Source of the DNA: an uncultured virus (IMG/VR IMGVR_UViG_3300046665_000305)
Lineage: Duplodnaviria; Heunggongvirae; Uroviricota; Caudoviricetes
Length of the DNA stretch: 57,575 bases
IMG/VR virus record: IMGVR_UViG_3300046665_000305
Coordinates: 62,001 to 119,575 of that record
Reading direction: 5' to 3' (one strand)
Positions 1 to 57,575 of the stretch are shown here, one piece after another. The notes under the pieces were generated by a model, which saw only the letters and a program-made list of their open reading frames with translations, was not told where the DNA came from and did not search any database. How positions within the stretch are numbered: the stretch's first letter is position 1; each line of letters begins with the position of its first letter. Made by a program: the position numbers and the translations under genes.

Positions 1-405
1 CGTCAGACCTAATACGTGGACCTTTCTCATCACTGGTGCTCCAATGTTTCGTTGGGGATTCCTTGTCAAGGGGAAAATCATTAAGAGAGATAAATATTTC
101 GCGGTGCACGGTCATCATCCTTGCGATGGAACGGGCGAGGGAGTTAGGCTGAAGCCGGATGGGACAAGGATTAGTGATGCTTAACACCAAAAATGTCAGG
201 AAATTCATCGCGATTCGCAACAAGGCGAGGCTACATTCGAATCTCCAATTCAGCATTGATCTGAGAGCGGCGGGGCTAGAGATGGCCGACCTAGGCAAAC
301 CAGTCGTGACAGGGATAGGCAACTATGAATGGAACCTTGGTAGGATAGGAACGTTGGTTGAGTGTAACGGTCACATGAGCTTGGAGTAGCAGAAGGAGAC
401 ACGCT

Positions 406-654
406 ATGGATGAATATGTCACCGTACCTGAGATGGTTGAGGCCGTCTACGAGGAGGGACGCGACAACTCATTCGGGAGCTTTACTCGTATCGAAGTTGT
501 GAACGGTTGTATAATTGAGCTTCATGAGGATCGCGGCGAGTTCGTGATTTGGGAAGAAGTGGATCAATTCGTGGTCACTGCTAAGCATATTAACAGGCTT
601 GGTATTGGTGATACATTGGTCGAAGCGGTGCGAGACGCGTTAAGCAAAGCATGA
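406..654 (+). CDS. hypothetical phage protein
   Basis: 82-aa ORF with AAGGAG RBS. Confidence 0.7.
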   Translation: MDEYVTVPEMVEAVYEEGRDNSFGSFTRIEVVNGCIIELHEDRGEFVIWEEVDQFVVTAKHINRLGIGDTLVEAVRDALSKA

Positions 655-900
655 CAGAAAGTGATTGACTTGGACTCTAAATCGCGTCATAGTGATTTAG
701 AGTTCATTTAGTTTAAAGGAAAAATTTAATGTTTAGAGAGCTTGGTTTTGATATTTTGACTGTGGCGCTAACAATTTTATCTCTGTGGATATTCTCTTGG
801 GTTCACAAAAATTATGCGCCAGAAATCAGTGTTACCGATTTTGCGGCGATAAGTGCGCTAATTTTTGGCATCAGAAATTTGTTTGAGAGGTCTTAATTAC

Positions 901-1107
901 ATGACAGTTACAATTCTCCAATTCATCGCTCTGGCCTGTCTCGCCACGAAATACTTCCTGTTTTACAGCGTTGCTAGGACTAGAAACGACTTACTGGCGC
1001 AAGGTCGAGACATAACTGCGGCAGAGAAATTTTATTTTATCACAGCGTTTCTTGGCCTAACCGTGACATGGCTGGCTGTCATGACGTATATTATTTGGGG
1101 GATGTGA
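901..1107 (+). CDS. small membrane protein
   Basis: two hydrophobic segments; ATG at 901 preferred over upstream TTG. Confidence 0.6.
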   Translation: MTVTILQFIALACLATKYFLFYSVARTRNDLLAQGRDITAAEKFYFITAFLGLTVTWLAVMTYIIWGM

Positions 1108-1109
1108 CT

Positions 1110-1514
1110 ATGGAAATGCACGTCTCAGATTTAAAAACTGACGGCTTCGCCATGACAGGGGAGCGCTACCTAGGCATGACGGTTATTGCTTATTACGCCG
1201 TGGAGGACATTGAGGGCGTGGGTGAAACATATCGTTTCGCCTCGCATTGGAGCACGCTACCAGAACATCGTAATCCTGTCAGGCTTTTTGATGAGTACCA
1301 AATCAAAGATATCAGGAACTTGCGACACATTCTTAACGAGATGGGCTATGCCATTGTCCCGCTTGAGCCGAGTGAAACAAAAATTAATAAAATGAATGAT
1401 GCGTATTGGCGGAAGCGGAGCGATATCATGTCTCAGTCTCCGACAGAAGAGCCGAGCGCGGGAGGCGGACCAATGGGTTATGCCTATAGAGCTATGATCA
1501 GTGAAGGAGAATAA
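1110..1514 (+). CDS. hypothetical phage protein
   Basis: ORF tightly packed in operon. Confidence 0.65.
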   Translation: MEMHVSDLKTDGFAMTGERYLGMTVIAYYAVEDIEGVGETYRFASHWSTLPEHRNPVRLFDEYQIKDIRNLRHILNEMGYAIVPLEPSETKINKMNDAYWRKRSDIMSQSPTEEPSAGGGPMGYAYRAMISEGE

Positions 1515-1516
1515 TA

Positions 1517-1813
1517 GTGTATAAATTTCCAGTGTTTGTTGATGAGAAGGGGAATCGTTTCATCTTTCCCGGATTGTATACCTCTGACATAGATGGACGT
1601 AGCGCGACATGGAGCTACTGTCTCCAACTCGAAATCGCTCTGAAAGTTAAAAAGGAAGAAGAAACTTTTGATGTGGTTCCCGGTATCGGCTATTCCTATG
1701 TCCGATCAGAAGCCACGAGCCCTAGCTTCGCGCATGGCGGTGACATAGTCCATCTCATCGGCGGGCCGCTGTTTGACGAAGTCTCTAGGGAGTGCGACGC
1801 GAGTGAACAGTAA
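1517..1813 (+). CDS. hypothetical phage protein
   Basis: ORF with GGAG RBS, GTG start. Confidence 0.6.
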   Translation: MYKFPVFVDEKGNRFIFPGLYTSDIDGRSATWSYCLQLEIALKVKKEEETFDVVPGIGYSYVRSEATSPSFAHGGDIVHLIGGPLFDEVSRECDASEQ

Positions 1814-2049
1814 TTTTGGTTATTATCCCGGTAGCGTGGCACAAAAATTTAATGGTTTAAAAATTTACTATACCGAAGCAGCGCAGCAACCAACTTGGGT
1901 GAGAAATTTTCCATATTCTAAACACCGAAGTAAGCGTATTTTTAAAAAATTAATAAAGAGATATGGCTCTGAATTTGTTATGGAGGCTTGCATTTTCTAT
2001 ACTCCTAATGGTATATATGTACATCCGAGTATGAAAAGGAGATTCGAAG

Positions 2050-2349
2050 ATGCGCTATCACAAAAATCTTACGCCTATTGACTTGCTCTGCAAAGCAAAT
2101 GCGGATGAAGATGGTCATGCCGAAGTTACCTCTCCTTTCACAGGTTTTGTCATAGCTTGTGACGTTGATTTCGATACTGGCGACTATGTTTTCACTGAAA
2201 ACGGTGTGAACGTGTCTCAGGATTATGTTCAATATAAATTCGAGACGTGGGACGAGCGCTTAGCTTCGGCGGGGAAGATGCTGGCGTACCATATTCAAGC
2301 GCGGCGAGGCGAGGGAAGAATTGAACAGACTAGCAGATATTGCGGATGA
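2050..2349 (+). CDS. hypothetical phage protein
   Basis: 99-aa ORF with AAGGAG upstream. Confidence 0.6.
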   Translation: MRYHKNLTPIDLLCKANADEDGHAEVTSPFTGFVIACDVDFDTGDYVFTENGVNVSQDYVQYKFETWDERLASAGKMLAYHIQARRGEGRIEQTSRYCG

Positions 2350-2665
2350 ATTGAATAAGAAAGATAAGATTAAAGAATAAAACGATTATAGTTGGTTATA
2401 ATTCGTGACTTGACACCTATCACATCTTCGATGTAATAAAATGTATTGGCAAATAGTTTGAGAGGGAGGGCGCACGTCATGGTTTTCAAAGTATATTATC
2501 AATATCGAGACGAACCGGTTAGGGTCGCAGATTTTCATTTCAAAATCTTGGCTGACCATTTCATGGTACAGAAGAAGGCTATGGGTCACGACGTTTACGT
2601 CAAAGAAGGTGAACCGGAACCGGGGCGGGCCGATAAGAAATCAAATAGATATGGAGATAATTTAA

Positions 2666-2842
2666 ATGGCTAAACTAAAGATTGAACTAAACGAAACAGA
2701 GATAAAGGAAGCACTGCTCGCCGCGATGAAAGTGAAATACCCAAATGTGAAGACTGCTACGCTGAACGCAAGCCCTACCTATGACTACAGCGGAAGGCAT
2801 CAGACCGGTATTTATGACATTTCAGCAGTGATTTCTGAATAA
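2666..2842 (+). CDS. small hypothetical protein (58 aa, below ORF-track cutoff)
   Basis: GGAGA RBS, MAKLKIELNETEIKEALL... Confidence 0.6.
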   Translation: MAKLKIELNETEIKEALLAAMKVKYPNVKTATLNASPTYDYSGRHQTGIYDISAVISE

Positions 2843-3072
2843 AGGAACCTAATAATGAACGTGTTGAATCAATTCACATGGCGTAGTATGCAGATGTACA
2901 TCTGCGACGATGGCTTGATGTTCACATCCTATTGGATGGACCATTACTATGTCAAGCTGTCCAAGGGGCAACGCACATTAGGTCTTTGACCTTGTTTGAA
3001 AAATACTAATTGACTGACACTTTGTCATGATGTAATAAAAAGTTGTCAAGCATTTTTAGAGGGAGAAAATTT

Positions 3073-3185
3073 ATGGCTAACATGTCTTATTGCCGATTCC
3101 GCAACAAATGATCGATGTGCTCAACGATCTAGGCGTGACAATTAATGAAGAAGAGCTTGATCCGGACCTTATGAAGGTTCTGTGA
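3073..3185 (+). pseudogene. internally deleted or frameshifted remnant of an MANMSYCRF-type phage gene
   Basis: promoter and RBS, then MANMSYCRFRNK-stop, then an out-of-frame fragment MIDVLNDLG... Confidence 0.5.
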
Positions 3186-3450
3186 TGAAAGAGTTTATGG
3201 AAAGCGCTGAAGGTGTCCATCTCATGATGGGAGAATTCACGCTATGCGGCGATTCCTTCGACATAGGTGAGACAGAGGCTGATCCTGAGAGCGCACTCAT
3301 CGATACCAAGAAGAAGGTAGTGACTTGTCCGCGCTGCATCAGCGTTATCCGACACGTCAGAGGTGTAAAAATCCGCGAGTAGGGATTGCATCTGCCTAAC
3401 TCCTGCTGTACTCCTAGAGTCGTTGTCCAAGTCTTAGGAGTTAGAGGCCA

Positions 3451-3807
3451 ATGGGAAAAGCTACTCTGCCTATGGAAGAGCGTATGCGCCACGCCAAGGC
3501 GCAGATCGAATCAGGTGTTAGCCAAGAGAAATATGCCGAGAGTGTGGGTCTTAAGCCAAGCACTATAGCATATTGGGTGAAGCAGTATCACGACATGTAT
3601 GGCGGCGGCACAAAGAGGAAAAAGAGTGAAACGCCTACCATCACCACAGCTATCACACATGACGCTCTAGGAGATGCTAGGCAAGAAATCATGTCCTTGA
3701 TCCATGTCAGGGACGATTTACTGGCCCGTTTGGAAGACGCGCACATCAAGATCAAGTCGCTGCAAAACGTCGTGATCGTGTTGGGTCACCAAGCAGGAGA
3801 CGAATAA
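3451..3807 (+). CDS. helix-turn-helix DNA-binding protein with C-terminal coiled coil
   Basis: SQEKYAESVGLKPSTIAYWVKQY HTH pattern. Confidence 0.7.
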   Translation: MGKATLPMEERMRHAKAQIESGVSQEKYAESVGLKPSTIAYWVKQYHDMYGGGTKRKKSETPTITTAITHDALGDARQEIMSLIHVRDDLLARLEDAHIKIKSLQNVVIVLGHQAGDE

Positions 3808-4067
3808 TGGCGGCTCCTAGAAAGGTGAAGTGGTCCAAGGATAGGCCGGTGAAGCCAGACATTGATCCCTTGCTGACCAAGCTGCGCACCGAGCTTGCCA
3901 TGGATCGTAGATCGTTCTACGCCAAGGCGAATACGTCTGGATTAGCGCCTGCCACGATCAAGAATATTCAAGACGGCACGACACGAAGGCCGATGGGTGT
4001 GACGATCCAGATGGCATACCGAATGTTGGGATATGAGTTGAAACCGGTACGATCTAAAACAAGATAA
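3807..4067 (+). CDS. XRE-like HTH protein
   Basis: ANTSGLAPATIKNIQDGTTRRP...TI HTH pattern. Confidence 0.65.
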   Translation: MAAPRKVKWSKDRPVKPDIDPLLTKLRTELAMDRRSFYAKANTSGLAPATIKNIQDGTTRRPMGVTIQMAYRMLGYELKPVRSKTR

Positions 4068-4080
4068 AGTCACTTAAAGC

Positions 4081-4112
4081 GCCAGTTAGTCATTGACTAG
4101 CTGGCCTTTTTT
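4081..4112 (+). terminator. rho-independent terminator
   Basis: GCCAGTTAGTC/GACTAGCTGGC hairpin followed by T-run. Confidence 0.75.
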
Positions 4113-4348
4113 TGTCATAACGGTCTCAACTTAATCTAGTATAAGAGGCCTTTGACGTGATAGAAATGATTGATGAAGACGATAATGTTTTTCAAGCAGA
4201 ACCTTTGGGTAAAGGGTATTGGTACATCACGTGGCCCATTGGTGGCATGAGATTTTATGGCACAGTGACGAAGGTCAGGACCGAGATGAGGTTCTTGATG
4301 ATCAATCATAAGAGCCGGTCTAGGTGCGCCGCGTAAGGAGGGAAGAAA

Positions 4349-4981
4349 ATGTCGGAACTGATTAAGAAAATCGCGGTTGAACATGGTGTTAGTCACTCGG
4401 TTGACATGCTGATCGCGCTATACAACGAGCCGCATCGCAAGTATCATAACCTTGATCATATCATTGAGTTGATCCACATGGCTCGAAACATTAGATATCA
4501 TGACGATGATCCTATCATGGCGGCTATCCTGTATCACGATATTATCTATTATCCATGCTGTGCCTATAACGAAGCATTAAGCGCCGATGTGTATTGGAGC
4601 CACAAGACAGGGTTCGAGTGCACCACGCAGGCTCAGATTGAAGAGGCTATTAGGGCTTCCAAGGATCACACCAATCCTAATAATGTGTCCCTGCCGTCAT
4701 GGGCCAAGGATTTTCTCGACTATGATCTAAGAGGGCTAGCTAGAGATCGTGAAACGTATCGCGGAAGCGGGGTTAAGATTTGGCACGAATATTGGTCTTT
4801 TTATTCCGTTACTGAATTCGCAACAGGTAGGATCAAGTTTTTGAAACATATGCTCGACAGTCCCAAGATATATTGGAATCACCCTGAGTGGGAAGGGCCT
4901 GCTAGGGTTAACATGAGCACTGAGTTGGAAGAGTTGGAACGTGGTGTTCTTAATTTTGCGACATGGGAAAGGTGGGACTGA
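4349..4981 (+). CDS. HD-superfamily metal-dependent phosphohydrolase
   Basis: HRKYHNLDHI, YHDIIY, NEALSA and FLDYDL motifs. Confidence 0.85.
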   Translation: MSELIKKIAVEHGVSHSVDMLIALYNEPHRKYHNLDHIIELIHMARNIRYHDDDPIMAAILYHDIIYYPCCAYNEALSADVYWSHKTGFECTTQAQIEEAIRASKDHTNPNNVSLPSWAKDFLDYDLRGLARDRETYRGSGVKIWHEYWSFYSVTEFATGRIKFLKHMLDSPKIYWNHPEWEGPARVNMSTELEELERGVLNFATWERWD

Positions 4982-5149
4982 AGATGAGTGAACTATTTGA
5001 CATGTCGTATCTCAATGACGCGGCGGAACAAATTGATGCCGCCATGTTTAGTGGCGATGACTTTACGTTTCGTCAAAATCGTGACGCGTTGTGCTACTAT
5101 ATCTTGAGATGGCAGCGGGAGATGGTAAGATTGGAACAGGAGACGAACA

Positions 5150-5626
5150 ATGAGCAGTGATGTTGTATTCTACGTCGGCGCTTTTATTAAATTTAACGAG
5201 CCTGTAGAAGTGGTTAAGGTCACGGAACGGAGGATTTGCCCCGTTTGTAACACGGAGCGTTTCGGTGGTAAATATTGCATCACTTGTGGCACAGCAATTA
5301 TCAGAAAGGTTGAAGAGAAAAAATCACGTGTGACAAATCCTGATGCCATCATGGCTCATGTCGGGTATAAAATTTTTGAGGATGGCGAAAAATTCATGAC
5401 GTTTCCTTATGGAGATGAAGTCATTGTTCCTAATTATAGGTCTTCATATAACACGCATATCAGCGGTGAGGATGTTGGTAAAACACTTCTATTCGTTGAA
5501 GTTGATCGGGTGAAAGAGAATGCCATCACTGAGTTACGCGCCAATGCGTGGGAGTTGATTCGCCTGCTCGATAATCATGGCGTTGATTATTCAATTGTTT
5601 TTGGCATAACGGTGGGACAATATTGA
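5150..5626 (+). CDS. zinc-ribbon-containing hypothetical protein
   Basis: CPVC...YCITCG. Confidence 0.6.
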   Translation: MSSDVVFYVGAFIKFNEPVEVVKVTERRICPVCNTERFGGKYCITCGTAIIRKVEEKKSRVTNPDAIMAHVGYKIFEDGEKFMTFPYGDEVIVPNYRSSYNTHISGEDVGKTLLFVEVDRVKENAITELRANAWELIRLLDNHGVDYSIVFGITVGQY

Positions 5627-5627
5627 C

Positions 5628-6026
5628 ATGACAGAATCATCTTATCTTCAGCTTGAAGGCTATTACCGAGACAGACATAAAGGTGGCCATTCGTGGCAAG
5701 TGTGGGGCGATAGCACTGAAAGGCTATCTTCCGTCATTTCTAGCGATCTTGAACAGGCTAAGAAGTGGGCCGTGGAGCTAGCCGACAGCGCTAGGGCTTG
5801 GGAAGGTATGAAATTCAAGGTACGCATTCTGCGCATAACCGGCACTACCAAAGAGGTTGTGTTCAAGTATAGCGAAAAATCTTGTTACGAAGTCAGTTTC
5901 GGCAAGAAAAATTCCAAAGAGGCTTTGGATAGGCTTCGATATGATTTTGATGGTGATGCGGATGACGCTGTTAAGAGCTTGAAAGATTTGGGTTATTGGG
6001 TCAAGACTAAGAAAGTTAAACTTTGA
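5628..6026 (+). CDS. hypothetical phage protein
   Basis: 132-aa ORF in operon. Confidence 0.6.
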   Translation: MTESSYLQLEGYYRDRHKGGHSWQVWGDSTERLSSVISSDLEQAKKWAVELADSARAWEGMKFKVRILRITGTTKEVVFKYSEKSCYEVSFGKKNSKEALDRLRYDFDGDADDAVKSLKDLGYWVKTKKVKL

Positions 6027-6551
6027 AATGGTCCAGTTAGAATACTGGAACGGCACGGCTTGGGTATTGAAGCCGTTTGAAATTTTTGATGTACGAAGAA
6101 CTTCAAACGGTGAATGGTTGTATTGTCGCAACGTCGAGCTTCAACGTTTTGTAAAGATAAAGAGGGAGAATGTGAAGTGAGAACATGTGACTGTTTCAGC
6201 TGCGGCACGCGGCTTAAAGATATTGGAGAAGAAGGGAAATATCTTCAGCCCATTGATGGACTTGAATTTACTACCTCTGGCCATTACGGTTCTACTTATT
6301 TCGATCCATGTGACGGGACAAAGTTGGCCATCGTGATTTGCGACACCTGTTTGAGAGAGTATTTTGGCGATGCTGAGACTTGAACTTCAATGGGAGAGGC
6401 GAGGGATATGGTATGGCGTAATTGAAGGAACCGGGTTCAGAGGAATGTCTGCGTATCACCAAAAAGCTATGGACCACTTACGAGATACGCCGGAACGGTA
6501 TTATTATGTGAATGAGAAAATTAGATTTTGTTTAGCCGACAGGAGGTGGTG

Positions 6552-6869
6552 ATGCAGAAGCTGACGTTTGAAAAATTTCTGGTCAGCCCTTTGAATAATT
6601 CTTGGATCAAGGAACCGGGACTTGAAATATATGTCCGCAAAACTAAGAGGCTAGATGGAATACAAGAGACTATCGATCTAGCTAACATGAATGCGGCACG
6701 TCCCGGCAAGGGGGCTTTGACCAGATTTTTGGATCGGTACGAGCCGGATCACATCTTCTATCTCGAAAATGTATTTGAAACTAGGTTGAAAGAATATTAT
6801 GAGCGGCGCGGCTATGTCACAATTAATGATATGTATCCGTGGTGCATGCTAAAAGGGAGAGGTGATTGA
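6552..6869 (+). CDS. GNAT-like acetyltransferase-fold protein
   Basis: RPGKGALTRFL (motif A-like) and C-terminal YYERRGY; AGGAGG RBS. Confidence 0.55.
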   Translation: MQKLTFEKFLVSPLNNSWIKEPGLEIYVRKTKRLDGIQETIDLANMNAARPGKGALTRFLDRYEPDHIFYLENVFETRLKEYYERRGYVTINDMYPWCMLKGRGD

Positions 6870-7010
6870 TGGGAAGTGTTAGGATGGAATTCGAGGCGTT
6901 TGCCAAAGGTCTCGGTTATGATCTAACCATGACGCCGGATCGAACGTTTAAGAATATGATCTATCTAAATCCATACCTTGAATCAATGTGGAAAGGGTGG
7001 AGCGCGGCGC

Positions 7011-7283
7011 ATGATCGATTTAACAAAAATTAAACGTCATCTATTCACTATGCCTGAGCCTATCCCGGAACGGGAGTGGAGCGGACCACTGAGAGATTGG
7101 GCCATGGTTTATCTGTTTCAAGACTATGTGAAACAACGTAAGCTCTTGAATTATAACAGATTTTTCAATGAAAAAGAATGGCCTAGAATGAAAGAAATAA
7201 AACTTCGCCGGATCGCGGATTTTGAAACTAATTGGCCATTATTCAGAGAGACATATGAGGAGCATTACGAGAAAAGGTCTTGA
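7011..7283 (+). CDS. hypothetical phage protein
   Basis: ORF with GGAG RBS. Confidence 0.55.
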   Translation: MIDLTKIKRHLFTMPEPIPEREWSGPLRDWAMVYLFQDYVKQRKLLNYNRFFNEKEWPRMKEIKLRRIADFETNWPLFRETYEEHYEKRS

Positions 7284-7310
7284 CTTCATTTCGAGTCGGA
7301 TGTAAGAATA
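7280..7310 (+). promoter_or_regulatory. repeated phage promoter TTGAC-N15-ATGTAA(T/G)AA (representative copy)
   Basis: identical ~31-nt copy at 16951; related copies at 2410, 3010, 7828, 8243, 10083, 10959, 12849, 13369, 15738. Confidence 0.8.
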
Positions 7311-7351
7311 AGTCAACGAAACAATTTAATCACAATAAAGGAGATTTCAAG

Positions 7352-7831
7352 ATGACAGACTATAGCGCAGACCGTAGCGATGCTCCTGCTCCAAAGGGTT
7401 CTATCAAGTTCCGCGCCGAAATCCTGCATCTCATTGACGAAGCAAAGGAAGAAGGTCAGGTTCGGATCTGGATCGTGACGCAGAGCGGTTGTTTGTCATC
7501 CTTCCTTATCACGTCTCGGTCCTATCTGGTGGCTCCTGAAGCGATGGAGGAAGACCCTGCCGTGCTTTGTTCCGGTCCAGCTTACTATTCTATCAGCAAT
7601 ACGATGAGTGAAGGCAGCTGTGGACCTTTTGAAAATAAAGATGGTGAGCTTCTTGGTTCTTATAACATCGAAAGTTCAGCCATGGCTTGCCATTACGCCT
7701 TCACCAACAAAATGATGGCTCAAAGGTATAGCGAAGAATTGAAGAACGATGAGCGCTACATGGCGAGCGTTAAGGATTGGCACGCTCGGTGCGACGAAAT
7801 GTTTAGCGATTGGGATGATTATCTCGATTGA
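7352..7831 (+). CDS. hypothetical phage protein
   Basis: promoter plus AAGGAG RBS. Confidence 0.75.
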   Translation: MTDYSADRSDAPAPKGSIKFRAEILHLIDEAKEEGQVRIWIVTQSGCLSSFLITSRSYLVAPEAMEEDPAVLCSGPAYYSISNTMSEGSCGPFENKDGELLGSYNIESSAMACHYAFTNKMMAQRYSEELKNDERYMASVKDWHARCDEMFSDWDDYLD

Positions 7832-7886
7832 CATCTGATCTTTAAAATGTAATAAAAAGACAACGAAATCACTGAGGAGATTTGAC

Positions 7887-8246
7887 ATGATGGAAGTTGT
7901 TGAACCGAACCGAGACCTTTCGCGCTGGAAGGAGACAGAAGTTGCTAAGATTACGCCAGCCGACATTTACCGAATCTTGAAGCAGTGGAAAGATCGGGGC
8001 AGCTTCGATGATGCACATATCGCAGCGATTAGCCGTGACGTGGCTCGTACCCTCTCAGACCTTCTTGAAACTCCTGAAGGTGGTACTATTGTGTACCACA
8101 ATTATACCGAAACGAGCTATATCGATGCTGATAAAATCTTGGAAATGTACGGCGACAGAATTGAATTGTTCGAAGAAATGCGCGACGGACGAGGTTATTT
8201 GCAGCAGTACAGAATTATTCTGAAGCCTATTAAAGAAAGCGATTGA
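7887..8246 (+). CDS. hypothetical phage protein
   Basis: promoter plus GAGGAG RBS. Confidence 0.75.
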   Translation: MMEVVEPNRDLSRWKETEVAKITPADIYRILKQWKDRGSFDDAHIAAISRDVARTLSDLLETPEGGTIVYHNYTETSYIDADKILEMYGDRIELFEEMRDGRGYLQQYRIILKPIKESD

Positions 8247-8320
8247 CTTGGTTATAAAATAATTGTAATAAAAAGTTAACGCAGGGAGACAACCTCCCTC
8301 AAATAAATTTGAAGGAGCTT

Positions 8321-9025
8321 ATGATGTACGCCAAGCCAAAAGCTAACGAAGTTATGCCTGAGACACGTGAAAGCTTGTGGAACGAAGGCACTGTTACGTC
8401 TCATCCCGCGTTCGCCATGATTGGCGCTAGCCGTGTCTCTGGTCATACCAATCTGTTCGGCAGTGACTTTCATCACAATAACTATATGGTGGTGCGGATC
8501 AAGGGAGCGGAATTTCATCGCAGCTTGAACCGAGACTGGCACATGGGCCGTGAGAGCTACATCGAAGTCGCAATGACTGAGTCTCAATGGGCCACGTTTG
8601 TTAGTGCTCCCAATATTGGCGACGGTACGCCTTGCACGTTGCAGCGTTTGAACAATAAATCTGTCCCCGGCATTCCTTCACTGGAACGGTCCAAGCTTGT
8701 CAAGATGGAAGTCGATCAAGACTTGGCCGAAACGGTTCGCTTCCTTGATGAAGCTCTTGCTGCTGTGGATGGGCTTGGTTTGTCCAAGAAAAAGGCAGAT
8801 GAAGTTTCATCAAAGATCAGGTCGGCTCGGAAGAGACTCGATGATCACATTCCTTTCGCGGCTCAGCAGTTCGGTGAATACGTGGAGGGCACGATAGAGA
8901 AGGGCAAGCAAGAGATTCACGGCTACATGATGAATATCATCACTAGGGCCGGGATTAACACGTTGCAAGGCCCTGAAAATAGTGCAACGCCGTTGCAAAT
9001 TAAGGAGGATACTGACGATGAATGA
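8321..9025 (+). CDS. hypothetical phage protein
   Basis: 234-aa ORF with promoter and AAGGAG RBS. Confidence 0.8.
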   Translation: MMYAKPKANEVMPETRESLWNEGTVTSHPAFAMIGASRVSGHTNLFGSDFHHNNYMVVRIKGAEFHRSLNRDWHMGRESYIEVAMTESQWATFVSAPNIGDGTPCTLQRLNNKSVPGIPSLERSKLVKMEVDQDLAETVRFLDEALAAVDGLGLSKKKADEVSSKIRSARKRLDDHIPFAAQQFGEYVEGTIEKGKQEIHGYMMNIITRAGINTLQGPENSATPLQIKEDTDDE

Positions 9026-9377
9026 AAAGCAAATCGTAATGCTGCGCCAGTATCACAACATGGGTTGGAGTTTCGAAAATTCTGTGGATGCTATGCGTAT
9101 CTTCATTGACTCTTTCAATTATGAAGAGGCTTGGAGCCGGTGGCTCGATATGGACACGGAGGCTTATAAATGAGCCGAGATATCTACCAAGCCATCATGA
9201 TAGCTGCGGCAAGTGGAGAAGGTCTGAGGATCACGCCGGAAGAGGCTCACGACCTAGCCATGGATATCTGGATACAAACGGCGGCGAGTGGACTTCTTTC
9301 GGCTGAAGATTTCGCTGCATTGGAAAATATGAATCATTGGGACTTTTGGCGCAGATTCGCAAATAGGAGAAAATAGA

Positions 9378-9767
9378 ATGAGCAGAGCAGCGACACAAGA
9401 ATCCACAATCCTCTTCGCTCTAGTGAGCCATTGCGGCAAGGTCTTGACGCCTGATACGATTGATAAGATCGTGGCTGACTTGGTAAAAGAAATGAGGGAT
9501 GGACCTACGGCTTGGGCTTTTTCTCCTCAGAACGATTCTGAGGAGAAAATCTTATCTCTTCAAGAAGGCTGGCGTGACATGGAAACCGCTCCGCTCGATG
9601 GAACACATTGCATCCTCGCCGTGAAACAGGGCGCATTCATTTACTCCTTGCAAGGCGCGTATCAATATGGTCAGTGGAACGTTGTCAACAAAGATAATGT
9701 CGAGCCGCTGTGCTGGATGCCGAATATTCGGTTGCCGGATCACGTCAAGGAAAAGTGGGGATTGTGA
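9378..9767 (+). CDS. DUF551-like domain protein
   Basis: WRDMETAPLDGT...PLCWMP motif. Confidence 0.6.
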   Translation: MSRAATQESTILFALVSHCGKVLTPDTIDKIVADLVKEMRDGPTAWAFSPQNDSEEKILSLQEGWRDMETAPLDGTHCILAVKQGAFIYSLQGAYQYGQWNVVNKDNVEPLCWMPNIRLPDHVKEKWGL

Positions 9768-9768
9768 G

Positions 9769-10086
9769 ATGCAAATCGGTCAACACGTTGTTTTAATTGA
9801 TGATACCGGTTATCATACTTCTCCATTATTTGAAAAAATAAAATCCAGAGGAGTGATATTCCCCGTCAAGGGAATTGTTTACACTGTCATGGAAACTCTG
9901 ATGTGGTGGGACGATAGTATCAAAATGGAGACCAATAGCATACGGTTGGTTGAAATTAAAAATAAACCGATAGACTACAAAATTATCGGCATGAGCGTAC
10001 AGGCGTTCCGCGCCTCTAGGTTTAAGCCGCTTCAAAAATTGGATGTGACACAGTTTCAGAAGGAATTTGTGACACTTGATGCTTGA
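9769..10086 (+). CDS. hypothetical protein, probable paralog of 14577-14864
   Basis: GQxVV...P..G.(I/V)YT...FKPL shared pattern. Confidence 0.6.
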   Translation: MQIGQHVVLIDDTGYHTSPLFEKIKSRGVIFPVKGIVYTVMETLMWWDDSIKMETNSIRLVEIKNKPIDYKIIGMSVQAFRASRFKPLQKLDVTQFQKEFVTLDA

Positions 10087-10170
10087 CACTGCCTTAGATA
10101 AGATGTAATAAAATATACATCGAAACGATAATTTCCCTCCCGCAAGCGGGATGAAAATAGGAGACCAGTC

Positions 10171-10362
10171 ATGACTGATCGAGAAGCTTTCAATTTTATT
10201 TGGGAATGGCGTCGGCACTGGTTCGACACGGACCAATATGTGAAAAGATTTTGGCGCAACGGTTGGGACATTGAGGCTATCAAATCGGCGGCTGAAAGAA
10301 CCGGAATCACTTTTTCTGAGAGCATGGAACAACATCTCTTGGATTTCAAGAAGGAGGATTGA
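10171..10362 (+). CDS. hypothetical phage protein
   Basis: promoter and AGGAG RBS. Confidence 0.6.
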   Translation: MTDREAFNFIWEWRRHWFDTDQYVKRFWRNGWDIEAIKSAAERTGITFSESMEQHLLDFKKED

Positions 10363-11013
10363 CATGTCAGAAGATCATCATGCAATAGTTTCAGTCACTG
10401 GCGTTACCAAAGGTCATGGCAAACGAGCCGTGATCCACCTTCGCCGTAGGAGTCTCATAGCGTTCTATAACGATCAGGACAAGAGCCTGAACGCTTTCGA
10501 ATTCCGAGAGGGTAAGGACTGGACCGACCGAGTCCTGAGAATGGCGCTGGCGGCGACAAGCAGATGAAACACAGATTGGAACAGCCTTATTGGGGCGGGA
10601 GTTGCGGGATAGATAAGGCGGGTGTTAAGACCAACCTCTGTAACGCAACACTGAATGATAAGCGTGTTTGGGTCGTTCGCAAACCCGGAACAGAGACAAA
10701 AGTGTTTGATGATCCTGAGCAGGCGGAACAGTATTTTAACATGATTAGGAGGCAGGTTAAATGACAACAGTCTCTGTCATGTATTGGGTCAAGCTTGATC
10801 AAACTCTTTATGTCAGATATCACCCCAAAGTGGATCGGATCAGCATTGATAATGAAGAAGGTTATGATCCGATGGGCCATAGCCCTTCATTTTGCTGCTG
10901 GATCATACCTCCTCGAATGGGTACAGTTGAGCCTGTCGAAGATTAAAAAATTTAGTTATTGACTCAGGCGCGGCTCGGATGTAAGAATAAGTTATTGAAA
11001 AGGAGACAGAGCC

Positions 11014-11256
11014 GTGACCAACAAATCCAAAACAATGGCTGAATTCTTTGCCGAAGAGGAAGAGAAACGCCTCAATGAATGGAACGCTGAGCAAGATAAG
11101 GAACGGGAACGTTTCGAAGCTCTGACACCGGAACAACGTGAAGAAGAGCGCGCCGCAGCTGCTGCGAAGTGGGACAAATGGTCCGACATATTCGATGCCC
11201 AAGAGGCTGAAGAAGTCGAAGATTCAGAAGATGAGGAGGAAAACGAAGATGAGTGA
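11014..11256 (+). CDS. highly acidic small protein
   Basis: promoter, AAGGAG RBS, E/D-rich sequence. Confidence 0.7.
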   Translation: MTNKSKTMAEFFAEEEEKRLNEWNAEQDKERERFEALTPEQREEERAAAAAKWDKWSDIFDAQEAEEVEDSEDEEENEDE

Positions 11257-14200
11257 TATGCGGAACGAACTTCATATCAAATTTGGCGAAGAATTAAAAA
11301 TTCAAGCCTTCAGACTTCATTGTCTCGAAAATGGGATTAGTGACGGCGTGGTCTATGAAGATGGCGTTGCGTTCCCGATGAATGAGTATGCCAACTTTGG
11401 AAAGCATTATCCTGAAACTTTGAATGAGAATGTCAGGCTGATCGGGGCAATTATAAAGTTGCAATCCGCGAAACGGAAGAGGGAGATTAACAATGACCGA
11501 TCCAGAGATTGAACTTTTCAGGGCAAGGGTGAAGCGGAAAGACCTTCCTTCGTTTTATTGGCGCAGCCCGTTCGATTATAACATGACATTAAGGGTTGCG
11601 GGTATCAAAACGAATTACGTTGAGCCGGGAACGGTCGGCTCTGAGCCTGTCGCGGTGCTAAAAAATGGCACGGTAGTCTCGTTATACAATTCAGAACTGG
11701 CAGACTTTGTCGAGATTTCAATCAGTCCAGCGTTTTATTGATTGACAATGGAGTCGAACTTTCCTAACGTTGTTGTAAGGAAATATTAGAGGAGTTTGAA
11801 CCGGTGCCAATCAATAAAACATTTATCGTTGTGGCGGACTTTGATAGTCATTTTGAGGATATTGCAACGTTTGAGGATAATTTGGGCAATGTCAAACGTC
11901 TCAGGATGTACGTGGATCACCATAACATTGTTATCACTTATCAAGTGCTCTATAATAATGTCGTGGTGCATACCGGGTTGATTTACACCCTGTTTGAGGC
12001 TACGATTCTTTATAACGGCGCGAGGGAGAGGGGCTAAGATATGACTGATGTTCAAGTCTCACTCACGGAACGCGACGGCTCGGTTAAGAAAATAACTATG
12101 TCAGGCATGGCGTTTGAATCAGCTGGCTTCATTGAGTATGACGGGCTGTATTATGTCAGGAGTCATATCGATGACGTTCGGACGTACTACCGCGTCAGCG
12201 GTATCGCTATAATGACTGATGCATCTGGTGATACGGCTCAGTTCTATCGCCATCTAGGTTAATAGGAGGAAGTCATGGCAGTAATTTATAAGACTGGATC
12301 GAAGAAAATGCTCGCCCTAGGCGATCCGAGTTTCGGGATATGTGACTATGCCGTGCCGGGACTGCTTCAGAACAAGCATTTCAGCATCACTATTCCTATT
12401 CCTAATGAAGATGAAAATGCGCGTTCGAACAAGGTCATCATTGTTCGGCTCAGTATGGAAGAGGTTGACCGATTGATCTCGGCGAGGCAGAATCTTTCTC
12501 TGTATTTTTAATAGTCTTATCATAAATAGGAGAATTGATATGATTGAACACGACTTTGAACGACTCAGGAATGAATGGGCACTGAAAGCGGTTATTTCGA
12601 AAGAGACGGTTGATTATGAGTGTGAGGCAGATAGACTCGCAAATCCTCACAACGAGCCATATCACAACAAGCGGCCACGTAGGGAGCGAGCAGCAATCGT
12701 GAGCGACTGTTCCTACATATTTGCCGATGGCGTGCTGGTGAGGCAGTATGGCAGGACCTATGTGGATTGGCGCGATGTTAATTTCCAAGCCGATCCTTTT
12801 ATCCATGGTTTGTATCGGACAATTCGTCGTAGGTATCGTGACTAAGGCTTGACATTGATTCGAACCAGATGTAATAAAAAGTCATAATGTTTTCAAACTC
12901 ACTTAAGGGGAGATTGTCATGGCTAAGGGTTTTACGATTTACACCATCGAAACGGCTGACGGAACTGATTATGCCGCTACGCTGCGTGAGGCACGTGTCA
13001 TGGCCCGTAATACTTTGAAAGAAGTGGACTGGCTCGATGAAGTTGCCATTGATAGGTGCGTCACGGTCGATATGACTAGGGAGAACCTGATCGACATACT
13101 GAGGACTTGTGGTGGGTCGTGGTGCGCCAGTTCTGAAACTATCGAAACGGTTCGTAGGTAGAATAGTGATTACGAATCAGAAAGGGGAATATAATGATTG
13201 ACGTGATGTTTACCTTCGTTGACAGAGAAGATATCGGCAGGTTCATTGATGCGCGGGTCGCGGTTCTACCCCGTCAGGGGGATCGGGTAAAAATTGAAAG
13301 GATTATGGGTACGGTTGAGACTGTGACGCATGAAATTGGCTTTATTCACGTCATTGAAATTAATTTAGTTGACATAATTTATACCGAGATGTAATAAAAG
13401 ACCATCAAACGACGCCGCTTTCACTTAAGGAGATTTAAACAATGACCGCATCTAAAAAACATCTCGACGCCGTGTTTGACAATGTCAGTCATATGAATGA
13501 CGTGGTACGTCGTTTGGAACGCTTGGCTCACTCCTTTCATGTCACAGGCAATGACAAGGTTGCGGACCGGCTGTATAATATCTGTGACGAAATCGTGACA
13601 GCGGCATGTCGTGTCAGAGACAGTTTTAGTGAGTCGCAATCGGAGCAGCTTCGCGAAACTCAGGCCAATACCGGTGCCATTCTTTCCATGCTGCTTAACC
13701 CTGTAACAGGAGAAGAATGAAGATGGCTAATAATAGAGATTTCATTGATAAGCTCCTCAATTCAGATGACGACACGCAGTGGCGGGCCGGGAAGATGCTG
13801 GAAGAGAGTGACAAGCGGGCCGAAGCTGACAGAATGCTGAGACATAACATTTGGACCGCGCTTCGCGGCTTAAGCCCTCTCTTTGTCAATCTTCCTTTCG
13901 ACGCGGAGGAATGGGTCAGCCATATCGGCTTCACTAAGCAGAAAACGGCTAACATCTTTAAAGAAATCGATACCTATATCGATAAGGAAGAAGTCACGGC
14001 TGAAGATGTTATTAAACAGATAAAGCATTATCTCAAGATGATTCGGGGAGATAGGTGATTCTGTAATTGACGCCTAAATCATTTCGTGGCACATTGAATC
14101 ATCTTGAGATAATGATTTAGAGGAGGTTCTACATGTCCTATATCGTTGAAAAAGTCACACTAGATAATGGTATTGTGTATGTCGGGTCGTGGGCCGATAA

Positions 14201-14864
14201 GGGCATTGCCACTTCTTATGCGAAGCGTATCAAGGAAAATGATGACAACATTATCAAGACAATGATATGGAGCGCAAGGGGTCAGGCGTGGCGGAATGAG
14301 CGATTGAGGCGGGCCATGGCAGAATTGAAAGTGGCGACGGATAAAATTCTAAATATTGTAGGGGATGCAGATGCTAAAAATAGGTGAGAAGCACGTAAGA
14401 CGCTATACCGTCTATGTCGAAATCACCGACAGGATGAGCGATATAGGCGTTTCTGGTCCTTATCCGTGTCTCAGAACTGATGACGCCGCAACAGCGTTCG
14501 ATGAATGCGCGCTCCAAAATTGTAGTGCTTATGTCAAGGCATGGGTCAGAGATGAAGTAGAAGGGGTTAATTGGTAATGGAATGCAAATTCGTTATGGGG
14601 CAGAAGGTGGTTTGTGTCAAAGAATTTGAAATGGTTAATGATAGGACACCAGTTGTGAATAAAATTTATACCATAACTTCAATAAGATATGGTGTGGAGC
14701 CTCAAAATAAGAAAGAAATATTTCTAACTTTTGATGAAGTAGGTATTTATATCGGCGGCATTAAATCTGGCTATAGCTATAAATATTTCAAACCGCTTGA
14801 TGAAATTCGCGGCGAGATGTTTTCTAAGCTTTTAAATAATAAGAAGGTACATGAGAATGTATGA
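11249..14864 (+). other. run of ~14 small hypothetical genes (11249-11512, 11493-11741, 11804-12037, 12041-12262, 12275-12511, 12540-12845, 12919-13161, 13194-13394, 13442-13720, 13717-14058, 14133-14387, 14365-14577, 14577-14864)
   Basis: co-directional, tightly packed ORFs, most with SD motifs; no recognisable domains. Confidence 0.7.
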
Positions 14865-15258
14865 GCGGCGTGGCACATATAGTGTTGAACATATCACATC
14901 GTTGATCGACTATGACAATCCTGATAAAAAGGTTGTGTTGGATGGAGAATTGGTGAAAACCGGCAGTGACAGATATAAGCTTTTTGCCAAGAATCGGTGT
15001 TGTGTCACGTGCGGAACAGTGGGTCTTTATTACGCCATGGAGCGCACCGTAAAGCTTCGACCAGATGGGAGTATCACTCCTATGTCGCAAGGGTTTCACT
15101 TTAATCTTTACGGCAAGAATTTGGACGGCGAGGAAGTAATGATCACGAAGGATCATATCGTTCCTAAGTCTAAGGGCGGGGCTAATCATCCCAATAATTA
15201 TCAAACCATGTGCTTCACCTGTAACGTGGAGAAGGGGAACCGGCATGAAAACAGTTGA
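14851..15258 (+). CDS. HNH endonuclease-domain protein
   Basis: CVTCG...TKDHIVPKSKGGANHPNNYQTMCFTCN. Confidence 0.85.
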   Translation: MRMYERRGTYSVEHITSLIDYDNPDKKVVLDGELVKTGSDRYKLFAKNRCCVTCGTVGLYYAMERTVKLRPDGSITPMSQGFHFNLYGKNLDGEEVMITKDHIVPKSKGGANHPNNYQTMCFTCNVEKGNRHENS

Positions 15259-18134
15259 CGAGATCGGTAAAGAATTTGACGAAGTGTTTGTTCCCAAAAT
15301 GAATGCCTTGTTAGGTCGTGACATGTTGAAACAGCTTGAGTTGTGTTGCGGGCCAGAAGATGCTGCTGTCATTTTTGGACGATATAGAGCGTGTTACATC
15401 GGTGGCTTTCTAGCTGGTCATAAAGAAATTTATGACACGCTGTTAAAGTGATTGATATGTTGATGGTGGAGGTGCTGTAATGGCATATGGTAGGGCTAGA
15501 CGTGATTTTGAATATCTCGAAACTATCTGCGAACTAGATGATTGGGTCGAGATTGATGGTCAGGTTCGAGATTTGATGGAAAAACCTACGAAAGAGAATG
15601 CCGAGGACATGTATTTGTCTTGTATTTCGTTATGGTTCGGTGAGGCTGATTTGGACAAGCGGGAACTATCAAGACGGGCCAAAGCTATTCGTGACAGGTA
15701 TGGATATTAACTTTTCAAATTTAATTTGAGGAAGTTATTGACCTTGTTGCGATTCTGATGTAAGAATATATTTATCAACAAAGGAGATCACAATGAACAT
15801 CGAATTCGTCCTACTCGCTTCCGGCAGTTCTGTTACGCCTCGCATCGCTCACGCCATCTTCGAAAAAACTGAAGCCATGGCGAAGGAAGAAGCGGTTCGC
15901 GTCGTTAAGCAGCTAAGTATGGCGGGGTATTTCATGTTCGACCTGTTCAACGTTTCTCAAGAGGTTCATGTCAGAGTCGAATCTTATCGGGTCGAAACTG
16001 CTGAACCTACGGTCAAAGTTATTTAAATTTTAAAGGAGAATTAAAATGACATTTCTCACTGTTACGGAACAGAAGGCGCGATATGGCGAACTTGCACATG
16101 ATTTGGGTAAGATGCTGGATAAATTTGATGCGAGTCATTGGGCCGCGCTAGAGGCGAGAAAGAAGCTTATCAATTTTCTCGAAATCTATCTCAGGCCTTC
16201 GCCGTTCCATGTCGGGATGATGAATATTCCTCTACTCAATGGTGAGCGCGTCACTTTCGTCAAGGTGCATCACGAAGGCACGACGTATGAGTCGATGGAA
16301 GACGAGCAGGGCGTGAATCGCTATACAACTAGGGACTTTGGCCGCGTCACTGGCACGAACCGAGGCGACGTGACGCGTAACGTTGATCTTTCACGTGTCT
16401 CACTAGCTGGTTATCACAAGCCTATTTGGTGGAACGAATATCTTGCTGATTCTGTACCGGCGAAGGAGGAAGTTTGATGTTCACAGCTGATATGGCCCGC
16501 AAGGGTAATGACGACGATCTTGATGAGCGAATCGCTTACGCGGTCAAGAACTTTCGCCAAGGCAATGGTGCTTATATGAGAATCTATCACGATGACAGTT
16601 TTAGACACAATATCGTGTCAGAGCTTATGAAGCGAGGATTTAAAAACATCGATGCGCCTAGCTTAGTGCTAAAGACTGATGTTTATTTTGAATGGTAAGG
16701 AGAAGTGATATGCTTAATCAGTCGGTCCAAACTTTCTATGCCACGCACTATTTTGCTAACCTGAAACGACACGCAAATTTTTATTTCATGTCGAATATCA
16801 ATGAAGCAGGGACTGGATATAGGATTCACATCTTTGCGGATCATGTCGCCAGTGTTGATATCTATGATTCAACTGAGCCACTAGCCGATCTTGAAAAGCA
16901 TTTCGAGGCGTGGAAAGATGCAGTGATAAGGTTATTTAGCTGATTTCCGCTTGACTTCATTTCGAGTCGGATGTAAGAATATGTCTAACGAAACATTGAT
17001 GAAGGAGCACCAACGCCATGAAACACACTGTTGCAGAACTCGTTACGATCTTTGAGACTTCTAAGGATCGCTGGCCCGTAGATGAATGGACGGTGGAAAA
17101 GGCACGTGCAAAAATCTTTGCCGGGATGAAGATGATCGAGGTGAGTGACAAAGCTCTGGAACACTGCGCCGTCAAAGCGGTTCACGTCATGGATATGACG
17201 ATGGATGAAATTGAAATGCTGAATAACTGGTGCAACTGCCAGAGCACAGACCTTTGGGAAGGGTTGACGTTGCAGGAAATCCTCAACGTGTATCGCGCCT
17301 CGGCGGAATGGGACACGTGGGAGGGTTGGGCCGAGGAGGACTGAGACGCTGCGTATGACGCGTGGGACCGTGCCGTAATTGATCCGGGTAATGAGATGCA
17401 ACGTTAGTGCTCTTGCTAGCAAGAACAACAACAGGAGTCGTTAAAGATGTTCAAAATAATTCGCGGTAAAAAGTCGGGTACTTTCATAGTAATGGAGCGT
17501 GTGCTATGGTTGTTTTGGGCCGTGGTGATGGAGCAGGATCGTTACGGAACGGAGATGGCGCGGCGGTTCAAAAACTTCGATGCGGCGCGGACCTACGTGT
17601 TACAAAGGGAGGAATATTCATGCTGAATCGATATAAAATTTGCAGAACGATGTACGGTAATATCTTTGTTATGAAGCGGAAATTCCTGTTCTGGAAACAG
17701 GTCATGAATTATGACAATACTCCGCTCTATTTCGCGACCAAGGAATTTGCAGAGAGATGGATCGAAACGGATAAAATTCTGTCTCAACTACCACGGATGG
17801 AGGAGATTCCTCAATGATCATCATAGATTTGAATGAGGTAGAGGAAGATAAGAGAGTCCTCTATATCGGCTCTAAGTTGCTCGACATGGAGCTTTACGTT
17901 ACGGGCTGCATCATTGATCGGGGTGAAAAAATTAAACTAATAACATATAATGATTATCTAGACAGGACTGAAATTATTGCTTTGATGACAATTGTCTTGC
18001 TTCACGGTGGGGAGCGCTTCACGTTCGATAGTATCGAGGTAGGCGTTGAAGAACGTTGGGACCGGGGCAGAGATGGCACGCCTGACATGTATCTCGTTAA
18101 ACGGCTGGCCGGGGTGTTTAAAGTAGAATCTTAA
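15245..18134 (+). other. run of small hypothetical genes (15245-15451, 15480-15710, 15793-16026, 16046-16477, 16477-16698, 16692-16943, 17018-17344, 17447-17626, 17620-17817, 17814-18134)
   Basis: co-directional ORFs with SD motifs; promoters at 15738 and 16951. Confidence 0.7.
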
Positions 18135-18706
18135 GCGGCACTGTTAAACACAAAATAATCACCGTCAGACTTCTTTACCAAATTAGTTAAATCTTTTGGT
18201 ATGCTAGTCTTTTTAAATATGACGTTTTTAAATCTTGCATGATCCAGCTTTAAGGCGTAAGTCTTGTCGCAGTGGAGGAATGAGACATTGACAAGATTGG
18301 TATGTCTTAGATCGAGAATGTCTATGTCACAATTGAGAAAAATCACGTCTTGAAGAGTGCTGCCGTGGAACGAAACGTCGTTTAGATTACAATTATTATA
18401 AATTGTATCTCGGTATTTTTTGTCGGTCTTTTTCATCCGGGTCAAATCTTCACCGTCATAGGTGATATATTTCTTACTATCAGATAGGAGAGGGGCAATG
18501 TCCCACTTGGCATAGAAGTGAGACAAACACTGTTTAACGGAATAAAGATCATCTCCGGGGCTCAGGAGGCGCAAGTGCCGCATCGTGACAATGATATCGC
18601 AATCATCGATGTACGCGCCACGGCTCGTTATATTGAACGGGATGACGACTTGACTCGTCTTAAGGTACTCATTGCCACACAGGACTTGATATCTGTCTTC
18701 ATTCAT
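18131..18706 (-). CDS. pentapeptide-repeat protein
   Basis: C-terminal NCNLN/DVSFH/GSTLQ/DVIFL... 5-residue periodicity. Confidence 0.7.
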   Translation of the reverse strand: MNEDRYQVLCGNEYLKTSQVVIPFNITSRGAYIDDCDIIVTMRHLRLLSPGDDLYSVKQCLSHFYAKWDIAPLLSDSKKYITYDGEDLTRMKKTDKKYRDTIYNNCNLNDVSFHGSTLQDVIFLNCDIDILDLRHTNLVNVSFLHCDKTYALKLDHARFKNVIFKKTSIPKDLTNLVKKSDGDYFVFNSAA

Positions 18707-19619
18707 AATAGCTAATTCTTCTCTTCTCTAATTTTTCGCAATGCATGGCCAGAACTTCTCGGCGCAGCATCTTAGACACAATAGCGAGCCGAAGGTCAAG
18801 GACTTCTGTCACTAGGGCGGGGAACTTTGTGAACCTGATCATCGCGCCGTCAAAGGTGTTACGGCCTTCGAAGTCAGTATCGACCAGTTCGACACCATCA
18901 AAATACGTTTTGTTGAAGTCGCAATTATTGATGACGCAGCGAATAAATTTTGCCTTAGTCATGCTCTTGCCGGAAAAGTCAACATCGTTGAATTCGCACT
19001 CGATAAAAATTTCACCATCAAGCACGTCTTCGAAATAAGACTCTTCATCATAGGTGACATGTTTGTGGACCCACTCAGCCATTCTATCTTGTTTGTTAAA
19101 CATGACGCGGCAACTGGTGGAACAAAATTGGGCCGTGGCGCGGCTAGCGCCAAACTCGTCTCCGCAATAATTGCACATCTTATTATGATTAATTGTTTTA
19201 GCCGCATCTTCGGCAATAGGCAGATTTTTAATTCTTCTATGTTCGGCGGCGCAGTTCGGGCCGCAATAAATTTGCCTACCGTGATGCTTGATGAAGTTGG
19301 GAGTGTCGCATAACGGATTGAGACAGGTAGCGTTGCGCTCCGTGTCGGTCATGCCATACTTTTCGTTATAATTGTGACGATTGGCATGATCGGCGCAGCA
19401 AAATAATTTAGGCCTACCCTGTACCACTTTGGTAGAATAAGTGATAATCTCTTCACAATTTGGAAGGAGACACTTTTTCTGAGACGCGGGACGGAACCTG
19501 TACCGCTTCAATCTCATGTGACATTTAGGGCTACAAGTTTGTTTCTCGGCCTTGGAGGCGAGGAATGTTTTACCGCAATCCGGCGCTTTACATTGTAATT
19601 CGTGTTTAATATTGGTCAC
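18699..19619 (-). CDS. multi-zinc-finger protein with C-terminal pentapeptide repeats
   Basis: four CxxC...CxxxC/H modules followed by ECEFN/DVDFS/GKSMT/KAKFI repeats. Confidence 0.75.
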   Translation of the reverse strand: MTNIKHELQCKAPDCGKTFLASKAEKQTCSPKCHMRLKRYRFRPASQKKCLLPNCEEIITYSTKVVQGRPKLFCCADHANRHNYNEKYGMTDTERNATCLNPLCDTPNFIKHHGRQIYCGPNCAAEHRRIKNLPIAEDAAKTINHNKMCNYCGDEFGASRATAQFCSTSCRVMFNKQDRMAEWVHKHVTYDEESYFEDVLDGEIFIECEFNDVDFSGKSMTKAKFIRCVINNCDFNKTYFDGVELVDTDFEGRNTFDGAMIRFTKFPALVTEVLDLRLAIVSKMLRREVLAMHCEKLEKRRISYYE

Positions 19620-19714
19620 TAATATTTACTCTTATTTGACGACTTAAAAACGGATTATAGCATAACGAAATCGTTTTGTCAAGTCCTAGAGTTTACGTTA
19701 GAGGGGTTTTTTCG

Positions 19715-20001
19715 ACCTTCAAAACTTCTTAGGAAACTGTTGTTGTTTACTCCTATCTATTTTAAATTAGTGAAAGATTTCAATGGCTTAATTTTTAAAC
19801 CTCCGCTCTAATTCCAGTTATATGTTAAAATGATGATTAGGATTTGTTACGATTTCTGAAAAGCTGAGAGACGATTTTTTGGACTTTTTAACAGTTATAT
19901 GGAATTTGAGAGAGGGATATTTTATTATATTATTGATTTTATTAACTAATATAGAATAGATAGGAGTAAACAGTAACGATTTGCTAAGAGTTTTCGAAGG
20001 T
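19715..20001. repeat. ~57-bp imperfect inverted repeat (arms 19715-19771 and 19945-20001)
   Basis: core TGTTTACTCCTATCTATT / AATAGATAGGAGTAAACA, with matching flanks. Confidence 0.9.
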
Positions 20002-20125
20002 ATTTTTAAGCTTTTTTGAAAATATTAAATCTGAATTCTATTTACGGAACAGGGGTTTCGATACGTCTGTCCCCAAAAACCGAGCGAGCCAGAAACCGCG
20101 TCACGTCAGCAGTATCAAAAGGCCT

Positions 20126-20249
20126 ATCAACCAATATCTAAAATCCACCAGCCTAATTTCTCCCATCGAGAACTTTGATGTCAAGGACATTTAACATCAA
20201 CCAATATCTAATGTCTGCCAGCCTAAAATCCACCAGCCTAATTTCTCCC
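20126..20249 (+). repeat. direct repeats ATCAACCAATATCTA and AAATCCACCAGCCTAATTTCTCCC (2 copies each)
   Basis: read directly in the sequence. Confidence 0.85.
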
Positions 20250-20344
20250 CCGTAGGGGGTTACAAACGGCTTGCATTATTTTATGACATCTGGTATAACT
20301 CGGCCAACTTAGAAAAATCAGAATCACTTAAGGAGGCACGTGCC

Positions 20345-20560
20345 ATGAACGGCAAGCATAAGAGGAAAGAGCCTTGGCAAGACATGGTGATCCGAGAAGC
20401 GGTTCATGGCGTTATGACAGAGGTGACGGCTGAGAGCCTTTATGCCATGTTGGTCGCGGGCGAAAGGGTGTTCAAACAAGGTATCGGAATTGGTTGGCAC
20501 CATGCCATGACGCAGGTTGTGAAGTCCATGGAAGAATTTAAAGAGGGAAAAGATAAATGA
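20345..20560 (+). CDS. hypothetical phage protein
   Basis: TTGCAT-TATAAC promoter and AAGGAGG RBS. Confidence 0.7.
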   Translation: MNGKHKRKEPWQDMVIREAVHGVMTEVTAESLYAMLVAGERVFKQGIGIGWHHAMTQVVKSMEEFKEGKDK

Positions 20561-20910
20561 CTATGACGCAGGAAGAAATTGTCGAAGGTGTTTATGTCCA
20601 TTGGGTCGCGGAGCGCTACATGGGTGGATGGGATATTTACGGTAAGATCGTGAATATTGCTTCGTCCATAGATCAGGGTGGCAGAGGTGTGATCAAAGTT
20701 ACTATTTTAGGCTTTGATAATCTACTGAAGACTCCAGTAAGTCTCCATACCGTGATGGAGGAATGCACCTTATCTACTATTACCGAAGCCAAGCGATATC
20801 TGGCTGGCGTGGTTCTACGTAAGGAAAAGAAACTGCTTGACCTTCGCCACGAAGTAAGTAAATTAGAAGACGATATCACGGAATGGAAAACGAAGGCTAT
20901 AACGCTTTAG
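20557..20910 (+). CDS. hypothetical phage protein
   Basis: ORF overlapping the upstream stop codon. Confidence 0.65.
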   Translation: MTMTQEEIVEGVYVHWVAERYMGGWDIYGKIVNIASSIDQGGRGVIKVTILGFDNLLKTPVSLHTVMEECTLSTITEAKRYLAGVVLRKEKKLLDLRHEVSKLEDDITEWKTKAITL

Positions 20911-20919
20911 GAGGTTTAA

Positions 20920-21135
20920 GTGAGCGAATTAGAATGTGACCCAAGAGTGGAGTCTCTTTTCTTCTCAGTGCAAGACCCTGAAGCGTCTATTCCTAATTGT
21001 CCCGCCGTAACAACTTTACTGATCAAAGTGTGTGGCAGTGATCAGGACAAATTTGCAGAGGCTTGCAGATTGGTTAATCTGTTTATGGTAGCGGCTTATA
21101 AGCGTGCCGAATGGGAATTTAGTGGAGGATTTTGA
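20920..21135 (+). CDS. hypothetical phage protein
   Basis: AGGAGG RBS, GTG start. Confidence 0.6.
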   Translation: MSELECDPRVESLFFSVQDPEASIPNCPAVTTLLIKVCGSDQDKFAEACRLVNLFMVAAYKRAEWEFSGGF

Positions 21136-21999
21136 ATTGAAGATTGTTGTTTTACTTACCAGCGCTGCATTGATCCTCACCGGATGTACTGATGGTATTC
21201 CTGAATACAGAAAGGAGATTTTCAGTGATAGTTTATCTCACCCTCATTTGGCTCGTTAATGGTCAGATCGATCCTCACCACTCCGCTTCCCTGTCTCAAT
21301 TCGAAACCATGACAGAGTGCTTGGATTTCGCTGAAGGTTACGCCAGAGATAATAACAAAACCATCGGCGTCGATCTAGATTATATCTGCGATCCATACAT
21401 ATCAAAATCTAAGGATTAAAATGTTTAAATACCTTTCAATGATTTTTCTTTTCGCCACTTGGGCCTTGGTATGCTCTCTGGCAAGCCAAATCCAAATAAT
21501 CAAGGCTGAAGTAGAACACCACGCACATATTTTGGACGAAATCAATAAAAAACTTGACAAATGAAAAAAGCTATGATATCATGGCCTTTAAATTATGAAG
21601 TATGCACTTAAAAATCTCGTCCATCTAAGTGATGCGGCGGTCTCCGAACAGTCGGTGTGGATCAGGGATTAGAAGTATGAACGAAGAAATTGGAACTATA
21701 ACTGGCCGAATTACGAACTTAGAACCAGAAATGCAAGAACTATACCCAAGAAAAAGATTAACTAGCGAAATAGAAATTTTAAACTTAGACCTATCAAATC
21801 TCGAACTAAGAATTATGGCATGGCTTAACCTAAAAAGTAAAGAACGTGAACGCGAAATGATGAATTATTTTACGGAATTTTATGAAGTATAAAAGATCGG
21901 CAAGTAACATCGGCAATAATCCTGATCCAAACTCCTTAACTCGTTGAGACCATTAGTGTTTCCGAGATAATTGGATCGGCAAAGTAGGAAGTAGAAAGT

Positions 22000-22464
22000 A
22001 TGAACTGGCTAAGTGAGAACGAAAAACGAGACGTATTGAAGTATCAAAACGAATTAATTAGGGAAATAGAACAACTAAATAGTGTAAACTTTGCATTAAG
22101 AAGTGAAAACGATCAGCTTTACAAAATAATAAATGAATTAAATAGTGACGTAGTGAAAGCTAATAAAAGAATTAGTGAATTAGAAGATGAACAAAAGACT
22201 GAACGTGCTAAGATATTAAACGAGCATTATCGAGATAAAGAAAAACTATACTCCAAACTTTTGCATTATGAAGATAGAGATAAAATTATTAACGGCGTCA
22301 TGGAATTGGTTGATCAGGCTATCGGGGCTCAGCGTTTTGAGTGGACCATTGCTGAGAATCAAATGGCTTTAGTGCCAACCAGTGATGTGTGGACCGACGA
22401 ACTACTAAACAAGATCGATGACCTTTTCGAGCCTTACACCAATGGCTATAGGAACTACAACTGA
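22000..22464 (+). CDS. coiled-coil hypothetical protein
   Basis: heptad-rich N-terminal half. Confidence 0.65.
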   Translation: MNWLSENEKRDVLKYQNELIREIEQLNSVNFALRSENDQLYKIINELNSDVVKANKRISELEDEQKTERAKILNEHYRDKEKLYSKLLHYEDRDKIINGVMELVDQAIGAQRFEWTIAENQMALVPTSDVWTDELLNKIDDLFEPYTNGYRNYN

Positions 22465-22676
22465 TGGCTAGGTCGTCTTATATTTATATGATTCGCCGTC
22501 GTGAACATGGCCTCATAACTTATGGTGCATTCACGGTTAAACACGAAGCCATTTCATATTGGGAAGATCATTTGGATAGCGACCCTGCTTATTGCTTGGT
22601 CCGCACCACGGATGGTCCCGTTTATGATGATGGCAATTATTCCTTCAAAGAATCCCATGTGGATTGGCCTAAATGA
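22464..22676 (+). CDS. hypothetical phage protein
   Basis: TGATG coupling with the upstream ORF. Confidence 0.6.
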   Translation: MARSSYIYMIRRREHGLITYGAFTVKHEAISYWEDHLDSDPAYCLVRTTDGPVYDDGNYSFKESHVDWPK

Positions 22677-22805
22677 ACTACGACGAAGAAATTGAAAATT
22701 TAGAAAATAAAATTCGCATCGATAGAAACAATCTCGATACACTCAAGCAGTGTGTCGAAACTCTTTTCCTAAAAGTTGAATATTTAGAAAAATTAATTTT
22801 AGCCA

Positions 22806-23510
22806 ATGGCAGCAAAGAAAATAAAAAGAGAAGTCGATCAGTATCTAAACCTTTATCCGAAGGTTGATAAAAAGCTACTTAAGCAAAAGTTTAAGTATGA
22901 TGAAGATACTGGCCGCGTCTATCGCCTCTTCCGAGATTCATGGAGGGTGACGAAGCGTGTCAACATGCATTACAACAGCAGATACGTTTGCCAATTCCAA
23001 AAAGAACTTATGGAAGTTCAGAATATTGCTTGGCTGTTGATTTATGGTGATTGGCCTAAAGAACCTATAGCTGCCGTAGATGGAAACCTAATGAACACGC
23101 ACAAGGACAATCTAGTCCTCAAGTCTTCATTACAGCCACAACTCGGTAATTATCTGATCAAGCCTTATACCGATGGCGTCTACCAAGTCAAGGTATGGCA
23201 TCACCCCTATTTCTATCGCGGCAGTAGCTTCAAGAAAAAGCTCTCCGCTGAGAAGTGGGCCAGAGACCAACTCAAACAATATAATCTTTATGCCAGCGCT
23301 ACGCAAGCCGCAGCTGAAACAAATAGTAAAGATGATGTTAAAGAGACTCCTGTTCTAGGCGTCTACTATCACAAACCACGTAACTTGTACATGGTTAAAG
23401 TAAGATTAAAAGATAAATTCACTCATTACAGTTATGAGAAGAATATTGAAGACGCCATTGAAGCTCAATTGCGTGGTCAGAAAGAAGTTGACGAGATATG
23501 GCAGGAATAA
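22806..23510 (+). CDS. degenerate HNH-like protein with AP2-like DNA-binding segments
   Basis: FKYDEDTG, AWLLIYGDWP...DGN..N..DNL and GVYYHK...YMVKVR motifs; catalytic His residues absent. Confidence 0.65.
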   Translation: MAAKKIKREVDQYLNLYPKVDKKLLKQKFKYDEDTGRVYRLFRDSWRVTKRVNMHYNSRYVCQFQKELMEVQNIAWLLIYGDWPKEPIAAVDGNLMNTHKDNLVLKSSLQPQLGNYLIKPYTDGVYQVKVWHHPYFYRGSSFKKKLSAEKWARDQLKQYNLYASATQAAAETNSKDDVKETPVLGVYYHKPRNLYMVKVRLKDKFTHYSYEKNIEDAIEAQLRGQKEVDEIWQE

Positions 23511-24022
23511 TTGTAGGCGCTGATCCCGGCGCAAAAGGTGCATTCGCTAAGCTTGATCCTATCGAACACACTCTTGAGATTTTTGACATGCCGACGTTTA
23601 CGATCAAGCCGGGAGCTAAGTCTAAAACGATTATGGATCACGTCGGTATTGGTAATATTCTAGCTGATGAACGCGTCATACATCTTTACATTGAAGAAGT
23701 AAATGCTCGTCCCGGTGAAGGTGTAGTCTCATCTTTTACCTTTGGTAGAGCATTTGGTACTATCCTAGGCGCATGCGGCGGATTACAAATTCCTGTCTCT
23801 CAGGTCCGCCCCGCCGTTTGGAAAGCCAATCTTAAAATACCGGCTGACAAAGACGCGGCACGCTATCGAGCCTCACAGTATTTTCCAAAATGCGCCACGG
23901 CTTGGAAGCGTAAAATGGATGATGGCAGAGCCGAAGCCTGTTTGATCGCTCTCTATGGCATGTGCGCCATGGGTTACAGGATCGAAAAGCCCTTCACTCT
24001 AGTAGGCGAGTTATCAGAATAA
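23498..24022 (+). CDS. ruvC: RuvC-like Holliday junction resolvase
   Basis: GADPGAKG, YIEEV, FTFG, WKANL and DGRAEA acidic catalytic motifs. Confidence 0.85.
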   Translation: MAGIIVGADPGAKGAFAKLDPIEHTLEIFDMPTFTIKPGAKSKTIMDHVGIGNILADERVIHLYIEEVNARPGEGVVSSFTFGRAFGTILGACGGLQIPVSQVRPAVWKANLKIPADKDAARYRASQYFPKCATAWKRKMDDGRAEACLIALYGMCAMGYRIEKPFTLVGELSE

Positions 24023-24291
24023 TGTATATTTACGATGTTACAGTATTTCCTAAAGAGCATCATGCTAAATTGAAAGAAATGGTAGCTGATGCCGCAGTAG
24101 CTTGGAATGAACACAACGAAGCTCATCAATTACTAGTTTCATACCATGTAAGACATCCAGAACTGATCAAGAATTTGGATGATCAAACATTTAAAGTAGT
24201 AGAACTATACCGCTGCCTCCTAGATTGCATGAATATCTACAGCAGCTACTTAGTAACAAACGATCTGGTTAAGTATATAACAAATGGCTAG
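24022..24291 (+). CDS. hypothetical phage protein
   Basis: ORF coupled between resolvase and terS. Confidence 0.6.
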   Translation: MYIYDVTVFPKEHHAKLKEMVADAAVAWNEHNEAHQLLVSYHVRHPELIKNLDDQTFKVVELYRCLLDCMNIYSSYLVTNDLVKYITNG

Positions 24292-24853
24292 ACTATCCTC
24301 AGAAAGACGAGAGAAGTTTGCTAACTACGTTGCAAACGGTTATACTCAAATAGCGGCATATAAAGAAGCAGGTTTTACTTGCAAGAACACTACAGCTGCC
24401 GCTAATGCATCAAAACTAGCCAGCACCCCCGAAGTCGCAGCAAGAATTGAAGAATTAAAACTTAAAGCAGCTGAAAAAGATATGCTTTCAGTCGCTCCAC
24501 CCCTACCGCTACGTAAAGTAGACCACGAAGAAATTGATCTAGATTGGATCAATCGAGAGTATGTTAAACTATTAAATAAAGCCATCTCATTAGATGACTT
24601 GAAGAATGGAGCAATAATTCTCAAGGACATGGCAGAACTCAATAGAGTCAGCCGCGAACCGCCGCAAAATAATAATAACAATAAGATGCTGCTTTCAAAT
24701 GATAAACTTAACATGGAACGACCGATTAATATACAGGTCATCAATAACGAATCTTCGCAAGATGGAGGAGGCTCTTCAAGACCATTTGCGATTGAAATCC
24801 CCGATCTCGACACACTTGTCATCAGCAATCGTGAGCCTGACGAAGACAGCTAA
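24284..24853 (+). CDS. terS: terminase small subunit
   Basis: REKFA..VANG.TQIAAYKEAGF...ASKL..PEVAARIEEL N-terminal HTH; lies upstream of terL. Confidence 0.85.
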   Translation: MARLSSERREKFANYVANGYTQIAAYKEAGFTCKNTTAAANASKLASTPEVAARIEELKLKAAEKDMLSVAPPLPLRKVDHEEIDLDWINREYVKLLNKAISLDDLKNGAIILKDMAELNRVSREPPQNNNNNKMLLSNDKLNMERPINIQVINNESSQDGGGSSRPFAIEIPDLDTLVISNREPDEDS

Positions 24854-26465
24854 TCCTGAAAATCAATTTGCAGCTGTTCAACAATATTTAGAACACTACG
24901 AGAACGAATACAAGGAAAAGCTTAGAAGTTCAGCATTTGATAGTTATTCATGCTTCGCTGAATATCTCAACATGGATGAGCCACCCGCGCCTCACCACCA
25001 TTTCATGTGTGAGAAACTTCAGCTTGTAGAATGTGGCGACATTCCTCGCCTAGCGTTAAGCGTCCCGGCTGGCGGCGGTAAGAGCGAATACTCTTCCCGT
25101 CGCTTTGCTGTATGGTGCATGGGTCGAAGAAAGACTAAATGGCTTCAGGCCAGCTATGCCGCCGCGTTCGCTACAAACGAACTTGGCAAGAAAACCAAAG
25201 CCTATGTCAATGGTGACGCATTCAAAGACGTGTTCGGAGATGTAGCACTTCAAGCCGACATGCGAGCCGGTGACAGATGGGCGCTGACGAACAAATCTGA
25301 ATATGTCGCTAAAGGCGTTGGCGCTGGTATCATGGGTATCAGAGCGAACATTGGCTGCATCGATGACTTGTATGCAAGCTACTTAGAAGCTCAGAATCCT
25401 AAAGTCAGAGATGACGCCTATTCATGGTTCCTATCTGACTTTCAGACCCGACTCTTGCCCCGCGCTCCTATCGTTCTGGTCAACACTCGATATAATTCTG
25501 ATGACATGATCGGCAGACTTGAGACTGAAGGTAAAAAAGGAAATATTATCCCTTATGAAATCATCAACCTCAAAGCTCTATCTGAGTTAGGTGATGAAGA
25601 CGATCCTATGGGCCGCACAGAGCCCGACATGCCTCTTTGGGACTTTTACCATCAGGATTACCTAAATAAGAGAGCAACGCTCACAGGAGCCATGTGGGGC
25701 TCAATGATGCAGGGCGTACCCGTAGATGCTGAAGGCGTTCTCTTAAAGTCATCTTGGTTCAATCGCTATAAAGGCGATGTAAGGAAAAACCCTGAGATTA
25801 AAATCCGCAGAATTGTTATGTCTGTCGATACGGCGCAGAAAGCGCAAGAGCGTCACGACTACACAGTTTGTACAGTTTGGTTAGAGACTGAATTTGGCTT
25901 GCATTATCTCTTAGATTGCGTTAGAGATAAAGTTGAATTTCCAGAAATGTGCAAACTCATTGATGAGACGGCGCAGCGCTGGAACGTGTCATGCATTCTG
26001 ATCGAAGATAAAGGCTCTGGCACTCAGTATATCCAAACACGCCAAGGCAAAACATCAGTTCCGATCATTGCTATCAGCACAAATAATAATTCTAAAGAAT
26101 TTAGATTTGATGCCGTAGCCCCTACCATCGAAGCCGGTTTGGTTTACCTACCGGAATCCGCCAATTGGCTAGCCGAATACGAGCGCGAGCTAATGGCATT
26201 CCCGTATGGCAAGAATGACGATATGGTCGATAGCACCAGCCAATATTTAGAATGGGCCAGAGGAAGACAGAGAAAATTAGGAACTAAAAAACTTCACGGT
26301 TCCGGCTCTACACCCTCTAGCGATGCTAAAAGAACTATGGTAGAGAAAGCAATCCAAGAAGAAATGGAACGCAAACGTATAGAAAGGGAAAAACGTGAGC
26401 AAGCCGCAGCAGCAGCAGAAAGCCCCGCCTCGACGCAACCCGATGGCGAGAGAATTGGAACTTAA
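24762..26465 (+). CDS. terL: terminase large subunit
   Basis: Walker A PAGGGKS, Walker B CIDD, TRY motif, nuclease SVDTA...DYT...IEDK...DDMVDS; start could be 24699. Confidence 0.95.
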   Translation: MEEALQDHLRLKSPISTHLSSAIVSLTKTANPENQFAAVQQYLEHYENEYKEKLRSSAFDSYSCFAEYLNMDEPPAPHHHFMCEKLQLVECGDIPRLALSVPAGGGKSEYSSRRFAVWCMGRRKTKWLQASYAAAFATNELGKKTKAYVNGDAFKDVFGDVALQADMRAGDRWALTNKSEYVAKGVGAGIMGIRANIGCIDDLYASYLEAQNPKVRDDAYSWFLSDFQTRLLPRAPIVLVNTRYNSDDMIGRLETEGKKGNIIPYEIINLKALSELGDEDDPMGRTEPDMPLWDFYHQDYLNKRATLTGAMWGSMMQGVPVDAEGVLLKSSWFNRYKGDVRKNPEIKIRRIVMSVDTAQKAQERHDYTVCTVWLETEFGLHYLLDCVRDKVEFPEMCKLIDETAQRWNVSCILIEDKGSGTQYIQTRQGKTSVPIIAISTNNNSKEFRFDAVAPTIEAGLVYLPESANWLAEYERELMAFPYGKNDDMVDSTSQYLEWARGRQRKLGTKKLHGSGSTPSSDAKRTMVEKAIQEEMERKRIEREKREQAAAAAESPASTQPDGERIGT

Positions 26466-26550
26466 CCAATTCAGGCGCAAGATCATCAAATCTAAAAAGC
26501 TTTACAAAAGAAAAGACCTTCAGAAACCAAATCCTGAAGGTCTTTTTGAT

Positions 26551-26970
26551 TCAATCTCTGATAACTTCAACGCCTTGGCGCTCTAACTCTTGCAATTTCA
26601 GTTCTTTCAGGTATCTCAATTCTTCTGGTGTTCCGAAGAATAGTTGTACCTCCTGATCGTACTTCATTACTAACTGCGACAAGTCTTTCCAATCTTTGGC
26701 CTTCTCCGAACCTCGACCGAATAATGATTCCCAAACGTTGTCGTAAACCAGTGAGTTATCTTCTTGCATTATATTAATCCTTCCAGTGCTATCCGCCTCA
26801 AGCGGTAGTACCTCACTATGAGATACTAGATCGGAAGAATGTTTTTTCGCAATTGTCTGGCACTCGGCCCTCCTCATCCTGTCAATCTCATAAGCCACAC
26901 AAACAAGAAATCCGAGGGCTACAGCGCCCCCGGAAATCATGTAAACCGCTATCTCTGAATTGGTAATCAA
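26551..26970 (-). CDS. hypothetical membrane-anchored protein
   Basis: N-terminal hydrophobic helix. Confidence 0.55.
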   Translation of the reverse strand: MITNSEIAVYMISGGAVALGFLVCVAYEIDRMRRAECQTIAKKHSSDLVSHSEVLPLEADSTGRINIMQEDNSLVYDNVWESLFGRGSEKAKDWKDLSQLVMKYDQEVQLFFGTPEELRYLKELKLQELERQGVEVIRD

Positions 26971-27374
26971 AGCTCTGCGATCATCTTCTTAAGTTCAGCT
27001 GGCGTAAGCTCTTCCAGCGCAGAATCTTCCTTGCGAGCCAAGGCTTCCTGCAACTTAGCCTTCCTGACCTTCTTCTCATCCTCTTCCTTCTTCATCGCTG
27101 CTTCTTCCTGCTTCACAGCAATGATGTGCTTCACGATATCAAGCTGAATCTGAAACACCTTCTGAGCATCGGTAGGAGCCGGATTGACCAGCGATTCCTC
27201 ATTGACAGACTTCAGAGCCTTGACGAACTGGATACCAATGGTATTCAGGTTAGCCTTGGAACCAATCGAAGTAGGTGGTAGGTCCCAAAGCTGTTCCACC
27301 GTGAGCGAGCCAATTGAGGACTCGAAACGAAGTTTTTCACGTGTTGCGAATTCAAAAATGTTAATGTCAGTCAT
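26967..27374 (-). CDS. conserved phage hypothetical protein (LRF...EQLWDLP motif, coiled-coil tail)
   Basis: AAGGAG RBS; pattern recalled from other phages; follows the 663-aa gene. Confidence 0.8.
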   Translation of the reverse strand: MTDINIFEFATREKLRFESSIGSLTVEQLWDLPPTSIGSKANLNTIGIQFVKALKSVNEESLVNPAPTDAQKVFQIQLDIVKHIIAVKQEEAAMKKEEDEKKVRKAKLQEALARKEDSALEELTPAELKKMIAEL

Positions 27375-27418
27375 ATGTTTTCTCCTTTGTGATTTTCAAT
27401 CTGAGTTGAAAACGTGTG

Positions 27419-29410
27419 TTAAAAGTTGATGTTGTAAAGTTTCTGGCCCGTTGCGGTCTTGACCAAAACAGGTAGTTCGGTACGCTTCGTGGAACTGAAA
27501 CCAATTCCGCTCAGCTGATCATCGGTAGGCTCGCACTTAGTCTTTGATCCAAGCACTTCGAAAACCTTCCGATGCTGTTCAAGTCCCGACTTGAGGAATT
27601 CGTTATAAATACCACGAGTCGGTTCTGGATTCAAGCAGTCCTTCAGAATAAAGAACCAATGCTTGTTACCTGTTGCATTATCATCCCAATAGTTAGGGCT
27701 GAGAATGATTGTGTTAACAGGAACGAAAGTTTCAGTCTTGATGCCCCATTTATCCTGCGGCATCATACCACCACTAACACCTTCGCCGGTAACGATAGCA
27801 GCAACAATACCATTCTTGACCGTGATCTTCAGCGCGCCAATCGTTCCAGCAACAGCCTTCGGATAGCTGAAATTATGAACCGAACCATTGTTTTCCACTT
27901 CAAGTTCGAAACCATAATCAATGTTTTCACGTCTGGTATATTGATTGACCTTGACAATATAGACACCATCTACAAGATTAGATTTGGTATAGCTGATGTT
28001 CTCTACCGGCTCACGTGAGCGCGCTCCAAAAGCATTCATATCAACATCAAGCTTACCTCTAGGATTGCCGAAGTAGATATGAGTCTTATCTGGTTCAATA
28101 ACATGGATATCCAAGTCATCATAGTTATGCCAAGCCAAGCTGATACGCAGTGCAGCGTTAGTTACGTTACCGCCAGCCTTAGCCACCTTTGCCTTGATAT
28201 CAGAGTCAGCAACTTCTCCGTCATAGCTCCAACCGAAGTTGTTATTCCACTTGAAAAGTTGCTCAACATCATCGTGAACCGGAGCGGTAAGGCTCATGAA
28301 ATTACCGGCAAAAGCATTCTTAACCAGAACGTCAATCGACTTAGCGCGCGGCACCACGTCAGCCATAAATGCCTCGATACCGATGTTTTCCGCCTTATCA
28401 ACATTAGGCTTCTTTGTCACAGCAGCTTCCATGAGTAGTGACTCAATGCCACCCTTCATCTTACCTACAACTGAGTTATCTACCCAAAGTACATTGTTGA
28501 CAGTAACGTCACCGATCCGAGCAAAACGCCGCTCCAATGCCGTTTCAAGGTTCAACTTCTCGATTGTCTTCATCGCGTCTTTAATCATGTTAGGCGTGAT
28601 GAGAGTCTTTGAACGCTTGTAATTGTCGCCAGCCATCTTTGTCTCGAAAGAGCCAACTGCCTTTTCCAAATCCTTGCCTTCGGTCAAGTCCTGCACCAGC
28701 GTACCAATTACCGTGTTACGAAAACCAGTAACAAAGCTATCGATATTGGCCCAAATGAAGATGTTACGTGCTTCATCTGAATTGAGCTTGTTGTACTCAC
28801 GCTGAACCGTGGCGAATGCATCCACAGCCGCCTTGTGTTCCGTGCCTCGATACAGAAGATCGTCTTTGATCAAATCCTGCACCGTGACAACTGCACCGCT
28901 ATCAAGCTCTTCCAGCGCCCGACGGAAGACCTGAGCCGCCGTAGCCTTCTTACCCTTAAACTCAGCCACTTCGGCGCAAATGTGCTTTGTAGCAATCTTC
29001 GTGTTGAAGTGATTCCAATTGATATTGGATTCAAAATCACGCGTCATCTCGGCACCAAAAGAATTCTCCTTGGTACGGAAGACGTTAGAGATTCCAAGGC
29101 CCTTAACCTTGTCGGAAAGAGCTTCGCAAACCACATTGAACGGATGACCCACATCAGCAACATCCCAAACTGAGACAAGCTGATTGTCAACGATAGCAAC
29201 AACGTTAGCAATGTTGCGCATGAAATTCTTGCAGCACGAGCAATCATACTCGCGGCGCTGACGAAACACTTCGTTTGTGCCAGCCGGAAACGAATCGAGA
29301 TAGAAATCCCAAAGTTCGTCACCTGAAATATTCACGGTGTAAAGCTCTTGCTTCGAAAGCGTGTCGAAATTGGCACGAATAGCCTTTGCGAATGGTCTAA
29401 AATCTGTCAT
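27419..29410 (-). CDS. large conserved phage protein with YfaP/DUF2135-like domain
   Basis: YDCSCCK N-terminus; LRISLAW..DDLDIHV.EP...LDVDMN...EPVENI. Confidence 0.8.
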   Translation of the reverse strand: MTDFRPFAKAIRANFDTLSKQELYTVNISGDELWDFYLDSFPAGTNEVFRQRREYDCSCCKNFMRNIANVVAIVDNQLVSVWDVADVGHPFNVVCEALSDKVKGLGISNVFRTKENSFGAEMTRDFESNINWNHFNTKIATKHICAEVAEFKGKKATAAQVFRRALEELDSGAVVTVQDLIKDDLLYRGTEHKAAVDAFATVQREYNKLNSDEARNIFIWANIDSFVTGFRNTVIGTLVQDLTEGKDLEKAVGSFETKMAGDNYKRSKTLITPNMIKDAMKTIEKLNLETALERRFARIGDVTVNNVLWVDNSVVGKMKGGIESLLMEAAVTKKPNVDKAENIGIEAFMADVVPRAKSIDVLVKNAFAGNFMSLTAPVHDDVEQLFKWNNNFGWSYDGEVADSDIKAKVAKAGGNVTNAALRISLAWHNYDDLDIHVIEPDKTHIYFGNPRGKLDVDMNAFGARSREPVENISYTKSNLVDGVYIVKVNQYTRRENIDYGFELEVENNGSVHNFSYPKAVAGTIGALKITVKNGIVAAIVTGEGVSGGMMPQDKWGIKTETFVPVNTIILSPNYWDDNATGNKHWFFILKDCLNPEPTRGIYNEFLKSGLEQHRKVFEVLGSKTKCEPTDDQLSGIGFSSTKRTELPVLVKTATGQKLYNINF

Positions 29411-29648
29411 GTAATTTTCTCCTTTTTATTACAATATTGACCTAGATAAACGAATTAATAATCCGTGTCAAATCTTTTTAGCGCTGATTTCACAAATTCT
29501 CCGCATGATTCATTCCCTCTGGTGCAAGCATCACGACGTACCATTTTATAATTGCCATCGATCCAGAGTTTTAGGCCTGATTGCTGGCAATGTCCAAGGG
29601 CATACCCGACAACCGGGAACCAGAACCGACAATTAAAACAGCACTTAC

Positions 29649-29879
29649 TCATCGCCATCCGCACCCTTGCTTAACCCATTTAGGAACGCCATAACCTTCA
29701 CCGATGAAGTATAATTTAACATATCCAAGAGATTCAGGGAACCAAAAGTAGTCATCCCTACCGGCATGAGCTTTTATGTCGTACCAAAAATTATCACCGT
29801 CCTCGTTATAAAAAACGATTCTTAGCTGATTGTCATGGCCAAGATCATGAACGAATAAATCTACAGCTTTCTCATGCAT
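29649..29879 (-). CDS. hypothetical phage protein
   Basis: 76-aa ORF in minus-strand block. Confidence 0.55.
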   Translation of the reverse strand: MHEKAVDLFVHDLGHDNQLRIVFYNEDGDNFWYDIKAHAGRDDYFWFPESLGYVKLYFIGEGYGVPKWVKQGCGWR

Positions 29880-29967
29880 GAGACTTCCCTAATTATTAAC
29901 TTGACTTTTAATTTAAATATGATATACTAAAGCCATTAAAAATATAATAAAAACAAAGATACGTTAA

Positions 29968-30477
29968 ATGGATAAAGTATACACTGTTTATAAAATAACT
30001 AATAACATCAATAACAAATACTACATTGGAGTGCATCTAACTAATAATCCTTACGATGGATATTATGGCTCTGGCGTAGCCATTAAACAAGCAATAAAAG
30101 CACACGGTAAACATAATTTTAGAAAAGAAATACTATTCATAACTTCTTCTAAAGAAGAAGCTTATTTAAAAGAAATTGAATTAACTAATGATTACGATAA
30201 AAATTTCACCTACAATATGCGCTTAGGCGGTGTAGGTGGATTCACTTCAGAAGCAGCAAAAGCTGGCGCTGAGAAACGATTAGAGTTACACGGCCCGCTT
30301 AAAGGACGTAGCCCTGCATTGTTTTTGACCAAAGAAGAGCTTAGAGAAAATGGCAGGAAGGGTGGTTTAAAATTAAAAGGTAAACCAAAGTCGCCTGCTC
30401 ATGTTGAGGCTATGAAAGAATCTTATAAAAGGCGAAAACAAGTTTTGGTAGAGGATGCTGGAATCGAACCAACGTAG
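29968..30477 (+). CDS. GIY-YIG homing endonuclease (Seg-like)
   Basis: VYKITNNINNKYYIGVH, YYGSG, FRKEIL and YNMRLGG motifs; AT-rich; opposite orientation to neighbours. Confidence 0.9.
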   Translation: MDKVYTVYKITNNINNKYYIGVHLTNNPYDGYYGSGVAIKQAIKAHGKHNFRKEILFITSSKEEAYLKEIELTNDYDKNFTYNMRLGGVGGFTSEAAKAGAEKRLELHGPLKGRSPALFLTKEELRENGRKGGLKLKGKPKSPAHVEAMKESYKRRKQVLVEDAGIEPT

Positions 30478-30520
30478 AAACGGTTATGAGCCGCAGGCAC
30501 TACCATTGTGCTAATCCTCC
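30446..30520 (-). tRNA. tRNA with CAT anticodon (Met or Ile2)
   Basis: cloverleaf GGAGGAT...CT-CAT-AA...GGTTCGATTCC...ATCCTCT-A-CCA. Confidence 0.9.
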
Positions 30521-30530
30521 TTCTTAAAAA

Positions 30531-30620
30531 TGGCCTACACGGAGGGACTCGAACCCCCATTGATGTTATCGCCTCCAATTACGGTTACTAAGGGGTAGAA
30601 ACCCTGACCGGTACGTGTAG
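30531..30620 (-). ncRNA. atypical tRNA-like RNA (Arg-TCT-like loop, no D-arm, long extra region)
   Basis: acceptor stem CTACACG/CGTGTAG-G-CCA, T-arm GGGGG-TTCGAGT-CCCTC, hairpin AGGG-TTTCTAC-CCCT. Confidence 0.75.
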
Positions 30621-30625
30621 ATAGT

Positions 30626-31621
30626 TTAACTAATTAAAGCCGTGCCGAAATTAGCGCCACGCTTAACGAAAGTGAATGTACCTGTTACAGTACCATTAAT
30701 AACGTGAGGCATCATGTCGCACAAATCTTTCATAAAGACAACAAGTTTTTCACCTGTGGATCGCTTAAAATAGAAGTAAGCAGCACTGCGACCCCGCTCC
30801 ATAGAATCAAAAACTATCGTGTCTTCAAAGGCGTGATTATCACGCATCTCACATTCGACACGCCCATTGCCGCTCCAATAACTCTCAGGATAATGCAGCT
30901 GATTCCCGTTACGATCAAACGGAATTTTATAATTTCCAACTTTTTTAGCCATTGACAAACTCTTTCAGTTTATCAATGAAATCTTCAGGGAAGGTTTCTT
31001 CCACAATATTACCACCCATGGGAAGACAAAGATCACCATCCCATTCGGCTTTACGCCTAACCGTCACACGATAACCGCAGTCAACTTTAGTAATATTAAA
31101 GTAAGGCGGATAGCTTCCCGTATTGGGAGTATAACCAAACTGATCTTTCATATTAATCCGATCTAAATCTTTTTCCGTGATGAATACAATTCTTAGGAAC
31201 GAAGGTATCGCGATACACGCATAGATGCTCGCCTATCCCGTAACGAACCAGCGTTTCTTTCGCGGTCCAATCCTCTGGCACGTTCCTGAAAGAGCCAATA
31301 AATCTTGGCCCACTTTCGTAACGTTCATCATATATAAGAATGGTCTCGCCCATGATGCTAGTCTCCCTCCACGATCTTGAAATCCGGCTCTGGACCCCAC
31401 TTGAGGTATCCCGGCGTGTTCAAGGATTCGAATAGCATCTTTCCATCTCTTACGTCAACCAATTTCCAGCACGCGCCGTGCTCATTGATCCTGTTCTTGC
31501 CCTTGCGTGTAATCCCCTCAAGGATGAAGTTTTTAGACATGTGAGCCTCCATCCGTTTCTCGGCTTCTACACCGATTTGTAGTATTTTATCCCAATTTTC
31601 TTGAAGTAGTTTGATAATCAT
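30626..31621 (-). other. four small hypothetical genes inside the tRNA cluster (30626-30952, 30945-31151, 31153-31353, 31358-~31540)
   Basis: co-directional packed ORFs. Confidence 0.65.
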
Positions 31622-31635
31622 GACTACACCTATTA

Positions 31636-31862
31636 GAATTTCGTATTAGCAATCGGTCTCTCACCCATCCCTCATATCGTGGTAGCTAGCTCACGTATAT
31701 AAGTGCAACTCTCACGTTGCGCTAAACTTTGTACTCACCGCAAGCATCATCCGATTCAGAGTCGGAGCCTACATCGCAAGATACCGGTGAATTACTTGGC
31801 CAGCGCTAGCTAAGTAATCTCGCATATCTCAGCCCACGTCAATTCGTGGCATGAGTAATTCT
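31636..31862 (-). ncRNA. candidate structured ncRNA immediately downstream of tRNA-Lys
   Basis: no ORF; many hairpins and an AGAATT/AATTCT closing stem. Confidence 0.55.
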
Positions 31863-31939
31863 TGGTAGGCGCTGAGGGACTTGAACCCTCGACCCTCTGC
31901 TTAAAAGGCAGATGCTCTAACCAACTGAGCTAAGCGCCC
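31863..31939 (-). tRNA. tRNA-Lys(TTT)
   Basis: GGGCGCTTAGCTCAGTTGGTTAGAGC...CT-TTT-AA...GGTTCAAGTCC...CCA. Confidence 0.95.
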
Positions 31940-31949
31940 GAAGAAAAAA

Positions 31950-32074
31950 GGCTGGATCGAAGCAATGTTATCTCCCGTCGAAACGGCTTGTTACATTTAC
32001 TTTATCCATTCCGCTCGATCAAGGCTTTGCGCCTCTGTTCCAGCGGTTCAGTACCTGTCAATTCAGGTTGAGCC
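31950..32074 (-). ncRNA. candidate structured ncRNA
   Basis: GGCT/AGCC closing stem, three internal stem-loops including CCGT-TTCG-ACGG. Confidence 0.5.
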
Positions 32075-32080
32075 AAACTA

Positions 32081-32220
32081 TTTAGGAAGGGAACTGAGGG
32101 GAATCGAACCAAGTATCCTTATGTTTCTCTGCCAGTCGCAACCGCCTTCGAAACTACTTCTTTCCTCATTAGACCTTGAAGGAACAAGGTCATCAGCATA
32201 ACCAGCATTCCCCACCTAAA
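32081..32220 (-). ncRNA. candidate structured ncRNA with T-loop-like GGTTCGATTCC
   Basis: TTTAGG..GGGAA / TTCCC..CCTAAA terminal stem, GACCTTG/CAAGGTC hairpin. Confidence 0.55.
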
Positions 32221-32239
32221 CAGTTTCATTCAATTATAA

Positions 32240-32344
32240 AAACACAGCCCATAGTCTTCTCATAAGCAAGCCAACGGCCTGTTCTGTACCTCTTACTATT
32301 TGTAACCCTCGTGGCGCGAACGCTTCTGAGGGACGCTGTATTTT
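32240..32344 (-). ncRNA. candidate structured ncRNA downstream of tRNA-Leu
   Basis: ACAGC/GCTGT terminal stem, CCCTC..GCG-TTCG-CGC..GAGGG arm. Confidence 0.45.
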
Positions 32345-32355
32345 CATAACTCAAT

Positions 32356-32442
32356 TGGTACGGGCTACCGGACTCCAACCGGTACGACACAAAGGTCAAC
32401 AGATTTTAAGTCTGTCGTGGCTAGCAATTACACCAAGCCCGC
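32356..32442 (-). tRNA. tRNA-Leu(TAA)
   Basis: cloverleaf with ACAGA-CT-TAA-AA-TCTGT, long variable arm and CCA. Confidence 0.9.
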
Positions 32443-32457
32443 TCTTTTGATGATTCT

Positions 32458-32486
32458 AACTTAACACCAACTATCTGAAATGTCAA
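32458..32486 (-). promoter_or_regulatory. sigma70-type promoter of the tRNA/ncRNA operon
   Basis: TTGACA-N17-TAAGTT just upstream of tRNA-Leu. Confidence 0.7.
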
Positions 32487-34029
32487 GAAGATTTTTTATT
32501 TCTTTTTGTAGAAAAAACCTCTTTCGTTTCCAGAACAAGCACTTCATCGATTTCGTATTTCTTCGCGATACCCTTTGCCTTTTCGATCATTTCTTCCAGT
32601 GTTGAATTCTCACCACCAAATTCCATGACTGTTTGATGGGCACCTGCAACGATTTTGAAAGACATTTTACCCTCCTCTCAACCAATCATATTAACTGAGC
32701 AAACCTCGTAACCATCCTTTTCGACACGCCGTGCGGCTTGGCTACGATTTGAAGCATGAACCTCAAAGATTTTCTCTTTGAAATTCTTAGTCACTCGGCA
32801 CTGCTTATCCTCGTAGACATAGACTTCGTAAGCGTGACTGCCTTTAGTGTTGGTGTAAGTAGCACGATCCGTAGCCATGTCAACCTCCTAAAACTTAATT
32901 TCTCTGCTTCGATGATTAAGTTTTAGAAGATTTAGATTGCCTTGTCAACAGTTATTTTTATTTAATTCTTTGTTTCCTGATAGACCAGCGTCACACCATT
33001 CATATAGCACAATTGCTCAAGAGACATTGCGCCATTCTGAATTATCGTACCTTCGAAGAAATACCAAATCGAATTAGATGCCAATTCGATTTTGAAATAA
33101 TCTATCTCAGATACGAAACGTGTCCCGGCTGAGCCTTCAACTTCTTTTAAGATTCGCATCATTCACTACCCTGTATAAACAAAGCGATTTTGTTGTCAAC
33201 AGGTTCCTTGGCGATATCGGCTTTAAATCTTTTGATCAAATCAAAATATTCCTGCTGATCATCTTCGTCCCATTTGTCAACATCAGGGCCGTATAGATCA
33301 ACTACCCAATGTCGCGGAGCACTTTCATCCTCCATCAGATAAAGAACGAAATTCCTTTCCGCAATAAGCCGCGCGAATTCTAAATCATGTGCCATGACAA
33401 TGATATGGCCCCAACCGACTCGGCTCAATGCTTCGCAAGTGTTCCAATGAAACAGTTTCATACTACGCCTCCCAATTTCTCATTCAGCATCTTGCGAGCC
33501 TGATCTACTGCTTGCCTCTTCGTGTCCAAAGGATCGGTATAGATATCGCTGGTCCAATCGGCTTTAGCGATCCACATAGGCTTAGTGTCACCGTATGCAG
33601 GATTAGGTTCAACCTCATACACCGAGACCGTGAAGCCACCAGCTGAATACTCATAGCTACCGGCGCAATGCTTTTTGGCTTTCATCCCTCGTATCCTTCT
33701 TTTCCGATCCAGCCAAAACTAGAGGCGCAGAACCGTGTGTCAAGAGCGCAATACGCGTCACTGAATTTACTGGCTTCAAGCGCCACCTTAAGAAGTGTTC
33801 CTTTGTAATCTGATGGACTGTAATGATCCAGCTCTTCCCAATTTTCCTCATTCTTTTTTCGGTAACGAAAACTGCAAAGATCATGACAACCAATCTGAAA
33901 CTCATAGCGAGGAAAGCGCTTATTCCAATCTTCCACCAACTCGACCGTCTCTGTAAGTACGAGAGTGTCTAAAGCGTCTTGAGCCTTTTGAAGCGCTTCT
34001 TCCATGAATTTAGTAGAGCGTTCGAGCAT
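32483..34029 (-). other. six small hypothetical genes (32483-32665, 32678-32878, 32962-33162, 33159-33461, 33458-33685, 33682-34029)
   Basis: packed minus-strand ORFs, several with GGAGG RBS. Confidence 0.7.
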
Positions 34030-34455
34030 GACAAAACCTCCTTACAATTATTTCCTGCAATCTAAGTCATTATAATATACGTGTCAATCACTAAATTTTT
34101 GCACTCAGTGCAAACTTTCACCAATTACAAAGATACATTTAATGTGATTTTACCTGCGCGATTTTAAATTTTTTAAAAGTTAAGCTTTAATTTTTATAAA
34201 CAAAATCGCATTTTTTCCTCCGATTCTTAGGCTATCTTTTAAAAATCCCTAATTTTTGAAGGTTTGAAGCGCTCGATCCATAGCCAACCAGCTATATGTT
34301 CCATTATTTGGAATTTTTTAAAAATTAAACTTCAATTTAAATCAAAAAATAATTGAAAATTGGCGCAACGAGGGCTTGACAAGGCTTTTACATTTTCTTA
34401 CATTCAAATTATAAAGTTTAAACAATTGATTTCTTACTCGAAAAGGAGAATTTGT

Positions 34456-34668
34456 ATGGCACACACAGTTCACATCAATAATTACGTTATGCACTTGGTG
34501 AAGCATCAGCTTGCCGGTTCTGAAAAAGATAATAAGACCCTCACACTCATCTTCTCTCCATACGATAATGACTTTATGTATCGTGTCGAGCAGACCGGCA
34601 CACACGGCTCTTACACTGGCGGATTCGCCACGCTCGATGAAGCCATCCAGCAGTACAATCAACTTTAA
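34456..34668 (+). CDS. hypothetical protein
   Basis: promoter at 34376, AAGGAG RBS. Confidence 0.7.
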   Translation: MAHTVHINNYVMHLVKHQLAGSEKDNKTLTLIFSPYDNDFMYRVEQTGTHGSYTGGFATLDEAIQQYNQL

Positions 34669-34723
34669 AAAATGTGAGCTTCCCACTTCACATCTCTCTA
34701 ATATGAATAACGAAGGAGACAAA

Positions 34724-34924
34724 ATGGATCAGACAATCAAATTCAAATGGTGGGACAATACCGTTCATACCGAAAAAGATTTCACAATGCATTCACCTGT
34801 GATCCCGCCTATTGGATCAACAGTTTCTATCCCCGATAAAGTAGGCAGAGTTACGTCTATACATTTCATCCACTCGCCTTACGATGGATGGGACGTGGTA
34901 GTGATCGAACTTCTTGCCGTTTAA
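34724..34924 (+). CDS. hypothetical protein resembling 13194-13394
   Basis: AAGGAG RBS; P..G..V.I...G.V..(V/I)H pattern. Confidence 0.6.
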   Translation: MDQTIKFKWWDNTVHTEKDFTMHSPVIPPIGSTVSIPDKVGRVTSIHFIHSPYDGWDVVVIELLAV

Positions 34925-35213
34925 GGGACCCACTAAAAATTTAACCTAGGCCAGCCTACCGCTGGCCTTTTTCATGTCATCAATCTTGTAAGAAAATATT
35001 ATCTGTCCTCAGTCCTAGGACAAAGGACACCTGAATGTTTTCCTATTCACATATAGCTAATATGCTAAGTATGTTGATTTTATTGAATTTATTTTCTTAC
35101 AAGTTTCGATGTAATATTCTCGCACTTTCCTTACAATTCCCCTTGACAGGGGACTCCGCTCGGCTTATTGTGAATTTATTAAAGATTATGGACTACAAAA
35201 GCAGGAGGTTCTG

Positions 35214-35402
35214 ATGAGAAAGATTGGCGATTCAGTGAGCGTTAAGAATGCTCTTACCAAGGATTTTGAGAACGGCATCGTTGTCGATCATAAGACCAGC
35301 TTCGGAGAGACTTCATATTACGTTAGGCGTGAACGTGATGGTGTCAGGGGCTGGCACCATAGCAGCGAAACACGTGATCCGATTGGGGAGGATGCAGAAT
35401 GA
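35214..35402 (+). CDS. small hypothetical protein
   Basis: AGGAGG RBS. Confidence 0.65.
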   Translation: MRKIGDSVSVKNALTKDFENGIVVDHKTSFGETSYYVRRERDGVRGWHHSSETRDPIGEDAE

Positions 35403-35611
35403 AAATATTTCTCGTAACTGCTCATTATACCCGCAATGAATATTGCGACACGACAAAAAATCATGGTGTATTCTCCTCCAATGAGAAGGCCGTCAAAGCT
35501 CTAAGGAAGGTCGAGGAGCATTATAAAGAAGATCGTCACACTCGTTACGAGTCCTTTGTCTACGCAGAGATAGATGAGCGGGAACTGGACTCATTTGTTT
35601 TCGAAGACTGA
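35399..35611 (+). CDS. small hypothetical protein
   Basis: GGAGG RBS. Confidence 0.65.
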   Translation: MKIFLVTAHYTRNEYCDTTKNHGVFSSNEKAVKALRKVEEHYKEDRHTRYESFVYAEIDERELDSFVFED

Positions 35612-35726
35612 AAAATAATCTACAAAACTTAAAAATACCGCTTGACGAAGTAAGAAAAGAATACTAGATTAAGGTCATTGAAACGGACAAGAAAGTCCAT
35701 CAACCAACTGAAAAGGAGATTACATC

Positions 35727-35978
35727 ATGGCTCGCAAGGAACTTCGCACCAACCCCGGCATCGTGGCTCAGCTTAAGGCCCTCCTGACCAATCAGGATGT
35801 TGTGCCTTACGCGGTTAAACAGGAACTGATCGACCTCGGCTACATCGCTGAAAAGGAACGCGTTACCACGGAAGCTATTAAGGCCGCGACTCGGGGCCGC
35901 AAGAAGATCGTCTATGGCGCAACGGCTCGCGGCAAGCAGCTGATCAACCTGAGCAAGTCTTGGAAGTCTGTTGCTTGA
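35727..35978 (+). CDS. basic winged-helix-like protein
   Basis: LIDLGYI...RGRKKIVYGATARGK wing-like motif; own promoter and terminator. Confidence 0.6.
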   Translation: MARKELRTNPGIVAQLKALLTNQDVVPYAVKQELIDLGYIAEKERVTTEAIKAATRGRKKIVYGATARGKQLINLSKSWKSVA

Positions 35979-36016
35979 ATCACTCAGGCGCTGCGTTAAT
36001 CAATATAATAAGTCAA

Positions 36017-36046
36017 GGTCCGGTAGAGTAATCCACCGGACTTTTT
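36017..36046 (+). terminator. rho-independent terminator
   Basis: GTCCGGT/ACCGGAC hairpin plus T-run. Confidence 0.7.
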
Positions 36047-36149
36047 CTATGATTTTCACTTTACCTTACATCTAACATATGTTAAAACGACTCATAGTGG
36101 CATTGTTCCTCCAATTAATTGGAAGAACAGTATTTGGGGGAGTTGACCA

Positions 36150-36362
36150 ATGTATTCAGTGAGGGACAGCGATAATAATACTATCATCAAAACGGCAGAC
36201 CTTGATCTGGCTGAGCTTGTCGTGCTGGCATGCTCGCTCGCTAGGGGTAGGTTCCATAAGGTCATGGACGAGGCAGGGACCCATGAAAAATTTCGTCAGG
36301 GTCAGGGACCCTCAGAAAATTTGGAAAGGGCCTACTTGTCACACAGAAAAATCACGATTTAG
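36150..36362 (+). CDS. hypothetical protein
   Basis: GGGGAG RBS. Confidence 0.5.
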   Translation: MYSVRDSDNNTIIKTADLDLAELVVLACSLARGRFHKVMDEAGTHEKFRQGQGPSENLERAYLSHRKITI

Positions 36363-36375
36363 GATTTGCTAATCT

Positions 36376-36606
36376 ATGGGAGAACAAAAGATGATTTACA
36401 ACAAATATGTCGCGTTTGGCATTACTGGTGGCGCAATCAGAGTAACTAAGCCGTACCGGGAGATCAAACAGGCAACACGAGACTTCTTCAAGGAGTATCC
36501 CGGCGCTGAACACTGCACCGTGCGTCGTGTCGCGGTTCGGCTCAGTGGCGAGACGGTAAACGATCCTGAATTCGAAGCGAGACGCGTTTCGAAAATTAAC
36601 GCTTGA
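36376..36606 (+). CDS. hypothetical protein
   Basis: ORF with RBS (start may be 36391). Confidence 0.55.
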   Translation: MGEQKMIYNKYVAFGITGGAIRVTKPYREIKQATRDFFKEYPGAEHCTVRRVAVRLSGETVNDPEFEARRVSKINA

Positions 36607-36631
36607 CAGAATCATTTAGGTCAAGTACACA

Positions 36632-36998
36632 AGTGGCATGATTGGAACGAACCTCTAACTAATGTTTGCAGCATTAGTGATTGTAACGAGTCATAGAGGC
36701 ATCGTATGAGATGATGATGGTTCAATTTCTAGGAAGCCGTGAACTGCAACAAGCGGCTTGACGGTGGCGAACCTAACAGACTTTCAATCATAATTGGTGC
36801 GCAGGTTAAAGCCCTGCTATGTTGGATTTGTAACCTCTTTCTCTTCATACACCTAGAACGTGGCATCATTTTTAATCTTTATCGCAGAAACAGCATTTGG
36901 TTTCAACCTCTTTACCAAATGCTGCTAAGAACCGGCTCATCTCTCCCATGACGCGATCCTCCTTATCGCATCACGCGGATCGAGAGAGCCGGTTTTTT
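36632..36998 (+). ncRNA. candidate phage sRNA with anti-SD hairpin loops
   Basis: TTGACA at 36603, successive stem-loops, GCGAT-CCTCCTT-ATCGC, closing CCGGCTC/GAGCCGG stem plus T-run. Confidence 0.55.
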
Positions 36999-37150
36999 CA
37001 TTCATCACAGACTCGTAATTTTTTTATCACGAGAGTCCATTTTTCCCTCATCACAATGTCCCATTTTTTCTGGCGCGAACCGGCGATTTTTGGCACGCCA
37101 GCGTTTCAATTTTATTTAAAATTATTTCAAAAATTTCTATGAATCGAGGG

Positions 37151-37291
37151 GAACAAAACCAGAACATTTGGCACGTTCTTGGTTTGTTCACGATTTGTTT
37201 CACCGTTCCCTTTTTGTTACAGTTTTGTTCCCTAAATGTTATATCTTTGTTCCCGTTTTGTTTCAGTTCATGGTTCGTTCCCTCTATGTTC
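37151..37291. promoter_or_regulatory. tandem array of alphaproteobacterial LexA (SOS) box-like sites
   Basis: GAAC/GTTC-type half-sites at exact 11-bp spacing: 37151,37162; 37175,37186,37197; 37205-37260 (six); 37266,37277,37288. Confidence 0.8.
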
Positions 37292-37502
37292 CGTTCTTTG
37301 AAGCGGGCAGGTTCGCCGTTCCCATCCTCGGCCCCGCCCTTCGGGCTTTTGCGGCGTCTTTGAATTGTTTTTAGAATATGATGATTCTGACATGTAGTCA
37401 ATAGAAAAATAGCACGAAATAAAATTATTTTTATAAAGATTTCCGCTTGACTCCGTTTCCTTACATGTCATTATGTATGCATCAACAAGAGGAGCAAACG
37501 GC

Positions 37503-37721
37503 ATGACACTTTTGGTAACTGGCTACAAGAGCAAGAAAGAGCTTAAAGAGGCGACGGGCAAGCCGCTTAAGTATCGCGAAACATCTATGTTTGGCGAAGA
37601 ATTCAAAGCCAATGGCTCTTTCGTTGTGGCGCATAGACCGGCAATCAATCCGCATATCGGCGGCAGGGAATTTTTCGCAAAGGTCACGATGCGCGACGGC
37701 TTGATTGCAAAGGTCGAATAA
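37503..37721 (+). CDS. conserved small phage protein (YKSKKELKE...GREFFAKVTMRDG)
   Basis: promoter at 37447, GAGGAG RBS. Confidence 0.8.
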   Translation: MTLLVTGYKSKKELKEATGKPLKYRETSMFGEEFKANGSFVVAHRPAINPHIGGREFFAKVTMRDGLIAKVE

Positions 37722-37723
37722 CC

Positions 37724-38281
37724 TTACCTGCCATGATTGACATGAAAGCCGTTGATAATCTCAGCGGCTTTTCTTGCTGCAATAGCCTCTTCTTTAGAAG
37801 AAAAATATCCAATAGTTTTAGATTTACCATCAATACCAATAACGGCGCGCCAAGGCTTTGAAATTAAATCTTTCCTTAATGAAACCCCCATGACTTTACT
37901 AGGATTTTCTCGTTTAATTTTTTGGTTTTTCATATTTTCACTAAACGTTACATCCCTCAAATTGTCTATATGATTGTTTAAAGGATTTCCGTCTATATGG
38001 TCAATATATTGAGGATCGTAACCATGAATCATTTTCCAGATAATTCTATGCGTTAAGTATTGCTCTTTAAATATATGACCGTGCAAATAACCTTTCGAGC
38101 TTATAGTATCAAATGCGGGCTTTCCTGCATCTCTGCTATTGTAGCGCTTCGCGGCTAACTCTGGATTGTTTCCAGCAAAATATTTTACAGGTCTTACTTT
38201 CCAATATAAAGTAAAATCCTCTTTCAATTCTAACAAGTCGTACAAAGTTTCAATGTTTGGTAAAGGCTTAGGTAAATTCAT
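37724..38281 (-). CDS. HNH homing endonuclease with AP2-like C-terminal domain
   Basis: HRIIW...IDHIDGNPLNNHIDNLR...N; GVS...WRAVIG...IGYF; AT-rich; antisense to neighbours. Confidence 0.9.
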   Translation of the reverse strand: MNLPKPLPNIETLYDLLELKEDFTLYWKVRPVKYFAGNNPELAAKRYNSRDAGKPAFDTISSKGYLHGHIFKEQYLTHRIIWKMIHGYDPQYIDHIDGNPLNNHIDNLRDVTFSENMKNQKIKRENPSKVMGVSLRKDLISKPWRAVIGIDGKSKTIGYFSSKEEAIAARKAAEIINGFHVNHGR

Positions 38282-38429
38282 AACATTTCTCAAATTTGAC
38301 AAAAAATAAAGTGTACCATACATTTTATATAAAGTCAATATATAAAAAATTAAAATTCACTCTTGACCATACTTTTTATTACATCTAAGTTGACTGCAAT
38401 GGAGCACGTTTCACATAGGAGCTAAGGCA

Positions 38430-39023
38430 ATGCCGGAAACAATCGAGACAACGGTTTTCACATACAATGAATTAAGCGAGTCGGCAAAGAACAGGGCAAG
38501 AGATTGGTTTTATCAGGCTGGCGCGCTACATGATGATTGGTTTGATGCAGTCTATGAAGACGCCAAAACCGTTGGCGCTCTTATGGGAATCACAATCGAC
38601 AAAATCTATTTTACAGGCTTTAGCTCGCAAGGCGATGGAGCTTGCTTTGAAGGTAGTTACGAATATGCAAAAGGCGCTGTTAAGGCCGTAGCCGACTATG
38701 CGCCGCAAGATGAAACATTGCCGCGCATTGCTAGGGCTTTGCAGGAAACGCAACGTAAGGCGTTCTATCGCCTTTCTGCTAAGGTGACACATAGCGGCCA
38801 TTACTATCATTCCCGTTGCACTTCGATTCACGTCTTCAATCAAAGCGATTGGGCTGAATCAGATATCGATGAATCAATCTCCGAAACGTTGCGGGATTTC
38901 ATGGACTGGATTTACAATCAACTGGAACGCGACCACGATTATTTGACAAGTCAAGAGGTAGTGGAAGAATCTATAATCGCTAATGGCTATACGTTTACGG
39001 CAGATGGAACGCGATTCGGGTAA
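38430..39023 (+). CDS. conserved acidic phage protein (FTYNELSESAK..AR; GFSSQGDGA)
   Basis: 197-aa ORF with AGGAG RBS. Confidence 0.8.
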   Translation: MPETIETTVFTYNELSESAKNRARDWFYQAGALHDDWFDAVYEDAKTVGALMGITIDKIYFTGFSSQGDGACFEGSYEYAKGAVKAVADYAPQDETLPRIARALQETQRKAFYRLSAKVTHSGHYYHSRCTSIHVFNQSDWAESDIDESISETLRDFMDWIYNQLERDHDYLTSQEVVEESIIANGYTFTADGTRFG

Positions 39024-39114
39024 AATAAAAAAATTCAAAAAAGCCTCTTGACGTTTCCCGAATGTAAGAATATGTTTAGGTCACAGTCAATCAACGCCTT
39101 AAGGAGTTTGGGCC

Positions 39115-39357
39115 ATGGCTTTCGCGTCTAGCACAATGTCGCCTGAAGAATTGGATTTTCTTTATCAGCAATCTTTAGATGCGGAGAAGTTTGACGCGGC
39201 TATTGATTGGGCGTCGGATGAATACGACATTGAATGTTTGGACGATTGGCAGGAATTCGACATTCCAGAACCGGAATGGACATATGAAGATGAAGCGGCG
39301 TTAGAAGATTGGGAGGAAAAACGCCGCGTCAAAATAGCGGAGCGGAATGAATATTAA
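39115..39357 (+). CDS. very acidic small protein (DNA-mimic candidate)
   Basis: 26 D/E versus 6 K/R in 80 aa. Confidence 0.7.
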   Translation: MAFASSTMSPEELDFLYQQSLDAEKFDAAIDWASDEYDIECLDDWQEFDIPEPEWTYEDEAALEDWEEKRRVKIAERNEY

Positions 39358-39416
39358 GCCTTAAAATTTCCTGCCCTATAGGGGCAGGATTCTTTAACGC
39401 TTAAGGAGCGCAAACC

Positions 39417-41734
39417 ATGCCTGATACGTCAGTACACTACGAAATGACCTATGAAGAATATCGCGCCAATGTAGGCTATAAATGCCATAGCGATTGGCTG
39501 GCATGTCCTGAAAAGCTTTGCAGGACTGGCAATTTCCACGCCAAGGGAACGCTACTTGTTGAACGCGTTACTTGCGAGGAATGCAGCAAACGTTTGAAGC
39601 TTAGGAGCTAAGACCATGTTCATTTCGATCTATCACAATCAAAGCGGGACTCAGGAATTGTTGCGCCGCCTTGCGCCAAACGAGTCAATTGATCCTGAAT
39701 TCCATTGCAGGAAATGGGCCATGGCAAACGACGTAACGATTGCAACGCCTAATGGCTATATTTATCGCGGTTGCGCTGAATATTACGCTGAGACGCGCCA
39801 CACTAAAGAGGCGACCGGTTCTTGCTGGAAATCGTTTGATTTTTATCTAGAAAGTGAAGAATAGCGCTTGACTTGAATCTTTAATAGGTTCAATGTAAGG
39901 AAAGATTAAACAGGAGCTAAGGCCATGACAAAACATCGCTGGAATTATTTGGGTGATACTGACTTGCGTTACGGCGGGTATTTCTGGAAAGAAGACGATG
40001 CAGAGGATTATGTTCTTTGTGTTGATGTTATCCCTTGTAGTGATGCAGGCGGCGCGGATAACAAATTCGTCATTGAATGGGGCAATATCTATTTGCCTAT
40101 CGATGACGCGGCAAAGCTCAAGAGTGCGCTTGCGTCTTGCGGCTTGACGCCCGAAACCGCAACGCGCGCTGATATTGTTGACGCGTTCAAATTCTATCAT
40201 GGCTTGGATGATAGAATGTCGCGTTGTGTCCAAATCGGCAAAGCCGAAGATGAAAATCCTAACGGGTGGAATCCCGAAACTGATATACAGTTGCGCTCCA
40301 ATGCAAAGTTGAAAAACTTTGTGAAGCGGGAATTTTTGTCATGATATATTATATAATCTTCGGAATTGATAAAAACGGCTTGGCATACACATTTGCCAAT
40401 GAAACGATTAGTTGGACTTTAAGAGGAGTCCGGCGCGAAACGCAATGTTTCGGTTTGTGTGAAGTAAGAGCATGGGACGGTGAATTAGACTATACCGTTA
40501 CATATTCTTGGAATCCGGTTGATGGTTATGTTTTTTGATCCTACTGGATCAATCGCAGAAAGTTATAAAAAGACTTGACTTGAATCTTTAATAGGTTCAA
40601 TGTAAGGAAATGTTGTTCAAACAAGTTTGAGCAACATTAATCGAAACGCCTAAAGGAGTTAGGCCAATGAGAGTCCTGCACATTCCGACTGCCAAGCCAA
40701 TCAATGCTTGCGTCAAGTTTGATTACAAAGGCTATGAAATAAGCCTTTCGACTGACTCTAATCCACAAAGGCCATGGCTTGCCGTCTTCAATGGTGAAAG
40801 CAATTCGCCTCTTTTCATCTGCGAACAAGCCGATATGCTTGATGCAATCGATCAAGCAAAAGCTTTCATCGATGCAGCGATTAAGGAGCAAAGCTAATGG
40901 ACGTAACTTGCACTCGACTCGCCAATGGCGATTTGAATATTACTCTTTCGGACAATGATAGCCGCGAAGAATTGATTGACGCCATGGAAGGCGCAAGGGA
41001 ATTTTGGAGCATTCTTTGCGACTTGTTCGAATCCTACTCCTGCAACGGCTCTTACACGCCTTTCGACGCTGGCGACGGGAATCCATTCGTCGGATTGACA
41101 AACGCGCCATGCATAGCCGAGTGCATGGATTATGAAGACGATGGGACGCAAACAATTGAAGGCGATTTTTGGTATTACGCGGATTATCAAATCCGTTGCC
41201 CATTGGAAGAATTGCTGGCGAACGATTCCGTTGTCTTCACTCTTGCACGTTAACCTTTCCTTCATACCTTGCCGCTATATTATCCCTCATAGCAATCACG
41301 CTATGAGGGATAAAGCCATGACAAACCGTCGCAATAACGTTTCTCAAATTAATTCGAAAAACGTTGTCAAGGAAATCAATCTTGACGCGTTCGAATTCAT
41401 CGCGAAACGTAACGCCGAAATAATGATGTGCTATTGCTTAATTTTTATAACTTTGATTTTCTCTATTGCAAGCCTTGCCGGTCTTTGCTATAGATATGAA
41501 GCAATCAAATCAGCACTAGGGCTTTAAGGAGCTAAGCAGATGACAAGGCGGGAGTTTTTTAAAGACGTAAAGACTTGGAAAGGAGCGGAATTGCGTTGTG
41601 CTGTAATTGGCAACAAGCGTGCCGTTTCCTATCGGGAATTCACCCGTAACGTGATGATTAACGCACAAACCATGTTTGTGAAATCCGCTCTTATGGCAAC
41701 GCGTCATAATCGTTCGATAACAGTAGAGCTTTGA
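39417..41734 (+). other. small early genes (39417-39611, 39616-39864, 39925-40344, 40341-40538, 40667-40897, 40897-41253, 41318-41527, 41540-41734)
   Basis: most have AGGAG(CTA) RBS; duplicated promoter at 39867 and 40574. Confidence 0.75.
39867..40610 (+). repeat. 37-bp exact duplicated promoter CTTGACTTGAATCTTTAATAGGTTCAATGTAAGGAAA (39867-39903, 40574-40610)
   Basis: exact direct repeat. Confidence 0.9.
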
Positions 41735-41907
41735 GGAGCTAGGTAATGAATCCGCATATCTTGGAAAATGCTGCTATCTATGTCAATGCATATCGTAACA
41801 GGATAGGCGTTATGGATAGCGCAGCTAGAGCAACGTTACGCAATCATGTGACGCGTTTGTTTGGCGCGACATATGCCGCTATTTTGGTTAATTGAAAAAT
41901 TTAATTT

Positions 41908-41939
41908 GACTAGCGCGACGAATCGCGCTAGTCTTTTTT
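41908..41939 (+). terminator. rho-independent terminator
   Basis: GACTAGCGCGA/TCGCGCTAGTC hairpin plus TTTTTT. Confidence 0.85.
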
Positions 41940-41948
41940 CAATCCGTG

Positions 41949-41999
41949 GGATGGGAACGGCGAACCTGCAATATTTTTAAAACGGAACATATGTGGAAC
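41949..41999 (+). repeat. inverted copy of the 37277-37327 module (21-bp element plus LexA-like box)
   Basis: GGATGGGAACGGCGAACCTGC is the exact reverse complement of 37307-37327; GAAC-N7-GAAC at 41985-41999. Confidence 0.85.
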
Positions 42000-42688
42000 A
42001 AAAAGCGGCAAATTATTTTAAAAATTACAGTTGACTAGCGTTTTGTTTTTCCTTACATTGTGATTATCGAAACAAGGAGTCGAGCTAATGGCGAAATTTG
42101 ATCCATTCAAAAATCTCAATTGCCGCTATGGTGCGCCAATGGGGCGGCATGGCCATAACGCTGACTCGTGGGATGGCTACGGGAAATTGTATGCCAGACA
42201 TTGCGGCGGCGATGGCTATTACGACAAAGGCGGCGCATATTGGGGACATAGCAGAGTGTTTGCGGTTTGGACTCGCGGCGGCGTATGGTGCGCCTATGTT
42301 GAGGCTAGCAGCAAAGAATCAGCGATTAACAAAGTCAAAACACTTTGTGCAACTGAGGAATAAAGACAATGGCAAGAGTCCATAGCAGAACGGATTTTCA
42401 GTTTGAAGTTGTCAAAGGATATCCGCGTTTTTGTCGCGCCGCCTATGCCGTGATTATCACACAATCAACGGCTTATCCCGATGAACGTTGCTTGTACCAT
42501 ATCGAGACCTTCTATGGTGACAATGGCGTCAAGTTGCGTGCCGAGGCGCGGCGCTACGGTCGCGCCATTGTAACAGGCAAACGCGGCGTAGAACGCTACC
42601 GCGACCAATATTTGCCTACCATATTCCCTTACAAGGATTTGCCGAAACGAGAAAATGAGGTAGAAATCCGTTAAATTAAAAAAGCCTA

Positions 42689-42731
42689 TTGACCATGTAA
42701 GGAAAAGCGTTTAAGTTCCTTACATGGTCAA
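42689..42731 (+). promoter_or_regulatory. palindromic promoter cassette, copy 1
   Basis: TTGACCATGTAAGGAA-N11-TTCCTTACATGGTCAA; TTGACC-N17-TAAGTT. Confidence 0.85.
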
Positions 42732-43550
42732 CAAAGGAAATACGGAAATGGCAACGCCTTCTCACATTGTGGAAATTCATCTTCCTGAAACGCACGGAGG
42801 CGGAATGAAGACACAATTCATTTACGGCGGATTGGAAAACGCAAAGTCGTTTATCCGTTCCAAGCTTTCGCTTTCGGAAGATGTAGCGCTTAAGCACAAG
42901 CATATTTACCACGTGCTCGTTTATGGCGGCCATCCTCATGAATTCGTTTACAGTGCAGCCGGTTAAGCCTTTAAATTTGGCGCTCAATGGAGCGCCATTC
43001 TTAAACGCTTGAAAGAGGAAAGCGCTATGTGTGACACTCTCATTAAAAACGAAATCAGCGACATTGTAAGCCGTCTGCGCTGGCAGGAAAGCCGAGATGG
43101 TACGGTTTGCCATGAAACGCGTTACAACGCGATGTGCAAGGCTCTAGGCCTTCTTAATCGCGTATCGGTTCCGGCAAGCTTTACCAGAACGCGCCGCGCG
43201 CTTTTCAGTGTCATGAATGAAGCCAAAAATAATTTGGCTGGCATGTAAGAAAACGTTTGCAAGTCGCTTAGAATCGTGACATTGTGAATTATCGAAACAA
43301 GAGGAAACGGAAATGCGGCCTTACAAAATGACTGAGAATCGCGGTTTGCAGCCCGACATGTCGGCAGTGCTTTATGTGAAGCGCGACACTATGACAGACC
43401 TTTGGCGTTTGGCTTGGATGACTCCAAACTCTGATTCCTACTGCTATGCAGAAGGCGAATGCAGCGCAAAGCTTTTCAAGCGTCGTTATGAAGCCGTTGC
43501 CTATGGCAAAAAGGCATATGGCGAAACTGCAAAAAATTGGAAGTAAGCTA

Positions 43551-43593
43551 TTGACCATGTAAGGAAAAGCGTTTAAGTTCCTTACATGGTCAA
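43551..43593 (+). promoter_or_regulatory. palindromic promoter cassette, copy 2
   Basis: identical to copy 1. Confidence 0.85.
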
Positions 43594-44370
43594 CAAGGGA
43601 ATACGGAAATGGCTCGCAAGATTAAAAACGACAAAATCGAAATTGGCGATTATGTCATGATCGTAAAAGGCGTTGATAATGGTTGGCCAAAAAATGAAGG
43701 TTGGGTAGGCATTCTTGACAACGAATTTGTTAAGGATGGAATTACTCAATATGCCGTCGTTTCTGAGAACTACGAAAACGACGACATTTTCTATTATGCA
43801 GCGGAAATTAAATTGTTCCAAAAGGCTTAAGGAGCTAGGGCAATGGCAAAGTATTTTACCGTAATGCAAGGCTTGCGTGGCTGTTACATGCCAGATAGCG
43901 TTAATGTTATCAAGTGCGACACAAGGCGCGAATTGAAAAACGCGATTGAATGGGAAGCGCGCGATATTCGTGAGGCTGGATTCATTGGCGCAAACAAGAA
44001 AGGCGTTGCTGCGCTTGCCGCTCATATGTGGCGCGAGGCAAAGAAGGAAAAACCGTCTTTCTATCCTAATGTTCTGCCCTATGGAACAAAGGGAAACTAT
44101 CACTCCGCAATTCATGTTTCCGTGGCAACACGGCGCGAATATCTGGAACAACAAAACGACTAAACCGCAACATTGCCGCTCCAATGGTGGAACGGCGATA
44201 GCTCTACAACAAAGGAGTTAAGAGCATGTCGCAGAACAAAATGAACAAGAAGGCAATTCAGGACGCGCGCCGGAACAAGACAGCTAGACGCAACGTTTTC
44301 GCCTTTGTCGCGGCTGATAAGCGGGAAGGCGTTGAAAAGCGCTATTATTAAAAATTCCGCTTTATGCCTA

Positions 44371-44413
44371 TTGACCATGTAAGGAAAAGATTCTATCTTC
44401 CTTACATGGTCAA
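44371..44413 (+). promoter_or_regulatory. palindromic promoter cassette, copy 3
   Basis: same 16-bp arms, variant spacer. Confidence 0.85.
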
Positions 44414-44797
44414 CCGCATTAAAGGGAATACGGAAATGGAACGCAAATTTTTCTGCAACTATTTGGGCGGTCGTGAATATACCTTTGCCGAAGCTAAGGC
44501 CGAATCTGGCGAGCTTGCGCTGCAAATTCATGACCTATGTTGCTGGCCTATCGAAGCTGGAAAGCTTCGCAAGGAAAAGAATGATCTTGACCATGGAATC
44601 GTGACTCATATGGTTACGCTCCTTTCTGAGCAAATGCAGGAATGCGGCAAATACACGAAAGAGGAATGCGCCGCAAATTGGACTTGGTTCATGGCAAAGA
44701 ACATTGAAGGCAAAGACAATTTGCCGCTCCTTAAGGCATTCCGTGAAAGCCTGAAAAATCGCGAAATTCAGCCTTGCATTTAATTTTAAAAAACCGC

Positions 44798-44840
44798 TTG
44801 ACCATGTAAGGAAAAGAATTTAAGTTCCTTACATGGTCAA
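44798..44840 (+). promoter_or_regulatory. palindromic promoter cassette, copy 4
   Basis: same 16-bp arms, variant spacer. Confidence 0.85.
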
Positions 44841-45197
44841 CAAAGGAAATACGGAAATGGCACATATCTTTACCGCTCCAAAAGGTCAGAAAATCACTCT
44901 TGACGATATCGCTGAAAAGCGTCCTAACGCCAAGTTTCTTGACAAGGCCATTGTTTTCCATCGTGGCGCATATTTCATCGCAGAATTCATCTGCACTCAG
45001 TCTCATGATTATTCGTGGGCCATTCGCCACGAATATGGCTTTAAGAGCGCTTTTGAAGCTCTTATTGAGTGTGAAGGCGTTACCATGACAAATGGGACTT
45101 GGCTTAGGGCAAATCACTGCATCGCAGTCTATTAAGCCTTTATATTGACGCCTTGCCAGCAAGGCGTTTAATAAATGCTTACAAAGGAGTTTTGAGC

Positions 45198-45785
45198 ATG
45201 GTTATGTCTTATGCAACGGCTTATGCGAATTTCGCGATGATAGCGGCTGAAATTCCATCCGACGATGAAATTATGCTGCGCGAAGAATGGAACAACTATA
45301 CCGATATGCTTTGCAAGGAAGGCGACATGACAGACCTTCAATATCATCATTGCCCTGCCTATGATGAAAACTGTGATATGAACGATGAGGAAACGCTTGA
45401 TTTCATCTTGGAATCAATGGGATTCACGTTCTCGCATGGCCCGTTGCGTTCCAAGCGCAGCGATGATAACATGTCGGATATGCCGCGCCATTTCCTTTGC
45501 TGCATATCGCGGAATTCCCGCTCTCATGAGTTTTGGTTTTCGCAAGGCGCGGGCCATACGGAATCACCAACTCTTACTGACACGCTTTCATGCCTCATTA
45601 TGGACGCGTCTAACGCGGATGAAAGCTTTGAGTCATGGTGCGAAGAATATGGCTATGACGACGATAGCCGCAAGGCGGAACGGATTTACAACGCGGTAAA
45701 GGAAACGCGCGCCGCTCTTTTCACACTCATGAGCAAATCGGAAATGGACGATTTGCAAGAACACTTTTCGGAATGCGGTCTTTGA
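45198..45785 (+). CDS. acidic conserved phage protein (FESWCEEYGYDDDSRKAERIY motif)
   Basis: AAGGAG RBS, 195 aa. Confidence 0.75.
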   Translation: MVMSYATAYANFAMIAAEIPSDDEIMLREEWNNYTDMLCKEGDMTDLQYHHCPAYDENCDMNDEETLDFILESMGFTFSHGPLRSKRSDDNMSDMPRHFLCCISRNSRSHEFWFSQGAGHTESPTLTDTLSCLIMDASNADESFESWCEEYGYDDDSRKAERIYNAVKETRAALFTLMSKSEMDDLQEHFSECGL

Positions 45786-46870
45786 TGCATGGAAAAGCTA
45801 ATCCTTGTTCTCATCCTCAATTCACCCGATCAAACCGCGACTCTGTCGCGGTTTGACATTGGCCCGCAAGACTCCTGCTTTGCCATGGCTGAGAAGGTCA
45901 ACAATAGCCCCTCCAATAGAATCGTCTATTCAGATGAACTAGACGACGTTAAGGAGCGTTTCGCGTTCTGTGAATACGCTAACGGGCAAAGAATCGCCAT
46001 TCCCGCAACGAAACCGAAAAGGAGCTAGAATCGGCTTGTTCGCACTATATGGATTCATTGGTTCATGTCTTATTCTTTACGTGATTTGGCCGCTATAGCA
46101 GCCCTAGGAACGGCTTAACCGGCTTAACCGGTATTGCCCTAGCCAAAACACTGAATCGCGTTCTGTGAAGCTCTAAAAGGCTTTGCAGGACGCTCGATTA
46201 TTTTTGAGATTTTTAAAGATTCCGCTTGCCAAGATGTAAGGAAATGTTATTGTGTAGATATCGAAACAAGAGGAAATGCAAATGTCTGAATTCACGAAAT
46301 ACATCAATGAAGCTCGCGCAAAAGGCGATTTAGCTACGGCGCGCCGGATCAAAATGGAACGTGCTATTTGTAGCGCTCTTGTCAAAGCTGCGCTGGAACG
46401 CGGCCTAGTTTGCAGCGTTTACGATGGCGGCGCATGGCCGGTCAAAAAATCGGCCAAATATTCCGAAATCATGAACGCTCTTTTCACAACCGATTCCGAT
46501 GTGTTGCAACTCCGCAATGCGGAAGGCGTTTCTATGGGCCGCTTTGACCTGATCTACGGTAACGATGGCTATGACGTGGTTGCTGATTATACCGTGACTG
46601 AGACCACGGAATCGCTCTGGCAAGAGGTTATAAACCCCCTTTCTGAGAAGCTAGAACGGCAGGGTTAGCAGCCCCGCTAGGCCATGCTCCATATGGGCCA
46701 TGGCCTAGCCTACCTAGTGCATGGTATGGCATGCATATATGCATATATGATATGCACTATGTATCATATATGAATATATAATAGATTGAATAGATGTAAG
46801 ATAATGTATTGCGTTATCTTACATTGTTCTATATAGTCTATTCATACACAACACATAAGGAGTAAGGCGC

Positions 46871-47044
46871 ATGCGTAAACAGATTGGTTATTTCTTCTCC
46901 GATATCAGCAACTGCTTTGCTACTGCTATGGCTTGCGGGCTGGCATACATGATGACTACTGATCACGTTGCGCCTTACATCATACGTGAACTAGCTAAGC
47001 TAGCAGCGCATGCCGCATACACTGCAATCATTAATATGTTCTAA
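46871..47044 (+). CDS. small hydrophobic protein (57 aa)
   Basis: AAGGAG RBS, MRKQIGYFFSDISNCF... Confidence 0.5.
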   Translation: MRKQIGYFFSDISNCFATAMACGLAYMMTTDHVAPYIIRELAKLAAHAAYTAIINMF

Positions 47045-47103
47045 TACATGGTGCATGCATAGGCGCATGGCCTAGCAGGCTAGGGATAGAAAGGGAAACG
47101 ATT

Positions 47104-47298
47104 ATGATTAAGTTGCTTACTCTCTTCGTGCTAGTGCACAACACTGCAACCGATGTTGATTCGTTGCATGTGTATGGTCAATACACATATGAGCAATGCA
47201 TAATGAAAGAGAATGAAATAAATAAAAAGGATTCTGAATTAAATAAATCATTAAAACAATTTAAACTTGAGCTTGTCGAGACGAGATGCGATGATTAG
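47104..47298 (+). CDS. hypothetical protein
   Basis: 64-aa ORF with RBS. Confidence 0.5.
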   Translation: MIKLLTLFVLVHNTATDVDSLHVYGQYTYEQCIMKENEINKKDSELNKSLKQFKLELVETRCDD

Positions 47299-47586
47299 AG
47301 TCGATTGTTGTTGACTCTAATCTATTATTGATTTAAAATCGAGAGGGACCCAAGGCGGGTATACCCCTACCCCCTCGAATCCGGCCCAACAGGCGTCAAA
47401 AATATACAACCCAACTTGTACCCCCCCCCCGGCCCAAGGATACCCTTACCCTCAAAAAAATTTTGCACTACAAGTTAGTGTTCAAAAATTTCAACACCTT
47501 ACCATTTTAATTTTTGGATCAAAATTTAAATCTTGACATTTCGTTAATTATATGAGATGATAAATGAAATAAATGGGAACAGAAAC

Positions 47587-48324
47587 ATGATTAAAATTGC
47601 ATTAATTGCGGCGACTGCTATTATTGGTCTTTCGAGCTTCACTTACTTCAATAGTGCCCCTAAATCACCAGATTATGATCAAATGATGGCCTCTGTGGTG
47701 AAAATTGAGGCTCTTAATGATAAAAATAATGAAATCGGCCACGGAAGCGGCGTTTTTATCGAAAATGGGCTAATTTTATCGGTAAATCACGTTTTTGCAG
47801 GCGAAAATGGGGCAAAATCCCCCAAATTCATCGCAAAAACAGAAGATGGAACGATTTTAGACCTCAAAATCGTTAAATTAATCCCCGAAAAGGACATGGC
47901 CTTCCTCGAACCAGTGAATAACAAGACCAATCTACAAAAATCAAAGCTGTCTTGCAAGCCCGTTAAATTAGGCCAAGACATTATCTCGATGGGCAATCCA
48001 ACCATCTTAGAGTTCATCACAACATTTGGCAAGGTTGCTGGCCATAAAGTTTCAAGTGAATTTACTAGTTACGATATTATCCCTACCGATCTAACAGTTG
48101 CCCCCGGCATGAGTGGCGGTCCAGTCTTCAATGTAGACGGTGAAGTGATCGGCCTGAACGATGCAATTCTTAACGGCCCTGCTGGTTATGCCCTTGCCCC
48201 CAATGATCCAGACGACCCTAGCAAAGGTGTTGAACCTCGTCAAATGAGTTCATATACCGGCATTTCAATGCTTATCCCCGGCGATGATATCTGCGAAGAA
48301 ATGGCAAAACTCGATATTTCTTGA
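47587..48324 (+). CDS. trypsin-like (S1C/HtrA-type) serine protease with N-terminal signal or anchor, no PDZ domain
   Basis: GSGVFI, NHV (His), DMAFL (Asp), PGMSGGP (Ser). Confidence 0.9.
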   Translation: MIKIALIAATAIIGLSSFTYFNSAPKSPDYDQMMASVVKIEALNDKNNEIGHGSGVFIENGLILSVNHVFAGENGAKSPKFIAKTEDGTILDLKIVKLIPEKDMAFLEPVNNKTNLQKSKLSCKPVKLGQDIISMGNPTILEFITTFGKVAGHKVSSEFTSYDIIPTDLTVAPGMSGGPVFNVDGEVIGLNDAILNGPAGYALAPNDPDDPSKGVEPRQMSSYTGISMLIPGDDICEEMAKLDIS

Positions 48325-48377
48325 CTTTTTAAAAATTTAATGCTAATATACCCTCAAAATTGGGATTTTGGGGGTAT
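48321..48377 (+). promoter_or_regulatory. structural-region promoter TTGACTTTYTAAAA..ATGYTA plus leader hairpin (also at 49589, 55515, 57239)
   Basis: four similar copies, each upstream of a gene in the tail module. Confidence 0.75.
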
Positions 48378-48386
48378 TTTTGTATC

Positions 48387-49562
48387 ATGGCACTAGGTAA
48401 AAGTAAGAAAAGAGCAATTGTAGGCTCTGGCGCAACACTTGTGCCGGGGCTTTATAATTTTTCTTCGACGCAGTTTCGCAAAACACGTGATGCATTGGCT
48501 CGCGTCACGAGCGGAACGGGGCGCGGTAAGATCGTTTGCATCGGAGACAGTACCACTTTTGGTGAAGGTTCCGGCTCAGGCGGAAGTCGCGTTGGCTGCA
48601 TGCCCAAAGGTTGGCCCGCTAAACTTGCGGCTTCTTTTACCGCGATTGGAGTTCCAGCCGTTAATGAAAATAAAATTGGAAGTTCTGGCGTAGGAACCTC
48701 AGTCGTCACCATTGCGGAAAATAGAAACTCGATTAAGCCGGGGTTTAATCCAGCGTCAGCCGGTTGGGTCTTGTCAGGCTCTACCACGGCTGGTGGTTGC
48801 CTCTTTACCAACACAGCTGATACCACCAGTGTTTTTAGTTATACCCCACCAATTTCTGTTTCTAAATTCGAACTGATCGATATTATCATCACGACTGGCG
48901 GCGCGATTGCTTACAACGTTGACGGTGGCTCAGACACAGTTGTTTCTCAAAACGGAACAAATACCTTGAGAAGCACTATTATCGACTGCGGATCGACAGG
49001 CTCACATACCCTCAATATCAAGAGAGATTCAGGTAACGCATTCGTAACAGGTGTTAGAGCTTGGGACGATACGGTAAAAGCTATTGATATTTGGAATATA
49101 GGAAATTGTACGTCGCAGACTTCAGATTGGACTTCGACAGCAAACCCTTGGTCAGCCCTTAACGCATTGACTACTTATTGTTCCGATGCTGATTTAGTTA
49201 TAATTGATTTAACAATTAACAACGCCCTTCTTTCCCCCACAACTTATAACACGACTTATCCGACTCAAATGCAATCCATTATCAACGCGGCGAAAGCTGG
49301 CGGGGCTGATGTACTGCTGATGACTGGTAATCCGTCACGTATTGATACCATTACTGATCAGGTTCAACAACAGTTCAGGGAAGCATTGAGGAAACTCGCC
49401 GCCACCAACAATTTACCTATGGTTGATCAGTACGGCAGATATGTAGATTGGGTCACATTGAACAGTCGTGGTTGGATGTTTAACGCAAATCATCCTATGG
49501 AAGCACAATATACTGATCTTGGAAACTTCCTTGCCACAACCCTGAAGAAGTGGGCCGTGTAA
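48387..49562 (+). CDS. SGNH/GDSL hydrolase (putative virion-associated esterase)
   Basis: CIGDSTT, LTINN and NANHP blocks. Confidence 0.85.
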   Translation: MALGKSKKRAIVGSGATLVPGLYNFSSTQFRKTRDALARVTSGTGRGKIVCIGDSTTFGEGSGSGGSRVGCMPKGWPAKLAASFTAIGVPAVNENKIGSSGVGTSVVTIAENRNSIKPGFNPASAGWVLSGSTTAGGCLFTNTADTTSVFSYTPPISVSKFELIDIIITTGGAIAYNVDGGSDTVVSQNGTNTLRSTIIDCGSTGSHTLNIKRDSGNAFVTGVRAWDDTVKAIDIWNIGNCTSQTSDWTSTANPWSALNALTTYCSDADLVIIDLTINNALLSPTTYNTTYPTQMQSIINAAKAGGADVLLMTGNPSRIDTITDQVQQQFREALRKLAATNNLPMVDQYGRYVDWVTLNSRGWMFNANHPMEAQYTDLGNFLATTLKKWAV

Positions 49563-49652
49563 GCAGTTTTGGACCAAGTAATAAATTCTTGACTTTTTAA
49601 AAATTTAATGTTATATTAATCTCCAAAATACATTATTTTAGGGATTATTATC

Positions 49653-49913
49653 ATGGCCGCTTCTAAGGCTTACACCGTTTCGAATAGTTGGGTTCTTGTA
49701 GCTTTCAATACTACAGAAGTTTTCCTTTTTGCCAATAAGCAGTTCGATCTTGAACTTTTTATTGGCCCTGACACGCCTGCCGACAACACGCAGGATTTCG
49801 TGCAGATCGATGCTGACGACAATTTCAGCGCCTCCTCACTCACTGCCAATACCGATAAAATCTTCATTAGATGTCCCGCCCAAGAAGTTATTGTTAAAGT
49901 CTTGACGGTTTAA
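49653..49913 (+). CDS. small beta-rich protein, probable paralog of 55223-55489
   Basis: MAA...T...W..V...(I/V)(F/Y)IR pattern shared. Confidence 0.7.
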   Translation: MAASKAYTVSNSWVLVAFNTTEVFLFANKQFDLELFIGPDTPADNTQDFVQIDADDNFSASSLTANTDKIFIRCPAQEVIVKVLTV

Positions 49914-49917
49914 TTCC

Positions 49918-50406
49918 ATGTCGATTCGTGGCTCTTCATTAAATAATAGATTACGACGCTCCTTTTTTATCAAGAAAAGTGGGCGTAAAATCCGTTGGTC
50001 TATTGGAAAGGTCCATTTTTACATCGGCAACCCTGAGATTGAAGACGAAGCAAAGAAGCTGGCGCAAAATCCCGGTGGCGGCACAGGCGGCGGTGGAAGT
50101 GATGGCGGCGGGCATCCAGACGATGGCGATAGTGGAGACGGTGGCAGCAATGGCGGTCCCGGTGGTGGAGTAACTTCACCTACCCCTACAGAAGAATTTT
50201 CCCTACTTCTTCTAGATGAATCTTTAAATAATGTTGGTTATTCCGGCGACAGAGAAGCCGATGATGTAGGTATCCACACCCTACAAAATAAATTTTTAAA
50301 TGAATTAAATTCCACAGCCACTATTTCTGGCTACACTTTCATTGTCACGGAAGATGGCTCTAGACGAGTTTCTTTCGCCACACTAGTAGACTTTTTGGAG
50401 CAATAA
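49918..50406 (+). CDS. Gly-rich hypothetical virion protein
   Basis: basic N-terminus and central Gly/Asp linker. Confidence 0.65.
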   Translation: MSIRGSSLNNRLRRSFFIKKSGRKIRWSIGKVHFYIGNPEIEDEAKKLAQNPGGGTGGGGSDGGGHPDDGDSGDGGSNGGPGGGVTSPTPTEEFSLLLLDESLNNVGYSGDREADDVGIHTLQNKFLNELNSTATISGYTFIVTEDGSRRVSFATLVDFLEQ

Positions 50407-50411
50407 TACTT

Positions 50412-53400
50412 ATGGCACGCGTTTCAGTAGAAACTTTACCACCAGCCCCGGTTGACGCTATCGCTACAGGATCATTACTTCTTGTAGATGATAATGGTGT
50501 ACCTTACAAAGTTCAAATCTCCGACATTAACAGCGGCGGCGGAACCGGCGCTAGTTTGCTCGTCAGAACAGATACGACGCCAGTTGTTACAGGTCGTTTG
50601 CTTTCTCCCGGCAATCTTGTCGAAGGCCAGAACGTTTCCCTTTCACTCGATGGCGCTGCGGCTAAAACTGCCGTTACTGATGCCAATGGTGACTTCACTT
50701 ACGATTTCACAGCTTTCGGCACACGCGGTATCGACCACACCCTTAAAGTAACAGCTTCAGCTTTCCTAATTAAAAACGTTACGGGTTGGCATTGGGACCT
50801 CCTTGCCGCCAATACTGTTGCCCCTGTCACAACTGGTTCAGCCATTGTCGGAAGCACTCTAACAGTTAATCCGGGAACTTGGGCCAATAACCCAACGACT
50901 TTCCTATATCGTTGGCTCAGAGGCTCGTACCTTATCCCCGGCGCGAACGCAAGCACTTATACACTTCAAGAAGACGATGACTTTGACAATATTACGGCTC
51001 AAGTTGCAGCTGTTAATACTGCTGGCACATCGGCTTGGGTTAGTGCCAATGCTATCGGACCTATTGCTTATTTAGACACGGCTGTAACCACAGCCCCTTC
51101 ATTATCTGGAACTAACCTTATCGGCTCTGAAATTGCAGTCGTTCCGGGTGTTTACACTAATTTTGCTAAAGAGGCAGCTTGGGAATGGCAAGCTGATGGT
51201 ATTAAAATTAACGACACTAGATCGCCAAAAAGATTTTATGCTCAGACCGTAGCAGCTTTCGGCACACTCCCTCAAGGTCAAAACTATACCAGAGGATTTT
51301 CGACATCTGCATATGGTGGTTCTAACACAAACGCTTCTTCTGTTTCACCTTTCACAACTGAAAGTGATTACTACTACTTGCCCGGTACTACCGCCGCTGG
51401 TCAGAACGATGGGCCGCAGCTTTATTCTGCAACTATTAAAAGCTCAAGCCCTAACTCACAGATGAGCGTTAGAATTTATGCGGCACGAGTCGACTCAGCC
51501 GGCACGGTTCAAGGCTCAGAAGTTCAACTAGTTCACGGCACATTGGGAACCGCAGCTATTCCTGCCACGACAGGTGTGATCACAACCTCTGTGACTGCCG
51601 ATTTAGGCGCGTGGGCCAGTACTGATCTCCTTCGTATAAGACTTGCCATGACAAACATTGGGTCTGGTTCTAATAACTTCACGGTTGATCCCACTGCTGG
51701 CCAGTCCTACATTGATGTTCCTTGGGGCGCTTACACAGGTCTTGCACTTGGTAAAAATAAATTTACGTCTCGCGCCGAACACGCCGGTAAAGCTATTACT
51801 GCCAAAGTTACCTATTCAAACACGAGCTTTACACACAATGTCACGACAGCTGGTATCACTCTAGAAGGCTCTACGGCTCAAACCCTTGCGCCTGCCAATC
51901 TAGTTATTCCGGCCATCACAGCGACTGAGACGCGAGTCGGTGTGGCTCACAACATCACACTTGGTTCGTGGAATCACCAGCCAACCACTTTCGCGATGCA
52001 GGTTCAGTTAGAAGCTACGCTAAATGCTGGCGATTGGGCCAACGTCTCTGGCGCAACCACTTCTATCTATGTTCCCGCCACTGGCGATGTTGGTAAGAGA
52101 ATTCGTGTCGGCGTAACAGCAACAAACGGCATTGGTTCAACCACGGCTTATTCTGCTCCACTAACTGTTTTAGGTCCAGCAACATATTACGATCTAGCCG
52201 GTGGTAATGATGGTTTCGATGGTCAAACTCCTGACACGGCAAAGCAGAATCTAACCGGAACTGGTTCAATCACTTCAAGTGGTTCCGCCCTCCTTAAGCG
52301 TGGTTCGTCTTGGGCCACTGCTCTAGTTGTTGGCGCGAGCCGCACCTATGATGCTTATGGCACTGGTGGTTATCCAACCATTGGCACTGGTGTTACTTTC
52401 GGTATCGACCAATACACAGACGGCACTCAAGGCCTAAGCAATGTTACGATTAAAAACCTGAACATTGCTGGCAACCAGCGCGGCCTTCAGCAGCGTCAGG
52501 GTAGCAACTGGCTCATCGAAGATTGCTTCTTCGATCCTTGCGGCTATGTCGCGAAGAATGAAAACTCACAAGGCTTGTTCTTCCAAAACGGTAACGACAT
52601 TACACTTCGTAGAGTTACACTAGATCGTGTTTGGTCCGATGGTATTTACCTAGATAACACAGATAGAGTAATTCTAGATACGGTTAACACCAAGCCAGTC
52701 TTCTCTCCCGAAGGTGACGCGGTTCAGTTACGTGAAGATCGTTTCACGACTAAAAACCGTGGTTTCATCGCACGCGGCTGTTTCCTCGACATGGCTAGCG
52801 TTAAAACTAGCTCAGGTAAGGGTTGCCTCGTTACGAACATGGCGAGCTATGTCTATAGTCATGACAATAAACTAGACGGTAATAACTTCGTAAAGGGTAC
52901 AGACGAAGGTGACTTCCACGTATTCTGCCGTAATAAATGTACTCATGCCAAAATGAATAGCTACTCATTTGGTTACGGTATTGGTGGTTACGATAACCAA
53001 GGCGGCTCACTGAGTCACGAAATTTACGACAACACTTGGTACGACATTAACAGAGCCCACTCTTATTCTGGTATTTCTGTTTCTGGTTACGTTGGTAAGC
53101 CTTATCGTGCCGATATCGCGGTTCATGACGAATTGATTTGGAAGTGTGCCAACGGCATCAGCATTGACAGACCTACTTCAGGTATTTTCAGAGGTATTGT
53201 GTTCCACAACGTCACAACCACTTTGAGACGTACTGATACTAATGTACCAACTGCTGGTACGATGCAGAGCTTCACTTGGTCCGATCACTTTATCTACAAG
53301 GGCGTAGTTGTTGCTCCTCCTCCGATTGTTACGCGCGCCGTGGTCACTGGAACTCGCGCCGTTGGTCAATCACTTGACGGCACAGATACTGAGTTTGATA

Positions 53401-53984
53401 CATCTGCGATCTTGGCTCAGTTTCCGGGTGCAACAATTACTCGCTCATATCAATGGCGTCGTCACCGTCCCGTTGTTCAGCTAGCTAATTGGTCCGAGCA
53501 TTTGGGTTATGACTGCCGTTGGATCGATGGTGCAACGGGTCCTAGCTATGTTATCCAGACCGCCGACATGGGTTGTTTGATCAGCCGTGTAGATCGTATC
53601 CACATCGTTGTTACAGATGGCACAGTAACTAACCTTGCATATGATGATACTTATGCAACGTCTACTCCTATCGCCAGAACTGGTGACTTAGCAACTCCTA
53701 TGTCAGTCTTAACGGCTACAGGAACTTTATCAGCTACCAGCACTGCGCTAGACGCCGTTATTGTTGATCAGCCCGCTCTCTTAAACAACGAGACTCGCGT
53801 TCTACTTAACTCAGCTACAGCGCCAACGGCTTATACTGGTGGAGCTATCTACGTCAACTCAAACGGCGATATCGCACGTGGTTCGGCTGTAGTCACTAAC
53901 GGTTCGACCGTTGGATGTATCCTTCGTCAAACTCGTGGCATCGATATTAAAGATTATTTTGTCTCACTTACGGTAACAGCATAA
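50412..53984 (+). CDS. tailspike/receptor-binding protein with Ig-like repeats and right-handed beta-helix (pectate-lyase-like) domain
   Basis: repeated P..TG...VG..L...G.W...YQW...I.GA...Y modules; YYDLAGGNDGFDG..P and beta-helix-like region. Confidence 0.8.
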   Translation: MARVSVETLPPAPVDAIATGSLLLVDDNGVPYKVQISDINSGGGTGASLLVRTDTTPVVTGRLLSPGNLVEGQNVSLSLDGAAAKTAVTDANGDFTYDFTAFGTRGIDHTLKVTASAFLIKNVTGWHWDLLAANTVAPVTTGSAIVGSTLTVNPGTWANNPTTFLYRWLRGSYLIPGANASTYTLQEDDDFDNITAQVAAVNTAGTSAWVSANAIGPIAYLDTAVTTAPSLSGTNLIGSEIAVVPGVYTNFAKEAAWEWQADGIKINDTRSPKRFYAQTVAAFGTLPQGQNYTRGFSTSAYGGSNTNASSVSPFTTESDYYYLPGTTAAGQNDGPQLYSATIKSSSPNSQMSVRIYAARVDSAGTVQGSEVQLVHGTLGTAAIPATTGVITTSVTADLGAWASTDLLRIRLAMTNIGSGSNNFTVDPTAGQSYIDVPWGAYTGLALGKNKFTSRAEHAGKAITAKVTYSNTSFTHNVTTAGITLEGSTAQTLAPANLVIPAITATETRVGVAHNITLGSWNHQPTTFAMQVQLEATLNAGDWANVSGATTSIYVPATGDVGKRIRVGVTATNGIGSTTAYSAPLTVLGPATYYDLAGGNDGFDGQTPDTAKQNLTGTGSITSSGSALLKRGSSWATALVVGASRTYDAYGTGGYPTIGTGVTFGIDQYTDGTQGLSNVTIKNLNIAGNQRGLQQRQGSNWLIEDCFFDPCGYVAKNENSQGLFFQNGNDITLRRVTLDRVWSDGIYLDNTDRVILDTVNTKPVFSPEGDAVQLREDRFTTKNRGFIARGCFLDMASVKTSSGKGCLVTNMASYVYSHDNKLDGNNFVKGTDEGDFHVFCRNKCTHAKMNSYSFGYGIGGYDNQGGSLSHEIYDNTWYDINRAHSYSGISVSGYVGKPYRADIAVHDELIWKCANGISIDRPTSGIFRGIVFHNVTTTLRRTDTNVPTAGTMQSFTWSDHFIYKGVVVAPPPIVTRAVVTGTRAVGQSLDGTDTEFDTSAILAQFPGATITRSYQWRRHRPVVQLANWSEHLGYDCRWIDGATGPSYVIQTADMGCLISRVDRIHIVVTDGTVTNLAYDDTYATSTPIARTGDLATPMSVLTATGTLSATSTALDAVIVDQPALLNNETRVLLNSATAPTAYTGGAIYVNSNGDIARGSAVVTNGSTVGCILRQTRGIDIKDYFVSLTVTA

Positions 53985-55198
53985 TGCCTATTTCAAAAAA
54001 TAAAAAAAGAAACATTGCACCAGCTAACATTTCCGCGATCAGCGGAAAGGTTTACCCAAAGCCTGTCAATCACCAGTTGATTGCAGGTTTTACCGGCGTT
54101 CCTAATGGAAGCGCGGTGCAAAAAACTAGCTCTTATGCTGCCAACCAAGGTAGAAACGGGCACGACATTGGTAATGCTAACTGTTCTAGAATTAAAATTG
54201 TAGATGTACAATTTAAAATTACTGCTGGCTCAGGAGTTGAATCAGGTGCTGCGGCAGCTACGTCCACTTGGCAAAGATCAGTAGAAAACGGGACTATTAC
54301 GACGCGTGCAACATGGGATGGCGGTTCCACCACGGCTGACCTCGTAAATTCTGGCCTTATTATTAGCGATGAAATCAATATAACGTGGGCCAAGAATTCT
54401 AGAAATTATACACGTTTTTATAGAACTGTACCAAGTGATACTGACAGCTTTAGTGCTATGACTTTGAACAGTATTGCCAGCCAAGGTTTTAGAACAGTAT
54501 CTGGAAACCAGTTAATGAGCAACGGCTCGCTGAACAACAGCGGCACAGGCTCTGGTCCTGCGATTTGGCCCGCCCTTATTTTAGGTATTCCAGATGTGCC
54601 TATGCCTGCTATTTGTATTGTTGGTGATAGCATTGCAACTTACCTAAACGATACTAACACTTCCACGACTCAAGGCTTTCTAACCAGAGCGATGCAGAAC
54701 GTTAATGGTGTTGTCTTTCCTTGGCATAAACAGACTATCGATGCCAACACATTAGGAAACCAGCAACTAGCTAGTGCTCCGTTGCAGAAGCAATTGTGGC
54801 CTTATTGCACAGACCTATTAATTCAATTAGGCACTAACGATATTGCCAACAGTGCTTCATTAGCGACGATGAAAACCAGATTTACCGATCTGGCGAGTTA
54901 TGCTCGCGGCCTGATCGGGCCTTACGGCAATCGCCTCAGAATTCATGCCACATCGATTATCCCGCGCGGAACTTACGATAGTGCTAGAAATATTGTAAGG
55001 AATGATTACAACGCATGGCTAGCTGCTGGCGCTGATGGTCTAATCGATCAGTACCATGACATTAATGCTGCTGCTGGCGACTTTACGACTTATCCAAGTG
55101 ATCAGATTCACCCCGGCGTAACAGATCATGCCAATATGGCTGCTGTCGTCGCAGCGAACATGGTTCCATACCTCGATCCTTATTACAAATTTGTTTAA
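53984..55198 (+). CDS. SGNH/GDSL hydrolase (putative virion-associated esterase)
   Basis: IVGDSIA, QLGTNDI, SDQIHP. Confidence 0.9.
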   Translation: MPISKNKKRNIAPANISAISGKVYPKPVNHQLIAGFTGVPNGSAVQKTSSYAANQGRNGHDIGNANCSRIKIVDVQFKITAGSGVESGAAAATSTWQRSVENGTITTRATWDGGSTTADLVNSGLIISDEINITWAKNSRNYTRFYRTVPSDTDSFSAMTLNSIASQGFRTVSGNQLMSNGSLNNSGTGSGPAIWPALILGIPDVPMPAICIVGDSIATYLNDTNTSTTQGFLTRAMQNVNGVVFPWHKQTIDANTLGNQQLASAPLQKQLWPYCTDLLIQLGTNDIANSASLATMKTRFTDLASYARGLIGPYGNRLRIHATSIIPRGTYDSARNIVRNDYNAWLAAGADGLIDQYHDINAAAGDFTTYPSDQIHPGVTDHANMAAVVAANMVPYLDPYYKFV

Positions 55199-55222
55199 TC
55201 TTTTAAAAAGTGAGACACCATT

Positions 55223-55489
55223 ATGGCTGCTTTAACAACTGACTTCACCCTAGCCGATTCAACTTGGACCGCAGTTTCGGCGGCAAAAGCTACCGTCATT
55301 ATCTACAACCCTTCTACACTTCCTGTCTTTTGGGGCGTAGCTGCTGCTCCATCCGATTTGGCTAACGTTGTAGGTCATGAACTTAAAAGTCTTTGCACCA
55401 TTAAATTAAATGACCTAGGTTCAAATAACGTTTACATTCGTTCCGGTAACGTAGGCGGTGGCGCTAAAGCAGCTGTCAGTGCTTACTAA
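55223..55489 (+). CDS. small beta-rich protein, probable paralog of 49653-49913
   Basis: similar length and pattern. Confidence 0.7.
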   Translation: MAALTTDFTLADSTWTAVSAAKATVIIYNPSTLPVFWGVAAAPSDLANVVGHELKSLCTIKLNDLGSNNVYIRSGNVGGGAKAAVSAY

Positions 55490-55596
55490 AATTTTGGATT
55501 ATTACATTTAAAACTTGACTTTTTAAAAAAGTTATGTTATAGTCTCTCAGATATTATATAATCTCTGAGAGATTTTTTATTTAAGGCATAAACTTA

Positions 55597-56574
55597 ATGG
55601 CAGATAGTGCTACCGAAATCCAAGCAAAAGTTGACAAACTGAGTACCAATATGGTACGCCTTGACGCCATCGTTAATGGCACCAGCACTCAAGATGTGGC
55701 AATTGATAGTGGCTCTGTTCCTAGCCTTGCCAAATTTTACGCTCAAATCGGCACCACGGCTGGCGGTTATGTCACGATGGCGCAAGCCGCTGCAACAGCT
55801 GCAACAGCTTCCAAAGATAAATCAGCGCTTTGGGCCGAAAGTCCAGACGAAGTTGAACCGGGAAAACGTAGTGCGAAATATTGGGCCGGTGTTGCGACTG
55901 GTGCGGTAGCTGGTGTTTCGTCTTTCAACGGGAGGTCGGGTAGTGTTGTGCCCGTAAATAATGACTACAACACGGCTCAAATTCAACGCAGCAGTTCTAC
56001 GCTTGAAACTTCGTTACAATCTATCGAAGCGAGTATTACAAACGTTTTCTCTGTTCAAGTCGGTAGCATTTTCACTTTTGCCATGGCCACCTTGCCAACT
56101 GGTTATTTAGAGTGTAATGGTGCTGCGATCAGCAGAACCACTTATTCTGCACTCTATGCTAAAATTGGCACGGCGCACGGTTCTGGCGACGGTTCAACCA
56201 CGTTCAATATTCCTGACCTTCGTGGCGTGTTCATTCGTGGTTGGGATCATGGAAGAGCCGTTGATAGCGGACGTGGTTTCGGTACGGTACAGGCTAACCA
56301 GAACGCATCTCACACCCACGGAGTTAGCGATCCGGGTCACGCCCACAGTGTTTCCGATCCGGGTCACGCGCACGGAGGCGGTGGTGCCAACGTTAGCGCG
56401 AACAGTTTTCAGGCCGGTACATCGCAGGGCACGCAATTTAGAAGTTCTAACACCGCTGCGGCCAGTTCTAACATTGGTATTTATGCTGCTTCTACCAATA
56501 TTTCTATTCAAGCAAGTGGTGGCAATGAATCAAGACCTGTCAACGTTGCGCTGATGTTCGCGATTAAATACTAA
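55597..56574 (+). CDS. tail fibre protein with phage tail collar domain
   Basis: PTGYLECNGAAISRTTYSALY.KIGT...FNIPDLRGVFIRG; HxH motifs; ESRPVNVAL..IKY. Confidence 0.9.
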   Translation: MADSATEIQAKVDKLSTNMVRLDAIVNGTSTQDVAIDSGSVPSLAKFYAQIGTTAGGYVTMAQAAATAATASKDKSALWAESPDEVEPGKRSAKYWAGVATGAVAGVSSFNGRSGSVVPVNNDYNTAQIQRSSSTLETSLQSIEASITNVFSVQVGSIFTFAMATLPTGYLECNGAAISRTTYSALYAKIGTAHGSGDGSTTFNIPDLRGVFIRGWDHGRAVDSGRGFGTVQANQNASHTHGVSDPGHAHSVSDPGHAHGGGGANVSANSFQAGTSQGTQFRSSNTAAASSNIGIYAASTNISIQASGGNESRPVNVALMFAIKY

Positions 56575-56590
56575 AGGAAATTACCCCGAC

Positions 56591-57223
56591 ATGCGTTATA
56601 TTCATAATTATGATCCAGCGACAGGTGAGTTTGTCTCCTCTAACATTGCTGTGCCTGACCCATTGGATAACCCTGATGGCCTAGACTCAGGAGCTTTCCT
56701 TGTTCCAGCCTTCGCAACAATGATCACTCCACCTCCTGTAAAAAATAATAATATCAGAGTGTTCAGAGACGGCAAGTGGGGATATGTCGCAAATATTAAC
56801 GATATCCCTAGCGAAGAACCAGTACCGCCAAGCTCTACCGTAATAGATATAGAGCGAGACAGGCGAATCGTAAACGGCTTTTATTTTGAACACGTTCTTT
56901 ATCAGGCTAGACCAGACGATAGAGAAAATATTGCTGGTGCGGTCCAAGCCGCTTCAAGTGCCGTTTTCCTTGGTGCTCAAGAAGGTGATTATGGATGGCA
57001 AAAGCTTCTATTACCTTCTGCACCTGATATGTTCGAGTGGATCGCAGCAGATAATACGCGCGTAGCTATGGATGCTCCAACTGTTATTCGTTTCGGCTTC
57101 ACCGCGCTGGTTCACAAACAGGCGCACATCGCAGCTGGACGTGTCATAAAGGATATGGACCCAATTCCTGATAACTTTGTCGATGATTCTTATTGGCCTG
57201 TCGTGATTGATCAAACGCCATAA
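56591..57223 (+). CDS. tail fibre assembly chaperone (DUF4376-like)
   Basis: YDPATGEF...LVPAFAT..PP; ERDRRI..GF; WIAADN; DDSYWP. Confidence 0.8.
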   Translation: MRYIHNYDPATGEFVSSNIAVPDPLDNPDGLDSGAFLVPAFATMITPPPVKNNNIRVFRDGKWGYVANINDIPSEEPVPPSSTVIDIERDRRIVNGFYFEHVLYQARPDDRENIAGAVQAASSAVFLGAQEGDYGWQKLLLPSAPDMFEWIAADNTRVAMDAPTVIRFGFTALVHKQAHIAAGRVIKDMDPIPDNFVDDSYWPVVIDQTP

Positions 57224-57304
57224 AATTAAATTTCCCTATTGACTTTCTAAAATCGTTATGCTAAAGCTCTTCATAATTAAATTTATGGAGAGTTTTTTAA
57301 TTTC

Positions 57305-57575
57305 ATGACAACTAAATATAGACCCAAAAAATCAACGAAAGTCGAAGCGCTCAAATTTACTAAAGAGACTTTAGGCGACCTTTTAATTAAGTTGGAGCCT
57401 TATGCGAGGCGAGATACATTCGAGGTCAGCGTCCCAACTGACAACTTTCCCCATTTAGTCATTTCATTTGAAGTAAACGAATACACTATTGACACGATTA
57501 AGGAAGGTGATTATGTCGTATTCGGTGACAACGATTATGATGTTATGAGTGAAGCGCAATTTAACGAAATTTTCG
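57305..57575 (+). CDS. hypothetical protein, truncated by window end
   Basis: MTTKYRPKKSTKVEALKFT...GDYVV; open to the window end. Confidence 0.65.
   Translation, partial: MTTKYRPKKSTKVEALKFTKETLGDLLIKLEPYARRDTFEVSVPTDNFPHLVISFEVNEYTIDTIKEGDYVVFGDNDYDVMSEAQFNEIF

Follow-up and report, generated by a model that had tools for sequence, protein, structure and literature searches.

The element at nt 30531–30620 of the window, a stretch of 57,575 nt from an uncultured virus, raises the question of whether an RNA that has the ends of a tRNA and an unusual interior is a tRNA, or something that imitates one. On the minus strand, the 7-bp Watson-Crick acceptor stem (30620–30614 with 30541–30535), the G discriminator (30534), the encoded CCA (30533–30531) and the T-arm (30558–30542; a 5-bp stem including one G.U pair, and the loop TTCGAGT) are as described in the first-pass annotation. 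The same is true of the interior, in which the acceptor strand is followed by 8 nt, an AGGG/CCCT hairpin with the loop TTTCTAC, and a 32-nt stretch leading into the T-arm. The plus strand gave no tRNA fold, and that reading was dropped. From the comparisons described below it appears likely, with a probability of roughly 0.8, that this is a functional tRNA-Arg(UCU) whose core is rewired; it would decode AGA and be charged by the host ArgRS.

The first-pass annotation called the element D-armless. An ordinary D-arm is indeed missing, as no D hairpin precedes the anticodon arm on its 5' side, but the term is too strong, since a D-stem of three covarying pairs and the GG-bearing nucleotides of a D-loop are both present in another order, with the D-stem closing around the anticodon arm. 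The D-loop (A, A, two variable nucleotides, G, G, A) lies directly 3' of this helix, and the order of canonical positions is therefore 1–8, 21–45, 9–20, 46–76, which amounts to a canonical tRNA with two blocks exactly exchanged. It follows from the swap that the secondary structure is a three-way junction, consisting of the acceptor stem, a long arm in which the 3-bp D-stem is stacked on the anticodon arm, and the T-arm; the D-loop nucleotides are situated between the last two (Table 1).

Table 1. Parts of the element and neighbouring genes, in window coordinates
Feature	Position (nt)	Strand	Basis or remark
Probable rewired tRNA-Arg(UCU) gene, 90 nt with encoded CCA	30531..30620	-	Structure, covariation, model R1, swap-back test
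Acceptor stem, 5' strand (canonical 1-7)	30614..30620	-	Pairs with 30535-30541; two-sided changes in 7/7 pairs
U8, then directly an invariant A (A21 in the likely assignment)	30612..30613	-	Invariant, 78/78
D-stem strand, about canonical 22-25, 5' of anticodon arm	30608..30611	-	Three pairs with 30582-30584, 78/78
Anticodon arm (27-43)	30590..30606	-	4 covarying pairs, C.U top pair here, 7-nt loop
Linker, presumed canonical 44, 45 ... 9	30585..30589	-	Place in alignment A2
D-stem strand, about canonical 10-13, 3' of anticodon arm	30581..30584	-	Parser, covariation, RNAalifold
Relocated D-loop: A14, A15, two variable nt, G18, G19, A20	30574..30580	-	A14, G18, G19 invariant
Extra segment, about 11 nt, possible 3-bp mini-hairpin	30562..30573	-	After A20
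A47, U48	30559..30560	-	A47 in 106/106; A15 with U48 in 104/106
T-arm	30542..30558	-	Two-sided changes in 4/5 pairs
Acceptor stem 3' strand, G73, CCA	30531..30541	-	Window sequence
Canonical tRNA-Met(CAU), 10 nt downstream	30446..30520	-	ARAGORN, Rfam
110-aa hypothetical gene directly upstream; synteny anchor	30626..30958	-	Without Pfam family
GIY-YIG (SegE-like) endonuclease gene	29968..30477	+	Pfam PF19835, 27.7 bits
tRNA-Leu(UAA)	32356-32442	-	Upstream, same cluster
tRNA-Lys(UUU)	31863-31939	-	Upstream, same cluster

Copies were gathered from viral, metagenome and genome collections by pattern scans and by BLAST, at first at least 79 and later at least 107 distinct ones, of which 78 were aligned for covariation, 79 were used for pairing counts, 106 for identity elements and 107 for the swap-back test. 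Covariation was observed in all five helices of the 78 aligned homologs, with 97.3% of cells paired (none of 500 shuffles scored as high) and two-sided changes in 19 of the 20 pairs, and the stems are kept in this way in unrelated phages, as the first-pass annotation had suggested checking. Element positions 11–13 pair with 37–39 in 78/78 sequences, with two-sided changes in 1, 27 and 24 sequences, respectively. RNAalifold predicted the same 19 pairs with no structure supplied. Because the first parser had asked for the D-stem, the search was repeated without this requirement, and three Watson-Crick pairs were found in 79 of 79 copies, compared to a maximum of 48 in 10,000 permutations. The layout as a whole occurs more often than by chance, as the parser found no match in three shuffles of 821,330 bases. 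A substitute D-stem between CCGGT and ATTGG, proposed earlier, did not hold up: its five pairs are present in 79, 78, 55, 54 and 11 of 79 homologs, the first two lying between nearly invariant columns, and the covarying partner of CGG (30610–30608) is CCG (30584–30582).

The anticodon arm has a 7-nt loop with U33 and, in the window copy, four pairs below a mismatched top pair. Covariation fixes the register of the loop at UCU (30597–30599), which upholds the earlier Arg(UCU) assignment, and an amber (CUA) reading of the loop was dropped for this reason. The sequence TTTCTAC is also that of the anticodon loop in the canonical chromosomal tRNA-Arg(UCU) of two actinobacterial genomes (G009 and G018). 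The 5-bp T-stem and its TTCRA loop are as in canonical tRNA. Position 13.22 is U.U or U.C in 106/106 copies. The bases U8, A14, A15 with U48, G18 and G19 are invariant or nearly so and show no covariation among themselves; on this basis the RNA would fold to the usual L shape, with U8.A14 and A15.U48 formed and G18/G19 reaching to the T-loop. Folding of the window sequence alone is unremarkable (z-score -0.55), and the model structure (-19.6) lies 7 kcal/mol above the predicted minimum (-26.6). The extra segment, roughly 11 nt long, is found in a 90-nt subfamily (10/79, including the window copy) and is absent from the common 79-nt form; its mini-hairpin is a candidate only, for which covariation was not shown. 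Two copies (L187 and L249) have longer hairpins at this site.

Since the inner segments are swapped and do not form a textbook cloverleaf, such genes are missed by standard gene finders. Use of these programs as a check was also suggested by the first-pass annotation. ARAGORN, as well as Rfam at its gathering score, missed the window element, and ARAGORN called none of 107 native copies; once the two blocks were swapped back, with no base added or removed, it called 107/107 with the anticodon unchanged (control: 111 of 2140 random block exchanges were called). The best match of the window element in the tRNA clan is to tRNA-Sec (17.9 bits, E 9.1, cut-off 47), while short rewired forms sometimes pass RF00005 weakly (29.5–44.1 bits). 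A covariance model of the family, R1, separates the two kinds: the window copy scores 74.4 bits and members 57.8–87, while canonical tRNAs from 31 sources reach at most 36.4.

Genes of this predicted type are common in phages, and their carriers include unrelated phages and hosts as well as a bacterial chromosome. BLAST matched the element at 90–95% identity to copies in OspM_OC and Phosso, cultured phages that are unrelated and in which the acceptor stems are altered yet remain paired, and a shorter form was found in Atu_ph04. By sequence or by model, the cultured carriers also include SOVA965, LPML1, heid, Felix O1, 121Q, 7t3, UPEC06, DC31, Wildcat and Mildred21. Their copies are either unannotated or labelled Leu(UAA), TERM, Phe(GAA) or OTHER, and those of Felix O1 (25951–26032), 121Q and Mildred21 are likewise unannotated or misannotated. 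The copy in mycobacteriophage Wildcat (L447, 4001–4076), also unannotated, has a CCU anticodon and C33. The exact window-type pattern had no match in 185,579 genomes; a scan of the same genomes that left the anticodon free gave 14 matches, of which 12 were real and two (L243, L248) did not parse. One query of plasmids returned no record covering 80% of the window element. BLAST matches in Vibrio phage Direpillow8 and in BcepSauron proved to be canonical and were dropped. A tRNA-Ile(UAU) of another Vibrio phage record (L238, 5974–6066; annotated as Arg in one record) has an ordinary D-arm, and its long variable arm carries a D-loop-like loop; it is not a member, although it could be a look-alike of an intermediate.

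If the swap preserves function, the features by which an arginine tRNA is recognised should still be in place. According to PMC9976931, the bacterial Arg determinants are A20, C35, U/G36 and A/G/U73, and U20 is an Ile determinant. The A that follows G18 and G19 would be the three-dimensional equivalent of A20, the principal determinant for ArgRS. It was found in 104/104 copies with an Arg anticodon (UCU 95, ACG 4, CCU 4, UCG 1), and U20 in both copies with an Ile anticodon. The latter two have UAU and GAU anticodons (L187, 2065–2161, minus strand; L211, 1331–1409, plus strand). The UCU anticodon and G73 of the window copy supply the remainder of the set (C35, U/G36, A/G/U73), and the discriminator across 106 copies is G in 63, A in 33, U in 9 and C in 1. 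Some of the viral search patterns fixed A20 and they favoured UCU, which is in part why UCU predominates among the viral matches; in the genome scan, which fixed neither anticodon nor A20, all 12 real matches had an Arg anticodon together with A20. A viral scan for anticodons without C35, confined to the 79-nt geometry, gave 16 matches, none of them real. The predicted arginine identity elements are retained, complete, and track the anticodon.

Gene order also bears on function. Six loci with the upstream 110-aa gene were compared, three from close and three from distant relatives. The close relatives (L504, L505, L507) share 84–87% DNA identity, two of them being identical over the stretch compared, and have the order Leu, Lys, 110-aa gene, canonical tRNA-Arg(UCU), Met; the three distant loci have no Arg tRNA in this slot. 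In the window, the slot is filled by the rewired gene, within a 1-kb block that is unlike the close relatives and also holds a different tRNA-Met and the GIY-YIG gene. Four DNA sequencing runs contained relatives, and their contigs leave the window sequence at 30625. A similar exchange is seen in Actinomycetota: two metagenome-assembled genomes (G001, G002) have the rewired gene among chromosomal genes, namely those for a GDSL hydrolase, an RNase T-family exonuclease and tRNA-His, and the same locus in G009, G018 and G030 carries a canonical Arg(UCU). Another close relative, G019, has no Arg tRNA in the stretch of the locus examined. Among 61 genomes of the group, 49 have a canonical copy by a strict pattern, and the rewired form is confined to G001 and G002. 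In these two metagenome assemblies a canonical Arg(UCU) was not found, the rewired gene being the only Arg(UCU) gene found. G002 has 43 tRNAs called by ARAGORN, of which those for Arg are ACG, CCG and CCU only, and uses AGA 32 times in the 60,696 codons sampled. Judged by gene order, the rewired gene stands in for canonical tRNA-Arg(UCU).

Carrier records were also searched for a canonical copy, using 25–26 nt spacings and then adding 27 nt. It stands beside the rewired form in 3 of 50 records (carriers only were counted, mostly fragments) and in one of the nine that are near-complete; both forms are present together in G079, G096, G106 and also L245. No canonical Arg(UCU) was found in nine of ten cultured carriers, one of the searches covering the 27 nt spacing only. 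The tenth, Phosso, has a canonical-like Arg(UCU) remnant (L284, about 1465–1545) that ARAGORN does not call. Phosso also has a CUA-anticodon tRNA annotated as Pyl (L002, 1791–1866). Mildred21 combines rewired UCU, UCG and ACG genes with a canonical CCU gene only, with no overlap between the sets within the 14 kb examined. For Felix O1, the genome paper (PMC3185647) states that a tRNA for AGA was expected and not found.

In the proposed pathway, the element and the tRNA genes around it would be transcribed together. Host RNase P would trim the RNA, which would adopt the usual L shape although three of its backbone links, and no more, are altered. It would be charged by the host ArgRS through A20, C35, U36 and G73, and would then read AGA codons, which make up a quarter of the Arg codons (147/598) in 31 long ORFs of the window phage. 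The first-pass annotation had favoured a mimic, and a tRNA-shaped decoy that binds ArgRS, or enzymes that cleave or repair tRNA, and is not used on the ribosome must be weighed against this. A decoy aimed at Arg-specific proteins would likewise keep A20 and the anticodon, some genomes do carry both forms, and phage tRNAs are known to counter tRNA-cleaving defences, for which action as decoy or as supplement has been suggested (PMC11555353; PMC13096335). A decoy alone would not be expected to replace the canonical gene in place, as seen in the phage relatives and at the actinobacterial locus, nor to be the sole Arg(UCU) gene detected in the bacterial genomes G001 and G002, the latter of which is shown to use AGA. 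Switching of the anticodon among all four Arg types seen, the non-overlapping gene sets of Mildred21, the scarcity of canonical copies among carriers, the core nucleotides that are complete after the swap and the Arg identity set that follows the anticodon all point the same way, and the decoy explanation is considered unlikely.

The remaining alternatives concern what becomes of the transcript. The RNA could be a working tRNA in which the 3' 'D-loop' is undocked, in which case it would resemble the D-armless tRNAs of mitochondria, with an extended anticodon arm. The constant pyrimidine mismatch at 13.22 and a D-stem of only three pairs fit such a structure, and Y10-C11 could pair instead with the invariant GG, but A14, A15, G18, G19, A20 and U48 are at canonical spacing, and the tracking of the amino acid by A20 or U20 is hard to explain unless the loop lies in the pocket facing the synthetase, so this is very improbable. 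Slightly more remote is the idea that cutting and re-ligation turn the transcript into a canonical cloverleaf, in the manner of permuted and split tRNA genes. All 107 swapped-back sequences make good canonical tRNAs, and the D-stem covariation is compatible with either order; nevertheless, a single molecule would have to undergo three precise cuts and three ligations, neither a splice-site motif nor a linked ligase was seen, and the carriers are unrelated phages and hosts, plus a chromosome. Decay to a pseudogene, suggested by the failure of ARAGORN and Rfam and by the ordinary single-sequence folding, can be discounted for practical purposes. It is refuted by the covariation, with more than 100 distinct copies intact, and in rejecting it the first-pass annotation was correct.

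Why a tRNA-Arg should be rewired is a separate matter. Our favoured guess, a tentative one, is that the rewired form evades host enzymes by which tRNA-Arg is recognised or cut; the main alternative is that a viable variant spread neutrally through gene exchange. Countering tRNA-cleaving defences is a possible reason for the rewiring. The fullest form of the proposal is that widespread non-cloverleaf tRNAs work on bacterial ribosomes, that on a bacterial chromosome AGA decoding has come to depend on such a tRNA alone, and that phages selected them because the rerouted backbone keeps ArgRS recognition and escapes defences that cut or modify tRNA-Arg; taken together, this must be regarded as doubtful, if conceivable.

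To our knowledge, outside mitochondria the order acceptor stem, D-arm, anticodon arm, T-arm is taken to be universal. Compared to canonical tRNA-Arg(UCU) (RF00005), the rewired form has the same 7-bp acceptor stem, T-arm (5 bp and 7 nt), anticodon arm, CCA, genomic slot and nucleotides U8, A14, R15, G18, G19, A20 and Y48; it differs in the exchange of 9–20 and 21–45, the lack of a D hairpin and a three-way rather than four-way junction, and the window copy lies below the Rfam cut-off. Metazoan mitochondrial tRNA-Ser(AGY) likewise runs from acceptor stem to anticodon arm with no intervening D hairpin, but it has lost the D nucleotides and has a degenerate T-loop, while the rewired tRNA keeps and moves its D-stem and D-loop and has a canonical T-loop. 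A gene order unlike that of canonical tRNA is also known from the permuted and split tRNA genes found in red algae and in archaea. In those, circularly permuted genes or separate pieces yield a normal cloverleaf on maturation, whereas the swap seen here is internal and leaves the acceptor stem intact. The tRNA-like domain of tmRNA and the YrlA Y RNAs achieve a tRNA-like shape by other connectivity; these, and the tRNA-like structures of plant viruses, either belong to larger RNAs or are mimics that do not decode, unlike the rewired form, which is tRNA-sized and has a 7-nt anticodon loop. Assignment to tmRNA or Y RNA was rejected, there being no Rfam match and no G3.U70, tag frame, Ro-binding stem or pseudoknot; pair 3-70 is A-U in the window copy and varies freely across homologs. 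For the plant-virus structures, other connectivity is mentioned in PMC9976931. Irregular tRNAs of bacteria and of phage clusters, likewise missed by standard searches, are dealt with by Mukai et al. (PMC5389517), namely allo-tRNAs, the (8/4) tRNA-Ser/His of alphaproteobacterial phages and E-loop tRNAs, and the (9/3) allo-tRNAs include AGA/AGG anticodons. As described there, these change the lengths of acceptor and T-stem (8/4, 9/3) within a cloverleaf, while the rewired form keeps 7/5 and reorders the arms. The allo-tRNA or tRNA-Sec type (8/4, 9/3 or 8/5, with a long variable arm) was rejected, given 7/5 in the alignment and the poor tRNA-Sec score. Rfam has no family for the rewired tRNA, and no description of a block-swapped layout was found in the literature searched, mostly outside subscription papers. 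We regard the rewired tRNA-Arg as a new structural variant of tRNA.

If the main reading is correct, synthetase, EF-Tu and ribosome would read a three-dimensional arrangement and not the path of the backbone. Rewired genes would fill gaps in phage tRNA sets, such as the 'missing' AGA tRNA of Felix O1, and would explain the wrong annotations as Leu, Phe, TERM or OTHER. The near restriction to arginine may point to an unknown pressure on tRNA-Arg during phage infection, and a block-swapped tRNA could serve as a new scaffold for tRNA engineering.

The virus record from which the window was taken has 119,575 bases and is 65% complete; its terminase is nearest (about 40–43%) to those of large siphophages, mostly of alphaproteobacteria. 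Scans for promoters and terminators gave chance-level results. The GIY-YIG gene has no match in the three close relatives, and no close homolog of it was found beside other rewired copies in the loci examined, for which reason arrival by homing is only a guess. HNH or other endonuclease genes also abut the rewired element in SOVA965, heid and Mildred21. The tRNA-Met of the window has a mismatch at the top of its anticodon stem, and the tRNA-Met genes of the relatives differ from it and among themselves. The tRNA-Leu(UAA) is without the D-loop GG. Between tRNA-Leu and tRNA-Lys there is a stretch of 156 nt (32074–32229) with 99% identity in the relatives, compared to 76–87% in its flanks; it includes a T-arm-like piece, has no Rfam match, and is possibly another structured RNA. 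A binned contig (L239) has a dense tRNA array in which ARAGORN calls with UUA (stop) and four-base anticodons occur beside a rewired Arg gene. In OspM_OC, about five hairpin-like repeats with an ACAGCAA core lie downstream of the homolog (L001, 6400–7110), and are covered by tiny annotated ORFs.

Follow-up and report, generated by a model that had tools for sequence, protein, structure and literature searches.

An array of apparently undescribed structured RNA families, gained, lost and reordered as cassettes, in a phage tRNA cluster

The role of the non-tRNA RNAs that are found in phage tRNA clusters, which include species 1 and 2 of T4 as well as GOLLD and ROOL, is an open question. Many GOLLD RNAs are longer than 800 nt, and ROOL is around 580 nt in length. 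Both are described, in passages of PMC12286853, as phage RNAs of unknown function that lie near tRNA islands and harbor palindromic kissing loops, which covary in GOLLD. Species 1 and 2 of T4, also referred to as rnaC and rnaD (NC_000866), are small (119-139 nt) non-coding RNAs within the tRNA cluster of that phage, and are annotated as stable with no function given. Theta ribozymes, by the account given in sections of PMC10879173, are minimal HDV-like ribozymes of gut phages, in which a structured RNA is found within a few bases of the 3' end of a phage tRNA.

The locus described here lies in a window of 57,575 nucleotides (the whole stretch of DNA that was analyzed), which makes up the final 57.6 kb of the record of an uncultured soil phage (119,575 bases, or 120 kb, with a completeness estimate of 65%). 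Sequence comparisons indicate that the locus, itself of a known kind, holds a genuine array of structured RNA families that are undescribed, adding five new small folds with covariation (weak for E2) that move as single cassettes. By its setting the locus resembles rnaC/rnaD, GOLLD and ROOL, but it is a member of none of them. As in T4, the RNAs are small and non-coding, and rnaC ends in a T-arm-like stretch, as do E2 and E5; unlike the T4 pair, there are five modules here, with different folds, and they are shuffled between strains. No homology between the T4 locus and the modules was detected by blastn and nhmmer, and models of E1, E3 and E4b gave no match on the whole T4 record, E2 and E4a being compared by sequence profile only. 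The near-tRNA location of GOLLD and ROOL is found here as well, except for E3 in phage Atu_ph07; in contrast to those RNAs, the modules are 80-140 nt in length, move independently and match no Rfam model. The kissing loops through which GOLLD and ROOL form homo-oligomers might have a counterpart here in palindromes, covarying in E4b (in one lineage) and invariant in E4a. Like theta ribozymes, E4a in the window and E4b in two relatives (L002 and L007) and a contig of metagenome run X1 begin no more than 5 nt from the 3' end of a tRNA; E1, E2 and E3 do not. In contrast to theta ribozymes, E4a and E4b show the covariation of four-way junctions, and the CCA is already encoded in the tRNA; no HDV-type match was found in Rfam, and a loose HDV-like descriptor of our own, run without a positive control, came back empty. 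A tRNA-like or Y-RNA-like (YrlA) identity was rejected, E1 to E4b having neither a model match nor a CCA, and no TROVE domain (Ro60) was found among the 106 selected ORFs covered by domain annotation of the possibly incomplete genome.

The terminase of the phage shares ~40% identity with its counterparts in Sphingobium phage Lacusarx and Roseobacter phage DSS3P8, and seven IMG/VR loci carry terminases that are 79-89% identical to it. The cluster is spanned in four of these seven (L002, L003, L005 and L007); the L003 and L005 matches are identical, giving three distinct relatives, L002, L003/L005 and L007. Four rhizosphere DNA runs also contain pieces of the cluster region. The host probably belongs to the Rhizobiales, to judge from the RNAs held in common with Agrobacterium, Sinorhizobium and Ochrobactrum phages. 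Among the 106 selected ORFs, the first half of the genome (L338, L339 and L340) carries three RNA ligases, PNKP kinase-like and phosphatase domains, genes of NAD salvage (NAMPT, NMNAT-Nudix, PnuC and NadR-like), a ClpB-like ATPase and an RNA polymerase alpha-CTD protein.

Table 1. Features of the tRNA cluster, with positions in the window
Feature	Position	Strand	Basis
Sigma70-type promoter-like site	32458..32486	-	Sequence; TTGACA, 17 nt, TAAGTT (weak -10)
tRNA-Leu(UAA), CCA encoded	32356..32442	-	tRNA calls
E1, three-way junction	32238..32345	-	Covariation against L002; loop identity
E2, multibranched RNA	32081..32220	-	Identity in L003/L005; diverged copy in L002
E3, four-way junction	31950..32074	-	Copies in L002, L003/L005, L007 and Atu_ph07
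tRNA-Lys(UUU), CCA encoded	31863..31939	-	tRNA calls
E4a, 133-nt cassette, four-way junction	31729..31861	-	Covariation against L002; precise absence in X1 contig
E4b, compact four-way junction	31646..31725	-	Covariation, consensus fold, palindromes
Four small co-directional ORFs (87, 66, 68 and 110 aa)	30626..31621	-	ORF list
E5, tRNA-shaped RNA, outside the range of the earlier note	30533..30620	-	Weak tRNA-Sec match; homologs
tRNA-Met(CAU)	30446..30520	-	tRNA calls

An earlier note, made from the sequence alone, had described an RNA-only operon led by a minus-strand promoter. Its tRNA-Leu and tRNA-Lys were both confirmed on that strand (Table 1). A promoter-like site was confirmed as well: a perfect -35 TTGACA (32486-32481) is followed, after a 17-nt spacer, by TAAGTT (32463-32458), the site is identical in L003, and L002 has TTGACA-17-TA just upstream of tRNA-Leu, but the -10 is a weak match, a consensus promoter scan did not list the site, and it is one of 45 TTGAC(A/T)-17-TA sites genome-wide. 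The RNA-only character found no support. No terminator-like site was found 3' of E4b, before the four co-directional ORFs that begin at 31621, and the predicted transcript therefore probably runs on through these ORFs to E5 and tRNA-Met; the ORFs would then probably lie on the same transcript as the RNA modules. ORF-like coding stretches are also found between tRNA-Leu and the RNA modules in L002. We regard a mixed RNA-and-protein operon as the probable arrangement. The 110-aa ORF belongs to phrog_22450, of unknown function. Within the elements themselves there is no credible sense-strand ORF, in agreement with the note, the longest sense ORFs of the cluster being ≤57 aa. An antisense ORF of 78 aa (31965-32201) was rejected, as the matching stretches of L002 and L003 are closed in all three frames. 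A gene for a GIY-YIG (SegE-like) endonuclease adjoins tRNA-Met on the opposite strand (29968-30477, +), which parallels the homing endonucleases of other phage tRNA clusters. Directly downstream of the cluster (27419-29410, -) is encoded a 663-aa protein of phrog_1735, a family of unknown function that is present in 556 phage records and is without a Pfam match.

Five structured elements are counted in place of the four originally described, as 31636-31862 splits into E4a (~31732-31857) and E4b (~31646-31725). These two are taken as separate modules because their order is reversed in L002, E4b occurs alone in L007, and one contig of run X1 joins tRNA-Lys to E4b, skipping exactly 31729-31861. 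The order in the window is Leu, E1, E2, E3, Lys, E4a, E4b, ORFs. In L002 it is Leu, two ORF-like stretches, E2, E1, E3, Lys, E4b, a short spacer, E4a, and in L003 it is Leu, E2, another tRNA-ended RNA, E3, Lys, with E4 absent and E1 missing from both L003 and L005. L007 has E3 between ORFs and E4b behind tRNA-Lys. The module order is thereby different in each of the three distinct relatives, and the modules undergo cassette-like gain, loss and reordering between related phages. From this reordering and the precise absence of E4a it follows that no module depends on a fixed neighbor, and the best reading of the sequences is that E1, E2, E3, E4a and E4b represent five independent small non-coding RNA genes.

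Terminal stems close E1, E2 and E3 at the ends that had been proposed for them. The folding energies of E1 (z -1.15) and E2 (z -1.09) are unremarkable, whereas those of E3 (z -4.86, a strong value) and the 227-nt E4 stretch (z -2.52) stand out, and single-sequence folding alone could therefore not decide; the evidence is comparative. Covariation was assessed on pairs with a probability >0.5 from the window sequence alone, with homologs aligned by sequence only, against a null of 2,000 relocations of the same substitutions and with 2-5 homolog rows per module (two sequences each for E1, E2 and E4a). The tRNA controls gave 4-8 compensatory pairs in 5/5 comparisons, and five coding regions gave 0-2 such pairs in 7/7 comparisons (p 0.19-1.0). 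The window-predicted folds of E1, E4a and E4b are kept by compensatory changes, resembling the tRNA controls. Covarying base pairs among homologs, on which the earlier note had staked its proposal, were thus looked for and found, and its several undescribed structured RNA classes can be upheld for E1, E3, E4a and E4b, from covariation and absence from Rfam, and less firmly for E2. The hairpins with TTCG or GNRA-like loops to which it pointed are present, but they cap variable stems and are not conserved. Two shared motifs, GAAUUGAC in E3 and E4a and AGGUAC(A/U)GAAC in E1 and E3, could be due to chance and are leads only.

E1 is built from a long closing stem, a side hairpin that varies, and an arm whose internal loop (13+11 nt) is rich in purines and invariant. 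Against L002, six of its 30 window-predicted pairs are compensatory and one is broken (null mean 1.2), and the internal loop is identical at 24/24 positions, compared with 44/60 paired positions. Loops and junctions that are more conserved than stems are as expected of a binding surface. E2 is identical at 140/140 positions in L003/L005, whereas adjacent coding DNA is ~87% identical in L003. One of its hairpins has an invariant UUCCUU loop, complementary to an invariant AAGGA elsewhere in E2, and the two may form a pseudoknot, a candidate that is without covariation of its own. Loop and complement are kept in both variants, as is a T-loop whose 2-bp stem directly precedes the closing stem. Automatic covariation of E2 against L002 was not significant (3 compensatory and 12 broken of 35 pairs, p 0.46), with the alignment off by one base in the first hairpin; when anchored by hand on its invariant loop, post hoc, this hairpin has three compensatory and one broken of seven pairs. 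The case for a conserved fold in E2 is weak. A hammerhead ribozyme was considered for E2 and rejected, as the CUGAUGA/GAAA words of the window copy are lost in the L002 homolog and there is no Rfam match.

E4a has a GAAUUGAC hairpin, a 3' arm that is nearly invariant, and a long arm with the palindrome AGCGCU, itself invariant, at its tip. Of its 44 pairs, nine are compensatory and seven are broken in the comparison with L002 (null mean 1.6). E4b has an invariant GUGAGA loop and a 10-nt loop that holds an 8-nt palindrome, AGCUAGCU, which is AACCGGUU in L007. Four of its 29 pairs are compensatory and none is broken against L007 (p 0.005), with two compensatory and three broken against L002 (p 0.04).

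E3 has a conserved GAAUU(G/A)AC hairpin loop and conserved junction sequences, with variable stem tips. Comparisons with its three relatives singly (L002, L003 and L007) gave one, zero and two compensatory pairs, none significant. A covariance model constructed from four copies and searched over 50 virus records matched the three relatives and one outsider, the Agrobacterium jumbo phage Atu_ph07 (MF403008:290177-290305; 47 bits, E 7e-10). This held-out copy is identical to the window at 72/123 positions, and among 32 counted pairs (one of 33 being omitted) 11 are compensatory, one is one-sided, three are broken and two are gapped. In a five-row alignment, which was fitted to the model and so leans towards it, 18/33 pairs change on both sides, compared with 5.6 +/- 1.8 in shuffled and 0-5 in slid controls. 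The Atu_ph07 copy is intergenic and unannotated, and lies behind a promoter-like TTGACT-17-TAATAT; the nearest ARAGORN tRNA call is 1.6 kb away, at the edge of the broad tRNA region of that phage. As E3 is without an adjacent tRNA in both L007 and Atu_ph07, tRNA linkage is not required. This is a stand-alone copy of E3 in an unrelated, culturable phage. The words "non-coding", "intron" and "ncRNA" do not occur in the main text of the Atu_ph07 paper (PMC6102473).

E5 has an acceptor stem, a T arm and a CCA, with no normal D arm, a 7-nt UCU-bearing loop and a long second arm. Its homologs are found in L002, in Sinorhizobium phage Phosso (PV764938, ~450930-451025) and in Ochrobactrum phage vB_OspM_OC; the core is ~95% identical, and the acceptor and T stems covary. 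L003 holds a tRNA-Arg(UCU) at the position of E5. A different tRNA-related element is seen in L007 (15406-15526, -) and Atu_ph07 (MF403008:68155-68280, -), in which the anticodon of tRNA-Lys(UUU) is split at the same site by a 48-nt insert. The insert is unannotated; it is preceded by a U, has a G as its last base and carries covarying stems together with a T-loop-like hairpin. The exons in Atu_ph07 closely match the insert-less tRNA-Lys of the window. The insert is possibly a miniature intron or a decoy.

In Rfam 15, no family besides tRNA reaches the gathering score within the cluster, and a scan at E<=10 gave weak unrelated matches only, in keeping with the earlier note, which could not assign the elements to any of the RNA families that it named. 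Comparison of the modules by blastn with 50,697 phage records gave tRNA or chance matches only, and the Atu_ph07 E3 found only itself in phage records. Models were built for E1, E3 and E4b, a loose E2 pattern being uninformative. The E4b and E1 models found relatives only in 50 virus records, all three models found nothing in five further rhizobial phages, and the E3 and E1 models matched 0/121 alphaproteobacterial genomes, in a search run without a positive control and with part of the candidates scored. Pattern scans of viral contigs gave true matches for E4b (2/8), E2 (3/68), E1 (one of 92, among the matches listed) and E3 (3/14, 4/8, and 4/6 including Atu_ph07); the remaining matches were judged by eye to be coding or chance. 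One metagenome scan with the E3 pattern returned 77 matches, none with the E3 fold on inspection, and a genome scan for E3 returned three, the best of which (9 bits, antisense to a phosphatase-like gene) was rejected. ARAGORN, run with introns at a low threshold, gave noise only. No description of these RNAs was found in a literature search, with supplements and subscription papers mostly outside its scope, and published catalogues of motifs that have yet to enter Rfam could include them.

With respect to function, we tentatively propose that the modules are stable RNAs that are cut from the tRNA transcript and serve in trans as decoys in a conflict with the host at the level of RNA, a possibility that we place somewhat short of probable. 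The modules would be co-transcribed with tRNA-Leu and tRNA-Lys from the upstream promoter-like site as one early transcript, in which RNase P would cut at the tRNA 5' ends and RNase E-type activity in the short A/U-rich spacers. Such cuts by the host are a part of established tRNA processing, and processing of the modules from a tRNA precursor is plausible. The stem-closed RNAs so released would be exonuclease-resistant and stable. In the least certain step, invariant loops on variable scaffolds would bind and titrate host RNA-binding or RNA-cutting proteins in trans; the targets would most likely be anti-phage defenses, with the RNAs acting alongside phage tRNAs and RNA-repair enzymes. The five modules need not have one common function. 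Known phage RNA decoys include pseudo-ToxI repeats and RNA anti-CRISPRs, which mimic a known host RNA. The proposed titration of a host defense protein by a phage RNA is shared with them; in contrast, neither a mimicked host RNA nor a target protein was found for the modules (Rfam; E3 and E1 models over 121 genomes), which counts against the decoy reading. Phage tRNA as a decoy or supplement against tRNA-cutting defense (Septu) is discussed in part of PMC13096335. In favor of decoys are the covariation, the independence from neighbors, the stand-alone E3 and the loop conservation in E1. The modules are also patchily present among close relatives and shared between unrelated phages of one host group, as is typical of conflict genes. 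The RNA ligases, PNKP and NAD salvage genes provide context, together with two tRNA shells with large anticodon inserts, but RNA repair genes are widespread among large phages and are no pointer to these RNAs. The non-significant automatic tests of E2, and of E3 against single relatives, also weigh against the proposal, as do the two sequences apiece for E1, E2 and E4a. The position of E4b directly 3' of tRNA-Lys in L002, L007 and X1 fits a cis role instead.

In such an explanation the modules would be cis-acting spacers, or else hitchhikers that are close to neutral and left over from tRNAs or mobile elements, and their folding would serve only to keep the precursor processable. Each module is dispensable in some relative, and an origin in tRNA genes is suggested by the T-loops, the cloverleaf-like junctions and the insert-bearing tRNA shells. 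Neutral spacers, however, would not be expected to retain the complete identity of E2 in L003, the E3 junction sequences in an unrelated phage or the invariant E1 loop, and we regard this explanation as quite unlikely. Assembly is rather unlikely too, though it can coexist with decoy action: E4a and E4b at least would be self-assembling miniature analogues of GOLLD and ROOL that form dimers or oligomers via palindromic kissing loops. The change in the E4b palindrome between the window and L007 comprises four substitutions that make up two complementary pairs, one of them between adjacent bases, a kind of change used in part of PMC12286853 as evidence for intermolecular pairing, and the apex of E4a is kept while the stem below it covaries. 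This change is confined to one lineage, however; four changes in eight positions form two symmetric pairs in ~6 of 70 cases, the outer change is also compatible with a short stem within one molecule, capped by a CNNG loop, and a conserved palindrome was not noticed in E1-E3 on inspection.

It is improbable that the modules are small RNAs that regulate host or phage mRNAs by base pairing through their invariant loops. The promoter-like site of the stand-alone E3 in Atu_ph07 would suit such a role, as would the invariant UUCCUU of E2, which we take to resemble an anti-Shine-Dalgarno sequence, but this stretch has its invariant complement within E2, the invariant loops are short (6-8 nt) or buried inside junctions, and a conserved intrinsic terminator was not found. 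Also improbable, in our estimation, is a new class of ribozyme among the modules, at least one of which would excise itself or mature the neighboring tRNAs in the manner of theta ribozymes. E4a and E4b do start 1-3 nt behind the CCA of tRNA-Lys, the internal loop of E1 and the putative pseudoknot and T-loop of E2 resemble tertiary cores, and the tRNA-Lys anticodon insert of L007 and Atu_ph07 covaries. Set against this, no Rfam ribozyme or (in the uncontrolled descriptor search) HDV-like match was obtained, the hammerhead-like words of E2 are not retained in L002, the tRNAs already encode CCA, and E3 is found away from tRNAs.

A broader reading, which is doubtful, is that rhizobial phages possess a mobile repertoire of small RNA genes, with at least six undescribed families, that are exchanged as cassettes across unrelated lineages and make up an RNA-only layer of counter-defense. 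Some members would assemble by palindromic kissing loops, the pool would include tRNA shells with conserved, structured anticodon inserts, and, with the same doubt, the 48-nt intron-like element would be far smaller than known self-splicing introns. The presence of E3, alone, in the isolated phage Atu_ph07, and of E5 in isolated Sinorhizobium and Ochrobactrum phages, provides systems that can be tested in the laboratory.

Further non-coding modules, each in a single lineage, are found in L003 (17615-17740, -), where the module has a terminal T arm and CCA-like tail, in L007 (16455-16565 and 15135-15310, -) and in L002 (15818-15862, -). In vB_OspM_OC (L414, MT028491), ~1.3 kb (~1590-2900) separates the E5 homolog from a tRNA-Asn; this stretch is annotated with tiny ORFs on both strands, contains several promoter-like sites and repeated ACAGCAA-containing units, and is possibly another RNA array. 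Finally, a second promoter-led cluster lies just before the window (L008 ~8370-9020, genome ~60370-61020, +). It is without an Rfam match and encodes two tRNA shells, in which inserts of ~190 and ~150 nt replace the anticodon loop, with additional T-arm hairpins between them; the shells are conserved in G001.

Follow-up and report, generated by a model that had tools for sequence, protein, structure and literature searches.

An intergenic array of 14 half-sites, whose boxes look like alphaproteobacterial LexA operators, heads the early block of an uncultured phage that probably infects Rhizobiales. The array is real, conserved, and of LexA type; clusters of host-regulator sites in CbK-like terminal repeats and the use of LexA by phages were already known. 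We consider it likely that host LexA binds the array, and we tentatively favor the reading that it is an operator array gating early expression on the SOS state of the host. The window that we analyzed is a stretch of 57,575 nucleotides, positions 62,001 to 119,575 of a linear IMG/VR-type record (the contig) with an estimated completeness of 65%. Unless noted, coordinates are those of the window, and the main features are collected in Table 1.

The half-sites fall into four runs of two, three, six, and three between 37151 and 37291, by direct count, with 11-bp spacing inside each run and run offsets of 8 and 6 bp. Recounting returned the half-site number, runs, and phasing of the original prediction, made from the sequence alone, as well as its four perfect boxes (37151, 37175, 37266, and 37277). 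Its roughly six one-mismatch boxes correspond to the six that are in register; a cross-run box at 37255 brings the total to seven. Two other parts of the prediction needed revision. Neighboring boxes have half-sites in common, so that there would be room for about six LexA dimers at once, not for ten separate sites, and the array proper stops at 37291 instead of 37327, the remainder (37292 to 37328) being a separate conserved GC-rich element. The array is the densest 180-bp stretch of the 119,575-base contig, with 11 boxes compared to a maximum of two elsewhere, and is the only cluster of its kind there. When the region was shuffled with half-sites kept as tokens, none of 20,000 trials reached 11 boxes (mean 2.3); this result, and the retention of half-sites while spacers vary, bear out the earlier claim that the array is no simple tandem duplication. 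TRF finds a weak 22-bp repeat with 66% matches in the region. Two frames of the plus strand are open across the array, and a coding role is disfavored by the 11-bp period and by a 1-bp gap relative to both relatives.

Table 1. Features in and around the LexA-type array (window coordinates)
Feature	Position	Strand	Remarks
GGGACCC pair	36276..36311	+	counterpart of GGGACCC cluster near left end of phiCbK repeat
Structured RNA-like region with terminal terminator-like hairpin	36780..37000	+	neighbor of array, outside it
T-tract/ATCAC repeats, 21-26 bp spacing	36993..37092	+	counterpart of ~22-bp T-tract repeats in phiCbK, Lacusarx, RpAliso
AT-rich conserved stretch	37101..37148	.	86-90% identity in relatives
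Inverted perfect LexA-type box, half-sites GAAC 37151, 37162	37151..37165	-	top score of contig, 22.1 bits
Run A: GTTC 37175, GTTC 37186, GTTT 37197	37175..37200	+	11-bp spacing; third is GTTC in both related lineages
Run B: GTTC 37205, GTTA 37216, GTTC 37227, GTTA 37238, GTTC 37249, GTTT 37260	37205..37263	+	both GTTA invariant in three lineages
Candidate sigma-70 promoter in run B: -35 GTTACA, 18 bp, extended -10 TG-T-TATATC	37216..37245	+	in three lineages; weak consensus match, putative
Run C: GTTC 37266, 37277, 37288 (three perfect half-sites)	37266..37291	+	
Conserved GC-rich element	37301..37328	+	21-mer found again at 41948 beside single box, inverted with 1 mismatch
Leftward consensus promoter TTGACT-17-TATTCT, directed into array	37373..37401	-	kept in three lineages; consensus match only
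Rightward early promoter ahead of phrog_37117 gene (ORF to 37721)	37447..37474	+	consensus match
Inverted single-box cassette copy, box 41985 (16.8 bits)	41948..41999	-	precedes early promoter 42031; relative G002 has it too
GAGGGACCCAAGG motif (47343) and poly-C	47340..47430	+	same motif ~40 bp inside right end of phiCbK repeat; putative repeat end

The resemblance to LexA operators was assessed with a motif from probable hosts. A de novo search of 60 Rhizobiaceae upstream regions (30 of recA and 30 of lexA) gave T-GT(T/A)C-N4-TTT-GTTC, and the scoring matrix was built from the 54 distinct sites left after removal of two poor sites and duplicates, and represents these two genes only. Scanning the genome and its relatives with a LexA matrix, a check suggested along with the original prediction, placed the top four sites of the contig, and eight of its 14 best, in the array. 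Seven of the 11 array boxes score at least 13.1 bits, the lowest leave-one-out score of the host sites, and three score below 8 bits, compared to a host median of 22.0. The related lineages outscore this array, with seven and nine boxes of at least 13 bits and six perfect boxes each. The spacers match the host grammar in their base order (0 of 20,000 within-spacer shuffles), with a spacer score of +2.3, compared to -7.4 for the 34 other GTTH boxes of the contig and -2.8 for repeats at 76 loci classed as rep-gene iterons (see below). The commonest phage spacers, ACGT and ACGG, are GC-richer than host spacers. lexA is present in 39 of 41 Rhizobiaceae genomes. Triple tandem half-sites also occur in host chromosomes, among 24 loci hand-picked from 120 genome loci; they lie near dnaE and upstream of genes that, judging from the N-termini, we take to encode RecA, ParE, a radical-SAM protein, and ribonucleotide reductase. 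The likeness to LexA operators in the original prediction is thus upheld by a host-promoter motif that fits both half-sites and spacers, and this fit makes binding by host LexA likely.

The array was found in three of the 61 loci retrieved with a gene for a 663-aa protein: L001 and L003, which represent one lineage, and L012. The remaining loci were distant (at most 61% identity) or ended short of the array position. This protein (27419-29410) belongs to phrog_1735, is common to Ackermannviridae, Schitoviridae, and others, and has no Pfam match. The array-bearing relatives are 79-83% identical to the window across the segment 37158-37424, and 54 of 56 half-site bases are invariant across the three lineages compared to 56 of 85 other bases (Fisher p 7e-6). 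Two half-sites that read GTTT here are GTTC in both relatives, and the two GTTA half-sites are unchanged in all. The 11-bp phasing, to whose conservation in related phages the original prediction had tied its reading, is kept in both related lineages. In a relative that is about 99% identical on both flanks, the segment 37158-37424 is exchanged for 246 letters not seen before, in contigs from four of four rhizosphere runs; one of these runs additionally contains an array-bearing allele. The 246-base segment may be a diverged array or a swapped cassette, the former because the known array relatives, at 79-83% identity, fall under the 85% limit of the comparison. A search for this allele returned only the known relatives and chance matches.

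Similarity of terL (24699-26465) places the phage in the phiCbK/Lacusarx-like terL lineage, with best matches to Lacusarx (43%), the DSS3P8 group (40%), and the CbK group (35%). Rhizobium phages account for 42 of the 72 records matching the tailspike (best 45%), and Rhizobium or Sinorhizobium phages for 27 of 40 protease matches. The original prediction had assumed an alphaproteobacterial host; these matches and the alphaproteobacterial phages nearest in terL suggest, from sequence, that the host is probably a member of the Rhizobiales. Megablast returned no close cultured relative, and blastn of the 34-40 kb region gave short matches only. Neither a LexA DNA-binding domain nor an S24 domain turned up in the contig; since this is only about 65% complete, the phage could still encode a binder of its own. 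A T5-like two-step injection, with the 663-aa and a 135-aa gene as A1 and A2, was ruled out by direct comparison, and neither BLASTP nor tblastn detected similarity to T5 A1 or A2 in the roughly 65% complete contig. Other genes in the contig include a stand-alone tyrosine recombinase (gene set G000 L615:12487-13068, L615:14457-14777, L617:13108-15045, and L617:1029-1514). The same set holds a T7 gp5.9-like RecBCD-inhibitor domain, a ClpB-like AAA protein, an RNA polymerase alpha-CTD-like protein, three RNA ligases, and an NAD salvage module.

The position of the array is informative. The genome descriptions give the terminal repeat of phiCbK as 10,287 bp, beginning in terL (PMC3556154), and that of Lacusarx as about 10.5 kb (PMC5648845). 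Downstream of terL, both phages have, in this order, clustered GGGACCC words, T-tract repeats of ~22 bp, clustered CtrA-type half-sites, and an early promoter. The window has GGGACCC at 36276 and 36305, T-tract repeats at 36993-37092, the LexA-type array, and an early promoter, in that order. RpAliso has the GGGACCC and T-tract landmarks, and its array slot contains neither CtrA nor LexA words. The T-tract module is found at L179:7190-7520 in phiCbK, L178:8520-8950 in Lacusarx, and L613:9450-9590 in RpAliso. From these landmarks and the right-end motif shared with phiCbK, we infer a long terminal repeat that ends near 47.4 kb and includes the array, which would then be close to the left end, with about 10.2 kb separating it from the predicted right end; GGGACCC appears to be the terminus motif of the lineage. 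Rhizosphere contigs inside 35-46 kb have a depth about 1.4-2.7x that near 32 kb and 48 kb; this excess matches a terminal repeat, and we excluded it as support since contig depth is no copy number. Palindromic CATGGCCTAG / ATGCATAT repeats lie at 46690-46790, near the predicted right end. No CtrA cluster was found in 36.8-41.2 kb, and beyond position 23394 the window lacks full CtrA boxes altogether. Judged by this arrangement, the LexA-type array takes the place that CtrA-type clusters have in phiCbK and Lacusarx, the slot for host-regulator sites. According to Mascolo et al. 2022 (PMC9437464), CtrA binds single sites elsewhere in phiCbK-like repeats and activates promoters there, and lytic deferment was proposed; the CtrA probes described there cover single sites at gp005 and gp018, not a cluster equivalent to the LexA-type array.

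The array heads the early block, as its predicted placement in an early region had implied. It was also said to lie more than 150 bp from the next promoter. This holds for the rightward promoter at 37447, which is 156 bp from the last box, and fails for the other strand, where a leftward consensus promoter (37401-37373) points into the array, and for the array itself, which contains a candidate promoter in which the -35 and the extended -10 fall on the two GTTA half-sites of run B. Consensus promoters number 15 in 34-38 kb compared to 8.0 expected. Relatives carry extra copies of the single-box cassette 0.6 and 1.1 kb downstream. The early promoters at 34376, 37447, and 42031, and those of relatives, have a common word, TTCCTTACAT, in or beside the spacer, possibly a site for a phage regulator. 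Elsewhere in the contig, a single LexA-type box (14.5 bits; G000 19489, L615) lies about 70 bp upstream of the start of a 703-aa gene at 19421. On the left of the array, 36602-37000 (+) probably encodes a stand-alone structured RNA of about 360 nt (fold z -6.4), with double changes at five of 59 predicted pairs among three sequences and anti-Shine-Dalgarno-like words (CCTCCTT/ACCTCTT) in its loops. An Rfam search over 29-48 kb returned three tRNAs only and no match for this candidate RNA.

Similar arrays occur in other uncultured phages. A strict triple pattern matched at least 123 IMG/VR stretches compared to 91 for its reversed control, which is no enrichment by raw count alone. Enrichment shows only when multi-box loci are compared: at least four perfect boxes with at least three different spacers occur in 44 of 108 distinct loci among the matches listed for the LexA pattern, compared to three of 73 for the reversed pattern; likewise among the matches listed, 16 and two loci, respectively, carry at least two inverted boxes. 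Of 39 array loci picked by hand, several of them kin, 18 have a terminase gene as one of their two closest ORFs, with 106 of the 133 ORFs scanned, and the array spacer grammar is found beside at least five TerS and two TerL families. Dense LexA-type arrays lie just upstream of terS/terL in L247, L236, L204, L226, L199, L200, L228, L218, L190, L195, L212, L225, and L249, which are unrelated small phages in which poly-C or poly-G runs often flank the array. The terL genes of unrelated array phages match those of Pelagibacter phages (38%) and of Vibrio/Pelagibacter phages (56-58%). For a neighboring early gene, phages of Roseobacter, Pelagibacter, and Caulobacter make up 10 of 16 cultured matches. 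LexA-type arrays are absent from the 18 cultured phages checked, blastn searches of cultured phages with the array and with a consensus-like array as queries gave short, chance-level matches only, and we found no description of such arrays in a search of the open-access literature. The loci of a looser pattern (L062-L177), mostly 11-bp TGTTC repeats in a common coding-like context, are presumably iterons in phage replication-initiator genes; 76 of these 116 loci were classed as such by flanking sequence. No initiator family was found near the array among the ORFs scanned.

We tentatively interpret the array as a gate on early gene expression. Upon phage entry, host LexA would load up to about six dimer sites, plus the single boxes at other early promoters. 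Bound LexA would block the transcript of the leftward promoter and the embedded candidate promoter, and would thereby hold back or tune the early block; the effect on the rightward promoter, 156 bp away, could be repression or activation. In the host, DNA damage leads to RecA-dependent cleavage of LexA. Release of the block could follow such cleavage, or could come about when replicating phage DNA outnumbers free LexA, and the array would correspond to the CtrA-site clusters of phiCbK and Lacusarx but would read the SOS state. The conserved promoters at and in the array and the single-box cassettes ahead of other early promoters support this interpretation, as do the host-motif fit, half-site conservation, the CtrA-slot position, the Rhizobiales-like genes, and the lack of a detected phage LexA. 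Of the two functions first proposed, a platform sensing host DNA damage fits best, and a sponge fares less well with about six dimers per copy and promoters at the array; titration could be a late side effect or the release mechanism itself. Several points argue against a gate. A distance of 156 bp is too great for simple steric repression of the rightward promoter. The promoters are consensus matches only, the embedded one weak; three of 11 boxes score below 8 bits, with a matrix from two genes. The 18 cultured phages checked provide no example of an array phage with a known host. Fourteen half-sites also exceed the needs of repression, since about 97% of Caulobacter SOS promoters carry a single box, GTTCN7GTTC (PMC12700426).

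Alternatively, the LexA-bound array may license or anchor a cis element, such as an origin or a site for repeat duplication, packaging, or DNA entry, with the bent T-tracts and the AT-rich stretch doing the work. We regard this as unlikely, though several observations favor it. Iteron-like repeats, the AT-rich stretch, and convergent promoters adjoin the array; four distant phages all retain the T-tract repeats, regardless of what the slot contains; and terminase genes are frequent neighbors of the hand-picked array loci, some of them kin. In addition, T5-like phages have DnaA boxes at the injection stop (10.1101/866236). However, no T5 A1/A2 homologue was found in the contig, and the array is not at the position of the T5 injection stop signal. 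DnaA boxes are absent near the inner repeat end, the single consensus DnaA box of the window being at 14654, and GC skew tracks gene direction and singles out no origin. The promoter-side single-box cassettes suit transcription better.

Quite unlikely, in our view, is a pure sponge, which would titrate LexA as phage genomes increase in number and free the host's SOS recombination and repair functions from repression. The number of sites, high-scoring, phased, and conserved, is far above the need of one promoter. The array would occur twice per genome if it is in a terminal repeat, and with an assumed 100 genomes, six dimers in each of two copies would amount to about 1,200 dimer sites. A single entering genome, however, would offer only 6-12 dimer sites, and autoregulation of lexA, which has boxes upstream, would buffer titration. 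A sink could do without a set position, unvarying GTTA half-sites, and run offsets, yet all three are conserved. Promoters flank the array and may lie in it, and single boxes occur at other early promoters. The array also occupies the slot of the relatives' CtrA sites, some of which, elsewhere in the repeats, control transcription (PMC9437464).

It is very unlikely that the boxes are sites for a phage protein (a small terminase, replication initiator, or repressor) that resemble LexA operators by convergence. The abundance of 11-bp TGTTC iterons in phage DNA, the frequent position of arrays beside terS/terL, and the incompleteness of the contig would allow it, but rep-gene iterons are without the host spacer grammar, one grammar recurs beside different terminase families, the terminus motif of the lineage appears to be GGGACCC, and loci with multiple boxes and mixed spacers are far more frequent than for the reversed pattern among the matches listed. 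Chance or selectively neutral tandem duplication, to which T-rich intergenic DNA and the weak TRF repeat might point, is hardly credible given the token shuffles and the conservation of half-sites beside variable spacers.

If the array is an SOS gate, the wiring of CbK-like terminal repeats to a host master regulator would extend from CtrA to LexA, suggesting that one regulator module can be exchanged for another. More speculatively, many unrelated uncultured alphaproteobacterial phages might use dense LexA arrays, placed in a swappable slot at the end of the genome or the border of the early region, to hold infection idle until SOS without a phage repressor, a generalization that we think unlikely to hold. 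Such SOS-keyed deferment might explain why arrays are absent from the 18 cultured phages, and if the widespread arrays work alike, a class of phages that seem lytic would have a hidden trigger in DNA damage. Without the phage, the 140-bp element could be assayed in Agrobacterium, Rhizobium, or Caulobacter for binding, for effects on a reporter, and for its capacity to titrate.

The array resembles several known systems in part. Rep-gene iterons likewise have TGTTC at an 11-bp period, but they are coding, point in one direction, and do not follow the spacer grammar of host LexA sites. The T5 injection stop signal is also a complex non-coding repeat region with host-protein boxes in a long terminal repeat (here a predicted one); the array differs in having no A1/A2 homologue, in lying near the predicted left end, and in the host protein concerned. 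The temperate phages GIL01, 186, and CTXphi have LexA-controlled switches, in which, in the lysogen, one box or a few cover the promoter of an antirepressor or a lytic promoter. These switches and the array have in common LexA-type operators, predicted in our case, to read DNA damage, whereas here a dense array lies in a CbK-like repeat and no repressor was found. Alphaproteobacterial SOS boxes are alike in half-sites, 11-bp spacing, and a spacer ending in TTT, and triple half-sites occur in host promoters too, but those promoters mostly have one box, compared to 14 half-sites in four runs with one inverted box in the phage. The CtrA clusters of phiCbK-like phages share the terL lineage, the repeat position, and the neighbors of the array, with host-regulator sites upstream of uncharacterized early genes. 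Here the sites are instead of LexA type, denser, and helically phased, and they would read DNA damage, not cell-cycle stage.
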